Shown: one piece after another, positions 1 through 64,000 of the stretch | Layout: each line of letters begins with the position of its first letter | How positions within the stretch are numbered: position 1 is the first letter of the stretch | NCBI RefSeq assembly: GCF_046105845.1 | Contig: NZ_CP151004.1 | Source of the DNA: Escherichia coli | GTDB taxonomy: Bacteria; Pseudomonadota; Gammaproteobacteria; Enterobacterales; Enterobacteriaceae | Direction: 5' to 3' (one strand) | Length of the DNA: 64,000 nt | Program-made: the position numbers and the translations under genes | The notes under the pieces: generated by a model | Told to the model about the DNA's origin: nothing | What the model saw: the letters and a program-made list of their open reading frames with translations, nothing else | The model's database searches: none

Positions 1-205
1 TGTACACAGATGGTGCAATATGTTTGAAAAGATCGGAGTCTATGGGTTAGTTTTTATAGCAAACGTTGTTCTCAACGGCGCTAAAAAACAGACACATTAA
101 AAATGTGGGTAATTATTTTAAAAGAAAATCATATATTAAATAATAATACGAGATATGTTTTCATATTTAGTGTACTGTATACGGCCATTTATACAGGAAA
201 AGCCT

Positions 206-376
206 ATGTCAGAACGTAAAGACTCAAAATCACGCCGTAATTATCTCGTTAAATGTTCCTGCCCAAACTGCACCCAAGAGTCAGAACACAGTTTTTCAAG
301 AGTACAAAAAGGTGCCCTTTTGATCTGCCCTCATTGCAACAAAGTATTCCAGACAAATCTTAAAGCTGTAGCTTGA
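206..376 (+). CDS. Small Cys-rich prophage protein, YnfN/YmcF-like (cold-shock-associated)
   Basis: ORF 155..376; internal ATG at 206 preceded by AGGAAA; product MSERKDSKSRRNYLVKCSCPNCTQ... with CxxC...CxxC; lies beside cspB as in K-12 prophage cold-shock clusters. Confidence 0.6.
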   Translation: MSERKDSKSRRNYLVKCSCPNCTQESEHSFSRVQKGALLICPHCNKVFQTNLKAVA

Positions 377-435
377 TTGATTTTATTCGTAACAAGTATT
401 TTTTATATTTTAATAACATATTTAAAGCAGATAAT

Positions 436-459
436 AAAAAACCCGCCTGAGCGGGTTTA
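436..459. terminator. GC hairpin (cccgc-ctga-gcggg) flanked by A/T runs; bidirectional intrinsic terminator candidate
   Basis: Stem 442-446/451-455; T-run stronger on minus strand (cspB side). Confidence 0.5.
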
Positions 460-739
460 ATATTGTGGTACTTTTTGTGGGAGTCATCCACTTACGCACT
501 TTGTTTTGCTATGCCAGCAGTTAGCTTCTGCTGTAAAACTATTCATGCAGCAAACCTGCACTTCACCACAATGGTTAGCATACTTTTCCTGATTAAGTTA
601 TTGCCAAATATGCTGGCCATTGTTTCATGTATTGGACCTCCTTACTATTTATTAAAGAGATCCAATATTCACCACTCTGTCTGTATCTCCACTCAGGCAT
701 CAGCCTTCTTCGTTATCGTATACAGACAAACTATGAATT

Positions 740-955
740 TTAATCAGTAATTATGACATTTGCTGCTGCAGGACCTTTAGCACCACTCTCTACAGAGAAG
801 GTAACCTTTTGACCTTCAAATAAGGTTCGAAAATTATCATTCTGAATCGCAGAAAAATGCACAAACACATCTTTACTACCATCAACAGGAGAAATAAAGC
901 CAAAACCTTTATCAGCGTTAAACCATTTTACTAAACCAGTCATTTTATTTGACAT
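740..955 (-). CDS. cspB: Cold shock protein CspB (CspA family)
   Basis: 71 aa [38 protein letters not shown]...; canonical RNP1/RNP2 motifs of the CspA family. Confidence 0.9.
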
Positions 956-1255
956 TCTACATTCCTTAACTTGAGCCTTTCGGCATAAATGGCTTGTATA
1001 ACAGAAACGACTTCGTACTTAATTGGAGAGACTCAAAGAAGGAATAAGTGAATAACACCTGAAATGAGAACTGCTTTAGTAAACTACTTCGTATATCGTC
1101 TGTTCTTCAAACCGACGCAATCATTAACGCATAGTTGAACATATGAAGCAATGTTTATTTTAGACATCCAGCCATCTTCAACCCCATCAAAAAACTATAG
1201 CTTTCTTCAGGAACGTGTGTATAGTGCGCCCAGTTATCAGTATTAAGGAATTTTT

Positions 1256-1468
1256 TTGTCCCGTAAAATGACAGGAATTGTCAAAACCTTTGACGGCAAA
1301 AGCGGCAAGGGTCTTATCACCCCATCCGATGGTCGTATCGATGTCCAGCTTCATGTTTCAGCGCTCAATCTCCGCGATGCAGAAGAAATTACCACCGGAT
1401 TACGCGTGGAATTTTGCCGGATAAATGGTCTGCGTGGCCCTTCAGCTGCCAATGTTTACCTTTCATGA
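1256..1468 (+). CDS. cspF: CspF/CspH-like cold shock domain protein
   Basis: 70 aa [26 protein letters not shown]...; TTG start with AAGGAA RBS; divergent from cspB as the cspB-cspF pair in K-12 Qin. Confidence 0.8.
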
Positions 1469-1755
1469 GCTATATTAAAGCTTTAATTTCAGGCCCCATC
1501 GAATCAAACATGGAGAGTTTTCATGAATAACCCCGTCTGTCTTGATGACTGGTTGATTGGCTTTAAAAGCTTATGCTGTACTTTGACCGTAATAGCTCTG
1601 CTAATAATGTAATATGCAGACTCATTGTATCTAGGGACATAGTACTGGAAGAAAACATTTTAAACATCAGGCAAAGTCACCCGATAAATAATAAGTAAAC
1701 AAACATGAATCCCGGAATGAGATTCAACATCTCTATTACCCTATTTAAAGCACAA

Positions 1756-1780
1756 AAACCCGCTCATCAGCGGGTTTTCT
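1756..1780 (+). terminator. Intrinsic terminator hairpin (cccgct-catc-agcggg + ttttct)
   Basis: Perfect 6-bp GC stem followed by T-rich tract. Confidence 0.5.
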
Positions 1781-1883
1781 ACTTTTTCTTAACGTCGGGT
1801 ATATAAAGCCCATCGTTGAAAAAATTTTATCCATATTTTTTGAAAAATGCAAGCATTACGTCGCCATCTTCGGCGAAAATCAT

Positions 1884-2636
1884 TTATCTCGTCACTTTTC
1901 TTAATTGCACCTCAGCATATGCTTCTTCCTGCCAGCACTTTGTAACCAGTTTATCAATGACATCTGCATATCCTTTGTACCACTGATAATCAGTCAGGTC
2001 TGGTACCAGCTTCTGGACATGACACCGCGCCAGTGTCGTTGGTAAACGACTAAACCGGTTTCCATTGCAACGCCCACAAATCTTATAAACAGGCGCGCCA
2101 TGAAGCCGGGTCCTTTTTTCATCCAGGACAATACCTTTACCCTTACACCCTCTGCACGCTGTGCTGACTTCTCCCTTACCATGACAATGCTGACATAGTT
2201 CCTTCACCCACTCTTCCTTGATAACAGACTCCCCGCTTCTGGAGTATTTCACCACTTCGCGCAATACATTATGAAATCCAGTACCAGCACAAGGCTCACA
2301 GCGAGCCTTACTTGCCGCAGACCTGGAATAATCAGCAAAGGCAAAACTCACAAGGTAAGGGATGATCTGTAACCGGATTTCTTCACTCAATTTGTTCAAT
2401 GTCGGGTTATCCAGTGCCATCGCGTAATTGAGCAGACCTTCAATCGCAAACTGAGGATCCTGAACGCCAGCTTTTGCCAGGAATAAGGCAAACCCAAGCG
2501 GTGCTTTCGACTGCACCATCCCCTGCGCAGCCATCACATCCGTAATCGTTAAACCACCTGAGCCTGTCGCCGGTGCGGCATCACTCAATTTTGGAGATTT
2601 TGGGGAGTAATATTTTGGTAAGGCTTCAAGGTTCAT
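1884..2636 (-). CDS. Phage late-gene antiterminator Q (QuuQ-like)
   Basis: 250 aa from internal ATG (MNLEALPKYYSPKSPKLSD...); Cys-rich zinc-binding region CxxC...CxxC; position downstream of replication/nin-like genes. Confidence 0.85.
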   Translation of the reverse strand: MNLEALPKYYSPKSPKLSDAAPATGSGGLTITDVMAAQGMVQSKAPLGFALFLAKAGVQDPQFAIEGLLNYAMALDNPTLNKLSEEIRLQIIPYLVSFAFADYSRSAASKARCEPCAGTGFHNVLREVVKYSRSGESVIKEEWVKELCQHCHGKGEVSTACRGCKGKGIVLDEKRTRLHGAPVYKICGRCNGNRFSRLPTTLARCHVQKLVPDLTDYQWYKGYADVIDKLVTKCWQEEAYAEVQLRKVTR

Positions 2637-2649
2637 GCTCGTTCTCCAC

Positions 2650-3645
2650 TTACGCCAGTACGCCAATTGCCAGCGCACGATCGATAAAACGAAATATCAG
2701 CTCCAGTTGGGAGCCATACTTCTCTTCAAATGTCACGGTATCCGCATGCAGCTCGTCGTGATGCTTTCTGCACAAAGGCAACACAAAGAGATCATGCGCT
2801 TTTGTACCCATTCCACCCTGACCGTGGCCTATCAGGTGGTGGGGATCATCAGCTGGCTTTCCACAACATGCGCACGGCTGCGTCTTAACCCAGCGCGTGT
2901 ACTTTTCATTAACCCAGCGGCGACGTTTGGGGCGTAACATAAAAGACTCCGGCGACTCCGGATCCACTTTCAGCGCCAGCACCTTTTTCGCTTTATCCTG
3001 GATGATGCTGGTGGCAGGAACCGAAGGCACAAGGTCACTTTCCCGGGTGACAGATGGCACAACAGGCTTCGGTAATCTCAGTGCCTTACGGGCTGCACTT
3101 TCCGGTAAGGCATCCGCCAAATCATTACGAACCAGCCACCAGCACAGTTCCGGCATTGTCACAACGTGACTGTCATCAAAACCGAGATCCCGACGCACGA
3201 CAGACAACACCCAGCGGGCACAGTTATCCGTTGCCATTGATTCCAGCCGTTCCGTGAACTGGTCACGCAGCTGGTTATCGCAGTGCCAGCACAGACGAAT
3301 TGCTCCCGGAGCGTGCCGCATTGTGGTCATGTTCTCGCTGTGCCAGTCGGAATGAGGCCACTGACAGCCCTTTTCACGAAGTAACCAGCTTTCAAGACAT
3401 TCCACGCCACCAGCACGACGGATCACTGCCTCATTGCGGAACACGGCCCGAACGGCAGGATCATCCGCCAGCGGTTGTGATGCCGCCGGAACGGCACCAC
3501 TGGCGAAAGATGAATAACGTTCCGGCTCAGGCTCCAGCAGGACACGCCCCTGCATAAACAGGGGCATCAGCTCTGAACCTGGCCTGAACAATACAATCCC
3601 CATACGCGGGGCAATTTCAGGGGTCAGTAGTGCTCTCACGGTCAC
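2650..3645 (-). CDS. Prophage protein with HNH-like motif (YdfU/DUF968-like)
   Basis: 331 aa; C-terminal CACCGKPADDPHHLIGHGQGG...HDLFVLPLCRKHHDELH resembles HNH nuclease signature. Confidence 0.7.
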   Translation of the reverse strand: MTVRALLTPEIAPRMGIVLFRPGSELMPLFMQGRVLLEPEPERYSSFASGAVPAASQPLADDPAVRAVFRNEAVIRRAGGVECLESWLLREKGCQWPHSDWHSENMTTMRHAPGAIRLCWHCDNQLRDQFTERLESMATDNCARWVLSVVRRDLGFDDSHVVTMPELCWWLVRNDLADALPESAARKALRLPKPVVPSVTRESDLVPSVPATSIIQDKAKKVLALKVDPESPESFMLRPKRRRWVNEKYTRWVKTQPCACCGKPADDPHHLIGHGQGGMGTKAHDLFVLPLCRKHHDELHADTVTFEEKYGSQLELIFRFIDRALAIGVLA

Positions 3646-3646
3646 C

Positions 3647-4444
3647 TCAATGAACGGTATCGAGCAGCTTTAACAGCTCAGGGAATCGGGATTCGAAGAA
3701 ATGCGGCTGCGTCTCGCGCGGATTTGCAGGACTGGTGATGTTCTTGCCGAACATGCAGCCTTTCGCCGTCAGCGACCAGAATTTTTTGATGTTGTTAATC
3801 GCGGTACGGCTGTATCGTTCGCGTTGTTCAACGATCCCCAGCTTCACCATCTGGTGATATGCCTGATTAGCCGTCAGGCGGATACCATACTGCCTCAGCA
3901 GTGCACTCAGAGACAGCGTGGGGCGACTTGAGCCATCGTGTGCATCAGCAGGAGCATCAATGGCATAGCGCGGTGCCAGATTCGGTAAGCCAACAGCCTC
4001 CTGGAGTTTCTGGCAGGCACCAAGCACTGAAGAGTTAGACAGGTTTAATTCCCGGCGCATAAAGTCCAGCAGAATCACACCAGCCTGCATCTTGTCAGCA
4101 GCCTGTCCGGATAATTTTTCCGGTGCGCTGGTTACCATGTCGAAAGTACGGATCACCTTCAGATGGAATGACGGGCTGATCCACATTGCATAGGCATACA
4201 CCAGTTCTTTGCAGACATACGTCCCCTGGTTATTTCCGCCACGAATAACGTTAACTGGCTCTATATTGACCGAGTTGCAAATCTGCAACTCGCTTATTAA
4301 ACGCTCAGTTTGCTCATTGCGGAGCCAGAATGCGGGCTTATGCTTATCCAGAGAACCAGCAGCCCTGTGCAGATCGTTCAGGCTGTAACGCCCATAAGCA
4401 TCACGACGAACTTCAATACCATCAATAACCATCAGATTATTCAT
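3647..4444 (-). CDS. KilA-N domain-containing prophage protein
   Basis: 265 aa; N-terminal VIDGIEVRRDAYGRYSLNDLHRAAG typical of KilA-N/APSES-type DNA-binding domain. Confidence 0.7.
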   Translation of the reverse strand: MNNLMVIDGIEVRRDAYGRYSLNDLHRAAGSLDKHKPAFWLRNEQTERLISELQICNSVNIEPVNVIRGGNNQGTYVCKELVYAYAMWISPSFHLKVIRTFDMVTSAPEKLSGQAADKMQAGVILLDFMRRELNLSNSSVLGACQKLQEAVGLPNLAPRYAIDAPADAHDGSSRPTLSLSALLRQYGIRLTANQAYHQMVKLGIVEQRERYSRTAINNIKKFWSLTAKGCMFGKNITSPANPRETQPHFFESRFPELLKLLDTVH

Positions 4445-4463
4445 ACTTCGTTTCTCCTCTTAA

Positions 4464-4853
4464 TCAGGCGGCTGCACCCGCCGTTTTCTCGTACTTACTG
4501 ATAGTGATCTCGACCTTCCCTTCCGGGATAACCGGTCCCCACTCCACCAGCATTCTTTTCACCTGACTGTCGTCTTCCCACACACCCGCGTGGGTCAGGG
4601 CGTCAAACAGCGCCTTGTTATAGTTGTCCAGATCGCGGATCCGGTTATCCGGAGGAAACAACACGATCTCCACTGAAGCAGGTGCCGACGTTGGTTTTGG
4701 CAGACGACGTAACTGCTCAAATATTGCTGCACACGCCGCGCTCTGGAATTTGCGCCCCGCCGCGCTTATCAGGCTCTTACCAGCAAACGCCCCTTTGTTG
4801 GGGTGTCGCCAGTACGTGTTCACGCTGGGCGGGAAAGGCAGGATCAGCTTCAT
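4464..4853 (-). CDS. rusA: RusA-family Holliday junction resolvase
   Basis: 129 aa; RusA-like motifs (RDLDNYNKALFDALT...); typical lambdoid nin-region location. Confidence 0.85.
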   Translation of the reverse strand: MKLILPFPPSVNTYWRHPNKGAFAGKSLISAAGRKFQSAACAAIFEQLRRLPKPTSAPASVEIVLFPPDNRIRDLDNYNKALFDALTHAGVWEDDSQVKRMLVEWGPVIPEGKVEITISKYEKTAGAAA

Positions 4854-5209
4854 ACTTTCAGGCCCCTCTCATGTAACCAGTGGGCTGCACGCAGTCTGGC
4901 GTTTTCCTCACCGGCAAGCAGTGCGCGGATAATCCCGGCTGCCTCGCTGTCGTCGTCCTTCACTGTGGTATGAAGCGTGATACCCCGGGCCACGCCACGC
5001 TTTATCGTGATGACGCCTTTTTTCTCCAGTGCGCGAAGATGCTCCACCGCTGCATTCACCGAACGGTATCCCAGCATGGCTGCCACCTCCTGATTGGTTG
5101 GCGGGAAACCACGTTCTTTCTGATAAGAAATCAGCATATCCAGCACCTGCTGCTGGCATTGAGTTAACGTCGTCATTAAGCCCACACGTAATTCCCTGAC
5201 AGATACCAC
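4850..5209 (-). CDS. LexA N-terminal-domain-like DNA-binding protein (no peptidase domain)
   Basis: 119 aa; LTQCQQQVLDMLISYQKERGFPPTNQEVAAMLGYRSVNAAVEHLRALEKKGVITI closely resembles the LexA winged-helix DNA-binding domain. Confidence 0.6.
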   Translation of the reverse strand: MVSVRELRVGLMTTLTQCQQQVLDMLISYQKERGFPPTNQEVAAMLGYRSVNAAVEHLRALEKKGVITIKRGVARGITLHTTVKDDDSEAAGIIRALLAGEENARLRAAHWLHERGLKV

Positions 5210-5664
5210 TCATCACCCGATACAGCGCGCTTGCTGCTTTTCCGTAAGCACCGCTCACGGCGCGCCAGAAAATTGTTTCGTTCTGACTGGGAGTGGCTTT
5301 CACGGAATGCCGCCATCCACACGGTTGCAGCACGACGGTATAAGCCCCTGGACTCCAGTTCTTCAGCCTGGCGGGTCAGGCACAAAATTACCCGGGGATC
5401 GTTAGTGCCGACATAGAAATTGCGCACAGGTCTGGTTTCACGAACTGGTTGTGGTTCCGGCTCCTGCGCTCTCTCAGTCAGGCGCGGGAAATGTCTGCGT
5501 GTATTTCCTTCACAACGGTGAGCCACACGCCCACTCTGACGTAACTTGCTTGCTGACTGCAGAACGCGCTGCCGTGAGTAACCTGCAAAAGCATCTGCAA
5601 TGTCTCCGGAAGTACACCCCGGATGGGCTTCAATGAATTTCTGAACTTCATTCAAAAGACTCAT
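5176..5664 (-). CDS. PerC/Pch-family-like transcriptional regulator
   Basis: 162 aa; C-terminal LESRGLYRRAATVWMAAF matches the conserved PerC-family RRAA..W motif (from memory). Confidence 0.5.
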   Translation of the reverse strand: MSLLNEVQKFIEAHPGCTSGDIADAFAGYSRQRVLQSASKLRQSGRVAHRCEGNTRRHFPRLTERAQEPEPQPVRETRPVRNFYVGTNDPRVILCLTRQAEELESRGLYRRAATVWMAAFRESHSQSERNNFLARRERCLRKSSKRAVSGDEWYLSGNYVWA

Positions 5665-5666
5665 GA

Positions 5667-6485
5667 TTACCCCCTGAATCCTGCCGGGATCTGGCTGTAG
5701 TCCACGTTGTCGTAACTGGCTTTGAAGTACGGGTCCTCGCGTCTGGCTGCAGATACCGCAGGAACTTCCCAGGATTCTTCGAAATGACGATCCGGACCAA
5801 AGAACGTGACAGCCTGTTTCACAAATTGTGTGCCGCTGTTACCCATCGCAGATACCCAGCCCGCGTAGCGTTTCACACCTTCCAGCATGGTTTCGGGTTT
5901 TACCCCCTCATTCAAACGGGCTTTCCAGGCTTTGAAGGCTGCAGATTTTGAATTGCCACCAGCACGTTTGGGGTATGCCAGCCATGCCTGCTCAAACTCC
6001 GGAGAGTATTCCGGTCGGTTTGAACGAACTCGCACAGACTCATCAGCAGATGCACCAACAGCTATTGGTTCATTGACTGGTTCTTTGACTGGTTCAAAAG
6101 AGTGACTGGTTCTGGGTGAATCTCCTGCACCACCCCCTGGTGCAACTCCTGCACTACCTGGTGAATTTGCTGCACCAGATAGTGAATTATTTGCACTACC
6201 CCCTAGTGAATCTCCTGCACCATCAAGATGAAGGAGATAGATATTACTTGAGTTACCTTTTTCACCTTTCCGGGTGACTTTTTTTACCAGCCCGGAATCA
6301 CAAAGGGCCGCAATATGATTCATCACAGAACGTTTGCTAATCTCGCACTGGTCAGCAATATGCTGGTAGCTGGGCCAGCACTCACCCTGATCGCTGGCAT
6401 TATCAGCCAGCTTGATCAGAACCAGTTTTCGCAATGGATTACCCACTCGAATTTTCATCGCTTTAACCATCAGCTCCATACTCAT
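5667..6485 (-). CDS. Phage replication initiation protein (O-like) with DnaT-like C-terminus
   Basis: ORF 5667..6524 (TTG); likely ATG start at 6485 overlapping upstream stop; N-terminal winged-helix, Gly/Ser/Pro-rich linker encoded by iterons, C-terminal ...YSQIPAGFRG like host DnaT. Confidence 0.7.
   Translation of the reverse strand: MSMELMVKAMKIRVGNPLRKLVLIKLADNASDQGECWPSYQHIADQCEISKRSVMNHIAALCDSGLVKKVTRKGEKGNSSNIYLLHLDGAGDSLGGSANNSLSGAANSPGSAGVAPGGGAGDSPRTSHSFEPVKEPVNEPIAVGASADESVRVRSNRPEYSPEFEQAWLAYPKRAGGNSKSAAFKAWKARLNEGVKPETMLEGVKRYAGWVSAMGNSGTQFVKQAVTFFGPDRHFEESWEVPAVSAARREDPYFKASYDNVDYSQIPAGFRG
6074..6222. repeat. Iteron array (putative prophage replication origin) inside replication gene
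   Basis: Three copies of tgactggttc (6074, 6086, 6103) then five ~18-bp repeats related to ggtgaatctcctgcacca starting at 6115, 6139, 6160, 6181, 6205 (21-24 bp period). Confidence 0.6.
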
Positions 6486-6718
6486 GCTGCACCTCCGAGA
6501 TGCTTCATGTTTTTTCCGGAGCAAAAGGCTATAAGCGGCATACTGATGCGGTAATTACGGCCCAGCGGTTCACAAATCACCTTCTGACATTCACGGTCAA
6601 CCAGGCTAACACGTAGAACATGCCCTGCAGGCGTGGTGTACCACTGCCCAACTGTAGGAATTGATGTTTTTTTACGCTGAAGCAAACGGCAAATATTGAG
6701 GATCAACGGATTAAGCAT
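6482..6718 (-). CDS. Hypothetical prophage protein
   Basis: 78-aa ORF translationally coupled (ATGA overlap) to the replication gene. Confidence 0.45.
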   Translation of the reverse strand: MLNPLILNICRLLQRKKTSIPTVGQWYTTPAGHVLRVSLVDRECQKVICEPLGRNYRISMPLIAFCSGKNMKHLGGAA

Positions 6719-7547
6719 GACGATGCCCTCCGCTGATATTCAGGAGACGGTGAATATGAAAATTAGCCTTATCCGCCAGACGAATACGTTCAGCCTGCAA
6801 GTTAAGAAGGGTTTCTACCAAAACCTGATGCGCCTGCGGATCCGAAAGAGTTACCTTGCGCAGAGCACGTAGTGCAGTTGTTACATAACTGAGTTTATGT
6901 AAGTCTTCATCATTCAGACGAGTGAGGGCTGGGACAGTAGCCATGATGGCAGCCTCCGATAACAGTGAATTACCTTCACCACCGGAAACGCCAATTTCGC
7001 TGGTGGTGAACTGAACGGGGTTGGCGTAACCGGCGTTATCGGAAACCGGCGCACCTTTCGGTGCCCCCGTCCAGCCCACCATAATTTGGGTGTGCACAGA
7101 CACAGACGATAAAAAAGACGCTGGCGCGTCATATATCGCCGATAACATTTCCAGGACGCCAATCCCGTCACCCGCTTTATAAGGTGCCTGAACAGTGTAA
7201 CGTCCCGGAATGGCAGAATCAATGTGCTGGTGGTCCTTCACACTCAACAAAATCACGCCTGAATTTCCACAAAGGACTAAAGCACTCATGCGGGTAGTCT
7301 TTGCGAAGATAGATAACGCGCTGTGTTTCTGGTTCCCAACGAATAACATGGACATAAAGCCCTCTTCCGTCACGAAACCAGCGGTTAAGTTCCCGCACAA
7401 CTCGCCCCCCACAGTCAGGTAAAGTTCTCTGTGGTTACTTACAGCCAGGTGATTTGGTAATCTGCATTCATGCCGTAACAACAGGTGTTCAGCGACACTG
7501 ACCACCAGCTGTTGCGACAAACGGTTATTTGCCGTTAAACTGTTCAT
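6711..7547 (-). CDS. Hypothetical prophage early-region protein
   Basis: 278-aa ORF in the cro-side early operon; no motif recognised. Confidence 0.55.
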   Translation of the reverse strand: MNSLTANNRLSQQLVVSVAEHLLLRHECRLPNHLAVSNHRELYLTVGGELCGNLTAGFVTEEGFMSMLFVGNQKHSALSIFAKTTRMSALVLCGNSGVILLSVKDHQHIDSAIPGRYTVQAPYKAGDGIGVLEMLSAIYDAPASFLSSVSVHTQIMVGWTGAPKGAPVSDNAGYANPVQFTTSEIGVSGGEGNSLLSEAAIMATVPALTRLNDEDLHKLSYVTTALRALRKVTLSDPQAHQVLVETLLNLQAERIRLADKANFHIHRLLNISGGHRHA

Positions 7548-8107
7548 GCGTTAGTTTCTCCACAGACACAAAACGCCACGACGCCCGGAGCTGCACACTC
7601 GCGGGCGTCACTCTTTTCTGGAGCGCAAAAGATTTTGTAGACCAGTGCTGCATGCTCTTGGAGCTTCGAAATTGACAGATACAACTCATCATTAATTGCT
7701 GTCTGCTCGTGTGGCTCCACGACCCCATCTTCGATTGCCGAACGAATCTGCTTTGAGTAATTCCCGATCTGTTCGATGACTTCCAGCAGGCGCTGGTTTA
7801 TATCGGCGTTCTCTACTTCCTCAATTTCAGGAAGCGATACGAACACCCCACCAGCAGACTGTGCGACAGCATCCGCAATGTAGTGAGTGTCAGCCGCGCG
7901 CTGTAAAACCATTGCCCATCCCAGCGGGAAAATCTGATCGCCATCGGCACGAAGGCGGTTAAATAATGCGTTCTCTGTTACATCCAGCCAGTCAGCTGCT
8001 TCAGCGTAACCACCCGGCAACGCTGCGATAGTTTTTCTGACAGCTTTCACGTACCACTCAGGCTGTTTTTCTACTTTCCAGTGATACTTACCCACGGTTA
8101 GCCTCAT
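7544..8107 (-). CDS. Hypothetical prophage regulatory protein (cII position; possibly YdaT-like)
   Basis: 187-aa ORF immediately downstream of cro-like gene. Confidence 0.5.
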   Translation of the reverse strand: MRLTVGKYHWKVEKQPEWYVKAVRKTIAALPGGYAEAADWLDVTENALFNRLRADGDQIFPLGWAMVLQRAADTHYIADAVAQSAGGVFVSLPEIEEVENADINQRLLEVIEQIGNYSKQIRSAIEDGVVEPHEQTAINDELYLSISKLQEHAALVYKIFCAPEKSDARECAAPGVVAFCVCGETNA

Positions 8108-8138
8108 CGTTCTGTGGTTAAAAATTGAAGGTGTTCTG

Positions 8139-8339
8139 TTAATCTTTCGGATAGATATCCGGTCTTAAGTCAGATTTCGTAATTGCACCTGACGTGCATT
8201 GCTCAAGTTTTTTCGCCAGCACAAAACTGGCTTTTTTATAACCATTGAAAACCAGCCGTAAGTAGCCAGGTGTTGAGCCAACTTTTCCGGCCAACTCGCC
8301 CTGCTGTTCTTTGGTTAAAGAGTCCCAATACGCTTTCAT
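8139..8339 (-). CDS. Cro-like HTH regulator
   Basis: ORF 8139..8444; probable start at internal ATG 8339 (MKAYWDSLTKEQQGELAGKVGSTPGYL...); divergent from repressor gene. Confidence 0.6.
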   Translation of the reverse strand: MKAYWDSLTKEQQGELAGKVGSTPGYLRLVFNGYKKASFVLAKKLEQCTSGAITKSDLRPDIYPKD

Positions 8340-8394
8340 ACAATATGTACCTCCAGTATACATATTACATGATTGAAATGAACCTTCAAGATAC

Positions 8395-8413
8395 TTGTAC
8401 CTTATCGGTACAA
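8395..8413. promoter_or_regulatory. Putative operator palindrome in cro/cI intergenic region
   Basis: TTGTACC-ttatc-GGTACAA perfect 7-bp inverted repeat between divergent cro-like and cI-like genes. Confidence 0.35.
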
Positions 8414-8429
8414 AGGTTTTAATTTCGTT

Positions 8430-9104
8430 ATGAAAACAATCCATGACATCCGGCGGTCTAACGCCAGAAAACTGAGAGATGGTGTTGGCGGAAATTCATC
8501 CTTTGCCACCATGATTGATCGCGAGCCAACCCAAACCAGCAGGTTTATGGGGGATGGCGCTACTAAAAATATCGGTGACAGCATGGCACGGCACATCGAA
8601 AAATGTTTCGACCTGCCTGTCGGATGGCTTGATCAAGAACACCAGACAACGAACATCACAAAAAAACCTGATGTTTCAATCACTAACAAACAAATAACGT
8701 TAGTCCCTGTCATATCATGGGTACAGGCCGGAGCATGGAAAGAAGTTGGCTATTCTGAGGTTGATTTGAGCACAGCAGAAACGTATCCCTGCCCTGTACC
8801 CTGTGGCGAAATGACTTATATCTTGCGGGTGATTGGTGATTCAATGATTGATGAGTACCGCCCTGGAGACATGATTTTTGTTGATCCCGAAGTCCCTGCC
8901 TGCCACGGTGACGACGTTATTGCATTGATGCACGATACAGGCGAAACCACCTTCAAGCGATTGATAGAAGATGGAACACAGCGTTATCTCAAAGCATTAA
9001 ACCCAAACTGGCCTGAGCCTTACATTAAGATTAACGGTAATTGCTCTATAATTGGTACAGTGATTTTCTCGGGAAAACCAAGAAGATACACAATAAAGGC
9101 CTAA
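8430..9104 (+). CDS. CI-like prophage repressor (HTH + S24 LexA-type peptidase domain)
   Basis: 224 aa; C-terminal LRVIGDSMIDEYRPGDMIFVDPE ... FKRL resembles S24 Ser/Lys autoprotease. Confidence 0.85.
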   Translation: MKTIHDIRRSNARKLRDGVGGNSSFATMIDREPTQTSRFMGDGATKNIGDSMARHIEKCFDLPVGWLDQEHQTTNITKKPDVSITNKQITLVPVISWVQAGAWKEVGYSEVDLSTAETYPCPVPCGEMTYILRVIGDSMIDEYRPGDMIFVDPEVPACHGDDVIALMHDTGETTFKRLIEDGTQRYLKALNPNWPEPYIKINGNCSIIGTVIFSGKPRRYTIKA

Positions 9105-9118
9105 TCAATATTTATGAA

Positions 9119-9139
9119 CCTGCTTCGGCAGGTTTTTTT
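9119..9139 (+). terminator. Rho-independent terminator after repressor gene
   Basis: cctgc-ttcg-gcagg followed by TTTTTTT. Confidence 0.7.
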
Positions 9140-9772
9140 ATACTTGACAATGTACCTATGAGATACATAATGTATCCAAAAGAAACATGAGGCAGGCAAG
9201 ATTCAAACAAAATTTGGTTGTAACACGGCGTATGGCACATGCGTCGTTAGCGGTCTGGGGACGTTAAAGGGGACAATCCACTCCTTGCTAGGGCAAACAA
9301 ACCAGGTAGCCGGAATGTGCAAGTCAATGATGATGCTGATAAGACGCCTAACCAGCGTGGCGATCCGGTTTGACGCCTGGGAAGAGACCAGGGTGCAACG
9401 ATGAGGGCATTTATGGAGCCGCGACAAAGTGTGGTGCCGTAACTGGCTAAGTGCTCTCAGCGTTGTGGTCATCCGCGAAATGGCGCGGCGGTAAGTATGG
9501 CTGGGTTACTCTTTCCCCGTTGAGGACACCGGATTGTCAGGTTGACCATACGCCTGAGTGACAACCCCACCACAACAGCCACTGCTTTGGCGGTACCAGT
9601 TTGTACACTTGCTTCCGGCTGGTACCGCTCTTTTTACAAAACAGAGAAGAGCATCACCGGACGACGGGCTCATAACCCAATCCATCCGGGCGGCTGCCAC
9701 CGCAGGTGTTCTTCTCTGTTTTGTGGAGAAACCAACCGACCTTGCAGGGTCGATATGATGAGGAGCAGCAAA

Positions 9773-10135
9773 ATGGCTAGCGAACGCAGTACTGATGTGC
9801 AGGCATTTATCGGGGAGCTGGACGGCGGCGTATTTGAAACCAAAATCGGCGCAGTTCTCAGTGAAGTCGCTTCCGGTGTGATGAACACGAAAACCAAAGG
9901 TAAGGTCTCACTCAACCTGGAAATCGAACCATTTGATGAGAACCGTGTGAAAATCAAACACAAACTCTCATATGTTCGCCCGACTAACCGCGGGAAAATT
10001 TCCGAAGAAGACACCACCGAAACGCCGATGTATGTCAATCGCGGTGGTCGCCTGACTATTCTGCAGGAAGACCAGGGACAATTACTGACTCTTGCCGGTG
10101 AACCTGACGGAAAACTACGCGCAGCAGGTCATTAA
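9773..10135 (+). CDS. Hypothetical prophage protein (YfdP-like)
   Basis: 120 aa from ATG 9773 with GAGGAG RBS (MASERSTDVQAFIGELDGG...). Confidence 0.55.
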   Translation: MASERSTDVQAFIGELDGGVFETKIGAVLSEVASGVMNTKTKGKVSLNLEIEPFDENRVKIKHKLSYVRPTNRGKISEEDTTETPMYVNRGGRLTILQEDQGQLLTLAGEPDGKLRAAGH

Positions 10136-10200
10136 TATCGTTCTTAATTAACTGATTATTTATCTCATCACTGAATATCTTTATATAGTGAGGACTTATT

Positions 10201-11025
10201 ATGTCTCAGAACTTAGACGCAACCGCAATTAATCAAATCCATGCCCTTATTTCTGCTCAGGGTGTTAATGAAATTATCAGTAAGATTGGTGCCGATGCTG
10301 TGGTATTGCCTGAGAATTTCCGCATTCATGATCTGGAAAAATTTAATTTAAATCGCTTCCGTTTCCGTGGTGCGCTTTCCACTGCCAGCATCGATGACTT
10401 TACCCGTTATTCTAAAGATCTTGCAGATGAAGGCACCCGCTGCTTTATCGATGCTGATAATATGCGTGCCGTCAGTGTACTTAACCTGGGTACTATTGAT
10501 GAACCAGGTCACGCAGATAACACCGCCACTCTCAAACTGAAAAAGACAGCACCGTTCTCTGCCCTGTTGTCTGTTAACGGCGAGCGTAACTCCCAGAAGT
10601 CACTGGCAGAATGGATTGAAGACTGGGCCGACTACCTTGTGGGCTTTGATGCTAATGGTGACGCTATTCAGGCAACAAAAGCGGCTGCGGCAGTCCGTAA
10701 AATCACGATTGAAGCAAACCAGACCGCTGATTTTGAAGATAATGACTTCAGCGGCAAACGCTCCCTGATGGAATCTGTCGAAGCGAAGACCAAAGACATT
10801 ATGCCAGTGGCATTTGAAATTAAATGCGTTCCGTTTGAAGGTCTGAAAGAACGTCCGTTTAAATTACGCCTCAGCATTATCACTGGCGATCGTCCTGTAC
10901 TGGTTCTGCGCATTATTCAGCTGGAAGCGGTGCAGGAAGATATGGCTAACGAATTTCGTGATCTGCTTGTTGAGAAATTCAAAGACAGCAAAGTAGAAAC
11001 CTTTATTGGTACTTTCACCGCCTGA
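10201..11025 (+). CDS. yfdQ: YfdQ-like prophage protein
   Basis: 274 aa [24 protein letters not shown]...; matches my recollection of K-12 CPS-53 YfdQ. Confidence 0.75.
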
Positions 11026-11152
11026 TTTCATTACTGCAAATGCCCCTGCGGGGGCATTTATGGAAACGTAATTAACTCAATAATCACCGGATGGTGAGGG
11101 CTTCCTTTTACCCAAACTCAGCGCGGTGCAGCGCATATACGTGGAGAACAAA

Positions 11153-11689
11153 ATGTCATTTATTAAAACTTTTTCCGGGAAGCATTTTTATTATGACAAG
11201 ATAAATAAAGACGACATCGTGATTAACGATATCGCGGTTTCCCTTTCAAATATCTGCCGCTTTGCCGGTCATCTTTCTCACTTCTACAGTGTCGCCCAAC
11301 ATGCGGTGCTTTGCAGCCAGCTGGTGCCGCAGGAATTTGCTTTTGAAGCGTTAATGCATGATGCAACAGAAGCGTATTGCCAGGATATTCCCGCTCCACT
11401 GAAACGCCTTCTTCCTGACTATAAACGGATGGAAGAAAAAATTGACGCCGTAATCCGTGAGAAATACGGGTTACCCCCAGTTATGAGTACGCCCGTGAAA
11501 TATGCCGATCTTATCATGCTGGCAACCGAACGCCGCGATCTCGGGCTTGATGATGGCTCTTTCTGGCCTGTACTGGAAGGCATCCCGGCAACAGAGATGT
11601 TCAACGTGATTCCACTGGCACCTAGCCATGCCTACGGGATGTTTATGGAACGTTTTAACGAGTTATCGGAGTTACGCAAATGCGCATGA
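11153..11689 (+). CDS. yfdR: YfdR-like HD-domain phosphohydrolase
   Basis: 178 aa from internal ATG (MSFIKTFSGKHFYYD...); HD motif region ...HFYSVAQHAVLCSQL... Confidence 0.75.
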   Translation: MSFIKTFSGKHFYYDKINKDDIVINDIAVSLSNICRFAGHLSHFYSVAQHAVLCSQLVPQEFAFEALMHDATEAYCQDIPAPLKRLLPDYKRMEEKIDAVIREKYGLPPVMSTPVKYADLIMLATERRDLGLDDGSFWPVLEGIPATEMFNVIPLAPSHAYGMFMERFNELSELRKCA

Positions 11690-12042
11690 ATGTTTTCGAA
11701 ATGGAAGGGTTTCTTCGCGGTAAATGTGTACCGCGAGATCTGAAAGTGAACGAAACAAATGCTGAGTACCTGGTACGTAAATTCGACGCGCTTGAAGCTA
11801 AATGTGCGGCACTGGAAAACAAAATAATACCAGTGTCAGCTGAACTGCCACCAGCAAATGAAAGTGTTCTGTTATTTGATGCTAACGGAGAAGGCTGGCT
11901 GATTGGCTGGCGTTCTCTCTGGTACACCTGGGGACAAAAAGAAACCGGAGAATGGCAGTGGACATTTCAGGTCGGGGACCTTGAAAACTTCAATATCACT
12001 CACTGGGCAGTAATGCCAAAAGCGCCGGAGGCTGGAGCATAA
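11680..12042 (+). CDS. yfdS: YfdS-like prophage protein
   Basis: 120-aa ORF overlapping yfdR end. Confidence 0.65.
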   Translation: MRMNVFEMEGFLRGKCVPRDLKVNETNAEYLVRKFDALEAKCAALENKIIPVSAELPPANESVLLFDANGEGWLIGWRSLWYTWGQKETGEWQWTFQVGDLENFNITHWAVMPKAPEAGA

Positions 12043-12662
12043 TGACCACATTTACCAATAAAGAACTGATTAAAGAAATCAAAGAACGAATCAGCAGCCT
12101 AGAGGTTCGAGACGATATTGAGCGCCGTGCTTATGAAATTGCTCTGGCATCGCTAGAAGAGGAGCCGGTGGCATGGCTGCATTCAGAAAATGGCTTAGGT
12201 ATTCCGGCAATAACGAGGAGTAAAAACATTGCTGACAGTTGGTTATCAAAGGGCTGGTATGTTCAGCCGCTATATATAGCCAAGCCAGTGCCGGTGGTGC
12301 CAGATGCTCGTCCGTCTTTAAATAATGGCATAGTCGGCTTTGATGAAGGCTGGAACGCCTGCCGCGCCGCCATGCTTAATGGTGCCGAACCTGTAAGCCA
12401 GACTTACAAGTTGAACGAGCTGTCGGGCAACTCTCCGGTAACTCCGGATGGTTGGATAAGCTGTAGTGAGCGAATGCCGAACGATAAACAGTATGTTTGG
12501 TGTTGGGGTAAGTCTTACGGCTGGACTGAGTACGATACCTTCGAAGGGTATTACGATTGTTCGAGAAACAAATGGTGGGCAGTTACTGACAATGGGGAAG
12601 AACCGGCATCGAAAGTAACCCACTGGATGCCGCTACCGGAGCCGCCGCAGGAGGTGAAGTAA
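12042..12662 (+). CDS. YfdT-like prophage protein
   Basis: 206-aa ORF, contiguous with yfdS-like gene. Confidence 0.65.
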   Translation: MTTFTNKELIKEIKERISSLEVRDDIERRAYEIALASLEEEPVAWLHSENGLGIPAITRSKNIADSWLSKGWYVQPLYIAKPVPVVPDARPSLNNGIVGFDEGWNACRAAMLNGAEPVSQTYKLNELSGNSPVTPDGWISCSERMPNDKQYVWCWGKSYGWTEYDTFEGYYDCSRNKWWAVTDNGEEPASKVTHWMPLPEPPQEVK

Positions 12663-12856
12663 TGAACAACTTAATGACAACTAAACAAGTCGCCGATTTC
12701 TGTGGTGTTTCAGTATCGACAGTTCTTCGCTGGAACAGCGTAAACAGGAGAACTGGCCAGAAATACAGGCCTGACTTTCCAGATCCTGATATTAAATCCT
12801 GCCCAAATAAATGGGCATCACACAAGATTTACAGATTTGCGGGAGTGATTGATTAA
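12662..12856 (+). CDS. AlpA/excisionase-family small DNA-binding protein
   Basis: 64 aa; TKQVADFCGVSVSTVLRW helix-turn-helix; located next to integrase module. Confidence 0.7.
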   Translation: MNNLMTTKQVADFCGVSVSTVLRWNSVNRRTGQKYRPDFPDPDIKSCPNKWASHKIYRFAGVID

Positions 12857-13138
12857 TATGTATTAGCTTAGATGTGAGCTGACACATCTATGATTAGATG
12901 CCAAACCAAATCTGAGCGTCCACTCTTTAACAAGAGCGGACGTTACCAATGACCATATGACATGAATCGATAAGATCAAAACATTATCGCCAAGAAATGT
13001 CATACCATTGATACAAATAAAATTGATTACCCCCTTACTCTTGTTGAAAAGTTAGTCGTAGAGTACCTATCGCAATGTAATCAGCTTTAATCATCTGAAA
13101 ATTACTCCTTAAAAATTAGCTTTTATATACTGAACAAA

Positions 13139-13858
13139 TTAAATCTCTGTTTCTTTTCCTGTTCGGCTCAACCAATACTCCATTGTTTGAGTATGAATCT
13201 TTTCAGCGTATATTTTATCAATTAATTTATCTCGTTTTTCTTTAATGACTTTACGCAGTGAATCATATAACATAAAAAAACGTTCATCATCTTCCTCATT
13301 ATTACCATAATTTATTTGATTGAGTTCTGAAAAAATATGATAGCACCTTTTTTTCTTGGTCCCCGGCAATATTAAAACCAAGCCACATTGATCATATTCA
13401 AATTCACCTTTATGGGCAGCAAAGTTATGTCTAACATTCATAATAGAATCATGTAAATCTCTGTATTTTTCTGGCACATGCTTTCTCTGCAATGTGAATC
13501 GACGCCCTTTCGCCTCTGTAAAACACTTACCGTAAGTAACAACTTTTGATATAAATAAAGACTTTAATATTAGATTCTTTTCTAAATCAGGATAAATAAA
13601 GTGTTGTTCTCTATTAATGTTATTACAAATGTTTTTTATTATATTCTCCCAACCAATAACATTCCGAAGATCTTTATCCAGCAACTGTAAGGCCACATAT
13701 TGTTCTACAAAGCGGCCTTTTAAAGGTATTCGTGGTAATATTACACCTTTCTGCTTATAAACTCTTTCTATCGTATTATCTGGATATTGGATCTTCCTTA
13801 TTTCTATTCCGTCTTCTTCTGATACCCTTACTAATGGTTCATTTTTTAACTTTGACAT
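13139..13858 (-). CDS. Hypothetical AT-rich prophage cargo (moron) protein
   Basis: 239-aa ORF in low-GC segment between excisionase and integrase; no confident motif. Confidence 0.7.
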   Translation of the reverse strand: MSKLKNEPLVRVSEEDGIEIRKIQYPDNTIERVYKQKGVILPRIPLKGRFVEQYVALQLLDKDLRNVIGWENIIKNICNNINREQHFIYPDLEKNLILKSLFISKVVTYGKCFTEAKGRRFTLQRKHVPEKYRDLHDSIMNVRHNFAAHKGEFEYDQCGLVLILPGTKKKRCYHIFSELNQINYGNNEEDDERFFMLYDSLRKVIKEKRDKLIDKIYAEKIHTQTMEYWLSRTGKETEI

Positions 13859-14143
13859 GTTAACCCTCTTAAATAAAAAACTAACTTTATCCAGATAGTG
13901 TCCGTTAAGAAGTTTTCGTTACAACTAAGTTTCTAGGTAAATCATGAATCAACCTATAGTATCAAAAACATTTGGTGGTAAACATCTGCATTTATCAAAT
14001 AGCAGGAGCGATTTAGGGGCATAGGGATAGTGATGATATCTATACCCGTGCCCTCTTATGTCAACACAATGGCGTAAACTTAACGCTCACATCTCGCTCA
14101 AAGTGTGCTAGGAGATTTGGTTATGTTCAGGTGATACAAACCG

Positions 14144-15367
14144 TCAGTTTGAATCAGAGATAGTACAATTAACAATCGATTCAACCCTCTTCCACCATGC
14201 CAGGTAAGCTTTACGCTGTTCTTCTAGATAATCGCTCTTATCATAAACTTGCCATACCCCTGGCAGCTTATGACCAAGCATAATTTCTGCGATATGAGGC
14301 GCAGTAAGATCAGAAAAATTTGTTCGTGCTGTCCGTCTCAAGTCATGAAGAGACCAATGAGGGAATTGATATCCTAAACGCCGCCACGCGTACTGCATTA
14401 AATTGTAAGGCAGCGACTGTAATGATGTCCTACCGACTGGCTCCCTGCTTCCTTCCTTAGTAAAAAGCATATCGGAACCGTTGTTCATAGAGATAACGTA
14501 TTTTATAAGCTCTTCAACCGGTTCAATAATGGGCCGCTTTAGCGGTTCGCCTGTTATGTCCCCTGTCTTATGTCGTTCAGGTGGTACAGTCCATACCTTA
14601 TTTATGAAATCAAAATCACCCACCCTAGCAGTAATTAGCTCCGAACTACGGCAACCAAAATGCAGTAATAGTTTAATGAAGGCCCGGTATTTGGGAACCA
14701 TTCTAGAGCCATCGATCGCAGCATAAAGAATTTTAATTTCATCGTGTGTCAGAAACCGTTTCTTCTGACCTTTACGGATATCCATATCTTTACCCGTGAT
14801 ATCCGACAGCGGGCGAGTTTCAATAAGCTTTCTCTTATACGCCCAGACATGGGCCTGCTTTGCGTTAATTAGCAATCGGTCTGCTATTGCTGGAGTCTTA
14901 GTGCTAAGAGGCTCCAGGACTTCTAACCAATCATGCAATGTAGCTGCATCGTGAGGGATATTCCCGATTTTAGAGAACAGGTGCAGCTCAAACGAGCGGA
15001 GTATCTGTTCAGAACCCTTTTTATTTTTTACACAATATGCTTCATACCAGGCACGGATCACAGACTCTACCGTCATGGCTTCAGTAGCTTTTCGTTTTTC
15101 AGCCTGCTTGACCAATCGTGGATTACGGTTTGACTCGAGTTCACCACGGAGACGGATAACTTCTTCTCTGGCCTCTTTTAATCCAGTTGCCGGGTAAGTT
15201 CCGATATCAAGACGCTCACCTTTCCCTGCCCATTGATAACGATATTGAAACACTACGCGACCTTTCGGTGATACTCTGACAGACAGACCATCACGATCGG
15301 ATTTAACCAAAACCTTATCACGTTCCTTTCCAACGACTGAACGCAACCACGCATCAGACAGCGCCAT
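14144..15367 (-). CDS. Tyrosine-type phage integrase
   Basis: 407 aa; C-terminal catalytic region ...HDLRRTARTNFSDL...GHKLPGVWQVY... typical of tyrosine recombinases. Confidence 0.9.
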   Translation of the reverse strand: MALSDAWLRSVVGKERDKVLVKSDRDGLSVRVSPKGRVVFQYRYQWAGKGERLDIGTYPATGLKEAREEVIRLRGELESNRNPRLVKQAEKRKATEAMTVESVIRAWYEAYCVKNKKGSEQILRSFELHLFSKIGNIPHDAATLHDWLEVLEPLSTKTPAIADRLLINAKQAHVWAYKRKLIETRPLSDITGKDMDIRKGQKKRFLTHDEIKILYAAIDGSRMVPKYRAFIKLLLHFGCRSSELITARVGDFDFINKVWTVPPERHKTGDITGEPLKRPIIEPVEELIKYVISMNNGSDMLFTKEGSREPVGRTSLQSLPYNLMQYAWRRLGYQFPHWSLHDLRRTARTNFSDLTAPHIAEIMLGHKLPGVWQVYDKSDYLEEQRKAYLAWWKRVESIVNCTISDSN

Positions 15368-15587
15368 TACTCACCTTGTACAAATCGCAAAACACCTCTG
15401 CTGCTTTGTACATTATGTACAAGCATATGTACAGATTTTTGATGAAAGCAACCTGATCGATTTAAAGTTACATGAAAGAATTTTCAATTAAAGAAGCCAC
15501 ATAACTATATGTATTTAAATGAGTTATATAACCAGACCTCAATTAACTGAAAGGATTTTGAAAGAGTAAAAGAGCTTTAATTTGGGA

Positions 15588-15662
15588 TTAATTATTGGGG
15601 TGAGAAATAATGGCAAAAGTGCGGCGCTTCGCCACCTCTTGCAAATAAGGAGACAACGTCAT
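15588..15662 (-). pseudogene. prfC: prfC 5' fragment (first 22 codons) truncated at prophage junction
   Basis: Minus-strand translation [22 protein letters not shown] then NN-stop; matches RF3 N-terminus, diverges just before the GTPase P-loop. Confidence 0.75.
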
Positions 15663-15752
15663 AATTCTTTCTTCTTGAGTAAGCGGCATCGCGCCGCGCT
15701 TGTTGAAAACGAAAAATTGCGGCTATTTTACCCATCAACGGGGGGGAGGCAA

Positions 15753-16430
15753 TCAGTGTTTACACAGGAGCTGCTCCAGTTCGTGCAACGAAGAAACTGT
15801 CCAGGTGGGCGCGATGCCTTCTGGTTGCTCGCGATTGTGCGCATTCAGCCAGCAGGTCGCAAGCCCGGCGTTGATGCCACCGAGAATATCGGACTCGGCA
15901 GTGTCGCCAACCATCAGCACGCGTGAACGGTCAGGATTGCCCGCCTGTTCCAGCGCATAATCGAAAATTTTCTTATTCGGTTTGGCAACGCCAACTTCTT
16001 CGGAAATCACCAGCAAATCGAAATAATCACGCAGGCCCGTGCGTTCCAGACGCACTTGCTGCAAAGCGCTAAAGCCGTTGGTGATGATGCCAATTTTAGC
16101 ATTGCCACGAATGGCGTTAAGCAGAGAAACCGCGCCCGGCAGCGGCGTACAGATTTCCGCCATCGCATTAATAAAGGCTTCGTTGAGTTTACCCGGCTCG
16201 ACGTTCAGCCGTTCGGCCCAGCTCTCAAACCGCCCGTGCTGAAGCTGTAATGAAGTGATCGCGCCGTTTTGATAATCCACCCACAGTGGCTTGTTAACGG
16301 CCTGATAGTCCTGAAAATCTTCAGCGGTAAAGGTGACGCTGTAATCAAGAAACATCCGCTGCAGGCCGGTGAATGAGTCAAAGGTAAACAGCGTTTCATC
16401 GGCATCAAAGAAAATCCAGTCCCACTTCAT
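15753..16430 (-). CDS. yjjG: Pyrimidine 5'-nucleotidase YjjG (HAD family)
   Basis: 225 aa [18 protein letters not shown]...; HAD motif DxDxT. Confidence 0.95.
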
Positions 16431-16444
16431 TATTCCACCTTGTC

Positions 16445-16891
16445 TTACATACTGATTGGCAACGCCATGATGATGGCGTCTTCGCGACCGTCCGTGGTGG
16501 GGTAGTAATTGCGGCGAATCGTCGCCTCGTTAAAGCCTAAACTTTCGTACAGTGCAATGGCGGCAGCGTTTGAGGCACGGACTTCCAGCCATAGCGTCGC
16601 CACGCCGCGTTTTTCCAGTTCGTCGATCAGATGTTCCAGCAGCGCCCTTCCCAATCCCTGACGCTGATAGTCAGGATCGACCGCAATATTGAACAATGTA
16701 GCTTCATCCAGCACCACTTGCGTAATCGCAAACGCCGCCATTTTGCCGTTTTGCGTTAACTGAAAGTTGAGATAACGCTCGCCCTGGTTGCTGGCAAAGG
16801 TTTTTTCACTCCACGGAAAGGCGTGGGCGCGTTGTTCAATGTGGTAAGCCGCTGGTAAATCAGTCGTTTCGAGGGAAGAAATCGTGTTCAT
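16445..16891 (-). CDS. rimI: Ribosomal protein S18 alanine N-acetyltransferase
   Basis: 148 aa GNAT acetyltransferase; conserved synteny holD-rimI-yjjG. Confidence 0.95.
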
Positions 16892-17273
16892 ATGTGCAAA
16901 TTTGTTGCCATAACGCGGCGCGTGCCGTTGGGTTTGCCCGTAATTCGGTGAGCGCCGGTGATGCCACCTGAGCGCCTTCCAGTGATAGCGGTTCGTCAGT
17001 ACCCAACCGCCAGCTGTTGCAGCGACTGCCTTGCGGCAGCATCGCGATTTTTTCTGGCGTCAGTTGCAGCACTTGATCGGGGCTGACGGTTAATGCGCGC
17101 AGAACATCGCTCACTAAAGGATCAGTCAGGGCGGGAAGATCGTTTGCCACCATCACCAGACGGACGTGTGCCGGGATCGCAATGGCAATCTCCCCCTGCA
17201 ACGCGCCAGGGCGACGCAGCGACCACTGGGTAATGCCCAGTTGCTGTAACTGCCAGTCTCGTCGGGATGTCAT
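16860..17273 (-). CDS. holD: DNA polymerase III psi subunit
   Basis: 137 aa MTSRRDWQLQQLGITQW... Confidence 0.95.
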   Translation of the reverse strand: MTSRRDWQLQQLGITQWSLRRPGALQGEIAIAIPAHVRLVMVANDLPALTDPLVSDVLRALTVSPDQVLQLTPEKIAMLPQGSRCNSWRLGTDEPLSLEGAQVASPALTELRANPTARAALWQQICTYEHDFFPRND

Positions 17274-17375
17274 AGCGAATCGCTCCTGTTGTCAGGGGCG
17301 CAAATATAGCAAATTCGTCGATACCGCGCCAACATATGGCTATAATCGCCGCCAGTATCAATTGAGGAGCATTCC

Positions 17376-18407
17376 ATGTCTGCATTTACCCCGGCAAGTG
17401 AAGTCTTGCTGCGTCACAGTGATGATTTCGAACAAAGCCGTATTCTTTTTGCCGGAGACTTACAGGATGACCTGCCCGCGCGTTTAGATACCGCGGCCAG
17501 CCGTGCTCATACCCAGCAATTCCACCATTGGCAGGTGTTAAGCCGCCAGATGGGGGATAACGCCCGTTTTAGTCTGGTCGCCACGGCGAATGATGTCGCA
17601 GATTGCGATACGTTGATTTACTACTGGCCGAAGAACAAACCGGAAGCCCAGTTCCAGTTGATGAATTTACTTTCTCTGCTGCCGGTGGGCACGGATATTT
17701 TTGTCGTTGGCGAGAACCGCAGCGGCGTGCGCAGCGCCGAACAGATGCTGGCAGATTATGCGCCGTTGAATAAAGTCGACAGCGCCCGTCGCTGTGGCCT
17801 CTATTTTGGTCGTCTGGAAAAACAGCCGGTGTTTGATGCCGATAAATTCTGGGGCGAATACAGCGTCGATGGCCTGACGGTCAAAACGCTGCCGGGCGTG
17901 TTTAGCCGCGACGGTCTGGATGTCGGTAGCCAGTTGCTGCTCTCGACGTTAACTCCGCACACGAAAGGTAAAGTGCTGGATGTCGGCTGTGGCGCGGGCG
18001 TGCTTTCTGTTGCCTTTGCGCGCCATTCGCCGAAAATTCGTCTCACTCTGTGCGATGTCTCTGCGCCAGCGGTAGAAGCCAGCCGCGCAACACTTGCCGC
18101 CAACGGTGTTGAAGGTGAAGTCTTTGCCAGTAACGTCTTTTCCGAGGTGAAAGGTCGTTTTGATATGATCATCTCCAACCCGCCGTTCCACGATGGGATG
18201 CAAACCAGCCTCGATGCGGCGCAAACGCTGATTCGCGGCGCGGTGCGTCATCTTAATAGCGGCGGCGAGCTGCGAATTGTAGCGAACGCCTTCCTGCCTT
18301 ATCCGGACGTGCTGGATGAGACATTTGGCTTCCACGAAGTGATCGCGCAAACCGGGCGCTTCAAGGTGTATCGCGCCATTATGACCCGCCAGGCGAAGAA
18401 AGGTTAA
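17376..18407 (+). CDS. rsmC: 16S rRNA m2G1207 methyltransferase
   Basis: 343 aa; SAM-binding motif [11 protein letters not shown] and NPPFH catalytic motif. Confidence 0.95.
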
Positions 18408-18423
18408 GTATCTGATATCTGTC

Positions 18424-18470
18424 GCCGCATACCGTGTCGGATGCGGCGTACACGCCTTCTCTGACCGACA
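18424..18470. repeat. REP-like palindromic element downstream of rsmC
   Basis: gccgcat...atgcggc and tgtcgg...ccgaca inverted repeats. Confidence 0.4.
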
Positions 18471-18606
18471 AACGAATTATCCACAATCCGCTGATGGACA
18501 TTTTTCCAGCAATTACACCTCCGGCGATAATTAACTATTGACGAAAAGCTGAAAACCACTAGAATGCGCCTCCGTGGTAGCAATTCTTTTTAAGAATTGA
18601 TGGTAT

Positions 18607-18693
18607 GCGAAGGTGGCGGAATTGGTAGACGCGCTAGCTTCAGGTGTTAGTGTCCTTACGGACGTGGGGGTTCAAGTCCCCCCCCTCGCACCA
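18607..18693 (+). tRNA. leuQ: tRNA-Leu (CAG)
   Basis: 87 nt GCGAAGGTGGCGGAATTGGTAGAC...CTTCAGGTG...CCTCGCACCA; anticodon loop CTTCAGGT (CAG); encoded CCA. Confidence 0.95.
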
Positions 18694-18721
18694 AAAACCA
18701 CGTTGATATTGCTCGCACTGG

Positions 18722-18808
18722 GCGAAGGTGGCGGAATTGGTAGACGCGCTAGCTTCAGGTGTTAGTGTTCTTACGGACGTGGGGGTTCAAGTCCCCCCCC
18801 TCGCACCA
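18722..18808 (+). tRNA. leuP: tRNA-Leu (CAG), one variable-arm substitution vs flanking copies
   Basis: 87 nt; identical to copy 1 except C-to-T at 18769. Confidence 0.95.
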
Positions 18809-18842
18809 AACGAGGCGATATCAAAAAAAGTAAGATGACTGT

Positions 18843-18929
18843 GCGAAGGTGGCGGAATTGGTAGACGCGCTAGCTTCAGGTGTTAGTGTCCTTACGGACG
18901 TGGGGGTTCAAGTCCCCCCCCTCGCACCA
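18843..18929 (+). tRNA. leuV: tRNA-Leu (CAG)
   Basis: 87 nt; identical to copy 1. Confidence 0.95.
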
Positions 18930-18967
18930 ATTATCTTTACTTCCTTTCTTGTTGCTTCCCTGTTTTA

Positions 18968-19204
18968 TCATCCCTGCTTCAAATTCATTATCATCAGCAT
19001 GATGCCAGCAATAAGCGCCAGGCACGATGGCAGCAAAACGTAATGCCGCAACTGTTTGTGATACAGCATCACCGGCGTCAATACTAATCCCATCAGAATG
19101 ATAATCCGCCATTGATCCGGCGATAAATCCGCATACATCAGCCCTGCAATCAGCAATCCCGGCAGCAACACTCCCCAGCCACTGCCCAGCGTACGTTGCA
19201 ACAT
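18968..19204 (-). CDS. yjjZ: Small membrane protein YjjZ
   Basis: 78 aa from internal ATG (MLQRTLGSGWGVLLPGLLIAG...); Fur-box-like sequence just upstream. Confidence 0.8.
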   Translation of the reverse strand: MLQRTLGSGWGVLLPGLLIAGLMYADLSPDQWRIIILMGLVLTPVMLYHKQLRHYVLLPSCLALIAGIMLMIMNLKQG

Positions 19205-19223
19205 GGTTTCATCTCTTTCATTG

Positions 19224-19242
19224 ATAATGATAACTAATATCA
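19224..19242. promoter_or_regulatory. Fur box candidate (yjjZ side)
   Basis: GATAATGATAACTAATATC, 15/19 match to GATAATGATAATCATTATC. Confidence 0.5.
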
Positions 19243-19304
19243 TATGATAATTTTTATCATTTGCAAGCCAGAGAAATCCCTTGCTATCGGGTAAACCTAT
19301 CGCT

Positions 19305-19327
19305 AGGATTAGCAATCATTATCATTT
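19305..19327. promoter_or_regulatory. Fur box candidate (fhuF promoter)
   Basis: ...GCAATCATTATCATT... 18 bp upstream of fhuF ATG. Confidence 0.5.
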
Positions 19328-19344
19328 AGATTACTATCCCGATT

Positions 19345-20133
19345 ATGGCCTATCGTTCCGCACCGCTCTATGAAGATGTTATCTGGCGAACGCATCTCCA
19401 GCCGCAGGATGCTGGGCTTGCACAAGCCATACGGGCGACGATCGCCGAACATCGTGAACATTTGCTCGAGTTTATCCGCCTGGATGAACCCGCTCCGCTT
19501 AACGCCATGACGCTGGCGCAATGGTCATCAACGAATGCGCTAAGTTCTCTACTCGCGGTCTATTCCGATCATATCTATCGCAACCAACCAACGATGATCC
19601 GCGAGAACAAACCGCTGATCTCACTATGGGCGCAATGGTATATCGGCCTGATGGTGCCACCATTAATGCTGGCGCTACTGACGCAGGAAAAAGCATTAGA
19701 TGTGTCGCCGGAACATTTCCACGTTGAGTTTCACGAAACCGGACGCGCCGCCTGTTTCTGGGTCGATGTGTGTGAAGATAAAAACGCAACACTACATTCG
19801 CCGCAGCAGCGAATGGAAACGTTAATCAGCCAGGCGCTTGTTCCGGTTGTGCAGGCACTAGAAGCGACGGGAGAGATCAACGGCAAACTTATCTGGAGTA
19901 ATACCGGTTATTTGATCAACTGGTATCTCACTGAGATGAAGCAGCTGCTTGGCGAGGCGACGGTTGAATCGCTGCACCATGCCCTCTTTTTTGAGAAAAT
20001 GCTCACGAACGGTGAAGATAATCCACTCTGGCGTACCGTGGTACTGCGCGACGGCCTGCTGGTGCGCCGCACTTGCTGCCAGCGTTATCGCTTACCGGAT
20101 GTGCAGCAATGTGGCGATTGTACGCTGAAATGA
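19345..20133 (+). CDS. fhuF: Ferric siderophore reductase FhuF (2Fe-2S)
   Basis: 262 aa; C-terminal C-C-x10-C-x2-C cluster (...RRTCCQRYRLPDVQQCGDCTLK). Confidence 0.95.
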   Translation: MAYRSAPLYEDVIWRTHLQPQDAGLAQAIRATIAEHREHLLEFIRLDEPAPLNAMTLAQWSSTNALSSLLAVYSDHIYRNQPTMIRENKPLISLWAQWYIGLMVPPLMLALLTQEKALDVSPEHFHVEFHETGRAACFWVDVCEDKNATLHSPQQRMETLISQALVPVVQALEATGEINGKLIWSNTGYLINWYLTEMKQLLGEATVESLHHALFFEKMLTNGEDNPLWRTVVLRDGLLVRRTCCQRYRLPDVQQCGDCTLK

Positions 20134-20170
20134 AAGCACTGCCGGGGAAGTAAACCCGGCATCATGCGGA

Positions 20171-20848
20171 TTAATAGGGATGCAACACATTACTTGCTTC
20201 GCAATGCCGCATACATAACAGAATATCTGCGGCCTCCAACAACCCTGCGTCAGAACTTACGCCCAGTTTCGACATCACATTAAATTTATGTGCACGGATC
20301 GTTTTGATATTGCGTTTAAGCTGCTCGGCAATTTGTGTCATTGAGTAGCCACGCGACATAAAGCGCAATATTTCTCTCTCCGTCGGGCTTAGCGTCCGGC
20401 TTTGGTTAATGTACCACTGATTGTTCAGTCGGTCGGTCGCCTGACGTACACCATTTAATGACAAAAAGAGTTCCTGATGAAAAATCTCCAGCGTTGACGC
20501 TTTACTTAATACACCGTCCAGCGGTGATGGCGACAATGAACCAATCAGCCGAGCTTCAATATCATCATCCGCAATAACTAAACGCCGGGTACGCGGAAAC
20601 TTAATCGCCAGTTCAGTCAGGCAAGATAATCCCTCTCTGCGCTCACTTCTCATGGCAGAAAAAGAAAAAATGACCGCCGCAAACGAGATCCGCGACATGG
20701 CATCCTGAAATGACTCCTGACTGGTATAGGTATGGAGCTTATAAGGGTTACCCGCAAACTTTCTGAATAAACTCTCAATACCGATACTACTCATGACGCA
20801 TTTTTCTATGAGTGCGACATTTCTCTTCTTAATTCGGCTGTGTTCCAT
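20171..20848 (-). CDS. bglJ: LuxR-type transcriptional regulator BglJ
   Basis: 225 aa; C-terminal LuxR HTH ([25 protein letters not shown]). Confidence 0.9.
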
Positions 20849-21531
20849 TCTGCGGCATCTCCATAAACAGAAGGCAAGTTAAGTTCTCTTGCACCCTGCG
20901 CGCTATTTATCCATGCATACATTTCAGCGTTGCTGTGAATTGCCAGTCGACGCATCGCACTGTTTTTTTGGGCGCTGATAGTTTTATTACTTTTCTTAAG
21001 CAATGAAGCTATCTGGTTGATGCCCCATCCTTTACCTAATAGCCGCAGTACCTTGCGCTCTGAAAGAGTGAGAATGACGGAGCGATAGCTAAAATCATGA
21101 GTTTCAATCATTGCCGGAGAGGTCAGCATGGCGCTGATACGCTCTGAGTGCGTATTGCCGGAACGTACGGTCTTGACCAGATTCTCAATGGGTTCAACAT
21201 CAGACAATAACGTCGCCGTAGGGCACATGAGCATTTCTACTGCCTGGGAATACCAGGAACGTGACACCATGAAAACCCAGTGAATTTCCCGATATTGTGA
21301 GATTAAAGAATAATAATGTTCACAAACAGAACGTGGATCTTCACTTTCACCGGCTAAATCAGCAATGACTAATCCGGAACGACGTAATTGTAATAAGGTA
21401 AGGTCCTCCGCAGAGGCGCTGGATATTATTTCATATTCAGGGAAGTGAGTCCTCATGACCTCTTTTAACCCTGCTTGCATAACAGGTATTTTACTGATAA
21501 CAATTCCATTTTTGCAGCATCCTGGCAACAT
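20806..21531 (-). CDS. yjjQ: LuxR-type transcriptional regulator YjjQ
   Basis: 241 aa; LuxR HTH ([23 protein letters not shown]); overlaps bglJ start. Confidence 0.9.
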
Positions 21532-22150
21532 ATTTCCTCCACATCCACTGTCTATAAATCATGATGGTTTATTCAGGATATTCATCCCTTAAATATTTTC
21601 AGCAAATTAATAGATTAAGCGAATAAATTATCCTTTGCATTCACTTTTATATCAGCATACTCCTGCTGCACATTAACTCCACTGCATGTGTCAGAAGGTT
21701 AGCATCAAATGATAACCTGGTGAAATAGCCTGGAGACATTTAAAATATCTACATTAAGTTGTTAGAAATACTTAATGAAAAACAGAAATCTCATTCATTT
21801 AATTTATAATTAAATGATATCTCTTCTCGCAGAATGCGGGAATCACACAATCAATATTTATTCAATAAAATCTAATGGTTTTAACTTGTTAACATTAAAA
21901 AACGCGCCCAGCTATCTATTATCCTGACTCGTAAAGGTCAAACAATAAATTCATTATAGTGATAATATTCATTCGATAGTTTGTTTACGGCGAGAGATAA
22001 TTCGCTTTTTATCACCAAGCGTCTCCCGATAACCAGGATTAATCAGCGCAATTTTGATCTTAACCTACCGCAAAACAGCCGTGCTTCATGATACAAATGG
22101 ATTCTCATTATCTGAACAATACGCAGCACGTCTATGACAAAGGGCGAGTT

Positions 22151-22921
22151 ATGCAAACTGAGCAACAGCGAGCCGTAACACGGCTTTGTATCCAGTGTGG
22201 ATTATTTCTTTTGCAACATGGTGCGGAAAGCGCGTTGGTTGATGAGCTTTCCTCACGACTGGGTCGGGCGCTGGGAATGGACAGCGTCGAAAGTTCTATC
22301 TCTTCGAACGCCATAGTGCTGACAACTATTAAAGATGGGCAATGCCTGACATCGACACGAAAAAATCAAGATCGCGGCATTAATATGCATGTGGTGACTG
22401 AAGTCCAGCACATTGTGATTCTGGCGGAGCATCATCTGCTGGATTACAAAGGTGTAGAGAAACGATTTAGCCAAATTCAGCCATTACGTTACCCGAGATG
22501 GCTGGTAGCCTTAATGGTCGGCCTTTCTTGCGCCTGTTTCTGTAAACTCAATAAAGGTGGCTGGGATGGTGCCGTCATCACCTTCTTTGCCAGTACGGTC
22601 GCGATGTATATCCGCCAGCTACTGGCACAGCGTCATCTTCATCCACAGATCAACTTTTGCCTCACCGCTTTCGCCGCCACCACCATTTCCGGATTGCTTT
22701 TGCAACTTCCCACTTTCAGCAATACCCCCACCATCGCGATGGCCGCCAGCGTTCTGCTGCTGGTGCCGGGCTTTCCGTTGATTAATGCCGTCGCCGATAT
22801 GTTTAAAGGCCACATCAATACCGGACTGGCACGCTGGGCGATCGCCAGTCTGCTGACACTGGCTACCTGCGTCGGCGTAGTGATGGCACTGACGATTTGG
22901 GGGCTACGCGGATGGGTGTGA
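22151..22921 (+). CDS. yjjP: Inner membrane protein YjjP
   Basis: 256 aa from internal ATG ([17 protein letters not shown]...). Confidence 0.9.
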
Positions 22922-23385
22922 TCGAATTTCTGTTAGCGTTGGCGCAGGATATTATCCTCGCCGCCATTCCTGCGGTCGGCTTTGCGATGGTGTTCAACGT
23001 TCCCGTGCGGGCGTTACGCTGGTGTGCGCTGCTTGGCGCGATTGGTCATGGTTCACGAATGATCTTAATGACCAGCGGGCTGAATATTGAGTGGTCAACC
23101 TTTATGGCCTCCATGCTGGTCGGCACCATTGGTATTCAATGGTCGCGCTGGTATCTGGCGCATCCGAAAGTGTTTACCGTGGCGGCTGTTATCCCCATGT
23201 TTCCGGGCATATCGGCTTATACCGCAATGATTTCGGCGGTAAAAATCAGCCAGCTAGGTTACAGCGAACCGTTGATGATTACCCTGTTAACCAACTTTCT
23301 TACAGCTTCATCGATTGTTGGTGCGTTATCTATCGGTCTTTCCATTCCTGGATTATGGTTGTACCGCAAGCGCCCTCGCGTATAA
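22912..23385 (+). CDS. yjjB: Inner membrane protein YjjB
   Basis: 157 aa ([15 protein letters not shown]...); overlaps yjjP stop. Confidence 0.9.
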
Positions 23386-23491
23386 AATTGCCTCGCTTAA
23401 GCACACGGATGAGAGACAGCCTCCTCTCCTCCGTGTGTTACTATAAAAGTTATCTCCCTTCTCGTTCATCGTTCCATATTTGAGAAACAGT

Positions 23492-24031
23492 ATGTCTTCC
23501 AGAGTTTTAACCCCGGACGTCGTTGGTATTGACGCCCTGGTACACGATCACCAAACCGTTCTGGCAAAAGCTGAAGGCGGTGTGGTTGCCGTATTTGCTA
23601 ACAATGCCCCGGCGTTTTATGCCGTCACGCCTGCACGCCTGGCTGAACTGCTAGCGCTGGAAGAAAAGCTGGCGCGTCCGGGAAGCGATGTCGCTCTGGA
23701 CGATCAACTCTATCAGGAACCGCAAGCTGCTCCCGTTGCTGTACCCATGGGGAAATTCGTCATGTATCCGGACTGGCAACCCGATGCCGACTTTATCCGC
23801 CTGGCGGCGCTATGGGGCGTGGCACTAAGAGAGCCGGTGACCACCGAAGAACTGGCCTCATTCATTGCCTACTGGCAGGCGGAAGGTAAAGTCTTTCACC
23901 ATGTGCAGTGGCAACAAAAACTGGCGCGCAGCCTGCAAATCGGTCGTGCCAGCAACGGCGGACTGCCGAAACGAGATGTGAATACGGTCAGTGAACCTGA
24001 CAGCCAAATTCCACCAGGATTCAGAGGGTAA
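23492..24031 (+). CDS. dnaT: Primosomal protein DnaT
   Basis: 179 aa [19 protein letters not shown]... ending [13 protein letters not shown]. Confidence 0.95.
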
Positions 24032-24033
24032 CG

Positions 24034-24771
24034 ATGAAAAACGTTGGCGACCTGATGCAACGCCTGCAAAAAATGATGCCTGCCCATATCAAACCTGCTT
24101 TCAAAACGGGTGAAGAACTACTGGCCTGGCAGAAAGAACAAGGGGCGATCCGCTCCGCCGCTCTCGAACGTGAAAATCGGGCGATGAAAATGCAGCGCAC
24201 CTTTAACCGCTCCGGTATTCGTCCACTGCATCAGAACTGCTCCTTTGAGAACTATCGCGTTGAGTGTGAAGGGCAAATGAATGCGTTAAGCAAAGCGCGC
24301 CAGTATGTCGAAGAGTTTGACGGCAACATCGCCAGCTTCATCTTTTCTGGTAAGCCAGGAACCGGCAAAAACCATCTGGCGGCGGCAATCTGCAACGAGC
24401 TGCTGCTACGCGGTAAATCCGTATTGATCATCACCGTGGCCGATATTATGTCGGCGATGAAAGATACCTTCAGGAATAGCGGTACCAGCGAAGAACAACT
24501 GCTTAACGATCTGAGCAACGTTGATCTGCTGGTGATCGATGAGATCGGCGTGCAGACCGAATCGAAATACGAAAAAGTGATCATCAACCAGATCGTCGAT
24601 CGCCGCTCTTCTTCCAAACGCCCAACCGGGATGCTGACCAACAGTAATATGGAAGAGATGACCAAGTTGCTGGGCGAACGCGTGATGGACCGTATGCGCC
24701 TGGGTAATAGTTTGTGGGTGATCTTCAACTGGGATAGCTACCGTAGTCGGGTAACGGGTAAAGAGTATTAA
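24034..24771 (+). CDS. dnaC: Helicase loader DnaC
   Basis: 245 aa; Walker A GKPGTGKNHLAAAI. Confidence 0.95.
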   Translation: MKNVGDLMQRLQKMMPAHIKPAFKTGEELLAWQKEQGAIRSAALERENRAMKMQRTFNRSGIRPLHQNCSFENYRVECEGQMNALSKARQYVEEFDGNIASFIFSGKPGTGKNHLAAAICNELLLRGKSVLIITVADIMSAMKDTFRNSGTSEEQLLNDLSNVDLLVIDEIGVQTESKYEKVIINQIVDRRSSSKRPTGMLTNSNMEEMTKLLGERVMDRMRLGNSLWVIFNWDSYRSRVTGKEY

Positions 24772-24819
24772 TCTCCGTTTCTGGCGGTATACTGCGACAC
24801 AATTCCACCTTGAGTAATG

Positions 24820-25314
24820 ATGATGAAAACTGTTAAACACCTTCTGTGCTGTGCCATTGCCGCCAGCGCATTAATTTCCACCGGGGTGCATGCTGCGTCC
24901 TGGAAAGATGCGCTCTCCAGCGCCGCCAGCGAACTTGGCAACCAAAACAGCACGACACAAGAAGGCGGTTGGTCGCTCGCGTCATTAACTAACTTGCTTA
25001 GCAGCGGGAATCAGGCCTTAAGCGCAGATAACATGAACAACGCCGCAGGCATTCTGCAATACTGCGCGAAGCAAAAGCTGGCTTCGGTAACCGATGCCGA
25101 AAACATCAAGAATCAGGTACTGGAAAAACTGGGCCTGAACAGTGAAGAGCAAAAAGAAGACACCAACTATCTGGATGGCATTCAGGGTTTGCTGAAAACT
25201 AAAGATGGTCAGCAACTCAATCTGGATAATATCGGAACGACTCCGCTGGCAGAAAAGGTGAAAACCAAAGCCTGCGATCTGGTGTTAAAGCAGGGGCTGA
25301 ACTTCATTTCCTGA
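24820..25314 (+). CDS. yjjA: Periplasmic protein YjjA
   Basis: 164 aa with signal peptide (MMKTVKHLLCCAIAASALISTGVHA). Confidence 0.85.
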   Translation: MMKTVKHLLCCAIAASALISTGVHAASWKDALSSAASELGNQNSTTQEGGWSLASLTNLLSSGNQALSADNMNNAAGILQYCAKQKLASVTDAENIKNQVLEKLGLNSEEQKEDTNYLDGIQGLLKTKDGQQLNLDNIGTTPLAEKVKTKACDLVLKQGLNFIS

Positions 25315-25567
25315 ACCGCGAAACGCCGCGTTTTAGCTGTTACCCGGCTGACGCGGCTCTCTCCTGCCCTTTTCCCTGCTCCTGGACGGTTTTCCCCCTG
25401 TTACACGGGAAGCGACCGTAATCAAAAAAGTCTGTTTATAAACTAATTCCTAACAACATCGCATTTTTTTGACACTAGAATTGCAGCAATATGGCGACGC
25501 CATTACATTGTGCTTCTCAAAAAGCTTAAACGTTGGCTAAACGGCCCGGTTTAGTGAGGATCGCCCG

Positions 25568-27859
25568 TTGTCAGAACTACTCTCTTTCGCCCTTTTTCTC
25601 GCCTCTGTGCTGATTTACGCATGGAAAGCGGGACGTAACACCTGGTGGTTTGCAGCCACATTAACGGTACTGGGGCTATTTGTCGTTTTAAATATCACCC
25701 TGTTTGCCAGCGACTATTTTACTGGCGATGGTATTAACGACGCGGTTCTCTATACCTTAACCAACAGCCTGACCGGTGCTGGTGTCAGCAAATACATTCT
25801 TCCGGGTATCGGCATTGTGCTGGGGCTGACGGCGGTGTTCGGTGCGCTGGGCTGGATCCTGCGCCGTCGTCGCCATCATCCGCACCATTTTGGTTACAGC
25901 CTGCTGGCACTATTACTGGCGCTGGGTTCAGTGGATGCCAGCCCGGCATTTCGTCAGATAACGGAACTGGTGAAATCCCAGTCACGCGACGGCGACCCGG
26001 ACTTTGCGGCTTATTATAAAGAGCCGTCGAAAACTATCCCTGACCCGAAACTCAACCTGGTTTATATCTACGGCGAAAGTCTCGAGCGAACCTATTTTGA
26101 TAACGAGGCTTTCCCGGATCTCACGCCTGAACTGGGCGCGTTGAAAAATGAAGGCCTGGATTTCAGCCACACGCAGCAGCTGCCAGGAACGGATTACACG
26201 ATTGCGGGCATGGTGGCTTCTCAGTGCGGAATACCGCTGTTTGCCCCATTTGAAGGCAACGCCTCCGCTTCTGTTTCCAGCTTCTTCCCGCAGAACATCT
26301 GTCTGGGCGATATCCTGAAAAACTCGGGTTATCAGAACTATTTCGTGCAGGGCGCGAATCTGCGTTTTGCCGGTAAAGATGTGTTCCTGAAGTCGCATGG
26401 CTTCGACCACTTATATGGCTCAGAAGAGCTGAAAAGCGTGGTGGCCGACCCGCACTATCGCAACGACTGGGGATTCTACGACGATACCGTTCTCGACGAA
26501 GCGTGGAAAAAGTTTGAAGAGCTTTCCCGCTCAGGTCAGCGATTCTCACTGTTTACCCTGACAGTCGATACCCATCACCCGGATGGTTTTATCTCGCGCA
26601 CCTGTAACCGCAAAAAATATGATTTTGACGGTAAGCCTAATCAGTCATTCAGCGCGGTAAGTTGCAGCCAGGAGAACATCGCGACGTTTATCAACAAAAT
26701 CAAAGCGTCACCGTGGTTTAAAGATACCGTCATCGTCGTCTCTTCTGACCATTTAGCGATGAACAACACGGCGTGGAAATACCTCAATAAGCAGGATCGC
26801 AATAACCTGTTTTTTGTCATCCGTGGCGACAAGCCGCAGCAAGAGACGCTGGCAGTGAAGCGTAATACGATGGATAACGGCGCGACGGTGCTGGACATTC
26901 TCGGTGGCGATAACTATCTCGGACTTGGTCGTAGCAGTTTATCCGGGCAGTCAATGTCGGAAATCTTCCTCAATATCAAAGAGAAAACATTGGCGTGGAA
27001 GCCGGATATCATCCGCCTGTGGAAATTCCCTAAAGAGATGAAAGAGTTCACCATCGACCAGCAGAAAAACATGATTGCCTTCTCGGGTAGCCATTTCCGT
27101 TTGCCGCTGCTGTTGCGGGTTTCAGACAAGCGCGTAGAACCGCTGCCGGAAAGCGAATACTCAGCACCGCTGCGTTTCCAGCTGGCCGATTTCGCTCCAC
27201 GCGACAATTTCGTCTGGGTTGACCGTTGCTACAAGATGGCACAACTTTGGGCTCCGGAACTGGCACTCTCCACCGACTGGTGTGTCTCGCAAGGGCAGCT
27301 TGGCGGTCAGCAAATTGTCCAGCATGTTGATAAAACAATGTGGAAGGGCAAAACGGCATTTAAAGATACGGTCATCGACATGGCGCGTTACAAAGGCAAT
27401 GTCGATACGCTGAAGATTGTTGATAACGATATTCGCTACAAAGCCGACAGTTTCATCTTTAACGTCGCCGGTGCGCCAGAAGAGGTGAAACAGTTTAGCG
27501 GAATTTCCCGTCCGGAGTCGTGGGGCCGCTGGTCCAACGCTCAGCTGGGCGATGAAGTAAAAATCGAGTACAAGCATCCGCTGCCGAAGAAATTTGACCT
27601 GGTGATTACCGCCAAAGCATACGGCAATAACGCCAGCCGTCCTATTCCGGTACGCGTAGGCAATGAAGAACAAACCCTTGTGCTGGGCAATGAAGTGACC
27701 ACCACCACACTGCATTTCGATAACCCAACCGATGCAGGCACACTGGTAATTGTGCCGCCGGAACCTGTCTCAACCAACGAAGGGAATATCCTCGGACACT
27801 CGCCGCGTAAGCTCGGGATCGGCATGGTGGAAATTAAAGTGGTAGAACGTGAAGGGTAA
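25568..27859 (+). CDS. opgB: Phosphoglycerol transferase I OpgB (MdoB)
   Basis: 763 aa; TTG start; N-terminal TM helices + sulfatase-like domain. Confidence 0.95.
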
Positions 27860-27871
27860 TTCCTGACTGAT

Positions 27872-27900
27872 GTGTAGGTCGCATAAGGTGCGACCTACAC
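27872..27900. other. Perfect 12-bp-stem hairpin between convergent opgB and lgoD
   Basis: gtgtaggtcgca-taagg-tgcgacctacac; no T-tract, so REP/attenuator-like rather than classic terminator. Confidence 0.5.
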
Positions 27901-27997
27901 ACCTTCTCCGGCCTACAAAACATCATTGAGAAACAGAAAAAAACAGCGCCCAACACTTCCCCGGACGCTGCATGGCAACTTTAATAATCTCGCCTTA

Positions 27998-29020
27998 TCA
28001 GAAAGTAATTACACCCTTAATCAACTCACGATTGTTAATCACATCGCGCTCGTAGGTTTCTGCCAGCGTGGCGAACGGATAGCGATGGGTTAACATCATG
28101 TCGGCAGTGATTTTCCCTTCCGCCATCAGTCGACCGACTTTAGCGAAATCTTCTGGCGTGGCGTTGCGGCTGCCCATCATCGTCGTTTCTTTTTTATGGA
28201 ATTCCGGATCGGAGAACTGCAACTCACCTTTAAACAGGCCGACAAATACCACCGTGCCGCCGTGACGAATCAGATTCACGGTGTTATTCATCGCATGTTG
28301 ATTACCTGTCGCGTCGATCACTTTCTGCGCCAGAGAACCACCAAACTGCGCCCGCAGCTGCGCGTCAAAATCTTCGGCTGACGGGTCCAGTACAGGTAAT
28401 TCCAGACGCGTTGCCACATGTTCACGGCGCGCCGGACTGGTATCCGCCACCACCACCTGTGCGCCATCGGCTTTAGCGATTGCCGCCGCGCCCAGACCGA
28501 TTGGCCCCGCCCCGACCACCAGCACCTGCTCGCCGGGAGCAATGGCTGCGCGACGCACCGCATGAGCGCTAATAGCGAAAGGTTCAATTAATGCTGCCGC
28601 CTGCGGGTCAATACCGTCTGCGGGCAAAATGTTCGCCACCGGCACGCTCAAATACTCACTAAAACCGCCATCCTGATGCACGCCAATGACTGAAATTTTT
28701 TCACAGCAATTGGTACGACCGCTTTTACATGCAGGGCATTGCTGACAGGCAACATAAGGGATCACAGCAACTTGCTGACCATTTTTAAGATCAGCAATAT
28801 TTTTACCCAGCCCAACAATCTCCCCACATATTTCATGGCCTAAAACACGTGGATAACTAAAAAATGGTTGATTTCCACCCCAGGCATGAATATCGGTACC
28901 GCAAATCCCGACAGACTTAATTTTTATTAATGCTTCATTGTCACCCGGAATAGGTATCTCGCGTTGTTTCCAGACTAATTCTTTCGGCTGCTGGCAAATT
29001 AAAACATTCATCGTAGACAT
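27998..29020 (-). CDS. lgoD: L-galactonate oxidoreductase (Zn-dependent ADH family)
   Basis: 340 aa from internal ATG; GHExxGxxxxxG zinc-ADH signature and GxGxxG. Confidence 0.9.
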   Translation of the reverse strand: MSTMNVLICQQPKELVWKQREIPIPGDNEALIKIKSVGICGTDIHAWGGNQPFFSYPRVLGHEICGEIVGLGKNIADLKNGQQVAVIPYVACQQCPACKSGRTNCCEKISVIGVHQDGGFSEYLSVPVANILPADGIDPQAAALIEPFAISAHAVRRAAIAPGEQVLVVGAGPIGLGAAAIAKADGAQVVVADTSPARREHVATRLELPVLDPSAEDFDAQLRAQFGGSLAQKVIDATGNQHAMNNTVNLIRHGGTVVFVGLFKGELQFSDPEFHKKETTMMGSRNATPEDFAKVGRLMAEGKITADMMLTHRYPFATLAETYERDVINNRELIKGVITF

Positions 29021-29158
29021 GATTCGGCTCTCCATTTTTTGTTGCCTTAGATATCAATGAAAATGAAAAATGGCAGCGGAACGGAAAATCTATTTTGTGA
29101 AAACACACGCATAAAAATGTTTTAAATCGGGTTTTAATGGACTCACAAGGAGGAAAAT

Positions 29159-30073
29159 ATGAGTCGTTCACAAAATTTACGCCACAATGTGATTAACCAG
29201 GTCATTGATGATATGGCGCGGGGTCATATCCCTTCCCCACTTCCATCGCAAAGTGCGCTGGCGGAAATGTACAACATCAGCCGCACTACAGTGCGTCATA
29301 TTCTCAGCCACTTACGCGAATGCGGCGTCTTAACGCAGGTTGGAAACGACTATGTTATTGCGCGTAAACCTGACCATGATGACGGTTTCGCCTGTACTAC
29401 CGCTTCAATGAGTGAACAAAACAAAGTGTTTGAGCAGGCTTTTTTCACGATGATAAACCAGCGCCAGTTACGCCCTGGGGAAACTTTTTCTGAACTGCAA
29501 CTGGCTCGGGCCGCGGGTGTCAGCCCGGTTGTAGTAAGAGAATATCTTTTAAAATTCGGCCGTTATAATCTTATTCAAAGCGAAAAGCGCGGCCAGTGGA
29601 GCATGAAGCAATTCGATCAATCCTACGCTGAGCAGCTGTTTGAGCTACGCGAAATGCTCGAAACTCATTCACTTCAGCACTTTCTCAACCTGCCTGATCA
29701 TGATCCTCGCTGGCTGCAGGCGAAAACCATGCTCGAACGTCATCGGCTACTGCGTGACAACATCGGCAATAGCTTTCGCATGTTCTCGCAACTTGACAGA
29801 GATTTTCACTCCTTACTGCTTTCAGCTGCCGACAATATCTTTTTTGATCAATCGCTTGAGATCATCTCAGTCATCTTTCATTTTCACTATCAATGGGACG
29901 AAAGCGATCTTAAACAGCGCAATATCATTGCCGTCGATGAGCATATGACCATTCTCAGCGCTCTGATTTGCCGCAGTGACCTTGATGCCACCCTTGCGCT
30001 CCGTAACCATTTGAATTCAGCTAAACAATCAATGATTCGATCCATTAATGAGAACACGCGTTATGCTCATTAA
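29159..30073 (+). CDS. lgoR: GntR/FadR-family regulator LgoR
   Basis: 304 aa; N-terminal GntR HTH. Confidence 0.9.
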   Translation: MSRSQNLRHNVINQVIDDMARGHIPSPLPSQSALAEMYNISRTTVRHILSHLRECGVLTQVGNDYVIARKPDHDDGFACTTASMSEQNKVFEQAFFTMINQRQLRPGETFSELQLARAAGVSPVVVREYLLKFGRYNLIQSEKRGQWSMKQFDQSYAEQLFELREMLETHSLQHFLNLPDHDPRWLQAKTMLERHRLLRDNIGNSFRMFSQLDRDFHSLLLSAADNIFFDQSLEIISVIFHFHYQWDESDLKQRNIIAVDEHMTILSALICRSDLDATLALRNHLNSAKQSMIRSINENTRYAH

Positions 30074-30287
30074 GTACGGATTAAAAACAGCAAACTATTA
30101 GCGGGTGCACGGTTTTATCAAAAGATAAATACCGGGAAATTCCCGCTTACCTATGCTCACAATCAGTCGACTAAAAATGTTTTTGTGAGCGGTAGTAAAG
30201 TCCTAAAACTTTAACCTGCCGTTAATGTCAACCTTGCGTAATGCACAATTACGTAAACAATTAAAATTATAAATACAGGAGTCCGGC

Positions 30288-31649
30288 GTGGAAAAAGAAA
30301 ATATCACCCTCGATCCGCGTTCTTCATTTACTCCATCTTCGTCGGCAGATATTCCCGTGCCACCAGATGGATTAGTTCAACGCAGTACCCGAATTAAACG
30401 CATTCAAACCACCGCCATGTTGTTATTATTTTTTGCGGCGGTAATCAATTATCTCGACCGCAGTTCGCTGTCGGTAGCAAATTTAACGATTCGTGAAGAA
30501 TTGGGATTAAGTGCCACCGAAATCGGCGCTTTGCTCTCCGTGTTTTCACTCGCTTACGGGATTGCGCAACTTCCTTGCGGCCCACTATTGGATCGTAAAG
30601 GCCCACGCCTGATGCTGGGACTGGGGATGTTCTTCTGGTCACTGTTCCAGGCCATGTCTGGCATGGTGCACAGCTTTACGCAGTTCGTGTTGGTGCGTAT
30701 CGGTATGGGAATTGGTGAAGCGCCGATGAACCCATGCGGTGTAAAAGTCATTAACGACTGGTTCAACATCAAAGAGCGCGGACGCCCGATGGGCTTCTTC
30801 AACGCAGCTTCTACCATTGGCGTTGCCGTAAGCCCACCGATTCTGGCGGCGATGATGCTGGTGATGGGCTGGCGCGGGATGTTTATTACCATTGGTGTAC
30901 TGGGGATTTTTCTCGCCATCGGCTGGTATATGCTCTATCGCAACCGCGAGCACGTAGAACTGACTGCCGTTGAACAAGCTTATCTCAATGCAGGTAGCGT
31001 CAATGCCCGCCGAGATCCGCTCAGTTTTGCCGAATGGCGCAGCCTGTTCCGTAACCGCACAATGTGGGGAATGATGCTCGGATTCAGTGGCATCAACTAC
31101 ACTGCGTGGCTGTATCTGGCCTGGCTTCCTGGTTACCTGCAAACAGCCTATAACCTGGATTTAAAAAGCACAGGGTTGATGGCGGCTATCCCTTTCCTGT
31201 TTGGGGCTGCCGGGATGCTGGTCAACGGTTACGTTACTGACTGGCTGGTCAAAGGGGGAATGGCTCCGATTAAAAGCCGTAAGATCTGCATTATTGCCGG
31301 GATGTTCTGTTCTGCCGCCTTTACGCTGGTCGTACCGCAAGCGACAACATCCATGACGGCGGTTCTGCTGATTGGCATGGCACTGTTCTGTATTCACTTT
31401 GCCGGAACATCCTGCTGGGGCTTGATCCACGTCGCAGTTGCTTCTCGCATGACGGCATCGGTGGGCAGTATCCAGAACTTTGCCAGCTTCATCTGCGCCT
31501 CTTTCGCGCCGATCATTACTGGTTTTATTGTTGATACCACCCACTCATTCCGTCTGGCACTAATCATCTGCGGTTGCGTCACTGCAGCGGGGGCACTGGC
31601 GTACATCTTCCTGGTTCGTCAGCCGATCAACGACCCGCGTAAAGATTAA
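30288..31649 (+). CDS. lgoT: L-galactonate:H+ symporter (MFS)
   Basis: 453 aa, multi-TM MFS pattern. Confidence 0.9.
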   Translation: MEKENITLDPRSSFTPSSSADIPVPPDGLVQRSTRIKRIQTTAMLLLFFAAVINYLDRSSLSVANLTIREELGLSATEIGALLSVFSLAYGIAQLPCGPLLDRKGPRLMLGLGMFFWSLFQAMSGMVHSFTQFVLVRIGMGIGEAPMNPCGVKVINDWFNIKERGRPMGFFNAASTIGVAVSPPILAAMMLVMGWRGMFITIGVLGIFLAIGWYMLYRNREHVELTAVEQAYLNAGSVNARRDPLSFAEWRSLFRNRTMWGMMLGFSGINYTAWLYLAWLPGYLQTAYNLDLKSTGLMAAIPFLFGAAGMLVNGYVTDWLVKGGMAPIKSRKICIIAGMFCSAAFTLVVPQATTSMTAVLLIGMALFCIHFAGTSCWGLIHVAVASRMTASVGSIQNFASFICASFAPIITGFIVDTTHSFRLALIICGCVTAAGALAYIFLVRQPINDPRKD

Positions 31650-31658
31650 ACTCCCTAT

Positions 31659-31691
31659 GCCCGATAACATTTTGCTTATCGGGCATTTTTA
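31659..31691 (+). terminator. Intrinsic terminator after lgoT
   Basis: gcccgataa-cattttgc-ttatcgggc followed by ATTTTTA. Confidence 0.6.
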
Positions 31692-31697
31692 TGGCGA

Positions 31698-33362
31698 TTA
31701 AAACGTTTCCCAATTCTCGCCGCTATCTGCCACGGCCATTTTACGCGGCGTAGCTGGCGTCACGGTTTTTACTACAGCCGATGTTTCACGCTGCTGTTGC
31801 TGCTGTTGCTGAATCCGGAACACTGCCACAGCTTCGGTCAGGCGACTGGCCTGCTCTTCCAGCGCGGCGGCGGCGGCGGCAGATTCTTCCACCAGCGCGG
31901 CGTTCTGTTGAGTTACCCGGTCCATCTCAGCAACCGCTAAGCCAACCTGATCGATACCACGGCTCTGCTCATCAGAAGCAGAAGCAATTTCGCCCATAAT
32001 GTCCGTCACGCGGGTCACGGCGCTGACAATCTCCGCCATTGTTTCCCCGGCGCTTTCGACCAGCGTAGAGCCAACATCCACTTTCCCCACCGAGTCTTCA
32101 ATCAGGCTTTTAATTTCACGAGCCGCCTGGGCGCTGCGCTGGGCCAGATTACGCACTTCTCCCGCGACCACCGCAAAACCGCGCCCTTGCTCACCCGCAC
32201 GCGCAGCCTCAACCGCGGCGTTCAAAGCCAGAATATTGGTCTGGAAGGCAATGCCGTCAATTACGCTGATAATATCGGCGATTTTCTGCGAACTGGTGGA
32301 GATATCGCGCATGGTCTGTACTACGTTATCCACCACTTTGCCGCCGCGTTGCGCCGTTTCAGAAGCACTTAACGCCAGATGGCTGGCCTGACGCGCATTC
32401 TCGGCGTTCTGTTTCACCGTTGCGGTCAGTTGCTCCATGCTGGCTGCCGTCTCTTCCAGCGAAGCGGCCTGTTGCTCGGTGCGCGAAGAGAGATCGTTAT
32501 TGCCGGTGGCGATTTCGCTGGCACCGCTATAAATGGCATTGGCCCCGTTGCGCACATCACCGACGGTACGCATCAGCTCTCCCTGCATATGGCGCAAACT
32601 CTCTGCCAGTTGCCCCATCTCATTAGAGCCATCCACCTCAATCGGTTTCACCAGATCGCCGCCTGCAATATGACGAATGCTGTCAATCAGGCGATTCATT
32701 GGCGCTACCAACGAGGCTTTAATACCGAACCAGACGGCGAAGATGACCGCCAGTACGACGATCATCACGCCCACCAGAATCCACATCGCCTGGCTGTAGG
32801 AGGCATTATTATCGCTGACGGCGATATCATAGAGCCGATCGTTTTGCTCCATGTAAGCCACATACTGCTTCTCGAAACCGTCCTGATATCCCTGGGTCGG
32901 CTGATCAAAGAACTCGTTGATTTTGCCTGCACCTAACAGTTGGATCAGCTCCGCCAGCGCATTGTGATAAATATCGTAATTACGTTTGATCTCTGACGCT
33001 GCGGCGGTGCTCTGACGCGGGTCACGCGGCAACGCTTCGTAATCCGCCCAGTTTTTTTCCGCCTGTTTCAGCGAAATACTGGCACTCTGCATTAGCTCAG
33101 CAACGGTTGAACCGCTACCAATATTATTCTGATCCATCATGTAGCGGATACCCGCGCGGTTGAGGGTGTTACGCGTCTGCAACAACGCAACCCAGCTGCC
33201 ATTCAGCGTGGATTGCTGCTGGCGAATGGTTTGTAAAACAGTGAAATTTTCTTTGTCATTCTTTAAGGCATTAAAGAACAGACCGCCTGATGTCAGTTGT
33301 AAAAGGCCAAAAACGGCCAAAACCAGCAGTAAGCTGGTCACAATTTTGATACGTTTTAACAT
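31698..33362 (-). CDS. tsr: Serine chemoreceptor Tsr (MCP I)
   Basis: 554 aa; HAMP and highly conserved MCP signalling domain; C-terminal NWETF pentapeptide; 7-Gln run. Confidence 0.95.
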
Positions 33363-33591
33363 GGTTTCTCTTTCCTGTGGACCGATGCAAGATTTTCGGC
33401 CTGGAAAGGAAAAACTTTATAGTCAACGTCATTATCACCGTCGAACATAATTCGTTTTGTTTCATTTTTGTACAAAACTAAGAGCGTCATGAATAAAAAA
33501 ATTAATCTTGTTTATTTATTTCACGCTATTTATCGCAATTTTGCACAATGATGCATCGTATGATGCGCGTTTTAAAGAAAGGATATCTGAT

Positions 33592-34134
33592 ATGTTAAAC
33601 CGTGATTTTGATCATCTATCAACCCTGCTCCATCTTTTTTTTGAGCGTGACGATATTTGCCAAAAGCTTAATATTATTGATCAAAACGAGATCACCGGGT
33701 GGGAAGTTTGGTTCCAGGTGGAGTTTGCTAATATGCTTTGCTCAACAGACCATGAATGGTGGCGTGAACAAACACTATCCTGTGATATGCGCAAAAAGCC
33801 CGAACGCCCCACCCTACGTACAGATTTTTTATTACGCAAAAAAGGCTGGGCACAAGATAGCTATATTGCGCTTGAAATTAAACAGAACAGAGATGCGACA
33901 AGTTGTGTTAAAAATATGATCGCAGACTTAGAGAAAAGCGCCAAAATTAAACGTTCTGAGCTTGATTTGCGTAGTTTCTGGACTTTAGGTATTACCCCGA
34001 TGATCGACAGAGAAAGACTGAACTCTCTCATCGACAGTTATTTAGATGAGAAATTCTATCTTACTAAATCTCGTAAAAAACACGTTTTACTTAAAGAAAT
34101 AAAAAATACACCATATTGCTATATTGTTATTTAA
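33592..34134 (+). CDS. Hypothetical low-GC protein, possible PD-(D/E)xK nuclease fold
   Basis: ORF 33508..34134; ATG at 33592 with AGGA RBS; 180 aa; E...D(FLL)...ALEIK spacing resembles PD-(D/E)xK motifs; AT-rich unlike flanks. Confidence 0.6.
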   Translation: MLNRDFDHLSTLLHLFFERDDICQKLNIIDQNEITGWEVWFQVEFANMLCSTDHEWWREQTLSCDMRKKPERPTLRTDFLLRKKGWAQDSYIALEIKQNRDATSCVKNMIADLEKSAKIKRSELDLRSFWTLGITPMIDRERLNSLIDSYLDEKFYLTKSRKKHVLLKEIKNTPYCYIVI

Positions 34135-34426
34135 CATTTATGGCATGAATATAATTTTTAGATGAGTAACACAACTGAGGGCTAAAACTCGCCTTGGTTG
34201 TGATCATCATCACATAAATAGCCTTCATAAACCTTGCTCAATACCGCTCAACCGCAAAACTGACCGCTTACGTCCCTAAAATAACCACTCAGTTATTTAC
34301 CTTACTTTACGCGCGCGTAACTCTGGCAACATCACTGCAGGATAGCGGTCAATTTACCTCCTCAAACGCAACGCAAACCTAGAACGGCTTCGGCCAACTA
34401 TTAATCAATACATGCCAGGTTTTACT

Positions 34427-36577
34427 ATGGATACTAAAAAGATATTCAAGCACATACCCTGGGTGATTCTCGGAATCATCGGTGCATTCTGCCTCGCGGT
34501 AGTTGCATTACGTCGGGGGGAGCACGTCAGCGCCCTGTGGATCGTGGTCGCCTCTGTGTCGGTGTATCTGGTGGCGTATCGCTACTACAGTCTGTACATC
34601 GCCCAGAAGGTGATGAAACTCGACCCCACGCGCGCGACGCCTGCGGTTATTAACAACGACGGTCTGAACTATGTTCCGACTAACCGTTACGTGTTGTTTG
34701 GTCACCACTTCGCCGCTATCGCCGGTGCTGGTCCGCTGGTTGGTCCGGTTCTCGCCGCGCAGATGGGCTACCTGCCTGGCACGCTGTGGCTGCTGGCGGG
34801 GGTAGTGCTGGCCGGTGCGGTACAGGACTTTATGGTGCTGTTTATCTCCTCTCGCCGTAACGGCGCATCTCTCGGTGAGATGATCAAAGAAGAGATGGGA
34901 CCAGTACCGGGGACTATCGCGCTGTTTGGCTGTTTCTTAATCATGATCATCATCCTCGCCGTCCTGGCGCTGATTGTGGTTAAAGCCCTGGCCGAAAGTC
35001 CGTGGGGTGTCTTCACCGTTTGCTCAACCGTACCGATTGCGCTGTTTATGGGTATCTACATGCGCTTTATCCGTCCGGGGCGTGTGGGTGAAGTCTCTGT
35101 CATTGGTATCGTGCTGCTGGTTGCCTCTATCTACTTCGGTGGCGTGATTGCTCACGATCCGTACTGGGGTCCGGCACTGACCTTTAAAGACACCACCATT
35201 ACCTTCGCGCTGATTGGCTATGCGTTTGTTTCCGCACTGCTGCCGGTGTGGCTGATCCTCGCACCGCGCGACTATCTGGCAACCTTCCTGAAAATCGGCG
35301 TTATCGTCGGCCTGGCGCTGGGTATCGTGGTGCTGAACCCGGAACTGAAAATGCCTGCGATGACCCAGTACATTGACGGTACTGGCCCGCTGTGGAAAGG
35401 CGCTCTGTTCCCGTTCCTGTTCATCACCATCGCCTGTGGTGCGGTATCTGGCTTCCACGCGCTGATCTCTTCCGGTACGACGCCGAAACTGCTGGCTAAC
35501 GAAACCGACGCGCGTTTCATTGGCTACGGCGCAATGCTGATGGAGTCCTTCGTGGCGATTATGGCGCTGGTTGCTGCGTCCATCATCGAACCGGGTCTTT
35601 ACTTCGCGATGAACACCCCGCCTGCTGGCCTTGGCATCACCATGCCTAACCTGCATGAAATGGGTGGCGAGAACGCGCCGATCATCATGGCGCAGCTGAA
35701 AGACGTTACCGCACACGCGGCAGCGACCGTCAGCTCCTGGGGCTTCGTGATTTCGCCAGAGCAGATCCTGCAAACCGCGAAAGACATTGGTGAGCCTTCT
35801 GTCCTGAACCGTGCAGGTGGTGCGCCGACGCTGGCGGTAGGTATCGCTCACGTGTTCCACAAAGTGCTGCCGATGGCTGACATGGGCTTCTGGTATCACT
35901 TCGGTATTCTGTTCGAAGCCCTGTTCATCCTGACCGCGCTGGATGCGGGTACCCGTTCTGGCCGCTTTATGCTGCAAGACCTGCTGGGTAACTTCATCCC
36001 GTTCCTGAAAAAAACCGACTCTCTGGTTGCCGGTATCATCGGTACTGCGGGCTGTGTGGGTCTGTGGGGCTACCTGCTGTATCAGGGCGTGGTCGATCCG
36101 CTGGGCGGCGTTAAGAGTCTGTGGCCGCTGTTCGGTATTTCCAACCAGATGCTGGCAGCCGTAGCGCTGGTACTGGGCACCGTTGTGCTGATTAAGATGA
36201 AGCGCACCCAATACATCTGGGTAACTGTTGTTCCGGCTGTATGGCTGCTTATCTGCACCACCTGGGCGCTGGGTCTGAAACTGTTCAGCACCAACCCGCA
36301 GATGGAAGGCTTCTTCTACATGGCAAGCCAGTACAAAGAGAAGATTGCTAACGGTACTGACCTGACGGCGCAGCAGATTGCCAACATGAACCACATCGTT
36401 GTGAATAACTACACCAACGCAGGTCTGAGTATTCTGTTCCTGATCGTGGTGTACAGCATCATCTTCTACGGTTTCAAAACCTGGCTTGCGGTGCGTAACA
36501 GCGACAAACGTACTGACAAAGAAACACCGTACGTTCCAATCCCGGAAGGCGGCGTGAAGATCTCTTCGCACCACTAA
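34427..36577 (+). CDS. btsT: Pyruvate/H+ symporter BtsT (CstA family)
   Basis: 716 aa from internal ATG (MDTKKIFKHIPWVILG...). Confidence 0.95.
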   Translation: MDTKKIFKHIPWVILGIIGAFCLAVVALRRGEHVSALWIVVASVSVYLVAYRYYSLYIAQKVMKLDPTRATPAVINNDGLNYVPTNRYVLFGHHFAAIAGAGPLVGPVLAAQMGYLPGTLWLLAGVVLAGAVQDFMVLFISSRRNGASLGEMIKEEMGPVPGTIALFGCFLIMIIILAVLALIVVKALAESPWGVFTVCSTVPIALFMGIYMRFIRPGRVGEVSVIGIVLLVASIYFGGVIAHDPYWGPALTFKDTTITFALIGYAFVSALLPVWLILAPRDYLATFLKIGVIVGLALGIVVLNPELKMPAMTQYIDGTGPLWKGALFPFLFITIACGAVSGFHALISSGTTPKLLANETDARFIGYGAMLMESFVAIMALVAASIIEPGLYFAMNTPPAGLGITMPNLHEMGGENAPIIMAQLKDVTAHAAATVSSWGFVISPEQILQTAKDIGEPSVLNRAGGAPTLAVGIAHVFHKVLPMADMGFWYHFGILFEALFILTALDAGTRSGRFMLQDLLGNFIPFLKKTDSLVAGIIGTAGCVGLWGYLLYQGVVDPLGGVKSLWPLFGISNQMLAAVALVLGTVVLIKMKRTQYIWVTVVPAVWLLICTTWALGLKLFSTNPQMEGFFYMASQYKEKIANGTDLTAQQIANMNHIVVNNYTNAGLSILFLIVVYSIIFYGFKTWLAVRNSDKRTDKETPYVPIPEGGVKISSHH

Positions 36578-36585
36578 CCGTGTTT

Positions 36586-36613
36586 AGCCCCGCTTCGGCG
36601 GGGCTTTGTTCTT
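36586..36613 (+). terminator. Intrinsic terminator after btsT
   Basis: gccccgc-ttcg-gcggggc followed by T-rich tract. Confidence 0.6.
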
Positions 36614-36626
36614 ATCAGAGTGAACT

Positions 36627-36830
36627 ATGTTTGGTAACTTAGGACAGGCAAAAAAATATCTCGGCCAGGCGGCGAAGATGTTGATTGGCATTCCAGACTA
36701 CGACAACTACGTCGAGCATATGAAGACCAACCATCCCGACAAGCCGTACATGAGCTATGAAGAATTCTTCCGCGAACGCCAGAACGCGCGCTACGGCGGC
36801 GATGGTAAAGGCGGTATGCGCTGTTGTTAA
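36627..36830 (+). CDS. yjiX: Small protein YjiX (DUF466)
   Basis: 67 aa [33 protein letters not shown]... Confidence 0.9.
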
Positions 36831-36840
36831 TGGAGAGAGC

Positions 36841-37797
36841 ATGAACCCGATTGCAGTTACCCTACTCACCGGTTTTTTAGGCGCAGGAAAAACCACCCTG
36901 CTGCGCCATATTCTTAACGAACAGCACGGCTACAAGATTGCCGTAATTGAAAACGAATTTGGCGAAGTCTCTGTTGATGATCAACTGATTGGCGACCGCG
37001 CCACGCAGATCAAAACGCTGACCAACGGCTGCATCTGTTGTTCGCGCTCCAACGAGCTGGAGGACGCGCTACTCGACCTGCTGGACAATCTCGACAAGGG
37101 CAATATTCAGTTCGATCGTCTGGTTATTGAATGCACCGGCATGGCCGATCCCGGCCCGATTATTCAGACCTTTTTCTCCCATGAAGTTTTATGCCAGCGC
37201 TACCTGCTGGACGGGGTGATTGCACTGGTGGATGCGGTACATGCCGATGAGCAGATGAACCAGTTCACCATCGCCCAGTCACAGGTTGGCTACGCCGACC
37301 GCATTCTGCTGACCAAAACCGACGTCGCAGGTGAAGCAGAAAAACTGCGTGAACGCCTGGCGCGCATCAACGCCCGTGCACCGGTCTACACCGTTACCCA
37401 CGGCGATATCGACCTGGGCCTGCTATTCAACACCAACGGTTTTATGCTGGAAGAGAACGTGGTCAGCACCAAACCGCGTTTCCACTTTATCGCGGATAAA
37501 CAAAACGATATTTCGTCGATTGTGGTGGAACTGGATTACCCGGTAGATATCAGCGAAGTTTCTCGGGTGATGGAAAACCTGCTGCTGGAATCGGCAGATA
37601 AACTGCTGCGTTACAAAGGGATGCTGTGGATTGACGGCGAACCTAACCGCCTGCTGTTCCAGGGCGTTCAGCGCCTCTACAGCGCCGACTGGGACCGCCC
37701 GTGGGGCGATGAAAAACCGCATAGCACGATGGTGTTTATCGGGATTCAGCTGCCGGAGGAAGAGATTCGGGCAGCGTTTGCGGGGTTGAGGAAGTAA
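36841..37797 (+). CDS. yjiA: P-loop GTPase YjiA (COG0523 family)
   Basis: 318 aa from internal ATG; GFLGAGKTT Walker A; CxCC metal-binding motif (GCICCS). Confidence 0.9.
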   Translation: MNPIAVTLLTGFLGAGKTTLLRHILNEQHGYKIAVIENEFGEVSVDDQLIGDRATQIKTLTNGCICCSRSNELEDALLDLLDNLDKGNIQFDRLVIECTGMADPGPIIQTFFSHEVLCQRYLLDGVIALVDAVHADEQMNQFTIAQSQVGYADRILLTKTDVAGEAEKLRERLARINARAPVYTVTHGDIDLGLLFNTNGFMLEENVVSTKPRFHFIADKQNDISSIVVELDYPVDISEVSRVMENLLLESADKLLRYKGMLWIDGEPNRLLFQGVQRLYSADWDRPWGDEKPHSTMVFIGIQLPEEEIRAAFAGLRK

Positions 37798-37842
37798 GGG
37801 GTTATGGGCCGGATAAGGCGCAGCCGCATCTGGCCTGATATT

Positions 37843-38757
37843 TCACTCAAAATAGTCCATATCCAGTTTCGGCACCTTCAACAAACGTGAAGAAACCCCT
37901 ACTTCGTTTTCGATCATTAAGTGCACCAGGCGTTCCCCATCAACCAGCACCATACCCTCGACGGATTGGGCAAAGTCACGCGCCTGAGAAGTAAACCCAG
38001 AAGTGGTAATAAACACCCCACGTTTCGCTTTTTGCCCAGCCAGTGCGCCGTAAAATGCCTGTAATTCTGGCCTGCCTACAGTATTCTGCCAACGTTTTGC
38101 CTGAACATAAACTTTCTCCAGGCCAAGTTTATCAAGCGATATCACACCATCGATGCCACCATCTCCAGTACCGCCAACACGCTGCAAATCATCACGGTGG
38201 CCGCCATACCCCAGGCGATGCAAAACATCCAGAACAATGACTTCAAAGCGCGAAGGAGAAACCTGCAATAAGTTTTCCAGAACCTCATCAGCCACCGCAT
38301 CACGAAGCTCTTTTAGCGCCTGATCTAACCGATCGTCCGGGCTGCTCTTTGCAAGTTCTTCATGATCGGGAGAGTCGGCTTTCGGATCTAAATCGACGGC
38401 ATCCGGCCGTGACTTAAGTTTGACATTCACAAAAGCGAAGGCCAGATGGTTCGTCTCCTGCTCCGTCATTGGCTGGGGATGAGACGCAACCCAGTCAAAA
38501 CCCGCAGGAGTCAGGCACCATTTGCCACGCGACAAACTTTGCGACAACCCGGCACGTTTTAAACGGTCATGCGCCCAGCCTGCACGATTTTTATAAACAA
38601 GTTGTCCGCTGGTAATGACTTTCGCTCGCTGGCTGTCATCCAGTCCTAATGCATCCGCGGCAGCCTCATGAACATCACGCGCGGCTGCACCTTCCGGTTT
38701 TGTCGCCAGATAACGCAGAACAGGTTCAATAAATTTGTCATAGGTTGGAACCGTCAT
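37843..38757 (-). CDS. mrr: Type IV methyl-directed restriction endonuclease Mrr
   Basis: 304 aa MTVPTYDKFIEPVLRYLATKPEG...; PD-(D/E)xK region ...VISLDKLGLEKVYVQAKRW... Confidence 0.95.
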   Translation of the reverse strand: MTVPTYDKFIEPVLRYLATKPEGAAARDVHEAAADALGLDDSQRAKVITSGQLVYKNRAGWAHDRLKRAGLSQSLSRGKWCLTPAGFDWVASHPQPMTEQETNHLAFAFVNVKLKSRPDAVDLDPKADSPDHEELAKSSPDDRLDQALKELRDAVADEVLENLLQVSPSRFEVIVLDVLHRLGYGGHRDDLQRVGGTGDGGIDGVISLDKLGLEKVYVQAKRWQNTVGRPELQAFYGALAGQKAKRGVFITTSGFTSQARDFAQSVEGMVLVDGERLVHLMIENEVGVSSRLLKVPKLDMDYFE

Positions 38758-38944
38758 AGTACATCCTTGCAGAATCAGGTAGATGTTTTTCGGCTACTAT
38801 AACACTACAAAAATAGACGAACACGTTAGAAATGAGTCAGTTGCTGTGACTCCGGTCATTGCCCGGAAAGGTACAGAAAGCTAAGATAGGGCGTTATGGG
38901 CCTTAAATATTTGGACAGGCCCACACAGCAATGGATTAATAACA

Positions 38945-41900
38945 ATGATGAATAAATCCAACTTCGAATTCCTGAAGGGCGTCAACGACTTCACTTATGC
39001 CATCGCCTGTGCGGCGGAAAATAACTACCCGGATGATCCCAACACGACGCTGATTAAAATGCGTATGTTTGGCGAAGCCACAGCGAAACATCTTGGTATG
39101 TTACTCAACATCCCCCCTTGTGAGAATCAACACGATCTCCTGCGCGAACTCGGCAAAATCGCCTTCGTTGATGACAACATTCTCTCTGTATTCCACAAAT
39201 TACGCCGCATTGGTAACCAGGCGGTGCACGAATATCATAACGATCTCGACGATGCCCAGATGTGCCTGCGGCTAGGCTTCCGTCTGGCTGTCTGGTACTA
39301 CCGTCTGGTCACCAAAGATTATGACTTCCCGGTGCCGGTATTTGTGTTGCCGGAACGTGGCGAAAACCTCTATCACCAGGAAGTGCTGACGCTAAAACAA
39401 CAGCTTGAACAGCAGGCGCGAGAAAAAGCGCAGACTCAGGCAGAAGTCGAAGCGCAACAGCAGAAGCTGGTTGCCCTGAACGGCTATATCGCCATTCTGG
39501 AAGGCAAACAGCAGGAAACAGAAGCGCAAACCCAGGCTCGCCTTGCGGCGCTGGAAGCACAGCTTGCCGAGAAGAACGCGGAACTGGCAAAACAGACCGA
39601 ACAGGAACGTAAGGCTTACCACAAAGAAATTACCGATCAGGCCATCAAGCGCGCACTCAACCTTAGCGAAGAAGAGAGCCGCTTCCTGATTGACGCGCAA
39701 CTGCGTAAAGCAGGCTGGCAGGCCGATAGCAAAACCCTGCGCTTCTCCAAAGGCGCACGCCCGGAACCCGGCGTCAATAAAGCCATTGCCGAATGGCCGA
39801 CCGGGAAAGATGAAACGGGTAATCAGGGCTTTGCGGATTATGTGCTGTTTGTCGGCCTCAAGCCCATCGCGGTGGTAGAGGCGAAACGTAAAAATATCGA
39901 CGTTCCCGGCAAGCTCAATGAGTCGTATCGCTACAGCAAATGCTTCGATAATGGCTTCCTGCGGGAAACCTTGCTTGAGCATTACTCGCCGGATGAAGTG
40001 CATGAAGCGGTGCCGGAGTATGAAACCAGCTGGCAGGACACCAGCGGCCAACAACGGTTTAAAATCCCCTTCTGCTACTCGACCAACGGGCGCGAATACC
40101 GCGCAGCAATGAAGACTAAAAGTGGCATCTGGTATCGCGACGTGCGTGATACCCGCAATATGTCGAAAGCCTTACCCGAGTGGCATCGCCCGGAAGAGCT
40201 GCTGGAAATGCTCGGCAGCGAACCGCAAAAACAGAATCAGTGGTTTGCCGATAACCCTGGCATGAGCGAGCTGGGCCTGCGTTATTATCAGGAAGATGCT
40301 GTCCGCGCGGTGGAAAAGGCAATCGTCAAGGGTCAACAAGAGATCCTGCTGGCGATGGCGACCGGTACCGGTAAAACCCGTACCGCAATTGCCATGATGT
40401 TCCGCCTGATCCAGTCCCAGCGTTTTAAACGCATTCTCTTCCTTGTCGATCGCCGTTCTCTTGGCGAGCAGGCGCTGGGGGCGTTTGAAGATACGCGTAT
40501 TAACGGCGACACCTTCAACAGCATTTTCGACATTAAAGGTCTGACGGATAAATTCCCGGAAGACAGCACCAAAATTCACGTTGCCACCGTACAGTCGCTG
40601 GTGAAACGCACCCTGCAATCAGATGAACCGATGCCGGTGGCCCGTTACGACTGTATCGTCGTCGATGAAGCGCATCGCGGCTATATTCTCGATAAAGAGC
40701 AGACCGAAGGCGAGCTGCAATTCCGCAGCCAGCTGGATTACGTCTCTGCCTACCGTCGCATTCTCGATCACTTCGATGCGGTAAAAATCGCCCTCACCGC
40801 CACCCCGGCGCTGCATACGGTACAGATTTTCGGCGAGCCGGTTTACCGTTATACCTACCGTACCGCGGTTATCGACGGGTTTCTGATCGACCAGGATCCG
40901 CCTATTCAGATCATCACCCGCAACGCCCAGGAGGGGGTTTATCTCGCCAAAGGCGAGCAGGTTGAGCGCATCAGCCCACAGGGGGAAGTGATCAACGACA
41001 CCCTGGAAGACGATCAGGATTTTGAGGTCGCCGACTTTAACCGTGGCCTGGTGATCCCGGCGTTTAACCGCGCCGTCTGTAACGAACTCACCAACTACCT
41101 TGATCCGACCGGGTCACAAAAAACGCTGGTCTTCTGCGTCACCAATGCCCATGCCGATATGGTGGTGGAAGAGTTGCGTACCGCGTTCAAGAAAAAGTAT
41201 CCGCAACTGGAGCACGACGCGATCATCAAGATCACCGGTGATGCCGATAAAGACGCGCGCAAAGTGCAGACCATGATCACCCGCTTCAATAAAGAGCGGC
41301 TGCCCAATATCGTGGTAACCGTCGACCTGCTGACGACCGGCGTCGATATTCCGTCGATCTGTAACATCGTGTTCCTGCGTAAAGTACGCAGCCGTATTCT
41401 GTACGAGCAGATGAAAGGCCGCGCCACGCGCTTATGCCCGGACGTGAATAAAACCAGCTTTAAGATTTTCGACTGTGTCGATATCTACAGCACGCTGGAG
41501 AGCGTCGACACCATGCGTCCGGTGGTGGTGCGTCCGAAGGTGGAACTGCAAACGCTGGTCAATGAAATTACCGATTCAGAAACCTATAAAATCACCGAAG
41601 CGGACGGCCGTAGCTTTGCCGAGCACAGCCATGAACAACTGGTGGCGAAGCTCCAGCGCATCATCGGCCTGGCCACGTTTAACCGTGATCGCAGCGAAAC
41701 GATAGATAAACAGGTGCGTCGTCTGGATGAGCTATGCCAGGACGTGGCGGGGGTGAGCTTTAACGGCTTCGCCTCGCGCCTGCGGGAAAAAGGACCGCAC
41801 TGGAGCGCCGAAGTCTTTAACAAACTGCCTGGCTTTATCGCCCGCCTGGAAAAGCTGAAAACCGACATCAATAGCCTGAATGATGCGCCGATCTTCCTCG

Positions 41901-42457
41901 ATATTGACGATGAAGTGGTGAGCGTAAAATCGCTGTACGGTGATTACGACACGCCGCAGGATTTCCTCGAAGCCTTTGACTCGCTGGTGCAACGTTCCCC
42001 GAACGCGCAACCGGCATTGCAGGCGGTGATCAATCGCCCGCGCGATCTCACCCGTAAAGGGCTGGTTGAACTCCAGGAGTGGTTTGACCGCCAGCACTTT
42101 GAGGAATCTTCCCTGCGCAAAGCGTGGAAAGAGACGCGCAATGAAGATATCGCTGCCCGGCTGATTGGACATATTCGCCGCGCTGCGGTGGGCGATGCGC
42201 TGAAACCGTTTGAGGAACGTGTCGATCACGCGCTGACGCGCATTAAGGGCGAAAACGACTGGAGCAGCGAGCAATTAAGCTGGCTCGATCGTTTAGCGCA
42301 GGCGCTGAAAGAGAAAGTGGTGCTCGACGACGATGTCTTCAAAACCGGCAACTTCCACCGTCGCGGCGGGAAGGCGATGCTGCAAAGAACCTTTGACGAT
42401 AATCTCGACAACCTGCTTGATAAATTCAGCGATTATATCTGGGACGAGCTGGCCTGA
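38945..42457 (+). CDS. hsdR: Type I restriction enzyme R subunit HsdR (type IA, EcoKI-like)
   Basis: 1170 aa; SF2 motor motifs MATGTGKT and VVDEAHRG. Confidence 0.95.
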   Translation: MMNKSNFEFLKGVNDFTYAIACAAENNYPDDPNTTLIKMRMFGEATAKHLGMLLNIPPCENQHDLLRELGKIAFVDDNILSVFHKLRRIGNQAVHEYHNDLDDAQMCLRLGFRLAVWYYRLVTKDYDFPVPVFVLPERGENLYHQEVLTLKQQLEQQAREKAQTQAEVEAQQQKLVALNGYIAILEGKQQETEAQTQARLAALEAQLAEKNAELAKQTEQERKAYHKEITDQAIKRALNLSEEESRFLIDAQLRKAGWQADSKTLRFSKGARPEPGVNKAIAEWPTGKDETGNQGFADYVLFVGLKPIAVVEAKRKNIDVPGKLNESYRYSKCFDNGFLRETLLEHYSPDEVHEAVPEYETSWQDTSGQQRFKIPFCYSTNGREYRAAMKTKSGIWYRDVRDTRNMSKALPEWHRPEELLEMLGSEPQKQNQWFADNPGMSELGLRYYQEDAVRAVEKAIVKGQQEILLAMATGTGKTRTAIAMMFRLIQSQRFKRILFLVDRRSLGEQALGAFEDTRINGDTFNSIFDIKGLTDKFPEDSTKIHVATVQSLVKRTLQSDEPMPVARYDCIVVDEAHRGYILDKEQTEGELQFRSQLDYVSAYRRILDHFDAVKIALTATPALHTVQIFGEPVYRYTYRTAVIDGFLIDQDPPIQIITRNAQEGVYLAKGEQVERISPQGEVINDTLEDDQDFEVADFNRGLVIPAFNRAVCNELTNYLDPTGSQKTLVFCVTNAHADMVVEELRTAFKKKYPQLEHDAIIKITGDADKDARKVQTMITRFNKERLPNIVVTVDLLTTGVDIPSICNIVFLRKVRSRILYEQMKGRATRLCPDVNKTSFKIFDCVDIYSTLESVDTMRPVVVRPKVELQTLVNEITDSETYKITEADGRSFAEHSHEQLVAKLQRIIGLATFNRDRSETIDKQVRRLDELCQDVAGVSFNGFASRLREKGPHWSAEVFNKLPGFIARLEKLKTDINSLNDAPIFLDIDDEVVSVKSLYGDYDTPQDFLEAFDSLVQRSPNAQPALQAVINRPRDLTRKGLVELQEWFDRQHFEESSLRKAWKETRNEDIAARLIGHIRRAAVGDALKPFEERVDHALTRIKGENDWSSEQLSWLDRLAQALKEKVVLDDDVFKTGNFHRRGGKAMLQRTFDDNLDNLLDKFSDYIWDELA

Positions 42458-42658
42458 CACGTATACACTTCATCCTTCAGGCTACCTCTGCGTTGGCTGC
42501 GCTCGTTCACCCCGGTCACGTACTTCTGTACGCTCCCGGGGATTCACTCACTTGCCGCCTTGATGCAACCTGAATGATTTTGTGTATATTACCCTCGGCA
42601 ATTTCTTTTTCTGCGGCCCCAAACAATGCGGGCCGCTGCTTAATTTACGGAACTCACA

Positions 42659-44248
42659 ATGAACAATAACGATCTGGTCGCGAAGCTGTGGAAGCTGTGC
42701 GACAACCTGCGCGATGGCGGCGTTTCCTATCAAAACTACGTCAATGAACTCGCCTCGCTGCTGTTTTTGAAAATGTGTAAAGAGACCGGACAGGAAGCGG
42801 AGTACCTGCCGGTAGGCTACCGCTGGGATGATCTGAAATCCCGTATCGGTCAGGAGCAGTTGCAGTTCTACCGTAACCTGCTGGTACATCTGGGCGCCGA
42901 CAATCAAAAGCTGGTGCAGGCGGTGTTCCAGAACGTCAACACCACCATTACCCAGCCGAAACAGTTGACCGAGCTGGTCAGCAATATGGATTCACTGGAC
43001 TGGTACAACGGTGCGCACGGTAAGTCGCGCGATGACTTCGGCGATATGTACGAAGGGCTGCTGCAGAAGAACGCCAACGAAACCAAGTCTGGCGCGGGCC
43101 AGTACTTCACCCCGCGTCCGCTGATTAAAACCATTATTCATCTGCTGAAACCGCAGCCGCGTGAAGTGGTGCAGGATCCGGCAGCAGGTACGGCGGGCTT
43201 TTTGATTGAAGCCGACCGCTACGTTAAGTCGCAAACCAATGATCTGGACGACCTTGATGGCGACACGCAGGATTTCCAGATCCACCGCGCCTTTATCGGC
43301 CTCGAACTGGTGCCCGGCACCCGTCGTCTGGCGCTGATGAACTGCCTGCTACACGATATTGAAGGCAACCTCGACCACGGCGGCGCAATCCGTCTGGGCA
43401 ACACCCTGGGTAGCGACGGTGAAAATCTGCCGAAGGCGCATATTGTCGCCACTAACCCGCCGTTTGGCAGCGCCGCAGGCACCAACATTACCCGCACCTT
43501 TGTCCACCCGACCAGCAACAAACAGTTGTGCTTTATGCAGCATATTATCGAAACGCTGCATCCCGGCGGTCGTGCGGCGGTAGTGGTGCCAGATAACGTG
43601 CTGTTTGAAGGCGGCAAAGGCACCGACATCCGTCGTGACCTGATGGATAAGTGTCATCTGCATACCATCCTGCGTCTGCCGACCGGTATTTTTTACGCTC
43701 AGGGCGTGAAAACTAACGTGCTGTTCTTTACCAAAGGGACGGTGGCGAACCCGCATCAGGATAAGAACTGCACCGATGATGTGTGGGTGTACGACCTGCG
43801 TACCAATATGCCGAGCTTCGGCAAGCGCACGCCGTTTACCGACGAGCATTTGCAGCCGTTTGAGCGCGTGTATGGCGAAGATCCCCACGGTTTAAGCCCG
43901 CGCACTGAAGGTGAATGGAGTTTTAACGCCGAAGAGACGGAAGTTGCCGACAGCGAAGAGAACAAAAACACCGATCAGCATCTGGCTACCAGCCGCTGGC
44001 GCAAGTTCAGCCGCGAGTGGATCCGCACCGCGAAATCCGATTCGCTGGATATCTCCTGGCTGAAAGATAAAGACAGTATTGATGCCGACAACCTGCCGGA
44101 GCCGGATGTATTAGCGGCAGAAGCGATGGGTGAACTGGTGCAGGCGCTGGGCGAACTGGATGCGCTGATGCGTGAACTGGGGGCGAGCGATGAGGCCGAT
44201 TTGCAGCGTCAGTTGCTGGAAGAAGCATTTGGTGGGGTGAAGGAATGA
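42659..44248 (+). CDS. hsdM: Type I restriction-modification M subunit HsdM (N6-adenine methyltransferase)
   Basis: 529 aa; SAM motif DPAAGTAGF and catalytic NPPF. Confidence 0.95.
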   Translation: MNNNDLVAKLWKLCDNLRDGGVSYQNYVNELASLLFLKMCKETGQEAEYLPVGYRWDDLKSRIGQEQLQFYRNLLVHLGADNQKLVQAVFQNVNTTITQPKQLTELVSNMDSLDWYNGAHGKSRDDFGDMYEGLLQKNANETKSGAGQYFTPRPLIKTIIHLLKPQPREVVQDPAAGTAGFLIEADRYVKSQTNDLDDLDGDTQDFQIHRAFIGLELVPGTRRLALMNCLLHDIEGNLDHGGAIRLGNTLGSDGENLPKAHIVATNPPFGSAAGTNITRTFVHPTSNKQLCFMQHIIETLHPGGRAAVVVPDNVLFEGGKGTDIRRDLMDKCHLHTILRLPTGIFYAQGVKTNVLFFTKGTVANPHQDKNCTDDVWVYDLRTNMPSFGKRTPFTDEHLQPFERVYGEDPHGLSPRTEGEWSFNAEETEVADSEENKNTDQHLATSRWRKFSREWIRTAKSDSLDISWLKDKDSIDADNLPEPDVLAAEAMGELVQALGELDALMRELGASDEADLQRQLLEEAFGGVKE

Positions 44249-45615
44249 GTGCGGAGAAATTGCCGGAGGGGTGGGTTGAGTGTGAATTATCCGAACTCGG
44301 TAACATTGTTACAGGGAAAACTCCCAGTACCAAGGAGCCTTCCAATTTTGGAGGCAGCATTCCTTTCATTAAACCAGGCGATCTTGATCTCGGTGGCTAT
44401 ATCATGAATACCGCCGATACTCTGACGGAGAAAGGGTTATCTCTTGTCCCCACTCTTCCTGCCAATTCAGTCGTTGTGACGTGTATTGGAAATTTAGGAA
44501 AAGTTGGAATTACCGCTAAAAAATCAGCATCTAATCAACAAATAAATGCATTGATCCCGTCAGAAAAGCTAAATGTAAAATTTGTTTATTACCAAATTTT
44601 AACATTAAAACCATGGTTAGAGTCTCAATCAGCAGCTACTACAATTGCGATTGTGAACAAGAGCAAATTTTCTCAGGCACCATTTAAATTCCCGTCGCTT
44701 GCCGAACAAAAAATCATCACTGAAAAACTCGATACGCTGCTGGCGCAGGTAGACAGCACCAAAGCACGTCTTGAGCAAATCCCACAAATCCTGAATCGTT
44801 TTCGTCAGGCTATTCTAGCTAATGCTGTGGAAGGAAAATTGACCGACGAATGGCGAGCCGGAAAATGTTATATTACAGAAATCAAAAAAATATCTGATAT
44901 TATTCAGAATGCTCAAGTCGGATTAGTTCGTTCAGCTTCAGATCAAAGCGAAATATGCACTCAAAAAATGAGAACGCCTTATATAAAAATGAATAACATT
45001 CACAATGTTCTCGGAACAAATTTAGAAAAACTCGCTTATGTCAACTGTGATAGCTATGAACTGGAAAAATATAGATTAAAAAATGGAGATTGGCTCTTTA
45101 ATACACGAAATAGTTATGAGTTAGTTGGTAAATCCTGTGTCTGGAATGGATGTAGCAATGCTGTATATAATAATAATATATTAAGAGTTAGACTAAAAGA
45201 AAACTACAATTCTGTTTTTTTAGATTATTGGTTTCACTCGTTCTATGGAGTGAGCATGCTTAATAGTATTAAATCCGCAACAACAAATGTTGCTGCGATA
45301 TATCAGAAAGAACTCTTAAGTAAAAGTGTTCCATTCCCCCCCCTTCCCGAACAAGCCGAGATTGTTCGCCGCGTCGAACAACTCTTCGCCTACGCCGACA
45401 CCATAGAAAAACAGGTCAACAACGCCTTAGCCCGCGTTAACAACCTGACGCAATCCATCCTGGCAAAAGCGTTCCGTGGTGAACTCACCGCCCAGTGGCG
45501 GGCCGAAAACCCGGATTTAATCAGCGGAGAAAACAGCGCCGCCGCGTTGCTGGAAAAAATCAAAGCTGAACGCGCAGCCAGCGGGGGTAAAAAAGCCTCG
45601 CGTAAAAAATCCTGA
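44245..45615 (+). CDS. hsdS: Type I R-M specificity subunit HsdS, apparently non-EcoKI TRDs
   Basis: 456 aa; ATGA overlap with hsdM; conserved N-terminal, central (LAEQKIITEKLDTLLAQVDSTKAR) and C-terminal regions flank two low-GC variable TRDs. Confidence 0.9.
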   Translation: MSAEKLPEGWVECELSELGNIVTGKTPSTKEPSNFGGSIPFIKPGDLDLGGYIMNTADTLTEKGLSLVPTLPANSVVVTCIGNLGKVGITAKKSASNQQINALIPSEKLNVKFVYYQILTLKPWLESQSAATTIAIVNKSKFSQAPFKFPSLAEQKIITEKLDTLLAQVDSTKARLEQIPQILNRFRQAILANAVEGKLTDEWRAGKCYITEIKKISDIIQNAQVGLVRSASDQSEICTQKMRTPYIKMNNIHNVLGTNLEKLAYVNCDSYELEKYRLKNGDWLFNTRNSYELVGKSCVWNGCSNAVYNNNILRVRLKENYNSVFLDYWFHSFYGVSMLNSIKSATTNVAAIYQKELLSKSVPFPPLPEQAEIVRRVEQLFAYADTIEKQVNNALARVNNLTQSILAKAFRGELTAQWRAENPDLISGENSAAALLEKIKAERAASGGKKASRKKS

Positions 45616-45749
45616 TCATTATTTTCTGGCGCACCTTTCCGGTGCGCTTTTTATTATTTTACGCCAATCATAACTCACGCAAATATATTTAAATCATTCC
45701 AGAAATTGCCTATTTTATTCTATTTTTAGCTGGACTTTCCCTGTATTTA

Positions 45750-45765
45750 CTGATGATATATCCAG
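45750..45765. promoter_or_regulatory. Putative LexA (SOS) box upstream of symE
   Basis: CTGATGATATATCCAG (CTG-N10-CAG) about 80 bp upstream of symE ATG. Confidence 0.4.
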
Positions 45766-45842
45766 GTATTTAGCGCGGTGCGGATGTGCGCCAACACACC
45801 CGCACCGCTCATCACAATCACTATTCCAGGAGAATAGCAGTT

Positions 45843-46184
45843 ATGACTGACACGCATTTTATTGCACAACCGTTCGAAGCAGAAGTCTCCCCGGCAAATA
45901 ACCGTCAATTAACCGTGAGTTATGCGAGCCGCTACCCGGATTACAGCCGTATTCCCGCCATCACCCTGAAAGGTCAGTGGCTGGAAGCCGCCGGTTTTGC
46001 CACCGGCACGGCGGTAGATGTCAAAGTGATGGAAGGCTGTATTGTCCTCACCGCCCAACCCCCCGCCGCTGAAGAGAGCGAACTGATGCAGTCGCTGCGC
46101 CAGGTGTGCAAACTGTCGGCGCGTAAACAAAAGCAGGTGCAGGCGTTTATTGGAGTGATTGCCGGTAAACAGAAAGTCGCGTAA
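45843..46184 (+). CDS. symE: SOS-induced toxin-like protein SymE (AbrB/SpoVT fold)
   Basis: 113 aa [52 protein letters not shown]... Confidence 0.9.
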
Positions 46185-46345
46185 CAGCGTTTACTCCCGG
46201 TTAACCACCGGGAGCCTTCCACTGACTCAATAGAAACTTTCCCCCTCAGTAAATATTTACCTGCCTGATTGTGCAGTAAAAATCTATTGTTTCAGTACGT
46301 TGCGAAAGCGATAATAGAGGCTTAGCAATGAGGAAGGCACATCTT

Positions 46346-47725
46346 ATGGAATCAATTCAAGCCTGGATTGAAAAATTTATTGAGCAAGCACAGCAACAAA
46401 GTTCGCAATCCACTAAAGATTATCCAACGTCTTACCGTAACCTGCGAGTAAAAGTGAGTTTCGGTTATGGCAATTTTACATCTATTCCCTGGTTTGCATT
46501 TCTTGGAGAAGGTCAGGAAGTTTCTAACGGTATATATCCCGTTATTCTCTATTATAAAGATTTTGATGAGTTGGTTTTGGCTTATGGTATAAGTGACACG
46601 AATAAACCACATGCACAATGGCACTTTTCTTCTGACATACCTAAAACAATCGCAGAGTATTTCCAGGCAACTTCAGGTGTATATCCTAAAAAATACGGAC
46701 AGTCCTATTACGCCTGTTCCCAAAAAGTCTCACAGGGTCTTGATTATACCCGGCTTGCCTCCATGCTGGACAACATAATCAACGACTATAAATTAATATT
46801 TAATTCTGGCAAGAGTGTTATTCCACCTATGTCAAAAACTGAATCATACTGTCTGGAAGATGCGTTAAATGATTTGTTTATCCCTGAAACCACAATAGAG
46901 ACGATACTCAAACGATTAACCATCAAAAAAAATATTATCCTCCAGGGGCCGCCCGGCGTTGGAAAAACCTTTGTTGCACGCCGTCTGGCTTACTTGCTGA
47001 CAGGAGAAAAGGCTCCGCAACGCGTCAATATGGTTCAGTTCCATCAATCTTATAGCTATGAGGATTTTATACAGGGCTATCGTCCGAATGGTGTCGGCTT
47101 CCGACGTAAAGACGGTATATTTTACAATTTTTGTCAGCAAGCTAAAGAGCAGCCAGAGAAAAAGTATGTTTTTATTATAGATGAAATTAATCGTGCCAAT
47201 CTCAGTAAAGTATTTGGCGAAGTGATGATGTTAATGGAACATGATAAACGAGGTGAAAACTGGTCTGTTCCCTTAACCTACTCCGAAAACGATGAAGAAC
47301 GATTCTATGTCCCGGAGAATGTTTATATTATCGGTTTAATGAATACTGCCGATCGCTCTCTGGCCGTTGTTGATTATGCCCTGCGCAGACGATTTTCTTT
47401 CATAGATATTGAGCCAGGTTTTGATACACCACAGTTCCGGAATTTTTTACTGAATAAAAAAGCAGAACCTTCATTTGTTGAGTCTTTATGCCAAAAAATG
47501 AACGAGTTAAACCAGGAAATCAGCAAAGAGGCCACTATCCTTGGGAAAGGATTCCGCATTGGGCATAGTTACTTCTGCTGTGGGTTGGAAGATGGCACCT
47601 CTCCGGATACGCAATGGCTTAATGAAATTGTGATGACGGATATCGCCCCTTTACTCGAAGAATATTTCTTTGATGACCCCTATAAACAACAGAAATGGAC
47701 CAACAAATTATTAGGGGACTCATAG
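46346..47725 (+). CDS. mcrB: 5-methylcytosine-specific restriction enzyme McrB (GTPase subunit)
   Basis: 459 aa from internal ATG with AGGAAGG RBS; AAA+ Walker A GPPGVGKT. Confidence 0.95.
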   Translation: MESIQAWIEKFIEQAQQQSSQSTKDYPTSYRNLRVKVSFGYGNFTSIPWFAFLGEGQEVSNGIYPVILYYKDFDELVLAYGISDTNKPHAQWHFSSDIPKTIAEYFQATSGVYPKKYGQSYYACSQKVSQGLDYTRLASMLDNIINDYKLIFNSGKSVIPPMSKTESYCLEDALNDLFIPETTIETILKRLTIKKNIILQGPPGVGKTFVARRLAYLLTGEKAPQRVNMVQFHQSYSYEDFIQGYRPNGVGFRRKDGIFYNFCQQAKEQPEKKYVFIIDEINRANLSKVFGEVMMLMEHDKRGENWSVPLTYSENDEERFYVPENVYIIGLMNTADRSLAVVDYALRRRFSFIDIEPGFDTPQFRNFLLNKKAEPSFVESLCQKMNELNQEISKEATILGKGFRIGHSYFCCGLEDGTSPDTQWLNEIVMTDIAPLLEEYFFDDPYKQQKWTNKLLGDS

Positions 47726-48771
47726 TGGAACAGCCCGTGATACCTGTCCGTAATATCTATTACATGCTTACCTATGCATGGGGTTATTTACAGGACATTA
47801 AGCAGGCCGACCTTGAAGCCATACCCGGTAACAATCTTCTTGATATCCTGGGGTATGTATTAAATAAAGGGGTTTTACAGCTTTCACGCCGAGGGCTTGA
47901 GCTTGATTACAATCCTAATACCGAGATCATTCCTGGCATCAAAGGGCGAATAGAGTTTGCTAAAACAATACGCGGCTTCCATCTTAATCATGGGAAAACC
48001 GTCAGTACTTTTGATATGCTTAATGAAGACACGCTGGCTAACCGAATTATAAAAAGCACATTAGCCATATTAATTAAGCATGAAAAGTTAAATTCAACTA
48101 TCAGAGATGAAGCTCGTTCACTTTATAGAAAATTACCGGGCATTAGCACTCTTCATTTAACTCCGCAGCATTTCAGCTATCTGAACGGCGGAAAAAATAC
48201 GCGTTATTATAAATTCGTTATCAGTGTCTGCAAATTCATCGTCAATAATTCTATTCCAGGTCAAAACAAAGGACACTACCGTTTCTATGATTTTGAAAGA
48301 AACGAAAAAGAGATGTCATTACTTTATCAAAATTTTCTTTTTGAATTTTGCCGTCGTGAATTACCATCTGTAAATACAACTCGCCCACATTTAAAATGGG
48401 ATGCATCAAGCATATCGGATCAATCACTTAGCTTGTTACCTCGAATGGAAACTGACATCACCATTAACTCATCAGGGAAAATACTTATCGTTGATGCCAA
48501 ATACTATAAAAGCATTTTTTCACGACGAATGGGTACAGAAAAGTTTCATTCTCAAAATCTATATCAACTGATGAGTTACTTATGGTCGTTAAAGCCTGAA
48601 AATGGCGAAAAAACAGGGGGGTTATTAATATACCCACACGTAGACACCTCAGTGAAACATCGTTATAAAATTAATGGCTTCGATATTGGCTTGTGTACCG
48701 TCAATTTAGGTCAGGAATGGCCGTGTATACATCAAGAATTACTCGACATTTTCGGTGAATATCTCAAATAA
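47725..48771 (+). CDS. mcrC: McrBC endonuclease subunit McrC
   Basis: 348 aa from GTG overlapping mcrB stop by 1 nt (TAGTG); PD-(D/E)xK region ...DITINSSGKILIVDAKYYKS. Confidence 0.9.
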   Translation: MEQPVIPVRNIYYMLTYAWGYLQDIKQADLEAIPGNNLLDILGYVLNKGVLQLSRRGLELDYNPNTEIIPGIKGRIEFAKTIRGFHLNHGKTVSTFDMLNEDTLANRIIKSTLAILIKHEKLNSTIRDEARSLYRKLPGISTLHLTPQHFSYLNGGKNTRYYKFVISVCKFIVNNSIPGQNKGHYRFYDFERNEKEMSLLYQNFLFEFCRRELPSVNTTRPHLKWDASSISDQSLSLLPRMETDITINSSGKILIVDAKYYKSIFSRRMGTEKFHSQNLYQLMSYLWSLKPENGEKTGGLLIYPHVDTSVKHRYKINGFDIGLCTVNLGQEWPCIHQELLDIFGEYLK

Positions 48772-48793
48772 GCGGTAAGTTTTATAGAAAATA

Positions 48794-48820
48794 CCGCTCC
48801 CGACACCACATCGGGAGCGG
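48794..48820. terminator. Hairpin between convergent mcrC and large helicase gene
   Basis: ccgctcccga-caccaca-tcgggagcgg 10-bp perfect stem; A/T-rich on minus-strand downstream side. Confidence 0.5.
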
Positions 48821-48827
48821 CTCATCA

Positions 48828-51800
48828 TCAGGAGGCGATCACCTCCACCAGCACATCCGTTGCCCAACTCTCTTCGCTGTTGGCGACATTCCCTTCCTTG
48901 CAGGCCTGAGCCATTTTGACTAACTGGAAAGAAACGTCATCGCGGAAATCAAAGTAATGCCATTGCGATGCAAAGTTGATGCGCCAGTAGCCCATCCCCT
49001 GATCGAAGCGGATCTTCAATACCTGACCATCATCAAAAGTCACCGTCAGTTTACGATGGTGAGGGATATCGCGCGGCGAGTCGAACACCGTCAGTTCTAC
49101 CGGCCTGCCCAGCGCAGCAGCAAACCACTGATCAGCGAAATCCTGAAAATCCGCTATGCTCATCCAGTCATGGAAAGGCCGGTTACCGGGGCGATCTTTA
49201 TCTTTAAATAGCGTATCCAGCGTCACTTCAGCGCCATCGGTCAGCTTTGTTTTTAGCGGTCTCAAAATTGATCCCAACAACGCCAGCGCAACCGGGTTTT
49301 GCAGATAGCGATCGGTATAGTGAACGCCGGTAATTCGCGTGTTATTCATCAGTGACTGCGCTTCTTCATGGTCGTTAAACAGCACGTCCCAGAAGCGTTG
49401 CCCAAACTGCGACAGTGGTCCATTCAACTGTTTGTGGATCTGAATGTCTTTGACCCGCTCGACAGCGTTGGCGGCTTTAGCCGGCAGAATAAATTCGTTC
49501 AGCTCTACCGTTTTATAGCCGAGACTACGTACCACCAGTTCGTCATTCAGGTGCCACTCCGGCCCCGGAATCGTTGCCTGCTGGCTACGAGAGGCCAGCG
49601 TCATCACGCGATCGGCAAAGGTGACCTGAGCAACGATCGGTAATTTCAAATCCTGTTCAACATGGCATAGCCGCACACCCAGCGCAGTAAATTGCGATAG
49701 TTCGTGCAACAGGTCCGGGTCATCCACTCCCGCAGGAATAACAAGATCGACCTCGACGTTGTCTTTTAGCCGATAGTTCTGAACCGCCGCGCGGAACTGA
49801 CGTGCGTATAAATCCCACTCATTGGGCGCGCCGGTCATCCACAGGGTGAGCTTTTCAGCGCCTTCGTTAATCGCCCGGCGAATCGTATCGCCAATGGCGC
49901 CAGGGCAGTAGCGGGCATCCGGCAGCGAGAATGTCTCTTCATCCGGTAAACCGATGTAATACGTGAAGTCATCGCCAAGCCAGGCCAGCGCCGCTTTGCG
50001 ATCCAGCAAATCGTGATCGTGGCGAGTCTGGGAATCAAGCAGGCATTCACTACATGCAGTCTCACAATGGCGGCAGCCTAACTGTTTCACCATTCCCTGC
50101 AATATAGCTTCAATGTGTACCGGTGCGCTGGAGGCAAAACCTGCACCACCGCTGATCACATCATAAAGCTGTACGGCTAATACCGATTGCCCATCCTCCA
50201 GTCTGACCGGACGTACAGAATAGCCGAGTTCTGCGGCGGAGATACCCAGAACGCCCGCCAGCGCCTGACGCAGAGCAACCGCCAGAGTCATGGCAACAAT
50301 CCGCCCCTCCTCTGTGTTATCTGGCAGATACTCGCCGTTTTGCGGTTTGCGCAGAACCATTTCAAAGACATCGGTGCGCGCCAGTGCGCCCAGGGTGACG
50401 TTCTTCATGAGTGCCGTCGAACCGGGGCAAATCAGACGATGATTCTGGCTATCGCGGTCCGCTTTACCCGGACGCGGTGGATAGTGAGCTTCCATGCTTT
50501 TCGGCGCATCATTTTCATTCAGCATCGACTCAGCACGGCCACAGCTCAGACACAATGCATAACCGTGTCCACCTTCCCCCAAACTTTGCTGGAAAACATG
50601 CCCATCAGCCCCAGAAGCCATATAACCCATTAGCGGGTTAGGCAACGGTACGGGCTCTGCTTTAACAAAGACCCACGCGGGGACAACCGGGACGAATTTC
50701 ATGGTTTCAATATTGTTCGTTACCGGAGCGTGTGCATCGGTGACAAACCCGGCAGGCTGCAGCACCTGACGGCGATTATCCATGATTATTTTTTCGCCGC
50801 AGGCGCTATTGGAGCAAAAGAGCATCCCGGAACTGCTCATCCCCTCTTCATAGCCAATGGTCCCGCATTTGTGACAGCGCCAGGCGCAATCCAGACGCTG
50901 GGCTTCATTGGTATCAGCATTAATGTTGTGCCAGTGCAGTGAGACACCGGCAGAGCGGAAGACACGGCCATCAAGAATGATCTCTGCTCCCGGTGCATAT
51001 TCACGAATGGCAACACCGAGGTTACGGGAAGGTAATCCTTTATAACGGGAGACGTTATCTTCACGGTCCTTTTTATCACGACTTTTTTGCGATTTTTCGC
51101 GGATATAATCTTCCATTGTGAAGTTATCAAACGTCACTACATCTGTCGGGAAACCGTATCCCGGCAAGAAGGTTCTGGCAGCTAGATCGCGCAGCAGATA
51201 CTCGCCACAGTGCCGTTTCTTCTCCAGCTCTATGCGCTTACGATAAGGCGTTTGCGGCTGCGACTCACGCTCCTGTGTCACGAGATCGCGATAAACGGAG
51301 AGCCACCGCTGCTGCAGGAAGGTGATCGCGTTGATTGTTTTATCCCGCAGATATTCGGCTCTTGCACCATGCAACGCCGTACCTTTCACCAGCCGTTCCA
51401 GCGCCGTGTCGATATCAAGAACAGGGCGTTCCAGCCAGACTTTGAAGCGTTCGCATTTTGACTGCCCGTCATCTTCACCGAAAAACCAGAGGCTATCGAG
51501 GCTGGTTTTCTCTTTATCGGTTTCGCCAATAACGTTACATAAAAAGTCGGACAGTAATAATGCATTGACGTGACGTTGCACCAGTCGGGCGGAGTTCATC
51601 GCGACCATGGGTGCCGGGATCATGGTTTCAAATGGCCAGAGCGGGTTGGCAAAAACCTGCTGGTCGTGTGGGTTACCTTTACATAGGGTGTAAGAGATCG
51701 CACGTGATTCTTTACTACGCCCGGCTCGCCCGGCGCGCTGTAAATAGTTGGCCGGATGTGGCGGTACGTTGTTCATTACCACCGCAGTAATGCCCCCGAT

Positions 51801-54800
51801 ATCAACCCCCATTTCCATGGTGGTGGAACAGTTGAGAACATTTAGTTGCCCATTCTTGAACATCTTTTCATAGCTTTGCAGACGTTCTGACGACTGCTGG
51901 GCAGAGTGCTCGGCAGTGCGATAGTAGAAACCGCCTTCCACGACACGATCGTTGATGTCTGTCCAGACGTTTTCCGACCGCAATTGTGCGATCAGCGGAT
52001 CATTGCTGACCCAGTCGCGTGCTTTTGCCAGACCCTCTGCGTAGTCTTCCTGTGAACGATCCAGCTTCCAGATTTCCGGCATGGTGACTTTCTGCGCGAC
52101 AAAAGTGTCATATTGCGCCTGGGTAAGATGCTCGAACGAAATATGGGTAGGCAGATAAGGGGTTAAGCCTTTAAAAGCCGTATCCAGGATTTTATTGGTT
52201 ACCGGGCAAATCCAGGCATCCGTGATTAATGAAAAAGTCATATGCTCTTTCGGTAAATAAAAACGGTTGCCATCGGGTTTCAGTACTGCAAGCGGTCCGG
52301 TAAGTTGGGCCCATGCTTCTTTCAGCCATGTATTGATAATATCAATAGTCGCCGTATTGACGGTTTTGAATCCAGCCCCCAGCATCAGTAACTTCGCTAA
52401 ACGATGGGATACGTTGCCATTACGAATTTGAGGCCAGCGTCTGTTCTGATTATCTTCAGGATCTTTTGATTCCGGGTTACGGACGAATTTTGATGAAAAA
52501 CGGCTACCGATCCAGTTTTTCAGCTCATCATCCAGCTGTGTGAAGTTGCTCTCACGAACGTAATGATCCAGCGTAACTTTGAGAAAATCGCGCCAGTCAT
52601 CCAGCGTTAATCCTTTTTCCTGCCAGTGCAGAGGGATCTTATGTATTTTCTCCAGCCCCAGGTAACCAACCTGAACCAGCCCTTGTGTTTCCAGGCTGTT
52701 AGTCCGTTTAGGGCGACGCATGAATTCCCGGAATAACAACATTTCCGAAAGCTTTAGAGGCCCGCCGTTTTCATTAAACACTTCAGGCTTAAGATAATGG
52801 TTATATTGCAGAACCGGGCCACGGATATCGGCTCTCTCTTTAAGCTCGTTAACCATTTCTGTCCAGGTTCGGGATACCAGAGTAATTGCAGCTTTTCCAC
52901 CGATTGCAGACTGGTAAGCCTGTTCAAGCTGCTCGGCCTGCGCTTCTGATAATTTCGCTTGATCCGGCAATCCCCAGCTTCGATATTCTTCTGCCTGCTC
53001 ACGGGCTTGCTTTACCCTGGTCGCTAATTTTTCCAGATCGGCATTAGCGTTCGGCGCCGTGGGCGTTTGCGTTCGTTGATGCCAGCTCAGAATTTCGACT
53101 ACGCTTCCGCGTAAGCGACTACGTTCTGCTTCTTGCTGCATACGCACCGCCATCCGGGCTGTCCCTTGTCGACTATCCGTAAAGGTAATGAGTCGACGTC
53201 CTCGCCCTGGCAACGAATCTGGTCCGACGCCCTCTTTGCCTTCATCACTGGCAAAGTCCTGACAATACTCAAGAACGGTAGGCACGATGTTAGTAACGTA
53301 AAATGGCCCACCTAATAATGCACGCCGAAAGGGTTGTTTTCCGCTCATGCCTCGGTAGCCACAGCCGCTGGCGCTACAAACCTGTTCAATATCATTAATA
53401 ATCAGCGGAATGCTGTCATTATTAATAACGCCAATACGGCGCGTCTGACGGTCGAGGCGTTGTAGGGTATAGCCTGTCTCGCTGGTCTCTCCTGCGGCAA
53501 TAATCAACGGAGGCTGGAAACTGTTCTCTTTTTCGACTTTTTCCTCTGTAGTGTCATGTTCAACAGGTACTTCATCCTGCAAGGAGAACTCATCGCCACC
53601 TTTATTTTCCCATTGGACAAGTTTGCCCTTTTTGTCCTGCGCCAGAAGATGAGGCTCATTACAATCATTACAGAACGCCACTTCGTATACAGGGCTTCCA
53701 CAGTCACAATTTTGTCGCTGGTTCACATACACATAGCCAAAGGGCCAGCCTTTTTCGAGCGGTGTACCGTGCTTTAATCTGCAATCTTTATCAACACAAG
53801 CCCATATTCCCTGGGTATTACGCTGGAAGATATGCGCCCTGACTTTAAGAAATGCGGGATCCTTTGCATTAGGTTGAGTCCCTGAACAGACATCGATCCA
53901 ACGCAGTACTTCCTGCTGGCTGTAATGCTGTTTTGTCAGCACGTTTAACCGCTCTGTTATCTCATCCAGCTTCATCGGATTGGGCTGTTTGACCAACATC
54001 TCACGTATGTAACGCGCTTCGGGGGAATGCGTAAGCGCATAAAAGCGATCAGGACTTATACCTTTAATTTTATTATCATTTTTATCTCTTAGATCCAGAT
54101 CGGGTATTTGCTCTATTTCGTCTAACGGAAGAGAAACGTTTTTGGATGGTTCCAGTTCAGGAATCACCCGACTTCCGTCCAGAACATCGATGCGCTCCTT
54201 CGGGATACCGGATAATTCAGAGAGAAATTTTTTCAGCTGCTTTTCGACGTCGCTGCCGGCAATGGTCGCAGAGGTCGCTACAAAGCGCACATCATCTGGC
54301 GTCACGCCAAACGCTGTCATCACACGACGCAGCTGGAGCGCCAGTTCAGCGGCCTGCGACCCGACATAGGTATGCGCTTCATCCAGTACAATCCAGCGTA
54401 GTGATTTTTGTGCTTTGGATTGCTGGATAATCGGGGCGTCGACCTGGCGAACCATCATATATTCCAGCATCGTGCCGTTGGTCACCAGAATCGGGGCAGG
54501 TTCTTCACGCATTTTTTCGCGCGAGAGCACCTCATTCGGCCTTTTTGCCTGTTCGCTTTTTACCGAAGCGTGTAGGTTTTCGGTGTTACCGTTGTAAAGG
54601 CAGTAGCGGATCCCGGTACCAAAACCACGCGTCCAGGCATCCAGACGCTCGCGCTGTGAATTAATCAGGGCGTTCAATGGATAGAGAAAAAGGGCTCGGA
54701 CACCGACCAACGGATTGTTGCCATTTTCATGCAGTTCCCGGTAAAGATCTTCCAGCACCGGTACCATAAAACATTCCGTTTTACCTGAACCCGTACCACT

Positions 54801-55172
54801 GGTTACCACCACTGAATGTTTCTTTTCCAGCAAAGCTTTCCAACTGGCTAACTGGTGTGTAAAAGGCTTCCAGTCAGCACCAAATCGGTACCGGCCATTA
54901 CTCTGATCATCCAGTGAATCAACCACTGCTTTGCTCAACAATGCGTTGCCTTCCGTCAGACTGCGCATCGTGTGGTTTGACTCCTTCCAGCCAAACATTT
55001 GCTGGAATACCGGAGAAGCAAGGAATGAGCCCGGTTTCCCACAATCAGCCCCCATTTGTTGCGCGAGATGTTCACGCAGCTGCGGGTTGGTTACGCCCAT
55101 GATACTGAGCGTTGCTTCAGTTGAACGAGACAACGATTGTTCAATAAGTGACGAAAAATAGCGTGTAGTCAT
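48828..55172 (-). CDS. Large SF2 helicase with C-terminal Cys clusters (DUF1998-like); candidate DruE of a Druantia type III-like system
   Basis: 2114 aa; Walker [16 protein letters not shown] (aa ~125-135), DEAH box IVLDEAHTY (~262-269), motif III ATSAT, motif [10 protein letters not shown]; Cys pairs CHKCG...CSNSACG and CLSCG. Confidence 0.85.
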
Positions 55173-55184
55173 CCTTATTCCTTT

Positions 55185-58100
55185 TTATTTTTTAGCAACA
55201 TAACGCAACAGGCTGCACTGAAAGATGGTCTTAAACCAGCGGGAATCGAAGTCCCTGACTTGCCTCAGGAAAAATACGGCACCGGGTTTACGGTCAAATA
55301 CAGCTTCAAAAGAAGTATTTCCGCTTGCCACAGCTGCAGCGAAGACGGGTAACCAGGCCACGGAATAGCGGTGATTTGCGTCAGGATTAATACCAATCAC
55401 TGGCTTTTTTTGTGACATCATCCATTTATACAGACGCTTGCAGCCATATTCAGGCCAGCGAGCTTCACTGTGCTCACGTAAAAGCTCCTGATACCACCCG
55501 TGGACACAAGATTCAGGAATAGACGGAGGGAGATATCCGTTACTTAACCATTTCTCAATTTCATCGGCATATGTCGGGAACACGAGCCCCAGCCGTTGAA
55601 ACATATTAGTAACCAGTAATTTCTGGGTTTCCTCCGGTGCACCTTTTTGGCTCAGGAACAATTTGAAACGCTCAGATGCAGCTTTGATCTCAAAGATGGG
55701 GAAAAACTCCCATAGAATAGGGAACTCATTCTCAATACGACTCAGGTACTCTGCTGACATTTCAAATTTGAAGAGCGACATTGCCAATGCCTGCGGATGC
55801 TGCACCAGTGCACGCCATACTTCAAAGGTTGCCAGTGGTAAATACCCGAATTGATCGTACAGGCTACGCATAAATTGCCAGCCGGAATGGGCAGGATCGT
55901 TAGCCATCTGTCCGAGAACCAGTGTGATGGTATTAACTTCTGCCTGTGGATTAAAAAGCTGGGTCGCTTTCTGCAATGAGCGGATGTTGCTTTCTTCTAC
56001 CGGTAACGAAGATTCGCCACGAATGAAGCAGGGACGAAAAGCCATCTCTTCACCCGGTTTAGGGACAACCAACCACGGTCCATTTTTGTTAACGATTGAG
56101 CTCAACTCATATTCACCGACAGGCACTCCCTCGCTCATTCTAGATGCTAAGGGAATGGATTTCCTCTCGGGTTCACTTAACAGCATGATAACGGGGGAAG
56201 GAATCTGCCCAGCACGATGGTTCACTGACTGGCTGAGTAATAGTTCTTTTTCATAATCATAGCGCAGGCTGTATTTATAGCGACGAATTTGCCAGGCCAT
56301 GACCACACCTGCCCCCGTAATACGCATCTCAACAACCTGATCAATACCTGCCTCAAGTGAAATCAGGTTCTCAATATGTTCGCGAAGACTATAGAGATTC
56401 AATTCAACAGGACGATCGCTCAACGCCGTATAACACCATTCATGCCATGCCTGTAATCCACTAACGGAGCGCAAATACAACTGCAATGTATATTTTGTCG
56501 GCTCACCATTTCTGGAGAACAGAAACGCTCTGGAACCCAGCAGATCATGCAGCGTAATGTTTTTATCCAGAGGACGTCCGTTTACATCAAGAGCGAGACA
56601 GCCTTTAGCGGGAAAAGGTAACTCAATGTCGATGGGGTCAGCCGCCAAATTAGGCAGAACTTGTAATGTAATAAATGCCGGAGGTACCCCTTCCGCTTTA
56701 AGTTGTATCTCTGTTCGCCCCTCAGTACGCTTACGTGTAGCCTCCAATGTTTTATCTTTAAGTTTTGCTACACAAGGATGCTGTGTGGTGATTAAGATAG
56801 TGCCTTCATTTGCGTGCATTCCACCTTTTATCTCAATACTGAAATCAGCAGGCAAGATACCGATTTTGCGACGCAAGAGCGTTTCATTGTTACTATTACG
56901 GATAGAAAGATATTGAGCCCCCAGCATCTCTTGTATATGACATTGCTCAATTGAAATTCCGCTCAGGTAACGCGTTACATCAATGCTTTGAATATCCGGT
57001 AGTGTAGAAATGACTTTTGGTACACCAATAAATGTTTCATCTGGATGACAAACCCAGCTTGCACGCTTTCCATTTAGAGCAAACCTTCCGATGCTGATTT
57101 GTTCTCTTCCGGTGCGAATCCGATAAGTTTCATTTGCTGTAACTGTAACGTCCTGACATCCCTTCACAGGTAGTGCTTTTAGTCCTAATACGTTTACTGC
57201 GCTCGATTGGCCATCAAAACCAGCAACATTGCTATTATCCCGAGGGAGTACAATCAGAACATCGCTGCTTCGCACACTGCAAGAAGCCTGTCCCTGTAAC
57301 AGCCATTGATCTGCATCAACGATGAAGGTTAACGGCACCTCACCAATGGCAATTTCACTGTCATCAAGTTTAATGCTCCCAACAATCATCCCTCCAGCAC
57401 GAGCCACTAATGACAAACCTGCCGATGGATTTTGCCTGACAAATCTCACTTCGCTTTTACGTAATCGAACTGTTGCCTGTCTGTTTTCCAGGGAAGCATA
57501 GGCTGGCCCAAGGCCAGAGACTTCCTCACCATCTTCACAAATGGCAAGTTCAAAGCGCGTAGTTGACGGCTCGCTTGTTACAGGAAAGGAAACTTCGTCC
57601 GGAAGAGATACTATCACCCTAAGCTCATCTGGATGCTTTTCTGACCAATAGAATTGGCAACGCGTACTCTTATTTTTTTGTAGTCGAGGCTTAGCCTCTA
57701 CAGAGGCTGCGCATAGCAGTCCATTCAAAAAATGCGTTCCTGTTTCATCATCTAACGGTATTGGAAACTCGCTTCGCCAGGTAGGGTGAACCTTCTCAAG
57801 CTGTTGTACTGGTTCTTTGTGATTTATTAGGTTGTGAGTAAGTACTAAGGAATTGAGGTTATCAGCCATATGACTGATAAGTTCTACAGAGGTATCTTCG
57901 CTAAAAACAGTTGGCAGCGCTGATTTTTCTATGACAGCTCTTGCCAGCGAAAGGGCAGAAAAACCTGACTGCTTTGCTTGCTCATATTGTCCAAGGATCC
58001 TGGAGAAAACAGCCAGAAAGCGACTGTCTGATTCTTTGAGTAGCCGGAAAGGTAAACCACCTTCACTGAATAATGTTCCGAGAAAATTGCGTCGTTCAGA

Positions 58101-58475
58101 TTCATAAAATCGAATTGGGCGCAGCCAGTAATCTTCCATCCCTTTCGGTACGATAGTACCAAGCTCTGTGGCGGTGAATGAAATCCCTATTTTTTTATAT
58201 ATAGGGTCCCACGTCCATCCGCATTGCCGTTCATAATCCCTGCGGTACCACTCAGAGCAAAAAAGAACAAAACAGGCAGCAAAGTCCCTATTACATATAT
58301 TAGATTGTGATTGATCGACCGCACGGAGTAGCTGCGTTAATTGGGTATATTCATCATTGGTTGCATGATATTCATAAAGAGGACGGCCATCCGGTTGTCT
58401 CAACCCTCTAAGATTCACAAAGTTACTTAGCCAGGAAGTACATTTTACCCATGAAATGTATTCTGATTGACCCAA
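55185..58475 (-). CDS. Large protein with no recognisable motif; candidate DruH-like partner of the helicase
   Basis: ORF 55185..58523 (GTG); preferred TTG start at 58475 preceded by AAGGAG with 6-nt spacer; 12-bp gap to downstream helicase gene. Confidence 0.8.
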   Translation of the reverse strand: MGQSEYISWVKCTSWLSNFVNLRGLRQPDGRPLYEYHATNDEYTQLTQLLRAVDQSQSNICNRDFAACFVLFCSEWYRRDYERQCGWTWDPIYKKIGISFTATELGTIVPKGMEDYWLRPIRFYESERRNFLGTLFSEGGLPFRLLKESDSRFLAVFSRILGQYEQAKQSGFSALSLARAVIEKSALPTVFSEDTSVELISHMADNLNSLVLTHNLINHKEPVQQLEKVHPTWRSEFPIPLDDETGTHFLNGLLCAASVEAKPRLQKNKSTRCQFYWSEKHPDELRVIVSLPDEVSFPVTSEPSTTRFELAICEDGEEVSGLGPAYASLENRQATVRLRKSEVRFVRQNPSAGLSLVARAGGMIVGSIKLDDSEIAIGEVPLTFIVDADQWLLQGQASCSVRSSDVLIVLPRDNSNVAGFDGQSSAVNVLGLKALPVKGCQDVTVTANETYRIRTGREQISIGRFALNGKRASWVCHPDETFIGVPKVISTLPDIQSIDVTRYLSGISIEQCHIQEMLGAQYLSIRNSNNETLLRRKIGILPADFSIEIKGGMHANEGTILITTQHPCVAKLKDKTLEATRKRTEGRTEIQLKAEGVPPAFITLQVLPNLAADPIDIELPFPAKGCLALDVNGRPLDKNITLHDLLGSRAFLFSRNGEPTKYTLQLYLRSVSGLQAWHEWCYTALSDRPVELNLYSLREHIENLISLEAGIDQVVEMRITGAGVVMAWQIRRYKYSLRYDYEKELLLSQSVNHRAGQIPSPVIMLLSEPERKSIPLASRMSEGVPVGEYELSSIVNKNGPWLVVPKPGEEMAFRPCFIRGESSLPVEESNIRSLQKATQLFNPQAEVNTITLVLGQMANDPAHSGWQFMRSLYDQFGYLPLATFEVWRALVQHPQALAMSLFKFEMSAEYLSRIENEFPILWEFFPIFEIKAASERFKLFLSQKGAPEETQKLLVTNMFQRLGLVFPTYADEIEKWLSNGYLPPSIPESCVHGWYQELLREHSEARWPEYGCKRLYKWMMSQKKPVIGINPDANHRYSVAWLPVFAAAVASGNTSFEAVFDRKPGAVFFLRQVRDFDSRWFKTIFQCSLLRYVAKK

Positions 58476-58973
58476 AGCAAGCTCCTTAGAGATAAAAGAT
58501 ACAAAAACAAAACCCCACAACACTTCTAATTTGAAAGAAAACTTTTCAAAATATCGTATAATTAATCAGGCGGCAACAACTAATTTTTCAGGTCGGTACT
58601 ATAAATTAATTTTAGATAAAAATGATATCAACCATCTATTAATCACAACTCATTTATCACCTGGTTTTATAATTTCAAATGAAAATAAATCTCAAACAAT
58701 CAAAAAGTATGCAGTAGCTAACATTTAACTTTCCAGGATATAAAACAATTAGAGAAACTGCACAATAGCGAATAATGAAAGTTGTAAAGTCAGTCAAAAA
58801 ACACAAGCAATCAGTGTGCGTTTTTTGACCGTTATCGACATGAGTTTAAAGAGTTTAGTGAAGAAGATATTCCTGTACACTCCATACCTATTGATGAATT
58901 GTCTCGGGAAAATTTTTATAACTTAATTTAAAAACATAAAAACGTTTTATTATATATAAATCTATACCCCCCC

Positions 58974-59138
58974 TCACTCCACATCCTCCCTGCGTAACCC
59001 AATATCCCTCAACCGCTCATCACTCATCTGCTGTAACACCCGCCGGGCCTGCATTTGCCGCCGCCAACGCCTCACTGCCTGCCAGAGTTGCACAAGTCCA
59101 ATAAACGGTGCTTTAGCTTTGTTTTCGTGAAATTCCAT
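58974..59138 (-). CDS. yjiS: Small protein YjiS (DUF1127)
   Basis: 54 aa hand-translated: MEFHENKAKAPFIGLVQLWQAVRRWRRQMQARRVLQQMSDERLRDIGLRREDVE; below ORF-track size cut-off. Confidence 0.85.
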   Translation of the reverse strand: MEFHENKAKAPFIGLVQLWQAVRRWRRQMQARRVLQQMSDERLRDIGLRREDVE

Positions 59139-59314
59139 CTGCTGCCTCCTCATCTTTCAGAGGCTTCATCATCCGTCTTCTGGCAGTTCACAATACAGAT
59201 GCAAATATTAGTTTTATTTAACATACAGACAGGTTAAAACAGCATCTGCATCCGGTTTTTTAGCCTCATCTGTACCGGTTTTTCTCTCTGTATGGTCCAA
59301 ATAAGGAACACAGC

Positions 59315-60727
59315 ATGACGCGTTATCAACATCTGGCGACTCTACTTGCCGAGCGGATTGAGCAGGGGCTGTATCGTCACGGGGAGAAATTGCCGTCGGT
59401 GCGCAGCTTAAGTCAGGAGCACGGCGTCAGTATCAGCACCGTGCAGCAAGCGTACCAGACGCTGGAGACGATGAAGCTCATCACTCCGCAGCCGCGTTCG
59501 GGTTATTTTGTCGCACAACGTAAAGCCCAGCCGCCAGTGCCGCCGATGACGCGTCCGGTGCAGCGCCCGGTGGAAATAACCCAGTGGGATCAGGTGCTGG
59601 ACATGCTGGAGGCGCATAGCGACAGTTCCATTGTTCCGTTAAGCAAAAGCACGCCGGATGTCGAAACGCCCAGCCTGAAACCGCTCTGGCGGGAGCTAAG
59701 CCGGGTGGTGCAGCATAATCTGCAAACCGTTCTCGGTTATGACTTGTTAGCCGGTCAGCGGGTATTGCGCGAGCAGATTGCCCGCCTGATGCTCGACAGC
59801 GGCTCGGTAGTCACCGCCGATGACATCATCATTACCAGCGGCTGCCATAATTCGATGTCGATGGCGTTAATGGCGGTGTGTAAACCGGGCGATATTGTCG
59901 CGGTCGAATCCCCCTGTTATTACGGTTCGATGCAGATGCTGCGCGGCATGGGCGTGAAAGTGATTGAAATCCCAACCGATCCAGAAACTGGCATCAGCGT
60001 TGAAGCGCTGGAATTGGCGCTGGAACAGTGGCCGATTAAAGGCATCATTCTGGTGCCAAACTGTAATAATCCGCTGGGATTTATTATGCCGGACGCGCGC
60101 AAACGGGCCGTTCTCTCGCTCGCTCAGCGTCATGATATTGTGATTTTTGAAGATGATGTCTACGGCGAACTGGCGACGGAGTATCCGCGCCCGCGGACCA
60201 TTCATTCCTGGGATATCGACGGGCGAGTGCTACTGTGCAGCTCGTTCAGTAAAAGTATTGCACCTGGCCTGCGCGTGGGTTGGGTCGCACCGGGGCGTTA
60301 TCACGATAAACTGATGCATATGAAATACGCCATCAGCAGCTTTAATGTGCCGTCCACGCAAATGGCGGCGGCAACGTTTGTGCTGGAAGGTCACTATCAT
60401 CGCCATATCCGGCGGATGCGGCAGATCTATCAGCGCAATCTGGCACTTTATACCTGCTGGATACGGGAATATTTTCCCTGCGAAATCTGTATTACGCGCC
60501 CGAAAGGCGGATTTTTACTGTGGATAGAATTGCCTGAACAGGTCGATATGGTCTGCGTCGCGCGGCAGCTGTGCCGCATGAAAATCCAGGTGGCGGCAGG
60601 CTCGATTTTCTCGGCTTCCGGCAAATACCGTAATTGTCTGCGCATCAACTGCGCTTTGCCGCTCAGCGAAACCTATCGCGAAGCACTAAAACAAATTGGC
60701 GAGGCCGTGTATCGGGCAATGAAATGA
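59315..60727 (+). CDS. yjiR: MocR/GntR-family regulator with aminotransferase-like domain
   Basis: 470 aa; N-terminal GntR HTH + class I aminotransferase-like fold. Confidence 0.9.
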   Translation: MTRYQHLATLLAERIEQGLYRHGEKLPSVRSLSQEHGVSISTVQQAYQTLETMKLITPQPRSGYFVAQRKAQPPVPPMTRPVQRPVEITQWDQVLDMLEAHSDSSIVPLSKSTPDVETPSLKPLWRELSRVVQHNLQTVLGYDLLAGQRVLREQIARLMLDSGSVVTADDIIITSGCHNSMSMALMAVCKPGDIVAVESPCYYGSMQMLRGMGVKVIEIPTDPETGISVEALELALEQWPIKGIILVPNCNNPLGFIMPDARKRAVLSLAQRHDIVIFEDDVYGELATEYPRPRTIHSWDIDGRVLLCSSFSKSIAPGLRVGWVAPGRYHDKLMHMKYAISSFNVPSTQMAAATFVLEGHYHRHIRRMRQIYQRNLALYTCWIREYFPCEICITRPKGGFLLWIELPEQVDMVCVARQLCRMKIQVAAGSIFSASGKYRNCLRINCALPLSETYREALKQIGEAVYRAMK

Positions 60728-60970
60728 ATTCGAAATAGTGGCGAGCCCCCTGATTTCCTCTCACGAATAGCGTGTGACTCGTTTTAACTTTGCAGGGTCA
60801 TCTCCACGTTCCAGCATGGCTTAGGCAAAATGCGCTTCGTTCATGCCGGATGCCATGTGAACGCCTTACCAGGGCTACAAAAATCTTTAAAATTCAATAT
60901 ATTGAATTAGTTATGTAGACCTGATAAGCGTAGCACATCAGGCAGCTTTGCGTTTGTCATCAGTCTCTGA

Positions 60971-61928
60971 TTAGTACTCGATCCAAGGATCGCGCTTGCT
61001 TTCAGGCAAGGGCTGCTCTAATGCCTGCATTTGCTCTGCCGAGAGTCCGGTATATCGTTGTATCCATTCAGGATCTGCCCCATTCTGCAACAACAATCGG
61101 AGGAGGCTCCGTTCCCCTTCTACTTTCCCTTCTTTCCTCCCCCTCTCCCTTCCCAACAGCCATCCATCATTATGAATTCGCTCTGCAATCGTCATTATTC
61201 GCTCCCTTTGTTGTGGCATTCGACTGGTTAGTTCGCTGATAAACTCTTTAAAACGCGCTTCATCGCCAGTCAGTAAAATGTAATTTAACAGCGCAGTTAT
61301 CTGGCTGTCATTAGTACACTCTGTAACCAGTAATACTACCAGTTGGTCGATAAGTCCCATCAGATCGCGCTGGCGAATATGCTTTTGGATCAACTCCAAC
61401 AGGGCGACTCTGCGATGCTGCACAATCTCGTCGTCTGGCACGACAGTGACATCCACCAGCGGGAACGCGGCGTTATAAACTTTCCGTGCGGTAGCCGGGT
61501 CGGCAAATTCGTCCAGCCAGCACAGGGACCAGGGATAAGGACTACGGCTACCGTGATAAAACAGCATCGGGATGACCAGCGGTAGCGGCCGGCGTTTATC
61601 ATGCTCGATATGGCGCTGCATCACCGCCATGGAATAGCGCATAAGGCGAAACGCCATATGAATATCCTCGCGGCTCTGATGTTCAATCACTACGTAAATA
61701 TAACCATCACCTTCACGGGTCTTTACCGACCACAGAAATATCGGAATGTAGCGCCCGCAATTTTTCATCGACAAAGCTGGCGGATTCCAGTTTTAAGCTG
61801 TCGAGATCGCACAGTTCACGTAAATCTTTGGGTAAGTGGATCTCCATAAAATCCCGCGCGGTGTCAGGGTGCGTGAGAAAGGATTTAAATAATGCGTCAT
61901 GCGGCGTGCTGGTTGTGAAGTTTGTCAT
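60971..61928 (-). pseudogene. rpnD: Rpn (YhgA-like) recombination-promoting nuclease gene, frameshifted
   Basis: N-terminal 71-aa ORF (61713..61928, [18 protein letters not shown]...) and C-terminal 267-aa ORF (60971..61774, ...[13 protein letters not shown]...) overlap in different frames. Confidence 0.75.
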
Positions 61929-62405
61929 GGCGATCCGTCACCTGTAGATAAGATGGCCCGACTGTAGCGACTAACAAAACCATTCTCACCCGGCAATTTC
62001 TCGTTCCCCGAGGCGCTTTCCAGGCTATTTTTATTCTTCTGCAAACGATACATTTTTCCGGAAACAGGCTCGCATTTTACATTTCCTGTACCCGGCAGAT
62101 ATTCCCCTTTCCACCGCGCTCTTTTGATTAACCGCAAATTTTAATTACACTTAAGGTGTATATTTTCTATGCAACCCATCAATTCAAGAGGTGTAATGTG
62201 CTGATGACTATTTGTAATCGTTATACATTCTGACCTGGAGTCAGAAGGTATTTCTCTGTCTGTGTGTTCACAGGCAGTGTGGTTGATTACATGAAATTCA
62301 GTACATTTGCAGTCTCGTTGCCCTTCTCGCCTGCCTTTCGTCATTACCGACGGTATTGAATTTCGTTTTCCCCGTTGGGGTTCTCCGGACAAGGAGTTGT
62401 TTGTT

Positions 62406-63638
62406 ATGCCACGTTTTTTTGCTCGCCATGCCGCCACGTTGTTTTTCCCGATGGCGTTGATTTTGTATGACTTTGCTGCGTATCTGTCGACGGACCTGAT
62501 CCAGCCTGGGATCATTAATGTGGTCCGTGATTTTAATGCCGATGTCAGTCTGGCCCCTGCTGCCGTCAGTCTCTATCTGGCTGGAGGCATGGCGTTACAG
62601 TGGCTGCTGGGGCCGCTTTCCGACAGAATTGGCCGCAGGCCGGTGCTGATTACCGGGGCGCTAATTTTTACCCTTGCCTGCGCTGCGACAATGCTCACAA
62701 CGTCTATGACACAGTTTCTTATCGCACGTGCAATTCAGGGCACCAGTATCTGTTTTATTGCCACCGTTGGTTATGTCACGGTGCAGGAGGCGTTCGGACA
62801 GACAAAAGGGATCAAGTTGATGGCGATTATCACCTCCATCGTACTGATTGCGCCGATTATTGGCCCGCTTTCCGGCGCAGCTCTGATGCACTTTGTGCAT
62901 TGGAAAGTCCTTTTTGCCATCATTGCGGTTATGGGTTTTATCTCATTTGTTGGCTTACTGCTGGCGATGCCAGAGACGGTGAAGCGCGGCGCGGTTCCGT
63001 TTAGCGCCAAAAGCGTCTTGCGCGATTTTCGTAATGTCTTTTGCACTCGGCTGTTCCTCTTTGGCGCAGCAACCATCTCTTTAAGCTATATCCCAATGAT
63101 GAGCTGGGTGGCTGTCTCGCCGGTGATCCTGATCGACGCAGGCGGCTTAACAACTTCGCAGTTCGCCTGGACACAGGTTCCGGTGTTCGGCGCGGTGATT
63201 GTCGCGAATGCCATCGTGGCGCGTTTCGTTAAAGATCCGACCGAACCGCGGTTTATCTGGCGTGCCGTCCCCATTCAACTGGTCGGCCTCGCGCTGTTGA
63301 TTATCGGCAATCTGCTGTCGCCGCACGTCTGGCTGTGGTCGGTGCTGGGCACCAGTCTGTATGCTTTCGGGATTGGTTTGATTTTCCCGACCTTATTCCG
63401 CTTTACGCTGTTTTCCAATAACTTACCGAAAGGGACCGTCTCCGCATCGCTAAATATGGTGATCCTGATGGTGATGTCGGTCTCGGTCGAAATCGGCCGC
63501 TGGCTGTGGTTTAACGGCGGTCGCTTGCCGTTTCATCTATTAGCCGTTGTGGCGGGCGTTATCGTCGTTTTCACCCTGGCGGGATTGCTCAATCGCGTGC
63601 GCCAACATCAGGCTGCCGAGCTGGCGGAGGAGCGGTGA
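62406..63638 (+). CDS. mdtM: Multidrug efflux MFS transporter MdtM
   Basis: 410 aa from internal ATG ([22 protein letters not shown]...). Confidence 0.9.
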
Positions 63639-63678
63639 TTTTTGCGCGATCCTACCGTCAGGCTCTATTCTTAACGTT

Positions 63679-64000
63679 ATGAATAAACTCATTGAACTCA
63701 GACGCGCCAAAATGTTGGCGCTCTCTTTACTGCTTATCGCCGCTGCTACCTTTGTCGTTACGCTGTTTTTGCCACCCAATTTTTGGGTGAGCGGCGTGAA
63801 GGCGATTGCTGAAGCGGCGATGGTCGGCGCACTGGCGGACTGGTTTGCGGTGGTGGCGCTGTTTCGCCGCGTGCCGATTCCGATCATTTCTCGTCATACG
63901 GCGATTATTCCGCGTAATAAAGACCGGATTGGCGAAAATCTCGGCCAGTTCGTGCAGGAAAAATTTCTCGATACCCAGTCTCTGGTGGCATTGATTCGAC
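63679..64000 (+). CDS. yjiN: Inner membrane protein YjiN (DUF445), 5' partial at window end
   Basis: ATG at 63679; [27 protein letters not shown]... runs off the window end. Confidence 0.85.

Follow-up and report, generated by a model that had tools for sequence, protein, structure and literature searches.

The short reading frame downstream of cspF in a Qin-like prophage of Escherichia coli is the known gene ynfS, which encodes a conserved 29-residue protein with a predicted membrane anchor

A short reading frame that begins 54 nt after the stop codon of a cspF gene in an E. coli prophage raises two questions: is it a gene, and if so, what might its product do? The DNA analyzed, referred to here as the window, is a stretch of 64,000 nucleotides from contig NZ_CP151004.1, and all positions are numbered from its first letter unless another record is named (Table 1). 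A preliminary description made from the letters alone had proposed a small hydrophobic protein at this place, with an ATG, a GGAGAG ribosome-binding site and an intrinsic terminator about 150 bp downstream. The start codon, the ribosome-binding site and the 29-codon open reading frame (ORF) are all present as described, and the terminator begins 143 nt past the stop codon. The first 4 kb of the window hold 72 ORFs of at least 20 aa, so a 29-codon ORF alone is no better than chance. This ORF is raised above chance by comparative conservation, which covers its start, its stop, its Shine-Dalgarno sequence and an excess of synonymous changes.

The ORF is already known, named, annotated in RefSeq with the exact allele and, for the K-12 allele, experimentally detected. 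In the record of E. coli 2013C-3033, whose DNA is 100% identical to the window over 1200..1900, the same 29-aa ORF is annotated as WP_122985741.1 ("hypothetical protein") between cspF and ydfT. The equivalent position in the cryptic prophage Qin of K-12 MG1655 is occupied by ynfS (b4750, YP_009518791.1, "protein YnfS"). The window protein and K-12 YnfS are identical at 27 of 29 residues, with T22 and M29 of the window protein replaced by A22 and I29 in K-12. The Shine-Dalgarno sequence and the start codon are the same in both, and the mean column identity over about 700 nt around ynfS is 97%. Pfam family PF23697 ("YnfS") matched the window protein over positions 1-29 of 29 with 76.7 bits (E 1e-21; gathering threshold, 27 bits), and it also matched all 12 of the YnfS variants tried, Citrobacter included. 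No model in PHROGs, NCBIfam or PADLOC matched YnfS, and a PDB profile search with the protein gave a single chance-level match (E 1.2).

YnfS of K-12 was among 36 small proteins detected by immunoblotting of chromosomal SPA-tagged fusions (VanOrsdel 2018; PMC6001520). The same paper lists ynfS with 29 aa in the cspF/ydfT interval, at 1642122-1642211, and scores it positive in tetracycline-inhibited ribosome profiling as well (PMC6001520). Strong start peaks at K-12 ynfS were also seen with retapamulin and Onc112 (Weaver 2019; bioRxiv 10.1101/511675). The two checks that the preliminary description had proposed, ribosome profiling and expression of a tagged fusion, had thus both been published with positive results for the K-12 allele (PMC6001520; bioRxiv 10.1101/511675), and the translated small protein that it proposed for a Qin-like prophage, after a cspF-like gene, corresponds to the named K-12 gene with its own Pfam family. 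We are confident that the ORF at 1523..1612 is a true protein-coding gene, ynfS, carried by a lambdoid (Qin-like) prophage; this confidence extends to what the gene is and to its being real, not to how its product acts. The earlier finding was therefore correct but ordinary. A 2024 survey of the y-ome counts ynfS among the uncharacterized Qin genes (PMC11551758).

Table 1. Positions of ynfS, its signals and neighboring genes, and of RNA landmarks elsewhere in the window
Feature	Position	Strand	Details
ynfU, small zinc-ribbon protein	206..376	+	Annotation; Pfam PF23499, NCBIfam NF038384
cspB	740..955	-	ORF, annotation; cassette member
cspF, atypical CspA-family paralog	1256..1468	+	TTG start, 70 codons; annotated in 2013C-3033 and K-12; NCBIfam NF012007 CspF, 160 bits
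ynfS Shine-Dalgarno sequence GGAGAG	1512..1517	+	5 nt before ATG, 7 nt from GGAG core
ynfS coding sequence	1523..1612	+	29 aa plus stop; ATG 1523, TAA 1610..1612
ynfS 3' UTR	1613..1754	+	Poorly conserved; unalignable with Citrobacter
Two-way GC-rich hairpin, A-run on one side and T-run on the other	1755..1778	both	cspF-ynfS terminator (+); tR'-like terminator (-)
Predicted lambda-type late promoter pR'	1809..1852	-	-35 TTGCAT 1852..1847, 17-nt spacer, -10 TAAAAT 1829..1824
ydfT/quuQ-type antitermination protein Q gene	1884..2636	-	Convergent with ynfS; Pfam PF03589 Antiterm, E 1e-52
C4 antisense RNA next to isrK	6999..7187		
Three tandem tRNA-Leu(CAG) (leuQPV-like array)	18607..18929		
SymR antitoxin RNA	45772..45848		

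We scanned viral contigs with CspF, which gave 80 loci; pooled with the window and the reference loci, these comprised 44 distinct sequences. A YnfS-like ORF lay directly downstream of CspF in 80 of the 80 viral-contig loci. Of the 44 distinct sequences, 42 preserve the ORF at 29 codons, with its start, stop and Shine-Dalgarno sequence unchanged, and the conservation across Qin-like prophages that had been put forward as a check was confirmed by this comparison of related loci. The two exceptions, both from IMG/VR E. coli prophage contigs, are loss-of-function alleles in otherwise identical DNA, one with K15 changed to a stop codon (L030) and one with ATG changed to ATA (L047). Three divergent clades, with CspF proteins 83-87% identical, encode MNQTVYLSDWLTGLKSLCSTITMTILLFI, MYPKIYLNDWLTGLKSSCCTLIVTILLFI and MYQKIYLNDWLTGLKSSCCTLIVTLLVFI, each with the same 29-aa length and 48-55% identical to the window protein. 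Between clades, the cspF-ynfS spacer and the sequence past the stop codon are unalignable (47-61%; spacer, 47-53%). Clades from both E. coli and Citrobacter retain GGAGAGTTT and the ATG as well as the frame and the stop codon position.

By the Nei-Gojobori method, dN/dS of ynfS between clades was 0.2-0.35 where computable, versus 0.06-0.1 for cspF in those same clade pairs, and the excess of synonymous over nonsynonymous change was significant in five clade pairs (Fisher p 0.02 to 4e-7). Ten positions are invariant, namely, M1, L7, D9, W10, L11, G13, K15, C18, T20 and L26. The sequences within the E. coli clade differ by 2 to 4 nonsynonymous and 0 synonymous changes. As judged from these alignments, the YnfS family is under purifying selection at the amino acid level, with its length fixed at 29 across Escherichia and Citrobacter.

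Two other ORFs overlap ynfS, one of 41 aa at 1573..1698 (+) and one of 34 aa at 1563..1667 (-). We rejected both, as each runs into DNA that is unalignable between clades. A search of phage genomes by tblastn found YnfS encoded in the Escherichia phage records 2H10 (100% identical), PhiR42_1, HannyBb and PhiR63_1. The PhiR63_1 record annotates the nonconserved 41-aa ORF (2551..2676, equal to window 1573..1698) in place of ynfS, and the 2H10 record leaves the place of ynfS unannotated; the gene is thus overlooked or miscalled in phage records.

Within E. coli, the gene is widespread but far from universal. Of 5,426 complete E. coli genomes, 1,405 (~26%) matched the ynfS region (window 1469..1800) over at least 80% of its length, most with a K-12-type allele (~92% nucleotide identity to the window) and 64 with the window type. 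Some 300 further complete genomes retain only the terminator part. E. coli LF82 has a 251-bp deletion, window ~1458..1708 (2300..2600 of locus L006), that takes out all of ynfS, together with the 3' end of cspF and most of the 3' UTR; what is left of cspF also carries a frameshift. The terminator-only genomes suggest that this deletion, or a similar one, is common in E. coli. These roughly 300 deleted genomes, the nonsense and start-loss alleles, and the exclusively nonsynonymous changes within the E. coli clade show that ynfS is dispensable. An exact-sequence look-up placed the window and K-12 alleles, each found on at least 1,000 contigs, in one 52-member cluster whose variants are single conservative substitutions. 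Outside Escherichia, when each bacterial species was represented by a single genome and scanned with the YnfS alignment, four species representatives were hit, all Citrobacter; within this sampling, the family is therefore limited to these two genera.

Four genes, ynfU (+), cspB (-), cspF (+) and ynfS (+), form a cassette that ends with ynfS and that was complete in 58 of the 59 loci with enough flanking sequence; the LF82 deletion accounts for the remaining one. Of 88 loci examined, 87 had cspF and ynfS together; in the remaining one, LF82, both genes are degraded. In the window prophage, ynfS lies between the Q gene and the holin gene, as it does in the Escherichia phage records; in that of 2H10, the arrangement is near-identical. 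The leuQPV-like array, symR and the C4 RNA in the window place this prophage in a different chromosomal neighborhood from that of K-12 Qin.

Three Citrobacter loci show other settings for the cassette. In Citrobacter sp. FP75 (L088), it is again located between a Q gene and lysis genes, although the Q gene there is a different and shorter one. In C. braakii ATCC 51113 (L089), its neighbors are ars genes and a tRNA-like sequence, and the vicinity shows no obvious phage genes. In Citrobacter sp. On2M (L090, 3700..4090), cspB-like sequence and inverted cspF-like sequence are fused into one chimeric minus-strand ORF, which leaves cspF destroyed; the ynfS ORF persists there with a less hydrophobic tail (...TLVVTTLSVI), which may reflect decay.

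A consensus promoter scan of 900..2000 found no plus-strand promoter for cspF or ynfS. The gap between the two genes holds no terminator, the sole plus-strand terminator in 900..2000 being the one at 1755. From this layout, we infer that ynfS would be cotranscribed with cspF as the end of a "moron" cassette (ynfU, cspB, cspF and ynfS) located between the phage Q and lysis genes. The cassette would run opposite to late transcription, the cspF-ynfS transcript would end at 1755..1778, and ynfS would be initiated independently from its own strong Shine-Dalgarno sequence. An Rfam cspA thermoregulator match at 677..1116 (-; 156 bits) covers the cspB leader and gene, and there were zero such matches upstream of cspF, which suggests that cspF-ynfS is not under a cspA-type cold shock RNA switch.

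The hairpin at 1755..1778 has the features of a terminator on both strands. On the plus strand, a 10-bp stem is followed by CTACTTTTTC (fold, -14.4 kcal/mol; z = -5.6 versus shuffles), and on the minus strand, the hairpin read from 1778 to 1755 is followed by UUUUUGUGCUUU (fold, -27.9 kcal/mol; z -4.5). The ynfS 3' UTR that leads up to it differs between the window and K-12 by a 7-nt indel and ~8% divergence. A second, weaker terminator-like hairpin on the minus strand, at 1706..1726, consists of TGAATCTCATTCCGGGATTCA followed by TGTTTGTTTA; it lies past the tR'-like terminator, within the ynfS 3' UTR.

The minus strand also carries a predicted late promoter that faces ynfS from the Q gene side. 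The sequence AACGATGGG at 1817..1809 (-) is identical to the 9-mer that directly follows the -10 element of lambda pR'. In lambda (44550-44620), just downstream of the Q gene, TTGACT, a 17-nt spacer and TAAATT are followed by AACGATGGG at a spacing equal to that in the window. We take the element at 1852..1809 to be a late promoter pR' with a sigma-70-dependent pause and a Q-loading site, in which AACGATGGG matches the promoter-proximal pause element of lambda. By analogy with lambda, then, 1809..1852 (-) may function as a lambda-type pR'. The short basal transcript from this promoter would stop at 1755..1778, before ynfS, and Q-modified polymerase would read past the hairpin, antisense through ynfS and cspF, toward the lysis genes. 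The cassette would in that case be expressed mainly and undisturbed in the lysogen, with antisense late transcription in lytic growth.

What the product may do has to be approached through its composition. The first nine residues of YnfS are polar or acidic. Over the 19 residues from 11 to 29, the Kyte-Doolittle mean is 2.19 for the window protein and 2.46 for K-12 YnfS, and the Citrobacter proteins reach 1.6-1.9, which is marginal against the usual threshold of 1.6. K15 lies inside the hydrophobic segment and is followed by an uninterrupted hydrophobic run of 14 residues, so a full membrane span requires the lysine within the helix. AlphaFold drew residues 7-28 as one helix at low confidence. 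As predicted from hydrophobicity, YnfS is probably a single-helix peptide anchored C-terminally in the inner membrane; a literature search found no report on its fractionation or localization. Residues ~10-29 would form the anchor and leave about nine polar or acidic residues in the cytoplasm. With an anchor at the extreme C terminus, insertion would have to follow the end of translation, and the published SPA tag, which is C-terminal, would alter such an anchor.

Other small membrane proteins of E. coli offer an analogy for the mode of action: YnfS may, like them, bind and modulate a larger membrane protein of the host or the phage. We put this forward tentatively as the reading that we favor, at somewhat less than an even chance. 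The contact surface would consist of the invariant residues D9, W10, G13, K15, S16, C18 and T20. Conservation falls on alternating positions (7, 9, 11, 13, 15, 18 and 20; residues 7-20, window 1541..1582), with a power peak near 170 degrees, and a permutation test for the 100-degree periodicity of a helix gave p 0.88, both from nine sequences only; a single conserved helix face is thus without support.

Alternatively, YnfS and CspF could form a two-gene module in which, for example, YnfS tethers or regulates this aromatic-poor Csp paralog at the membrane, which we consider unlikely. The aromatic residues of the RNA-binding motifs are missing from CspF and CspH, two proteins without a known function (PMC6719143). 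The two genes are strictly adjacent and decay together in LF82, but adjacency may reflect only the common descent of one cassette, and the K-12 paralog cspH has no ynfS-like ORF downstream, where IS1 sits instead. The alternating conservation in residues 7-20 is strand-like rather than helical, whereas an AlphaFold2 model of a CspF-(GGGGS)5-YnfS fusion draws YnfS as a lone helix. That model, built from a 15-row paired alignment, is uninformative as to any interaction (mean pLDDT, 51, with 38-56 in the YnfS part; pTM, 0.39). We regard as quite improbable a fuller version in which ynfS and cspF are a coinherited module whose tail-anchored peptide recruits or controls CspF at the membrane, serves superinfection exclusion or the survival of the lysogen in long-term stationary phase, and is turned off through antisense transcription in the lytic phase. 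cspF is upregulated in long-term stationary phase, and its deletion had no effect there (PMC7406224).

It is similarly improbable that YnfS is a membrane-damaging type I toxin or holin-like peptide, held in check by antisense transcription and acting in lysis timing, abortive infection or prophage maintenance. With its 29 aa and hydrophobic tail, YnfS is near TisB and ShoB in size and composition, but the chromosomally tagged K-12 protein is detectable in ordinary LB cultures with no reported toxicity (PMC6001520; bioRxiv 10.1101/511675), and an exposed strong Shine-Dalgarno sequence with strong initiation peaks is unlike the tightly repressed type I toxins. ynfS does adjoin the lysis cassette, and a potential late-promoter transcript covers its full length in antisense. 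However, that transcript is the phage late operon, on only in lytic growth, and the sole antisense promoter found is pR', whose basal transcript would end before ynfS. There were zero Rfam families within 1200..1900, so no antitoxin RNA was found there; no dedicated small antisense RNA is known, and PADLOC gave no match.

Only the act of translating ynfS might matter, for example by keeping Rho or RNases off the long 3' region of cspF, with a functionless peptide as the by-product. ynfS lies toward the 3' end of the cspF transcript, its stop codon 143 nt from the terminator, which would suit such a role, as would its dispensability in many strains. We nevertheless consider this very unlikely, because the sequence, the exact length and the ten invariant residues are kept over ~30% nucleotide divergence with many synonymous changes. 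Translation alone would not impose a dN/dS of 0.2-0.35 together with a fixed length and invariant residues. Finally, the abundance of short ORFs in this DNA would allow ynfS to be a chance ORF and no gene, a reading that we count as already refuted, with next to no probability, by the published protein detection and ribosome profiling of the K-12 allele, the curated Pfam family and the conservation pattern across clades.

These comparisons, which go beyond what the cited papers report, are modest additions rather than a new finding. They consist of Citrobacter homologs of fixed length, a core motif, purifying selection, the four-gene cassette and the putative antisense late promoter, and they could guide a functional study of the y-ome gene ynfS. 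If YnfS had a defined membrane target or a partnership with CspF, this would be the first function for YnfS and for the enigmatic CspF/CspH branch of the cold shock family.

Set against its nearest relative, window YnfS shares with K-12 YnfS the 29-aa length, the Shine-Dalgarno sequence, the position between cspF and a Q-family antiterminator gene, and the terminator. It differs in that its host prophage is more complete than Qin and sits near leuQPV and symR, not at the K-12 Qin site. The Citrobacter YnfS proteins (C. braakii ATCC 51113; Citrobacter spp. FP75 and On2M; IMG/VR loci L068-L086) have the same length, Shine-Dalgarno sequence, cassette and PF23697 match, and the same core, L-x-DWL-x-G-x-KS-x-C-x-T, followed by a hydrophobic tail. 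In contrast, they are 48-55% identical to the window protein, carry Y in place of C6 and, in one clade, S in place of C19, and have a less hydrophobic tail.

YnfR (beside cspI) and YmcF/YmcE (after cspG) are likewise encoded by short genes beside members of the CspA family, in some cases within the same prophage, but they have no sequence similarity to YnfS. YnfR (MKAPSGAFLLGVYSMDTHILR) is not a membrane-type peptide and is cold induced (PMC6001520). The preliminary description had likened the ORF to small membrane proteins often coencoded with cold shock genes in prophages. The likeness to a small membrane protein holds in that YnfS is hydrophobic (Kyte-Doolittle 2.2) with a predicted membrane location, whereas "often coencoded" is a loose analogy, because YnfR and YmcF are unrelated to YnfS in sequence and YnfR is not hydrophobic.

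The type I toxins TisB, ShoB and Ibs resemble YnfS in having ~19-30 aa, hydrophobicity and a potential antisense overlap; YnfS differs in having no known dedicated antitoxin RNA, in being detectable in normal growth and in having no reported toxicity. AcrZ, MgtS and MgrB represent a class of small E. coli proteins that cross the membrane once and modulate larger membrane proteins. YnfS shares with this class a length of less than 50 aa, one hydrophobic helix (predicted in YnfS), its own Shine-Dalgarno sequence and discovery in the same tagging and profiling screens. It stands apart from these proteins in the placement of its hydrophobic segment at the extreme C terminus, in the lysine that interrupts this segment, and in being prophage borne and narrowly distributed.

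Follow-up and report, generated by a model that had tools for sequence, protein, structure and literature searches.

A LexA-type winged-helix protein with a conserved, predicted helical tail encoded in the lytic operon of an SfV-like lambdoid prophage of Escherichia coli

In the 64-kb stretch of E. coli DNA analyzed here (hereafter, the window), the left ~17 kb represent the early half of an SfV-like lambdoid prophage. Its lytic operon includes a gene for a 108-residue protein in which a LexA-type winged helix-turn-helix is followed by a conserved C-terminal tail, predicted to form a two-helix hairpin, and from which the peptidase domain of LexA is missing. The interpretation that we favor, tentatively, is that this protein acts in the lytic phase as a DNA-binding regulator insensitive to RecA, whose specificity is derived from that of LexA but shifted, and whose helical tail serves dimerization or partner binding. 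That is, prophage induction or infection would switch on the rightward early operon and with it the production of the LexA-type protein; the winged helix would then bind an operator of its own, derived from that of LexA, during lytic development; the tail hairpin would supply dimerization or contact with a partner; and the product would act as a phage-private transcription factor that RecA* cannot inactivate.

A phage protein consisting of a LexA DNA-binding domain is already on record as a catalogued family, and is therefore not new. What is new here is the hairpin in the tail, the placement of the gene in the nin region, the divergence of the residues that contact DNA, and the lack of SOS boxes within the prophage portion of the window.

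Gene, product and family assignment

The preliminary description of this DNA, made from its letters and a list of open reading frames, had assigned the protein 119 residues, from an open reading frame at 4850-5209 (minus strand) that starts with GTG at 5209. The gene is real, but this length is not: the GTG at 5209 is probably not used, and translation starts instead from the ATG at 5176, so that the coding sequence (4850..5176, minus strand, stop codon at 4850-4852) comprises 327 nt and specifies 108 residues. The start is placed there because the PGAP annotation, the PHROG 362 and Pfam matches and the N-termini of the relatives all indicate it. PGAP annotates the same 327-nt gene in an identical segment of the chromosome of E. 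coli strain Ec1119; the matches to PHROG 362 and Pfam both begin at residue 12 of the open reading frame; and the E. coli-type relatives listed in the searches begin with MT(T/M/V)LT. The 108-residue product is identical to WP_000210132.1 of strain Ec1119 and to a protein of phage 2H10.

Residues 12-119 of the open reading frame align with positions 1-106 of the 106-position profile of PHROG 362, a family described as 'transcriptional repressor' (E=5e-58). Judged by this match, the protein is a full member of PHROG 362 and of the NCBI group 'LexA family transcriptional regulator', names that are annotations by similarity. NCBI names such proteins either 'LexA family transcriptional regulator' or 'LexA repressor', and the latter label, which PGAP attaches to the gene on some genomes, is an over-annotation. 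In phage records the labels vary more widely: orf42 of SfV is 'unknown', the protein of mEp460 is a 'LexA DNA binding domain protein', and that of Stx2a_1447 a 'repressor, lexA family'. A full-text search of the literature returned no functional study of this LexA-type phage family, and gp6 of phage GIL01, discussed below, as the sole precedent.

The winged helix and its DNA-reading residues

The N-terminal 69 residues (4970..5176, minus strand) form a LexA-type winged helix-turn-helix, an assignment based on the Pfam profile PF01726, on identity to LexA, on an AlphaFold2 model, and on the superposition of that model on the LexA-DNA complex 3JSO. The PF01726 profile (LexA_DNA_bind) matches over its full 65 positions at residues 12-76 of the open reading frame (E=4.3e-19; 68.5 bits, against a cut-off of 23.7). 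BLASTP aligns residues 1-68 with E. coli LexA without gaps, with 35 of 68 positions identical (51%, E=2e-21), and the numbering of the phage protein is that of LexA from residue 1 to 68. In a phmmer search of the PDB sequences, 1LEA, the DNA-binding domain of LexA, scored best (E=8e-16). The AlphaFold2 model of the 108-residue protein has a mean pLDDT of 82.7, with values of 78-89 for residues 1-69, and Foldseek superposes it on 3JSO with an rmsd of 1.0 Å over 67 columns. The model comprises helices at residues 6-22 and 28-35, the recognition helix at 40-52, and wing strands at 56-58 and 66-68. The profile match, the identity and the superposition bear out the likeness to the N-terminal winged helix of LexA that had been noticed earlier. 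With the fold unchanged, and with scaffold, wing and a number of contact residues preserved (Gln8, Thr27, Ser39, Asn41, Lys53 and Arg64-Gly65-Ile66), residues 1-69 very probably still bind DNA in the manner of LexA.

In contrast with LexA, no Peptidase_S24 domain was found in the LexA-type protein by Pfam, and its chain ends at residue 108. The equivalog model for LexA, TIGR00498, reaches 67 bits where its cut-off is 111, and is covered at positions 1-91 of 203 only; the part that is missing contains the S24 domain with Ser119 and Lys156, which is also the dimerization domain of LexA. The absence of this domain had likewise been stated in the preliminary description, together with the proposal that RecA could not cause the protein to be cleaved. 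Both hold for the 108-residue product: since there is no S24 domain, it can neither cleave itself in response to RecA* nor be inactivated by it.

LexA is reported to contact DNA through Ser39, Asn41, Ala42, Glu44 and Glu45 (PMC3091678, a secondary source); Asn41 and Glu45 have been described as contacting bases, and Arg28 as contacting the backbone (bioRxiv 10.1101/2020.07.14.201889, also a secondary source). The phage protein keeps four of these six reported contacts, namely Ser39, Asn41, Ala42 and Glu45, and replaces the other two, Glu44 by Val and Arg28 by Asn; Pro40 is also replaced, by Val. Beyond the contacts that it keeps, it shares Lys53 and the wing residues Arg64-Gly65-Ile66 with E. 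coli LexA, but it does not have the full set of residues with which LexA reads CTGT-N8-ACAG.

The same positions diverge throughout the family. In an alignment of 26 members, position 44 is never Glu, and is instead Val, Ala, Thr, Phe, Leu or Tyr, while position 45 is Glu, Asp, Leu, Ile, Ala or Gly. Read by subfamily, positions 42-45 are, among others, AAVE, SAVE, TIAG, AATD, AAFE, AAAE, AVLL and TVFI, the Klebsiella subfamily having Leu44-Leu45. By comparison, the S24-bearing LexA proteins retrieved by the same searches have Glu44 in 40 of 41 cases and the motif NAAE[E/D]H in 39 of 41. Gln8, Thr27, Lys53, Arg64, Gly65 and Ile66 are conserved in the family alignments. Base-reading positions that are fixed within subfamilies and different between them suggest the pattern expected of private operators, and not that of a constant CTGT-N8-ACAG. 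It is because these positions are unlike those of LexA, and differ from one subfamily to another while being fixed within each, that we favor a phage-private operator.

The alternative is that the protein acts as a RecA-proof surrogate of LexA; that is, made after induction and dimerized through its tail, it would occupy host SOS boxes and re-silence all or some of the SOS regulon while LexA itself is being destroyed, with targets that may include recA, ruvAB, sulA, colicins and the LexA-controlled antirepressors of rival prophages. The 51% identity and the rmsd of 1.0 Å to the LexA DNA-binding domain, the retention of Ser39, Asn41, Ala42, Glu45 and the wing Arg64-Gly65-Ile66, and the lack of an S24 domain are all consistent with this idea. 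Engineered fusions of LexA(1-87) to a zipper are functional repressors of SOS operators, and by analogy a natural DNA-binding domain with a helical dimerizer would be a workable design. However, the contacts made by Glu44 and Arg28 are replaced, no aligned family member has Glu44, and Leu44-Leu45 is found in the Klebsiella subfamily; if the function depended on a host motif that does not change, these positions would be expected to stay the same, as they very nearly do in the retrieved LexA proteins. We therefore consider a surrogate on host SOS boxes unlikely.

Occupancy of SOS boxes had been put forward in the preliminary description as well; it finds no support here, and is weakened by the changes Glu44 to Val and Arg28 to Asn and by the divergence of the family at positions 42-45. 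Some overlap with SOS boxes is nonetheless possible for the E. coli-type subfamily, because it retains four of the six LexA contacts. Taken in its strongest form, in which a RecA-insensitive surrogate re-silences or rewires the SOS regulon at induction, whether by binding SOS boxes despite Glu44Val or through shifted 'pseudo-SOS' operators of host and phage, the idea appears decidedly unlikely.

The DNA was also scanned for SOS boxes, using a matrix derived from 21 known E. coli boxes and applied to the entire 64-kb window. Nothing in the prophage part of the window scores above 11.1 bits. The one good hit, a site at 45748-45767 upstream of symE, which we take to be a LexA-regulated gene, scores 15.5 bits and served as positive control. 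Autoregulation of the kind seen in LexA is also not apparent, as there is no SOS box in the prophage part and no promoter region that belongs to the gene itself. Of five defining features of LexA that were considered, four are lacking in the phage protein: the S24 peptidase domain, a site for self-cleavage, the complete set of contact residues, and SOS boxes for autoregulation. In sum, the protein has the same winged helix-turn-helix as E. coli LexA, and differs from it in having a linker and hairpin of 39 residues in place of the S24 domain with its cleavage site, in being encoded in a phage lytic operon, and in having no SOS box upstream.

The C-terminal tail

The preliminary description held that the protein consists only of a LexA-like domain. 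This is refuted by the C-terminal part of the chain, residues 70-108 (4853..4969, minus strand), which alignments and the AlphaFold2 model resolve into a linker and a conserved two-helix hairpin. The linker, residues 70-75, is acidic and variable, with insertions and deletions, and the pLDDT falls below 50 for residues 71-75. The hairpin is predicted with a pLDDT of 86-88 and has helices at residues 74-88 and 93-103. About 30 residues make up the conserved segment of the tail. In the E. coli-type tail, Ile82, Ile83, Leu86, Leu87, Ala97, Trp100, Leu101, His102, Glu103 and Arg104 are invariant; in alignments of the whole family, Ala93, Ala97 and Leu101 are nearly so. Across 16 E. coli-type alleles that share 79-96% identity, changes are found in the linker, whereas recognition helix, wing and the core of the tail do not vary; this points clearly to purifying selection on both modules, the winged helix and the tail.

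What the tail does is suggested by what the protein lacks. Since the domain through which LexA dimerizes is missing, the hairpin most likely stands in for the catalytic and dimerization domain of LexA, and would provide dimerization or contact with a partner. A profile of the tail gave no matches to PDB sequences. The Foldseek matches that extend into the tail are winged-helix regulators with C-terminal helical dimerization modules, at an rmsd of 7-13 Å and E of about 0.01. The BlaI/MecI-like Rv1846c and regulators of the MarR/MepR and DtxR/MntR types have in common with the phage protein a winged helix followed by helices, but with no sequence kinship to Rv1846c, MepR or the MntR-type regulators, and with very poor superposition, the resemblance is one of analogy only. 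An AlphaFold2 model of two copies joined by a Gly-Ser linker, a weak workaround for modeling a dimer, reached a pTM of 0.36, which gives no support for dimerization through the tail and does not argue against it either.

The tail also bears on whether the protein could be a vestige, either a captured lexA gene in decay or a substrate in trans or decoy that keeps the region of the cleavage site. HMMER aligns residues 83-90 with the linker of LexA around Ala84-Gly85; more precisely, LLAGEE at residues 86-91 is set against VAAGEP of the LexA cleavage region, and residues 88-89 of the phage protein are an Ala-Gly pair. However, this pair differs between close alleles (AG, AN, AK or VG) and is missing from distant members, and we rejected a retained cleavage site or decoy in the tail on the ground that it is not conserved. 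A counterpart of the Ala84-Gly85 self-cleavage site of LexA, with which the pair at 88-89 aligns weakly, is therefore not found in the phage protein. The region is moreover predicted to be helical, with the pLDDT of 86-88 given above, and the gene is full-length in thousands of genomes, with recognition helix, wing and tail core invariant. A vestigial fragment is, in our view, scarcely credible.

Operon position, candidate operators and neighboring genes

From cro to Q, all genes of the prophage lie on the minus strand, and most of them overlap or abut. In the order of the operon, these include a cro-like gene (8139-8339), a cII-like gene (7544-8107), an Ash-family gene (6711-7547), the gene for a replication protein (5667-6524), and yfdN (5176-5664), which encodes a PerC-family regulator and is the upstream neighbor of the LexA-type gene. 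Downstream of the latter are rusA (4464-4853), encoding the Holliday-junction resolvase RusA (Pfam RusA, E=9e-15), a gene for a KilA-N protein (3647-4444), one for a DUF968/HNH protein (2650-3645), and the gene for the antiterminator Q (1884-2678). The ATG of the LexA-type gene overlaps the stop codon of yfdN, in the sequence TAATG, and its own stop codon is overlapped by the ATG of rusA, in the sequence ATGA. A 650-bp dam methylase gene that separates yfdN from the LexA-type gene in SfV and most other phages is missing here.

Divergent from the cro-like gene, on the plus strand at 8430-9104, is a cI-type gene whose product has a Peptidase_S24 domain (E=1.5e-26) and is annotated ymfK or cI in relatives. 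The separate cI-like repressor with an S24 domain that had been proposed for this prophage is thus present, and from its domains its product is predicted to be the RecA-cleavable repressor of the prophage. The arrangement known from lambda CI and other S24 repressors, with a helix-turn-helix joined to S24 and divergent from cro, is accordingly that of a separate gene; unlike lambda CI, the LexA-type protein has no S24 domain, and its gene lies in the lytic operon. No sigma-70-like promoter was found on the coding strand just upstream of the LexA-type gene, and the gene has nearly no intergenic space around it that could hold an autoregulated promoter. Its place in the operon, the overlaps of its start and stop codons with the neighboring genes, and the absence of a dedicated promoter lead us to infer that the gene is expressed delayed-early from the rightward operon, once induction or infection has occurred, and not in the quiescent lysogen. 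A search with the PADLOC defense models returned nothing relevant.

When the window and divergent loci were searched for inverted repeats, only terminators, cI/cro operators and repeats that are not shared came up. Variants of CTGT with one substitution, at spacings of 4-14, gave only artifacts of composition, for example CTGG/CCAG. No candidate operator emerges from these palindrome and half-site scans, which counts against the favored role and is a real gap in that explanation. One perfect palindrome, CTGTATA-N8-TATACAG at 175-196, lies just upstream of ynfU and has SOS-like half-sites at the wrong spacing. As an operator coupled to the LexA-type gene it was rejected: the same DNA is found in HannyBb, Tritos and PhiR42_1, none of which is among the 60 listed of the 61 phage records that match the LexA-type protein, and most phages that have the LexA-type gene do not have the palindrome DNA upstream of ynfU.

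For a private palindromic operator in a phage protein of the LexA-domain type there is a precedent in GIL01, whose gp6, a truncated LexA homologue, binds GaCACAn nTGTGaC at P3, a late promoter, and activates transcription there (PMC6182141); the induction of GIL01 depends on the SOS response (PMC6182141). Like gp6, the protein described here is essentially a LexA-type DNA-binding domain encoded by an early gene of a temperate phage. Unlike gp6, which has 66 residues and no tail, it carries a tail of 39 residues, and BLASTP of the LexA-type protein against gp6 gave no significant alignment. The relationship of gp6 is to the LexA of Firmicutes, and GIL01 is a Bacillus tectivirus (Tectiviridae), which belongs to another virus realm and offers another genomic context.

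The neighborhood of the gene was compared over nine distinct contexts, comprising that of the window and SfV and those of relatives at 40-49% identity in other Enterobacterales. Every one of them places the gene in the nin region, with the replication genes on one side and Q on the other, and has a DUF968 gene downstream, and in eight of the nine a RusA gene follows, either directly (five contexts, with an overlap of 4 bp in four and a gap of 2 nt in one) or one gene further downstream (three contexts). The RusA proteins encoded next to the family belong to two very different subtypes, and the replication modules upstream differ as well.

One reading of this synteny is that the protein is an accessory DNA-binding factor of a recombination or junction module, which binds or bends DNA and recruits or restrains RusA or the DUF968 HNH-type protein. 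The recurrence of DUF968 and RusA, and the persistence of the adjacency despite two RusA subtypes and differing replication modules, are in its favor, and NinH of lambda, a small protein that binds DNA and whose gene adjoins rap, is a comparable case. However, the gene order of lambdoid nin regions is conserved for reasons other than physical interaction, overlapping codons are the rule throughout this operon, and in the abundant Klebsiella subfamily the gene persists where RusA is absent, between conserved genes of 77 and 67 residues. Conversely, several phages and prophages that carry RusA, among them phage 82 and DLP12, are to our knowledge without the LexA-type gene. Shared gene order in lambdoid nin regions says little about functional coupling, and because of this we assign a distinctly low probability to an accessory role with RusA or DUF968.

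The neighbors of the Klebsiella subfamily include a homologue of DinI (E=2.5e-25; loci L010-L012), and at one locus (L015) a stand-alone protein of 95 residues that corresponds to the RecA C-terminal domain (E=9e-10). Neither gene was found in the 64-kb window. With respect to the RecA-proof surrogate, the presence of these two genes close to relatives of the protein is a point in its favor, but they are confined to a distant subfamily and do not occur in the prophage of the window. They keep some weight on an SOS-related role, and if the surrogate were to prove true, they would mark the nin region as a hotspot for mimics of the SOS machinery.

The SOS response drives mutagenesis, antibiotic tolerance and the induction of Shiga-toxin phages. 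If SOS boxes are bound, the protein would be a phage-borne brake on this response, and a true surrogate might affect mutagenesis, the induction of Shiga-toxin phages, and the competition between co-resident prophages. If instead it has an operator of its own, as we favor, it would be one more regulator of the lambdoid lytic phase, and a case of natural re-targeting of the DNA-binding domain of LexA. Either outcome would leave current understanding standing.

In either case the gene is very common. An exhaustive HMMER search retrieved full-length relatives at 40-55% identity, and a search with a profile brought in, besides these, a large subfamily from Klebsiella and Enterobacter, 118-135 residues in length; overall, the members from E. 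coli, Citrobacter, Salmonella, Hafnia, Klebsiella and Enterobacter show conservation down to about 40% identity. The LexA-type protein is encoded in 61 phage records, which include SfV, SfII, SfIV, mEp460, cdtI, 2H10, Ayreon and many Stx2a and Stx2c phages, and its identity to the proteins of SfV, SfII, mEp460, cdtI and the Stx2 phages is 93-100%. That is, Stx2 phages, serotype-converting phages of Shigella and cdt phages all carry it. In E. coli itself, the 1.3-kb segment from yfdN to rusA matches 2,696 of 5,426 complete genomes, about half of them, with up to four copies per genome.

Gene content around the LexA-type gene

At the junction between yfdN and the LexA-type gene (window position 5176), the 650-bp dam gene, encoding an N6-adenine methyltransferase, is missing, and a clean TAATG is left in its place. 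In SfV, mEp460, the Stx2 phages and most other carriers, by contrast, dam lies between these two genes. Some database entries contain Dam-LexA-domain fusion proteins (PF05869+PF01726), which are probably frameshifts or mis-calls.

Downstream of the LexA-type gene, the resolvases fall into two RusA subtypes that differ strongly, namely MKLILPFPPSVNTYWR... in the window (4464-4853) versus MKAYSITPMGKPRMTRADKWKK... in L007, L014 and L015, three loci carrying divergent relatives. The resolvase itself has been swapped, while its position in the nin region is retained.

The N-terminally extended subfamily of LexA-type proteins (118-135 aa) is accompanied by small flanking genes. A conserved gene of ~77 aa is always found upstream, and another, of ~67 aa, is usually found downstream (5713-5961 and 6405-6608 in L007, with equivalents in L010 and L014-L016). 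These proteins are 48-56% identical between loci; neither matches Pfam, and neither is encoded in the window.

SOS-related neighbors in divergent relatives

In relatives of the Klebsiella/Enterobacter type, a DinI homologue is encoded ahead of the LexA-type gene in L010-L012 (3425-3658), and in a single locus, L015, a 95-aa protein that consists of the RecA C-terminal domain alone is encoded there (3310-3597; PF21096, E=9e-10). A stand-alone protein of this kind is unusual within a prophage nin region.

Palindromes and an SOS-box-like site

A perfect palindrome with 7-bp arms, CTGTATAcggccattTATACAG, is located at 175-196 of the window, and ends 10 nt upstream of the ynfU start codon. Its half-sites resemble those of an SOS box (TACTGTATAC), but their spacing is 14, versus 8 in the SOS box. 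Three phages also carry the palindrome, none of them among the 60 records listed, out of 61, that match the LexA-type protein. It could act as an operator unrelated to this protein, or form a hairpin in the 5' UTR.

A second perfect palindrome, of 22 bp (CGAGTTGCAaatcTGCAACTCG, 4271-4292), falls within the gene for the KilA-N protein, with rusA ~170 bp upstream of it. It has no equivalent in the divergent loci, and may have arisen by chance.

The cI-cro intergenic region contains the inverted repeats ATATGTA-N9-TACATAT (8342-8366) and TTGTACC-N5-GGTACAA (8395-8413), and the palindrome TTGTACA-N3-TGTACAA (15406-15422) is found ~7 kb away, near the left arm of the prophage. All three are presumably cI/Cro operators, with one copy remote.

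Lastly, an SOS-box-like site, TACTGATGATATATCCAGGT (45748-45767), scores 15.5 bits with the SOS-box matrix. The toxin gene symE, located between hsdS and mcrB, begins ~75 nt downstream. Because symE is a LexA-regulated gene, this site is ordinary, and it served as a positive control for the matrix.

What the first reader, a model, noticed from the sequence alone, without database searches (positions are those of the whole stretch)
5667..6485. Prophage replication initiator ends in a DnaT-like tail and has iterons in its linker
The replication protein ends ...DNVDYSQIPAGFRG, nearly identical to the host DnaT C-terminus (...[13 protein letters not shown]) encoded at 23492..24031 in this window. 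Its Gly/Ser/Pro-rich linker is encoded by five ~18-bp direct repeats plus three shorter ones (6074..6222), resembling the lambda ori-within-O arrangement. No P/DnaC-like loader gene is evident in the early operon, suggesting primosome hijack via DnaT mimicry.
Basis: seen in the sequence. Interest (0 to 1): 0.45.

Follow-up and report, generated by a model that had tools for sequence, protein, structure and literature searches.

The report
Phage initiator with DnaT-type tail
A prophage's only replication gene carries its own origin (five protein-binding repeats) inside its coding sequence and ends in the same short tail as the host restart protein DnaT; across phages that tail goes together with DnaC-type helicase loaders, so it is probably how both proteins call in the host helicase loader, a step that is still unexplained for DnaT itself.

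Summary
Window 5667..6485 (-) encodes a 272-aa SfV-Orf39-type replication initiator. It has an N-terminal winged helix, a Gly/Ser/Pro linker, a small helical C-domain and a tail, ...DYSQIPAGFRG, that matches host DnaT (...SQIPPGFRG) in 8 of 9 residues. There is no DnaT domain; the similarity is the tail only. The linker DNA holds five sites, GTGCA-N5-T(T/G)CAC, spaced 24/21/21/24 bp. Their half-sites, including wobble bases, are invariant in Klebsiella and Citrobacter homologs. A homolog with a different recognition helix has different repeats. This fits an origin inside the gene, as in lambda O. The prophage, and the viable phage SfV, encode no helicase or loader. The IPxGFRG tail is the second most conserved part of DnaT. 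It ends at least 25 clusters of otherwise unrelated phage initiators. Of 181 such initiators, 55 are followed by a DnaC-family loader, 126 by no loader and none by another loader type. Conversely, 79 of 80 phage DnaC-family loaders follow a tail-bearing gene, against 0 of 77 P-like and 0 of 80 IstB-type loaders. Close homologs of this protein with other tails carry their own loader and helicase. Best reading: the tail recruits host DnaC(-DnaB). This is inferred, not shown, and an AlphaFold fusion test was negative.

The parts
5667..6485 (-). Replication initiator gene (272 aa), SfV Orf39 / YfdO type
   Evidence: ORF and translation. phrog_270 'replication initiation protein', E = 1.5e-88 over residues 3-271. 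97.5-99.9% DNA identity to the replication genes of phages SfV, mEp460, Ayreon, 2H10 and Stx2c phages.
6285..6437 (-). N-terminal winged-helix DNA-binding domain (residues 17-67), the presumed iteron reader
   Evidence: Pfam HTH_36, E = 2.8e-11. Weak DnaD_N match, 23.2 bits, below the cut-off. The recognition-helix region ...SKRSVMNHI... is conserved in homologs that keep the same iterons and differs in those with other repeats.
6116..6220 (.). Five iterons, GTGCA-N5-T(T/G)CAC on the gene strand, at 6206-6220, 6182-6196, 6161-6175, 6140-6154 and 6116-6130. They are spaced 24/21/21/24 bp and encode the Gly/Ser/Pro linker. This is the presumed phage origin core.
   Evidence: In four homologs (two E. 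coli, one Klebsiella, one Citrobacter) the five sites sit at identical gene positions. All 9 half-site positions are invariant in 20 of 20 sites, including three wobble positions, while the central 5 bp vary.
6074..6113 (.). Three 10-11-bp direct repeats (TGACTGGTTC on the + strand; GAACCAGTCA on the gene strand) flanking the iterons, encoding EPVKEPVNEP. Their role is unknown; they could be an unwinding element or a second binding site.
   Evidence: They are conserved in the Klebsiella, Citrobacter and E. coli homologs.
5766..6023 (-). Conserved C-domain (about residues 155-240, ...YPKRAGGNSK...FFGPDRHFEESW), a small four-helix domain of unknown fold family. It is not a DnaT domain.
5670..5711 (-). 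DnaT-type C-terminal tail DNVDYSQIPAGFRG (residues 259-272; core SQIPAGFRG at 5670-5696), the proposed docking peptide for DnaC-family loaders
   Evidence: 8 of 9 identical to DnaT. The tail is swapped as a unit right after ...FEESW.xP in close homologs. Census and loader association.
23492..24031 (+). Host dnaT (179 aa); the tail SQIPPGFRG is encoded at 24002-24028
   Evidence: NCBIfam primosomal protein DnaT, E = 1.5e-104. Pfam DnaT domain at residues 89-154. Tail residues I171, P172, G174, F175 and R176 are conserved at 70-90% across 19 orthologs that share less than 50% identity.
24034..24771 (+). Host dnaC (245 aa), the proposed target of the tail, acting in trans for the prophage
   Evidence: ORF. 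48-51% identical over its full length to the phage DnaC-family loaders that follow tail-bearing initiators.

Best explanation
The gene encodes the prophage's sole replication protein and contains the phage origin. Dimers of the N-terminal winged helix are proposed to bind the five GTGCA-N5-TKCAC iterons that lie in the DNA encoding the protein's own flexible linker, the same layout as lambda O and ori-lambda. The phage encodes no helicase, loader or primase. The initiator must therefore bring the host DnaB-DnaC complex to the opened origin. It is proposed to do this with its last ~10 residues (...DYSQIPAGFRG). This is a short linear motif at the free C-terminus that is cognate to DnaC-family loaders and is the same motif that ends host DnaT. 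Shown here: the anatomy; the DNA-level conservation and covariation of the iterons; the absence of any phage loader; the autonomy and wide distribution of the tail; and its near-exclusive association with DnaC-family loaders. Inferred: iteron binding, origin function, and physical contact between the tail and DnaC (or the DnaB6-DnaC6 complex).
For: Initiator and origin. Family assignment. There are five exact half-site matches in 105 bp, whereas an exact match at the nine fixed half-site positions has a chance of about 4e-6 per position (my own arithmetic on the sites). The half-sites are 20 of 20 invariant across E. coli, Klebsiella and Citrobacter homologs that are 68-84% identical as proteins, including wobble bases, while the centres vary. 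A homolog with a different recognition helix (L021) has four unrelated 23-bp dyad repeats in the same place. Viable phages (SfV, mEp460, Ayreon, Stx2c phages) carry this gene as their only replication function. No DnaA box lies within 1 kb.

Tail. IPxGFRG is the second most conserved segment of DnaT across orthologs below 50% identity. It is far better conserved than the N-terminal domain. An unbiased DNA-pattern census of viral contigs found 119 in-frame C-termini among 120 hits with a TAA stop and 118 among 120 with a TGA stop. The TAA set falls into at least 25 protein clusters. Their architectures include Phage_rep_O, DUF1376, HTH_36, Phg_2220_C, DnaT-domain and Pfam-less types.

Association with loaders. 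Of 181 tail-bearing initiators with enough downstream sequence, 55 are followed by a DnaC-family loader, 126 by no loader, and 0 by a P-like, IstB-292 or DnaB-like gene. The DnaC-family loaders are 48-51% identical to E. coli DnaC over their full length and, in the TAA-stop census, start a median of 6 nt after the stop. In reverse, 79 of 80 phage DnaC-family loaders are preceded by a gene ending IPxGF(R/K/T)G or IPPGFN. The figure is 0 of 77 for lambda-P-like loaders and 0 of 80 for 292-aa IstB-type loaders, which have their own tail classes.

Natural experiment within this family. Homologs with the same N-domain, iterons and C-domain but with tails ...GENLNF...NKLTF or ...DCNW are followed by an IstB-type loader plus a DnaB-like helicase. 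All 52 window-type tails in the census have none. SPN1S (tail present, no loader) and phiV10 (no tail, P gene) belong to the same genus and share synteny. The one apparent exception (P0190) is a mosaic with a remnant DnaC C-terminus right after the initiator.

Context from the literature. How PriA-PriB-DnaT recruits DnaB/DnaC 'remains unknown' (PMC13377028). [quoted passage not shown] DnaC A84Y (dnaC1331) specifically blocks that pathway (PMC11087952). A84 lies in a GQxxALSxA patch that is invariant in E. coli DnaC and the tail-coupled phage loaders but different in the IstB-type loaders.
Against: There is no direct evidence of binding. An AlphaFold2 model of DnaC fused through a 30-residue GS linker to the DnaT tail, with a paired 24-row alignment, left the tail at pLDDT 36-39, that is, undocked. 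The test is weak: monomeric DnaC, a shallow alignment and no multimer mode.

The tail-coding DNA abuts the loader gene. Part of the co-occurrence could therefore be genetic linkage of one recombination block rather than functional coupling.

At the level of lineages the contrast is smaller, although still p = 2.4e-6 for 'other loader' adjacency.

Co-occurrence cannot separate DnaC from the DnaB6-DnaC6 complex as the target. Published work gives the DnaT tail (residues 154-179) only a modest role in cooperative ssDNA binding (PMC4132743). The 2026 cryo-EM paper favours the DnaT N-terminal domain for DnaB/DnaC recruitment (PMC13377028).

No clearly AT-rich unwinding element flanks the iterons (GC 0.37-0.47). 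Some relatives have only about two iterons (250-aa variants). Origin function has not been tested.
Confidence: 0.6

Rival explanations
1. The tail docks on the host helicase DnaB, or on a surface that exists only in the DnaB6-DnaC6 complex, rather than on DnaC itself. The association with DnaC-family loaders arises because only DnaC-type loading leaves the initiator to contact the helicase. In P-type systems P bridges initiator and DnaB.
For: All tail-bearing systems, whether host DnaT, phages with a DnaC homolog or phages with no loader, use host DnaB. None of the 181 carries its own DnaB-like helicase. The alternative tails go with phage-encoded helicases. The AlphaFold fusion with DnaC alone did not dock the tail.
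Against: If DnaB were the target, P-type phages, which also use host DnaB, could carry the tail, yet 0 of 77 do. The tail follows the loader family strictly (79 of 80). The dnaT-dnaC operon and the initiator-dnaC gene pairs suggest a protein pair. The DnaC A84Y phenotype points to a DnaC surface (PMC11087952).
Confidence: 0.2
2. The tail lets the initiator enter the PriA-PriB restart primosome in place of DnaT, so phage replication starts through the restart machinery.
For: The tail is shared with a preprimosome protein. Some phages and plasmids do start replication through PriA (PMC5778457).
Against: The parts of DnaT that contact PriA (the hydrophobic face of the C-terminal domain) and PriB (the acidic linker and N-terminal domain) according to PMC13377028 and PMC5778457 are absent here. 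There is no DnaT domain and no similarity to the N-terminal domain. This reading does not explain why the tail tracks DnaC-family loaders and is absent from P-type and IstB-type systems.
Confidence: 0.06
3. The tail has no partner-specific role. It is a small ssDNA-binding or oligomerisation aid, or a linked passenger of the loader gene's 5' flank, that spread by mosaic recombination.
For: Removing DnaT residues 154-179 lowers ssDNA affinity about twofold and lowers cooperativity (PMC4132743). In loader-containing phages of the TAA-stop census the tail-coding end lies a median of 6 nt from the loader gene, so the two are tightly linked. In the isolated C-domain model the last 7 residues reach pLDDT about 71, which might reflect an intramolecular contact.
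Against: The motif is maintained in 126 loader-less phage loci and in DnaT orthologs of very divergent, AT-rich genomes. It sits on at least 6 unrelated domain architectures. In this family it is exchanged exactly when the phage gains or loses its own loader and helicase.
Confidence: 0.08
4. The linker repeats are only the coding footprint of a low-complexity Gly/Ser/Pro linker that expands and contracts by slippage. The origin lies elsewhere.
For: The spacings are multiples of 3. The repeat number varies among close relatives, whose proteins are 242-302 aa long. There is no strongly AT-rich flank.
Against: Conservation is at the DNA level and not the peptide level. The palindromic half-sites GTGCA and TKCAC, including wobble bases, are invariant in 20 of 20 sites, while the encoded residues between them differ (GD, NN, AN, GV). 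A homolog with a different recognition helix has different dyad-symmetric repeats at the same position. The layout equals lambda O and ori-lambda (established knowledge).
Confidence: 0.08

Closest known systems
Lambda O protein with ori-lambda inside the O gene
   Same: [quoted passage not shown] There are four to five dyad-symmetric iterons about 20-24 bp apart in the DNA that encodes the linker. The gene sits in the early rightward operon after cII-like genes.
   Different: There is no Pfam Phage_rep_O match; the N-domain is HTH_36. No P gene follows. Lambda O recruits DnaB through P, using a folded C-terminal domain, whereas here a terminal peptide of the DnaT type is proposed to reach the host loader directly. 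No clear AT-rich segment flanks the iterons.
E. coli DnaT (primosomal protein i)
   Same: The same extreme C-terminal motif, (S)QIPxGFRG, with a free carboxyl end. Both act upstream of DnaB-DnaC loading.
   Different: The phage protein has no DnaT ssDNA-binding three-helix domain, no trimerisation or PriB-binding N-domain and no acidic linker. DnaT is targeted by PriA and PriB to forks; this protein is targeted by sequence-specific binding to its own origin.
Phage initiators with a true DnaT domain (SPN1S gp46, phiV10 gp43, epsilon15, Rac YdaU) and DopC/DopE (Brezellec et al. 2017, PMC5509034)
   Same: Modular phage or domesticated initiators that combine an origin-binding N-domain (often HTH_36) with DnaT-related C-terminal parts. 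SPN1S also ends ...EIPPGFRG and lacks a loader.
   Different: Those proteins carry the DnaT ssDNA-binding domain, and the window protein does not. Many of them (phiV10, YdaU, DopC) lack the tail and pair with a P-like protein. The literature notes the domain but, in the papers I could search, not the tail as a separate motif.
SfV Orf39 / E. coli K-12 YfdO (CPS-53) family
   Same: This is the family the gene belongs to. It is 97.5% identical in DNA to SfV orf39, with the same neighbours, YfdN-like PerC, Dam and RusA.
   Different: None of substance. In databases the family is annotated only as 'replication protein', 'helix-turn-helix domain-containing protein' or 'primosomal protein I'. No origin or tail function is recorded in the records I saw.
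C-terminal tail of SSB (…DDDIPF) as a protein-recruiting peptide
   Same: A short conserved peptide at the free C-terminus of a disordered segment that serves as a docking handle. This is an analogy from established knowledge.
   Different: The sequence class is different. The SSB tail binds many partners, whereas the DnaT-type tail appears specific to one loader family. The analogy was not tested here.
Iteron plasmids whose Rep proteins recruit DnaB without their own loader (pSC101 RepA, R6K pi)
   Same: A single element-encoded initiator, iterons, and reliance on host DnaB-DnaC.
   Different: Those origins also use DnaA boxes and DnaA. No DnaA box lies near this gene. There is no sequence relationship.

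Membership tests
SfV Orf39 / phrog_270 phage replication initiators | Full-length sequence similarity to family members | tested here: met
   phrog_270, E = 1.5e-88, residues 3-271. 97.5-99.9% DNA identity to SfV, mEp460, Ayreon and 2H10.
SfV Orf39 / phrog_270 phage replication initiators | Position in the early operon downstream of the cro and cII-like genes of a lambdoid prophage | tested here: met
Lambda O family (Pfam Phage_rep_O) | N-terminal Phage_rep_O domain | tested here: not met
   Pfam finds HTH_36 only. Other tail-bearing initiators do have Phage_rep_O (L019).
Lambda O family (Pfam Phage_rep_O) | Cognate P-type loader gene immediately downstream | tested here: not met
   The downstream gene is PerC-like. 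No P-like gene is annotated in the prophage or in SfV.
Iteron-type origin inside the initiator gene (works like ori-lambda) | At least four direct repeats with internal dyad symmetry at about two helical turns, in the linker-coding DNA | tested here: met
   Five GTGCA-N5-TKCAC sites spaced 24/21/21/24.
Iteron-type origin inside the initiator gene (works like ori-lambda) | Repeats constrained as DNA and co-varying with the initiator's DNA-binding domain | tested here: met
   Half-sites 20 of 20 invariant, including wobble bases, with variable centres. A homolog with another recognition helix has different repeats.
Iteron-type origin inside the initiator gene (works like ori-lambda) | Adjacent AT-rich DNA unwinding element | tested here: inconclusive
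   The flanks have GC 0.37-0.47, only mildly AT-rich. Three GAACCAGTCA repeats lie next to the iterons.
Iteron-type origin inside the initiator gene (works like ori-lambda) | Initiator binding to the repeats and initiator-dependent autonomous replication | not testable with these tools
   This needs EMSA or footprinting and a replication assay.
DnaT family | DnaT ssDNA-binding three-helix domain (Pfam PF17948) | tested here: not met
   No hit even at E <= 10 for the C-terminal half. hhalign probability 1%. Host DnaT scores E = 1.1e-20.
DnaT family | N-terminal trimerisation and PriB-binding domain and acidic linker | tested here: not met
   BLASTP finds no similarity outside the tail. NCBIfam DnaT is not matched.
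DnaT family | C-terminal IPxGFRG tail | tested here: met
   8 of 9 identical. The motif is conserved in DnaT orthologs.
Initiators with a DnaC-cognate (DnaT-type) tail (class proposed here) | IPxGF(R/K)G within the last 10 residues, after a disordered segment | tested here: met
   ...DYSQIPAGFRG-stop. pLDDT is below 50 for the ~14 residues before the tail region.
Initiators with a DnaC-cognate (DnaT-type) tail (class proposed here) | Loader context: a DnaC-family loader adjacent, or no phage loader at all; never another loader type | tested here: met
   No loader in the prophage. Class-wide: 55 DnaC-family, 126 none, 0 other.
Initiators with a DnaC-cognate (DnaT-type) tail (class proposed here) | Physical binding of the tail to DnaC or DnaB6-DnaC6 | tested here: inconclusive
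   The AlphaFold2 fusion did not dock the tail (pLDDT 36-39). No multimer prediction or experiment was available.

The most novel reading that the evidence does not exclude
The last ~9 residues of DnaT (IPxGFRG) are the missing link of the PriA-PriB-DnaT restart pathway. They would be the peptide that captures DnaC, possibly at the surface around DnaC A84, and so delivers DnaB6-DnaC6. Enterobacterial phage initiators would use an interchangeable 'tail code', in which each class of C-terminal peptide is cognate to one loader class: IPxGFRG to DnaC-family loaders; acidic ...DxDWRDD or ...DRFDD to P-like loaders; ...GENLNF or ...DCNW to IstB-type loaders with a phage helicase. Swapping about 20 codons would then re-wire a phage from its own helicase system to the host's.
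Probability: 0.45. Interest if true: 0.85.

Novelty: new variant of a known kind. Interest (0 to 1): 0.68.

Why it matters
For the phage, it explains how a large and very common group of lambdoid prophages can replicate with a single replication gene. The region is found in 2,728 of 5,426 complete E. coli genomes, and in 840 of them at 80% or more of its length. The group includes SfV and Stx2c-converting phages. The analysis also pinpoints the likely origin.

For the host, recent papers state that the way the PriA-PriB-DnaT preprimosome recruits DnaB-DnaC is unknown, and that DnaC has never been shown to contact PriA, PriB or DnaT (PMC13377028, PMC11087952). The comparative pattern found here singles out a 9-residue peptide and one loader family. 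It turns that open question into a simple binding and deletion experiment, and it offers a rationale for the dnaC1331 (A84Y) phenotype.

More generally, it suggests that initiator-loader specificity in phages is encoded in short exchangeable C-terminal peptides. That would be useful for annotating replication modules and for predicting host dependence.

Tried and rejected
(1) Domain-level homology to DnaT. Pfam at E <= 10, NCBIfam, BLASTP and hhalign were all negative. The protein is not a DnaT family member.

(2) AlphaFold2 model of E. coli DnaC fused through a GS30 linker to the DnaT tail, with 24 paired rows taken from natural initiator-loader gene pairs. DnaC folded (pLDDT about 70-83), but the tail stayed at 36-39. 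This gives no support and is not decisive.

(4) The search for related loci with the family alignment returned only relatives that were 98-100% identical. It was of no use for diversity, so I switched to DNA-pattern censuses and exact-protein contig look-ups.

(5) DnaA-mediated recruitment. There is no DnaA box, even with one mismatch, between 4445 and 7556.

(6) An apparent counter-example, P0190 (tail plus a P-like gene). Inspection showed a remnant DnaC C-terminus directly after the initiator and an N-terminally truncated P gene, which marks a recombination scar.

(7) Literature. Searches for 'DnaT-like', 'PGFRG', DnaT tail or truncation, and phage plus DnaT found no description of the tail as a loader-binding motif. 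The SfV genome paper is not held in the library.

(8) The closeness of the prophage to dnaT-dnaC, about 17 kb, is coincidental; integration is beside yjjG.
Full report
WHAT IS THERE. Window 5667..6485 (minus strand) is a 272-aa ORF in the early operon of a lambdoid prophage. Upstream of it on the gene strand lie a cI-like repressor (8430..9104 +), cro, a CII-like gene, an Ash-family gene and a 78-aa gene of unknown function. Downstream lie a PerC-like gene, a LexA DNA-binding-domain protein, RusA, KilA-N, DUF968 and Q. The identical prophage in E. coli JNEC-KY175 sits beside yjjG and a few kb from dnaT-dnaC. PGAP annotates the gene there only as 'helix-turn-helix domain-containing protein'. 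The protein matches phrog_270 'replication initiation protein' over its full length (E = 1.5e-88). In Pfam it has only an N-terminal HTH_36 winged helix at residues 17-67. The DNA is 97.5-99.9% identical to the replication genes of isolated phages: SfV (orf39), mEp460, Ayreon, 2H10 and many Stx2c-converting phages. The region occurs in 2,728 of 5,426 complete E. coli genomes, and in 840 of them at 80% or more of its length.

The protein ends ...DNVDYSQIPAGFRG. The window's DnaT (23492..24031) ends ...[19 protein letters not shown] aligns only the last nine residues, 8 of 9 identical. The linker is encoded by five 15-bp sites and three 10-bp repeats at the stated coordinates. The cluster of five is far beyond chance. 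No helicase, loader or primase is encoded in the prophage or in the complete genome of the viable relative SfV.

THE REPEATS BEHAVE LIKE ITERONS. On the gene strand each site reads GTGCA-N5-T(T/G)CAC, an inverted repeat of GTGCA. In four homologs from E. coli, Klebsiella and Citrobacter (68-84% protein identity to the window protein) the five sites lie at the same gene positions: 266, 290, 311, 332 and 356. All nine half-site positions are invariant in 20 of 20 sites, including three four-fold-degenerate wobble positions. The central five bases, and the amino acids they encode, vary. That pattern is a constraint on DNA and not on the peptide. A family member with a different recognition helix (L021) has, at the same place, four unrelated 23-bp repeats with their own dyad, TGCCA-N5-TGGCA. 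The repeat number varies among close relatives, whose proteins are 242-302 aa long. This is the lambda O and ori-lambda layout. I take it as the phage origin with high but untested confidence. The flank is only mildly AT-rich, and there is no DnaA box within about 1 kb.

THE TAIL IS NOT PART OF A DnaT DOMAIN. Pfam DnaT (PF17948) scores E = 1.1e-20 in host DnaT and nothing in the phage protein, even at E <= 10. A profile-profile comparison of the phage C-domain with the DnaT domain gives 1% probability. The C-domain is a small four-helix unit with no solved neighbour.

THE TAIL IS AN AUTONOMOUS, WIDESPREAD MODULE. Among representatives of DnaT relatives clustered at 50% identity, the motif IPxGFRG persists in DnaT orthologs from very divergent, AT-rich genomes. 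It also ends many initiator-sized proteins of 240-580 aa. In 19 full-length orthologs it is the second most conserved segment after the ssDNA-binding helix, and far more conserved than the N-terminal domain. I scanned viral contigs for the back-translated motif followed by a stop codon. In-frame C-termini of initiator-like ORFs accounted for 119 ORFs among 120 hits with TAA and 118 among 120 with TGA. The TAA set falls into at least 25 clusters. Their architectures include Phage_rep_O, DUF1376 (YdaU-like), HTH_36, Phg_2220_C, true DnaT domains and several with no Pfam match. Within the window's own family the tail is exchanged as a unit right after ...FEESW.xP.

WHAT THE TAIL GOES WITH. I looked at what lies downstream of 181 tail-bearing initiators that had enough flanking sequence. 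In 55 cases a DnaC-family loader follows. These loaders are 245-250 aa, match Pfam IstB_IS21, are 48-51% identical to E. coli DnaC over their full length and, in the TAA-stop census, start a median of 6 nt after the stop. In 126 cases no loader or helicase follows. In no case is there a lambda-P-like, 292-aa IstB-type or DnaB-like gene.

I then sampled from the loader side. Of 80 phage DnaC-family loaders, 79 are preceded by a gene ending IPxGF(R/K/T)G or IPPGFN, and the 80th ends KPPEFN. Of 77 P-like loaders none is; their partners end in acidic tails such as ...LDCTDWRDD or ...DSPDRFDD. Of 80 IstB-type loaders none is; their partners end ...FGESGENLNF or ...QDYGQSDCNW.

The cleanest case is inside this family. 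Homologs with the same N-domain, iterons and C-domain but with the tails ...NLNF...KLTF or ...CNW are followed by an IstB-type loader and a DnaB-like helicase. All 52 window-type tails in the census have neither. SPN1S (tail present, no loader) and phiV10 (no tail, P gene) make the same point within one genus. The single apparent exception is a recombination scar with a remnant DnaC C-terminus.

MECHANISM PROPOSED. The initiator binds its iterons, opens the origin and uses its free C-terminal peptide to capture host DnaC, or the DnaB6-DnaC6 complex. DnaT presumably does the same at restart forks. Phages that carry a DnaC homolog reproduce the host dnaT-dnaC gene order, with a tail-bearing gene followed by a dnaC-like gene. 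Shared descent or module exchange is therefore at least as likely as mimicry.

Recent literature says the recruitment step is unknown (PMC13377028). [quoted passage not shown] A84 lies in a GQxxALSxA patch that is invariant in E. coli DnaC and the tail-coupled phage loaders but different in the IstB-type loaders. That is a lead, not a result.

CAVEATS. Nothing here shows binding. The AlphaFold2 fusion test was negative. Tail and loader are physically linked genes, so part of the association may be hitch-hiking. The persistence of the motif in 126 loader-less loci and in DnaT argues for a trans-acting host target. At the lineage level the contrast is still strong (p = 2.4e-6). DnaC and DnaB-DnaC cannot be told apart as targets by this kind of evidence.

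VERDICT. The gene itself is an ordinary member of a known family, the SfV Orf39 family. The origin-in-gene layout is a known kind. The interesting part is the tail. It is real and modular, and its distribution gives a specific, cheap-to-test hypothesis for an open step in E. coli replication restart. It also suggests a general 'tail code' linking phage initiators to loader classes. I found no description of this in the searchable literature.

Noticed in passing
L211:4001-7097, L213:4001-7091, L214:4001-7102; loci L302-L461: Each helicase-loader class in these phages has its own class of initiator C-terminal tail. P-like loaders follow acidic tails (...LDCTDWRDD, ...DSPDRFDD, ...GDWTSDE). 292-aa IstB-type loaders with a DnaB-like helicase follow ...FGESGENLNF or ...QDYGQSDCNW. 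What these other tails bind is unknown.
   Followed up: partly
window 24034-24771 (dnaC), residues 80-89: The site of the dnaC1331 mutation (A84Y, which blocks PriA-PriB-DnaT loading according to PMC11087952) lies in a GQxxALSxA patch. The patch is invariant between E. coli DnaC and the phage DnaC-family loaders that pair with DnaT-type tails, and differs in the IstB-type loaders. It is a candidate docking surface.
   Followed up: partly
window 6074-6113: Three GAACCAGTCA repeats (gene strand), at 12-17 bp spacing, lie directly next to the iterons and are conserved in the Klebsiella and Citrobacter homologs. They encode EPVKEPVNEP. Their role is unknown; they could be an unwinding element or a second binding site.
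   Followed up: partly
window 6116-6220 and proteins P0001, P0009, P0030: The iteron copy number appears polymorphic among near-identical relatives. Protein lengths range from 242 to 302 aa, which corresponds to roughly 2 to 9 iterons. The 250-aa form with about 2 iterons is common (64 contigs). Whether it is functional is unknown.
   Followed up: no
window 4850-5209 (-): A 119-aa protein consists of a LexA DNA-binding domain only (Pfam E = 4.3e-19), without the S24 self-cleavage domain. It could be a non-cleavable LexA look-alike that occupies SOS boxes.
   Followed up: no
window 5176-5664 (-): A PerC/ANR-like regulator (YfdN homolog, 162 aa) starts 3 nt after the initiator's stop codon. In relatives a Dam methylase is inserted after it.
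   Followed up: no
window 6482-6718 (-): A 78-aa gene (phrog_1153, SfV orf38, function unknown) overlaps the initiator start by 4 nt. The overlap suggests translational coupling with the initiator.
   Followed up: no
L009:4516-5191: A recombination scar lies in a metagenomic phage. A tail-bearing HTH_36 plus DnaT-domain initiator is followed by about 60 codons of a decayed DnaC C-terminus and an N-terminally truncated P-like gene.
   Followed up: yes
model m248cb9e6a020 (residues 156-272 of the protein): In the AlphaFold2 model of the isolated C-domain plus tail, the last 7 residues reach pLDDT about 71 with a short helical turn, while the preceding 14 residues are below 50. This might reflect folding back onto the C-domain. 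Coordinates could not be inspected.
   Followed up: no
window 740-1468: Cold-shock genes (cspB-like on the minus strand at 740-955, cspF-like on the plus strand at 1256-1468) sit in the late region of the prophage, as in the Qin prophage of K-12.
   Followed up: no
L007:2389-4061 (Aeromonas phage pAEv1818) and L274, L279: Aeromonas-type initiators with a DnaT domain end in a shortened form of the tail (...KPPGFN, ...IPPGFN, ...KPPEFN) and are followed by a DnaC-family loader. This is a natural variant series that could be used to map which tail residues matter.
   Followed up: partly

Follow-up and report, generated by a model that had tools for sequence, protein, structure and literature searches.

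A probable untranslated leader of structured RNA modules ahead of an early-left operon in Escherichia coli

In the 64,000-nucleotide stretch of Escherichia coli DNA analysed here (the window), positions 9140–9772 hold no credible gene and carry a mosaic of RNA modules, all on the plus strand. Sequence comparison indicates that this interval is probably the transcribed, untranslated leader of a repressor-controlled early-left operon, that is, an array of RNA genes and signals. All features below lie on the plus strand unless stated otherwise. The preceding gene encodes a repressor (Peptidase_S24 by protein-family match; 8430–9104), and its intrinsic terminator (9116–9141; GAACCTGCTTCGGCAGGTTT followed by a T-run, with hairpin and T-run at 9116–9135) falls outside the gap. 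A PL-like sigma-70 promoter follows at 9144–9171, with a −35 element TTGACA (9144–9149), a 16-nt spacer and a −10 element CATAAT (9166–9171). It matches the consensus at 11 of 12 positions, is the top-scoring site of 8000–10400 and has a predicted transcription start at about 9178. At the equivalent place in the record of phage Ayreon a promoter is annotated. ATGTAYC motifs at 9150–9156 and 9170–9176, and inverted at 9162–9168, are possible operators. Similarity to phages of other immunity begins only at 9197, just 3' of the promoter, as expected for an immunity-specific promoter and operator. An earlier sequence-only reading had assigned the interval to the pL/nutL/N position of lambdoid phages and allowed for a promoter. 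The near-consensus site after the repressor terminator supports both the promoter and the PL position, whereas the nut/N part of that assignment finds no support.

At the other end, the first early-left gene (9773–10135) encodes a 120-aa protein (phrog_204, E 1e-49; SfV orf32/Sb37/YfdP-like) for which we found no Pfam family. Its ATG is at 9773, so the end at 9772 given by the earlier reading is exact. Sequence inspection and a hairpin scan place a small hairpin (9735–9754), a Shine-Dalgarno sequence (GAGGAG, 9761–9766) and a spacer directly before it (together 9735–9772), and ST64B, phiNP and Kp4866-6 have an equivalent small hairpin ahead of their ribosome-binding sites.

The GC content of the gap (52.0%) is higher than that of the window (48.8%) and of the flanking genes (45–46%), so it is indeed not AT-rich. 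The stretch is conserved in 134 phage records, and portions of it are present in 4702 of 5426 complete E. coli genomes. The plus strand folds more stably than shuffled sequences (z −2.3 for 9178–9640 and z −3.9 for 9465–9780). ARAGORN found no tRNA in 8900–10000, nor did the Rfam tRNA model (RF00005) at E ≤ 10. The covariance-model scan proposed in the earlier reading returned nothing for the stretch: Rfam 15 on 8000–11000 at E ≤ 10 gave no family for the gap, only noise (CC0196 at E 5.9 on the minus strand; MIR1094 and Hairpin ribozyme at E of at least 1), a 286-nt sub-window (9455–9740) with laxer filters matched no family, and the whole window at gathering thresholds gave no hit within 9140–9772. 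The scan is empty because the elements of the gap match no catalogued family. The structured RNA that the earlier reading had thought possible is nevertheless there, in more than one element, two of them with strong covariation support.

The first of these elements, module A (9205–9466 including helix P6), is a structured RNA with a core of about 180 nt (9205–9400) formed by four covarying helices: P1 (9226–9230/9242–9246), P2 (9254–9257/9303–9306), P4 (9344–9347/9355–9358, loop CUAACCA) and P5 (9376–9380/9388–9392, loop GAAGAGA). GCACAU (9235–9240) and AUGUGC (9315–9320) form a candidate pseudoknot whose pairing is invariant, and covariation is thus silent for or against it. Among 23 sequences of less than 95% identity, 99.3% of cells are paired and 10 pairs (56 cells) changed on both sides, a result reached by none of 500 shuffles, with 27–44% of cells paired in slid controls; this support, like that for the H2 element below, is somewhat inflated, as the structures were drawn from sequences also used for counting and the shuffles ignore relatedness. 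An invariant U-G pair (U53–G113) and a predominant G-U pair (G27–U43) fix the strand of module A as plus. An RNAalifold consensus with long-range pairs (26–28/130–132 and 43–45/118–120) was dropped in favour of the local hairpin P1, because P1 shows A-U/G-C and C-G/G-U/G-C exchanges that are absent from the long-range pairs. Our covariance model of module A scores 152.6 bits here and 122–173 bits on held-out members, and with filters off it detected no second copy in the whole 64-kb window. The module also contains long invariant unpaired runs, and one run of 19 bases is invariant across the sampled Enterobacterales genera. Covariation marks out module A, P6 and H2 as genuine RNA structures.

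Module A is confined to Enterobacterales and is common to three unrelated temperate phage lineages, the SfV/mEp460-type lambdoids, the P1-like plasmid prophages and the epsilon15-like podoviruses. It was found in 1836 of 5426 complete E. coli genomes and lacks annotation in all records among the matches listed. In phage P1 it lies directly after tRNA-Ile(CAU) and before ban, 2.3 kb downstream of Pban and past a DicF-like terminator region. In epsilon15-like phages it lies just upstream of tRNA-Arg and heads a tiny tRNA-Arg unit, and it precedes tRNA-Arg(UCU) in 45 of 136 contexts. In each of these three lineages it is 3' of a promoter with operators or an operator-like palindrome; such promoters, with tRNA or small-RNA cargo nearby, point to an early role after induction or infection. 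No Rfam 15 family matches module A at E ≤ 10, and a full-text search of the searchable literature returned no match to four of its diagnostic strings. Module A is thus the novel part of the leader, an RNA of riboswitch- or ribozyme-grade conservation in about a third of sequenced E. coli. We tentatively suggest, as a possibility rather than as the probable case, that module A with P6 represents a hitherto undescribed class of structured RNA in phages, one that serves a dedicated biochemical function and is not a passive leader. Within this suggestion it could be a ribozyme, could capture a conserved machine of the host, be it RNA polymerase, an RNase or an enzyme of tRNA handling or defence, or could be a partner of the adjoining tRNA or of the cargo in the tRNA slot. 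GOLLD, ROOL and the stable RNAs C and D of phage T4 are phage-borne structured non-coding RNAs beside tRNA genes. Module A is like them in abutting tRNA-Ile(CAU) in P1 and in preceding tRNA-Arg(UCU), a likeness of general description with sequences compared through Rfam only, but it is much smaller than GOLLD and ROOL and has no Rfam match to either.

The long helix P6 pairs 9395–9413 with 9448–9466 (18 pairs; A9401 and G9460 unpaired) below a variable apical insert (9414–9447) that ranges from 48 to 154 nt across variants. Although the sequences differ, most variants retain a stability of −18 to −34 kcal/mol, and the strands change in a compensatory manner (GAGGGCAUU/AGUGCUCUC, GAGAGAGUA/UACUCUCUU, GAGCGCACU/AGUGCGCUC and GGAAAAGGCG/CGCCGUUUCC). 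Resemblances to boxA in the 3' strand (UGCUCUCAG and UGCUCUUUC) were discarded, since that strand covaries with its partner and its sequence is not conserved. Some relatives have T-arm-like hairpins within P6. The 3' strand terminates in a CGUUGUGG junction, and the mapped 5' end of sRNA-17, a small RNA of E. coli K1, is at the position equivalent to 9461. By analogy with RNA lengths and RACE ends in relatives, P6 is a candidate RNase III site. Bases 9462–9466 are used both by P6 and by the closing helix of the next module; the two helices are partly alternative, and one may be shorter in vivo.

The following unit (9462–9635) has the make-up of a small RNA. Module B (9462–9576) is a 5' domain closed by GUUGUGGU (9462–9469) pairing with ACCACAAC (9569–9576); the closing helix covaries from U-A to C-G, with wobble variants, and covariation beyond it is sparse. 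T1 (9577–9635) is a hairpin and intrinsic terminator with a stem at 9590–9599/9619–9628, a U-tract at 9629–9635 and a ΔG of −21.2 kcal/mol. Its 19-nt loop (UUUGUACACUUGCUUCCGG) is unusually large for a terminator. Module B is 88–92% identical to the sequence that immediately precedes DicF in the Qin prophage of K-12 and 76% identical to P1 sequence just past Pban. The Qin counterpart ends 25 nt before DicF, and T1 begins 13 nt after module B. T1 therefore occupies the DicF position, the place of a terminator hairpin that immediately follows a 5' domain of the Qin type in an early operon under repressor control. All 123 loci examined have module B and then a terminator hairpin with a hypervariable loop, of the DicF type in 56, of the T1 type in 45 and otherwise of several kinds, including SNP variants of both. 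Mosaic breakpoints of the region lie at CGTTGTGG. In epsilon15-like phages the slot that module B fills is held by tRNA-Arg. That module B mimics a tRNA towards RNase P, as this slot and a GUGGU/ACCAC stem suggest, is kept as no more than an idea, since no T-arm or cloverleaf could be demonstrated. Upstream of 9461, the promoter scan returned no internal site from which the small RNA could start, a TAAGTG element spaced by 22 nt being unconvincing. In a crude and underpowered RNAduplex test against ftsZ (−80 to +60), the shuffle fraction was 0.5 for T1 RNA and 0.18, also not significant, for DicF itself.

H2 (9636–9724) lies just before the first gene and has a 20-bp stem (9636–9655/9705–9724) leading to a three-way junction with arm a (9657–9668/9676–9689, with a conserved CUCAUAA loop) and arm b (9690–9693/9700–9703); its ΔG is −51.2 kcal/mol. 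Across 11 diverse sequences, pairing holds in 94.1% of cells, against 39–50% in slid controls, and both partners have changed in 9 pairs; none of 500 shuffles reached this. H2 has no Rfam 15 family. It is found at the equivalent place in SfV, ST64B, phiNP, Kp4866-6 and prophages of Kosakonia, Phytobacter and Citrobacter. The leaders of ST64B, phiNP, SfV and Kp4866-6 follow the same ground plan as this one, and those of SfV, ST64B and phiNP have T1 and H2 and lack module A.

The closest known arrangement is the dicBF leader of Qin. There, DicF is cut from the polycistronic dicBp transcript by RNase III as a species of 190 nt and by RNase E as one of 53 nt; dicBp is repressor-controlled, and an internal promoter for DicF was not found (bioRxiv 10.1101/2023.04.14.536235). 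By our computation, an RNA of 190 nt that shares the 3' end of DicF would begin at L006 ~2995–2999, immediately 5' of GGUUGUGGC, which is the module B boundary. Like the leader described here, the dicBF leader belongs to an operon driven by a repressor-controlled early promoter, has module B directly 5' of a terminator-hairpin small RNA in an untranslated stretch, and has a long-range hairpin before the ribosome-binding site of the next gene. In contrast, the promoter and the unit are separated in Qin by three small ORFs (ydfABC), module A is lacking there, and the hairpin after DicF is not homologous to H2. The T1 hairpin shares only UUUGGCGGUAYCAGUUU with DicF, and the DicF model (RF00039, gathering 48 bits) has no match at E ≤ 10 on 8000–11000 or 9455–9740; with this model Qin DicF, the positive control, scores 76.7 bits and the near-identical T1 hairpin of SfV 15.7 bits.

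The second relative is sRNA-17 of E. coli K1 RS218, reported by Song et al. in 2020 as 193 nt by RACE, detected by Northern blot and considered to be a separate gene transcribed from an ArcA-regulated promoter of its own (PMC7719688). It derives from the equivalent locus of an mEp460-like prophage and shares the 3' hairpin/terminator and the 5' end at CGUUGUGG. The mapping oligonucleotides place a plus-strand RNA from the equivalent of 9461 to 9634; in the window, the "full length F" oligonucleotide is antisense at 9603–9634 and a second has its site at 9569–9587, both with 0 mismatches. The 3' ~65 nt are thus identical at the oligonucleotide sites. Oligonucleotides for the internal ~110 nt remain unmapped at ≤2 mismatches, and the Northern probe has no site in the window, whereas in mEp460 every oligonucleotide maps. 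The internal 5' domain of sRNA-17 is another variant (GAAUGCGCAGGCUGAUGCGCG...). As the 3' oligonucleotides map and the internal ones do not, the window unit appears, by sequence, to be a chimeric relative and not the same RNA; its T1 has the sequence of the sRNA-17 3' end at the oligonucleotide sites, and its module B is homologous to the segment upstream of DicF. The promoter proposed for sRNA-17 falls inside module A/P6, where our scan shows no good site, and the "promoter" fragment is module A itself. The qRT-PCR primers of that study map to 9212–9233 and 9568–9587 (PMC7719688), and any product would need a transcript that spans modules A and B. It is more likely that sRNA-17 arises by processing of the PL leader than that it is a gene of its own.

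Three other explanations of the stretch were weighed. It is extremely improbable that the stretch conceals one small protein gene or several; the candidates are a 39-aa ORF (9285–9404), an 89-aa minus-strand ORF (9203–9472) and an upstream TTG extension of the first gene from 9542. Several records do annotate hypothetical proteins, but these are differing small ORFs, and annotators differ over strand and frame. The 39-aa ORF is unbroken in 42 of 45 close homologues, which is uninformative because these are >89% identical, and the 89-aa ORF is unbroken in only 14 of 45. Over 45 homologous sequences, no candidate ORF shows 3-base periodicity or third-position bias: variable sites in 9197–9772 number 40/36/45 per phase, compared with 5/5/35 by codon position (35 of 45 at the third) in the adjacent gene (9773–10135). 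ORF lengths fit random expectation, with a longest stop-free run of 100 codons against 92 ± 23 in shuffles of the same bases, and indels among divergent homologues are not multiples of three, pairing being kept instead. Phase counts, ORF breakage and ORF lengths thus agree with the earlier reading that there is no convincing ORF; the stretch is non-coding, and genome annotation currently fills it with spurious hypothetical ORFs. We regard as very improbable that the stretch lacks RNA function, whether as inert mosaic debris left by recombination between phages and by the decay of tRNA or small-RNA genes, or as a site that acts at the DNA level, for example a set of repressor operators or a hot spot of recombination. 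The mosaicism is striking, with breakpoints at the string given above, and the T-arm-like hairpins could be tRNA remnants. However, compensatory changes in at least six helices are unexpected for debris or DNA sites, the G-U pairs are strand-specific, the 19-base run is invariant, module A persists in so many E. coli genomes, and in a relative an RNA from the module B/T1 part has been seen by Northern blot and RACE (PMC7719688).

Antitermination deserves more weight and is still unlikely. The site would be nut-like, serving an unrecognised N-like protein, or put-like, with a leader RNA (module A or H2) that binds RNA polymerase in cis and allows read-through of T1 and later terminators. As with lambda nutL/N and HK022 putL, the stretch is a leader between PL and the first early-left gene, and HK022 likewise has no N and uses an RNA (PMC9378689). 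The strong terminator T1 between PL and the genes, with another annotated in Ayreon after the DUF2303 gene, makes some read-through mechanism plausible. Furthermore, the long invariant unpaired runs of module A are those expected of an RNA that binds a conserved host machine, and in all three phage types the module follows a promoter with operators or an operator-like palindrome. We sought a boxA (CGCUCUUA or UGCUCUUUA) followed by a boxB hairpin, kept in relatives and accompanied by a PR-side match and an N-family protein. The boxA/boxB search suggested by the earlier reading produced one boxA-like string, CGCTCTTTTT (9625–9634), which is the descending stem and U-tract of T1 and is not conserved in relatives, its counterparts being CCGTCCTTTTT in SfV, CCGCCCTTTTT in phiNP and GCCGACCTTTTT in ST64B. 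The absence of an N-like gene noted in that reading extends to all flanking genes tested; with no boxA/boxB pair, no N gene and no second copy, the nut-type site it had allowed for is not supported, and the stretch differs in these respects from lambda nutL/N. By BLAST, no part of the stretch is repeated in the window, which speaks against a nutL/nutR or putL/putR pair, as such a pair needs a PR-side copy. Similarity to the HK022 put region (nun-cI-cro) is limited to chance matches of ≤13 nt, and put RNAs are ~70 nt with two stem-loops, whereas module A is ~180–260 nt with five or six helices. The distance of module A from Pban in P1, after a DicF-like terminator region, its place at the head of a tiny tRNA-Arg unit rather than a long operon in epsilon15-like phages, and the SfV, ST64B and phiNP leaders with T1 and H2 yet without it also argue against this role. 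H2, lying downstream of T1, cannot rescue it.

We therefore return to the early-left leader built of RNA genes and signals, which could work as follows. Transcription from the PL-like promoter would start near 9178, and the transcript would first fold module A, closed by P6. By analogy with DicF, an RNase III cut in P6 would release a discrete module A RNA and leave a small-RNA 5' end at about 9461. The resulting long small RNA of ~175 nt, module B plus T1, would be the counterpart of the 190-nt DicF and the 193-nt sRNA-17, and RNase E may trim it to a hairpin RNA of ~55–60 nt, the counterpart of 53-nt DicF. The variable T1 loop would be the target-pairing part. T1 presumably stops most transcripts, which would attenuate the operon, and read-through transcripts would carry H2, which most likely serves the first gene as a site of processing or of translation control.

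This arrangement unites DicF, sRNA-17 and STnc100/PasD in one design, a closed 5' domain followed by an exchangeable terminator-hairpin "seed" cassette, and locates that design in early-operon leaders; the sRNA-17 paper draws no connection to DicF or STnc100 (PMC7719688). The prophage small RNAs STnc100 and PasD are reported to have a common ancestor (bioRxiv 10.64898/2026.05.13.724894). They have a closing helix UGGUG...CACCA round a multi-hairpin domain and then a terminator hairpin, and the window unit has the same architecture (closing helix 9462–9469/9569–9576, T1 terminator 9590–9635). The STnc100 model (RF02076, gathering 47 bits) has no match in the window at E ≤ 10, and at the homologous position it scores 39.5 bits in SfV and 35.1 bits in ST64B, both below gathering. 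Unlike the window unit, PasD lies near the late-gene antiterminator Q and not in a PL leader.

The region surrounding 9140-9772 reads as a temperate-phage immunity region. On the plus strand, a Peptidase_S24 repressor gene (8430-9104) and a hairpin with a T-run terminator (9116-9135) precede the stretch, and genes encoding a 120-aa protein of unknown function (phrog_204; 9773-10135), a DUF2303 (YfdQ-like) protein (10201-11025) and an HD-domain YfdR-like protein (11126-11689) follow it. The minus strand carries a helix-turn-helix gene in the Cro position (8139-8444), CII (CP76; 7544-8107) and an Ash-family ORF (6711-7547). The right end of the gap, placed at 9772 by the sequence-only reading, is exact, as the first gene begins with the ATG at 9773. 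The stretch is real and non-coding, as that reading had proposed. Its longest stop-free stretch (100 codons) is within the range of shuffles (92 +/- 23), and no candidate ORF shows 3-base periodicity across 45 homologous sequences (variable sites by phase, 40/36/45; by codon position in the adjacent gene 9773-10135, 5/5/35). An 89-aa minus-strand ORF is intact in only 14 of the 45 homologues, and the hypothetical ORFs annotated here by public records contradict one another. Nor is the gap AT-rich, with 52.0% GC in 9140-9772 against 45-46% in the flanking genes.

A promoter, one of the elements suggested for this gap, is present as a near-consensus site at 9144-9171 (TTGACA-16-CATAAT; 11 of 12 consensus positions), the best within 8000-10400, and Ayreon has an annotated promoter at the equivalent spot. 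It follows the repressor gene in the same orientation and so occupies the PL position. Overlapping ATGTAYC motifs may be operators.

Downstream lies module A, a structured RNA with its core at 9205-9400 (helices P1, P2, P4 and P5), continued to 9466 by a long helix, P6. The structure, including a loop-to-strand pseudoknot candidate, was drawn by hand and then counted on an alignment (A2) of 23 sequences that are mutually <95% identical. Standard pairs fill 99.3% of cells, versus 27-44% with the 3' partner slid, and 10 pairs are changed on both sides (1-3 with the slid partner); the 56 cells changed on both sides were reached by none of 500 shuffles. Typical exchanges are CCUGG/CCAGG, CCUCG/CGAGG and GCCGG/CCGGC in P5, and ACGC/GCGU, GGGA/UCCC and AGGGA/UCCU in P4. 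Two wobble pairs, one invariant (U-G) and one predominant (G-U), assign the RNA to the plus strand. The candidate pseudoknot (GCACAU 9235-9240 with AUGUGC 9315-9320) is invariant, so it offers no covariation by which to judge it, and unpaired UAUGGCACAUG, GGUAGCCGGAAUGUGCAAG, YUNACCA, GGCGAU, GGUGUGAC and GGAAGAG are invariant or nearly so in all 23 sequences. P6 (9395-9413/9448-9466), downstream of P5, encloses a variable apical insert and is preserved by compensatory variants in Klebsiella, Escherichia whittamii, P1-like, Pseudescherichia, Buttiauxella and other versions.

Ahead of the first gene we identified another structure, H2 (9636-9724; dG -51.2 kcal/mol), a 20-bp stem with a three-way junction directly past the U-tract of the terminator hairpin T1. 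Among 11 diverse sequences, 94.1% of cells are paired and 9 pairs are changed on both sides; 0/500 shuffles reach the observed values, and a slid partner gives 39-50%. Arm a (CGACGGGCUCAUWACCCAAUCCAYCCGG) is conserved in sequence, and in arm b the bases covary (GCGG/CCGC, GCUG/CAGC) or longer inserts take its place. The order after H2 is constant: GGAGAAA, a small hairpin, a Shine-Dalgarno sequence and the YfdP/Sb37-like gene. Duplexes in other phage leaders are associated with RNase III processing or translational control, and the perfect 20-bp duplex of H2 suggests one of these, while the conserved junction suggests some more specific role. Covariation strongly supports module A and H2 as RNA structures, bearing out the suggestion that the gap may hold a structured RNA. 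To our knowledge, neither H2 nor module A, the largest part of the stretch, has been described previously.

The Rfam scan proposed as a check returned no matching family for module A in Rfam 15, and its diagnostic strings occur in no paper of the searchable literature. The window's module A scores 152.6 bits against a covariance model derived from A2, and no other site in the 64-kb window exceeds 6 bits with filters off. The same model detects held-out members at 122-173 bits and finds none in SfV, ST64B, phiNP, Qin or HK022. Of 5426 complete E. coli genomes, 1836 carry module A, and 554 of its places are on plasmids; among the matches listed, all but one have "None" as the annotation beneath it. 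An exact 22-mer from its centre retrieves 120 viral contigs, and a 19-mer finds 24 loci in species-representative genomes, 22 of them in Enterobacterales (Citrobacter, Kosakonia, Klebsiella, Phytobacter, Pseudescherichia, Pseudocitrobacter, Superficieibacter, Buttiauxella, Candidatus Erwinia dacicola and Escherichia); the remaining two, short MAG contigs labelled Bacillota and Lachnospiraceae, are probably contamination.

A type I-E CRISPR array (repeat GAGTTCCCCGCGCCAGCGGGGATAAACCG) in the E. coli 2012C-4502 chromosome (NZ_CP027440.1) holds a 32-nt spacer, CGTCGTTAGCGGTCTGGTGACGTTAAAGGGGT, at 1868888-1868919 (401-432 of locus record L248) that matches the P1-type variant of module A. The protospacer corresponds to window 9241-9272 and is preceded by ATG, an accepted PAM for type I-E systems, so some host has become immune to the conserved RNA element.

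Module A occurs in several genomic settings. In lambdoid phages (the window, mEp460, mEp390 and a Citrobacter braakii prophage) it begins 30-70 nt downstream of PL. In P1 it lies inside the C1-controlled ban operon, beginning one base past the CCA end of tRNA-Ile(CAU) and ahead of ban; a segment like module B, the closed domain that follows module A in the window, stands right after Pban and overlaps the annotated "dicF-like region". In addition to that region, the P1 interval between module A and ban (L004 ~2700-2790) contains UUUUCUGGUGAUGAC, which matches the first 11 bases of DicF (UUUCUGGUGAC...), just upstream of the ban ribosome-binding site. In epsilon15-like phages (phiV10, SPN9TCW, Tyrion, BUCT711) module A is downstream of a TTGACA-N17-ATTACC promoter overlapping the palindrome TTACCTTTTAGGTAA. 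This promoter and the perfect palindrome recur in L008, L128, L137, L140, L146 and L153 (epsilon15-like phages and related prophages), and the palindrome is probably an operator through which a repressor controls module A and tRNA-Arg. In most epsilon15-like phages tRNA-Arg(UCU) begins directly where the P6 3' strand ends (45 of 136 distinct contexts), and Tyrion and BUCT711 carry other cargo. The cargo changes at the junction motif CGUUGUGG, after which comes either a tRNA or a closed domain starting with GUGGU and ending with ACCAC. The P6 insert of SPN9TCW (L128 ~1630-1715), phiNP (L245 ~1205-1300) and Kp4866-6 (L244 ~1190-1290) contains two tRNA T-arm-like hairpins, GUCUGG-UUCGAUU-CCAGAC and GUCCG-UUCGAUU-CGGAC, which could be T-loop tertiary modules or tRNA remnants; ARAGORN, run on SPN9TCW among these three, finds no tRNA there.

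Part of the stretch is already known, as the small RNA sRNA-17, the DicF upstream region and the STnc100 architecture. The closing helix of module B (9462-9576), GUUGUGGU/ACCACAAC, covaries from U-A to C-G. At all 123 module B loci the next element is a GGCGG...CCGCC-U5 hairpin with differing loops: DicF at 56 loci and the T1 type at 45, besides several further variants, among them SNP variants of both main types. In the K-12 Qin prophage module B (end ~L006 3108) is directly upstream of DicF (L006 3133-3184; Rfam). T1 (9577-9635; dG -21.2 kcal/mol, tail UCUUUUU) has UUUGGCGGUAYCAGUUU in common with DicF, yet the DicF model does not recognise it. We mapped the oligonucleotides of sRNA-17 of E. 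coli K1 RS218 (PMC7719688, Table S2): relative to the plus strand, the Northern probe and 5' RACE primers are antisense and the 3' RACE primers sense, and the ends, at L003 2765-2958 in mEp460, transfer to 9461 (5') and 9634 (3') in the window. Unlike sRNA-17, which has the RS218/mEp460 type of internal domain, the window unit has the Qin type and is thus a chimeric relative. The qRT-PCR primers map at 9212-9233 and 9568-9587, so any product needs a transcript covering modules A and B, and the fragment published as a "promoter" (9212-9461) comprises module A and P6. The STnc100 consensus is built alike (closing helix UGGUG...CACCA, then a terminator), and elements at the homologous position in SfV and ST64B score 39.5 and 35.1 bits, under the gathering score of 47; PasD prophage small RNAs are reported to be related to STnc100 in a 2026 preprint (bioRxiv 10.64898/2026.05.13.724894). 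In one contig, L175 (IMG/VR UViG 651053022_000007), module B stops after GGGGTTATTC and gives way to a 16S rRNA 3' end (GGATCACCTCCTTA), the spacer and then a tRNA, probably through chimeric assembly.

In Qin, all DicF derives from the polycistronic message that starts at the DicA-repressed dicBp promoter, no internal promoter having been found; the 190-nt form owes its 5' end to RNase III and the 53-nt form to RNase E (bioRxiv 10.1101/2023.04.14.536235). A 190-nt RNA with the DicF 3' end would begin at L006 ~2995-2999, directly 5' of GGUUGUGGC, the module B boundary. The sRNA-17 5' end is at the same relative place, within the P6 3' strand, and P6, with 18 pairs and two unpaired bases, is a plausible RNase III substrate. 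From these observations we infer by homology that RNase III would cleave P6, freeing module A and a ~175-nt small RNA (9461-9634), that RNase E may yield a short form of ~55-60 nt, and that most transcripts would end at T1.

Phages 2H10, cdtI, Ayreon and a series of Stx2c phages carry the stretch at 98-99.7% identity, and 4702 of 5426 complete E. coli genomes contain parts of it. The 88% identity to mEp460 begins only at 9197, just downstream of the promoter and operators. Sub-segments resemble different phages: 9212-9389 is 78% identical to P1, P7 and D6, 9225-9468 is 82% identical to phiV10-type (epsilon15-like) phages, 9462-9584 is 88-92% identical to Qin, and 9588-9772 matches SfV and, in part, SfII and ST64B. 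The repressor and homologous first gene are separated by 815 nt in ST64B, ~990 nt in phiNP and ~1070 nt in SfV, and the unannotated Kp4866-6 leader has the same plan; all four are assembled from the same part types in a constant order and differ in which modules fill the first slots. In phages without module A the first slot appears to be occupied by a conserved non-coding module, ACAGGCAGGACGCCCACGAAGUAGCCGCCNGGGGCAUAUGAAG..GGAUGAUUCG, right after PL (SfV L002 ~2590-2680, ST64B L243 ~940-1010, phiNP L245 ~835-905), with no strong Rfam match.

The question of interest raised by the stretch is the function of module A. Of the earlier assignment to the pL/nutL/N region, three parts hold, namely a promoter, structured RNA and the absence of an N-like gene (no N-like protein was found among the flanking genes tested); the nut site does not, since the proposed boxA/boxB search found no conserved pair. 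Module A or H2 might instead act on RNA polymerase in the manner of HK022 put, which we consider improbable. The stretch has no similarity to the HK022 put region, and no part of the stretch is repeated elsewhere in the 64-kb window. Moreover, module A stands in the middle of an operon in P1 and belongs to a very small tRNA unit in epsilon15-like phages, and SfV, ST64B and phiNP lack it yet have the same T1, H2 and downstream genes.

Elsewhere in the window, Rfam identifies C4 antisense RNA (82.8 bits; 6999-7086, minus strand) and isrK (55.4 bits; 7111-7187, minus strand) within the Ash-family ORF (278 aa), annotated 'immunity region' in SfV. The arrangement resembles the RNA-based immI immunity module of P1, here on the PR side, and part of the long ORF call may be spurious. 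The window's other Rfam matches are a cspA-type thermoregulator 5' UTR (677-1116, minus strand; 156.5 bits) and the SymR antitoxin RNA (45772-45848, minus strand; 93.5 bits). Three tandem tRNA-Leu(CAG) genes at 18607-18929 (plus strand) resemble the host leuQPV cluster, suggesting that the prophage stops short of ~18.6 kb, with chromosome making up the rest of the window.
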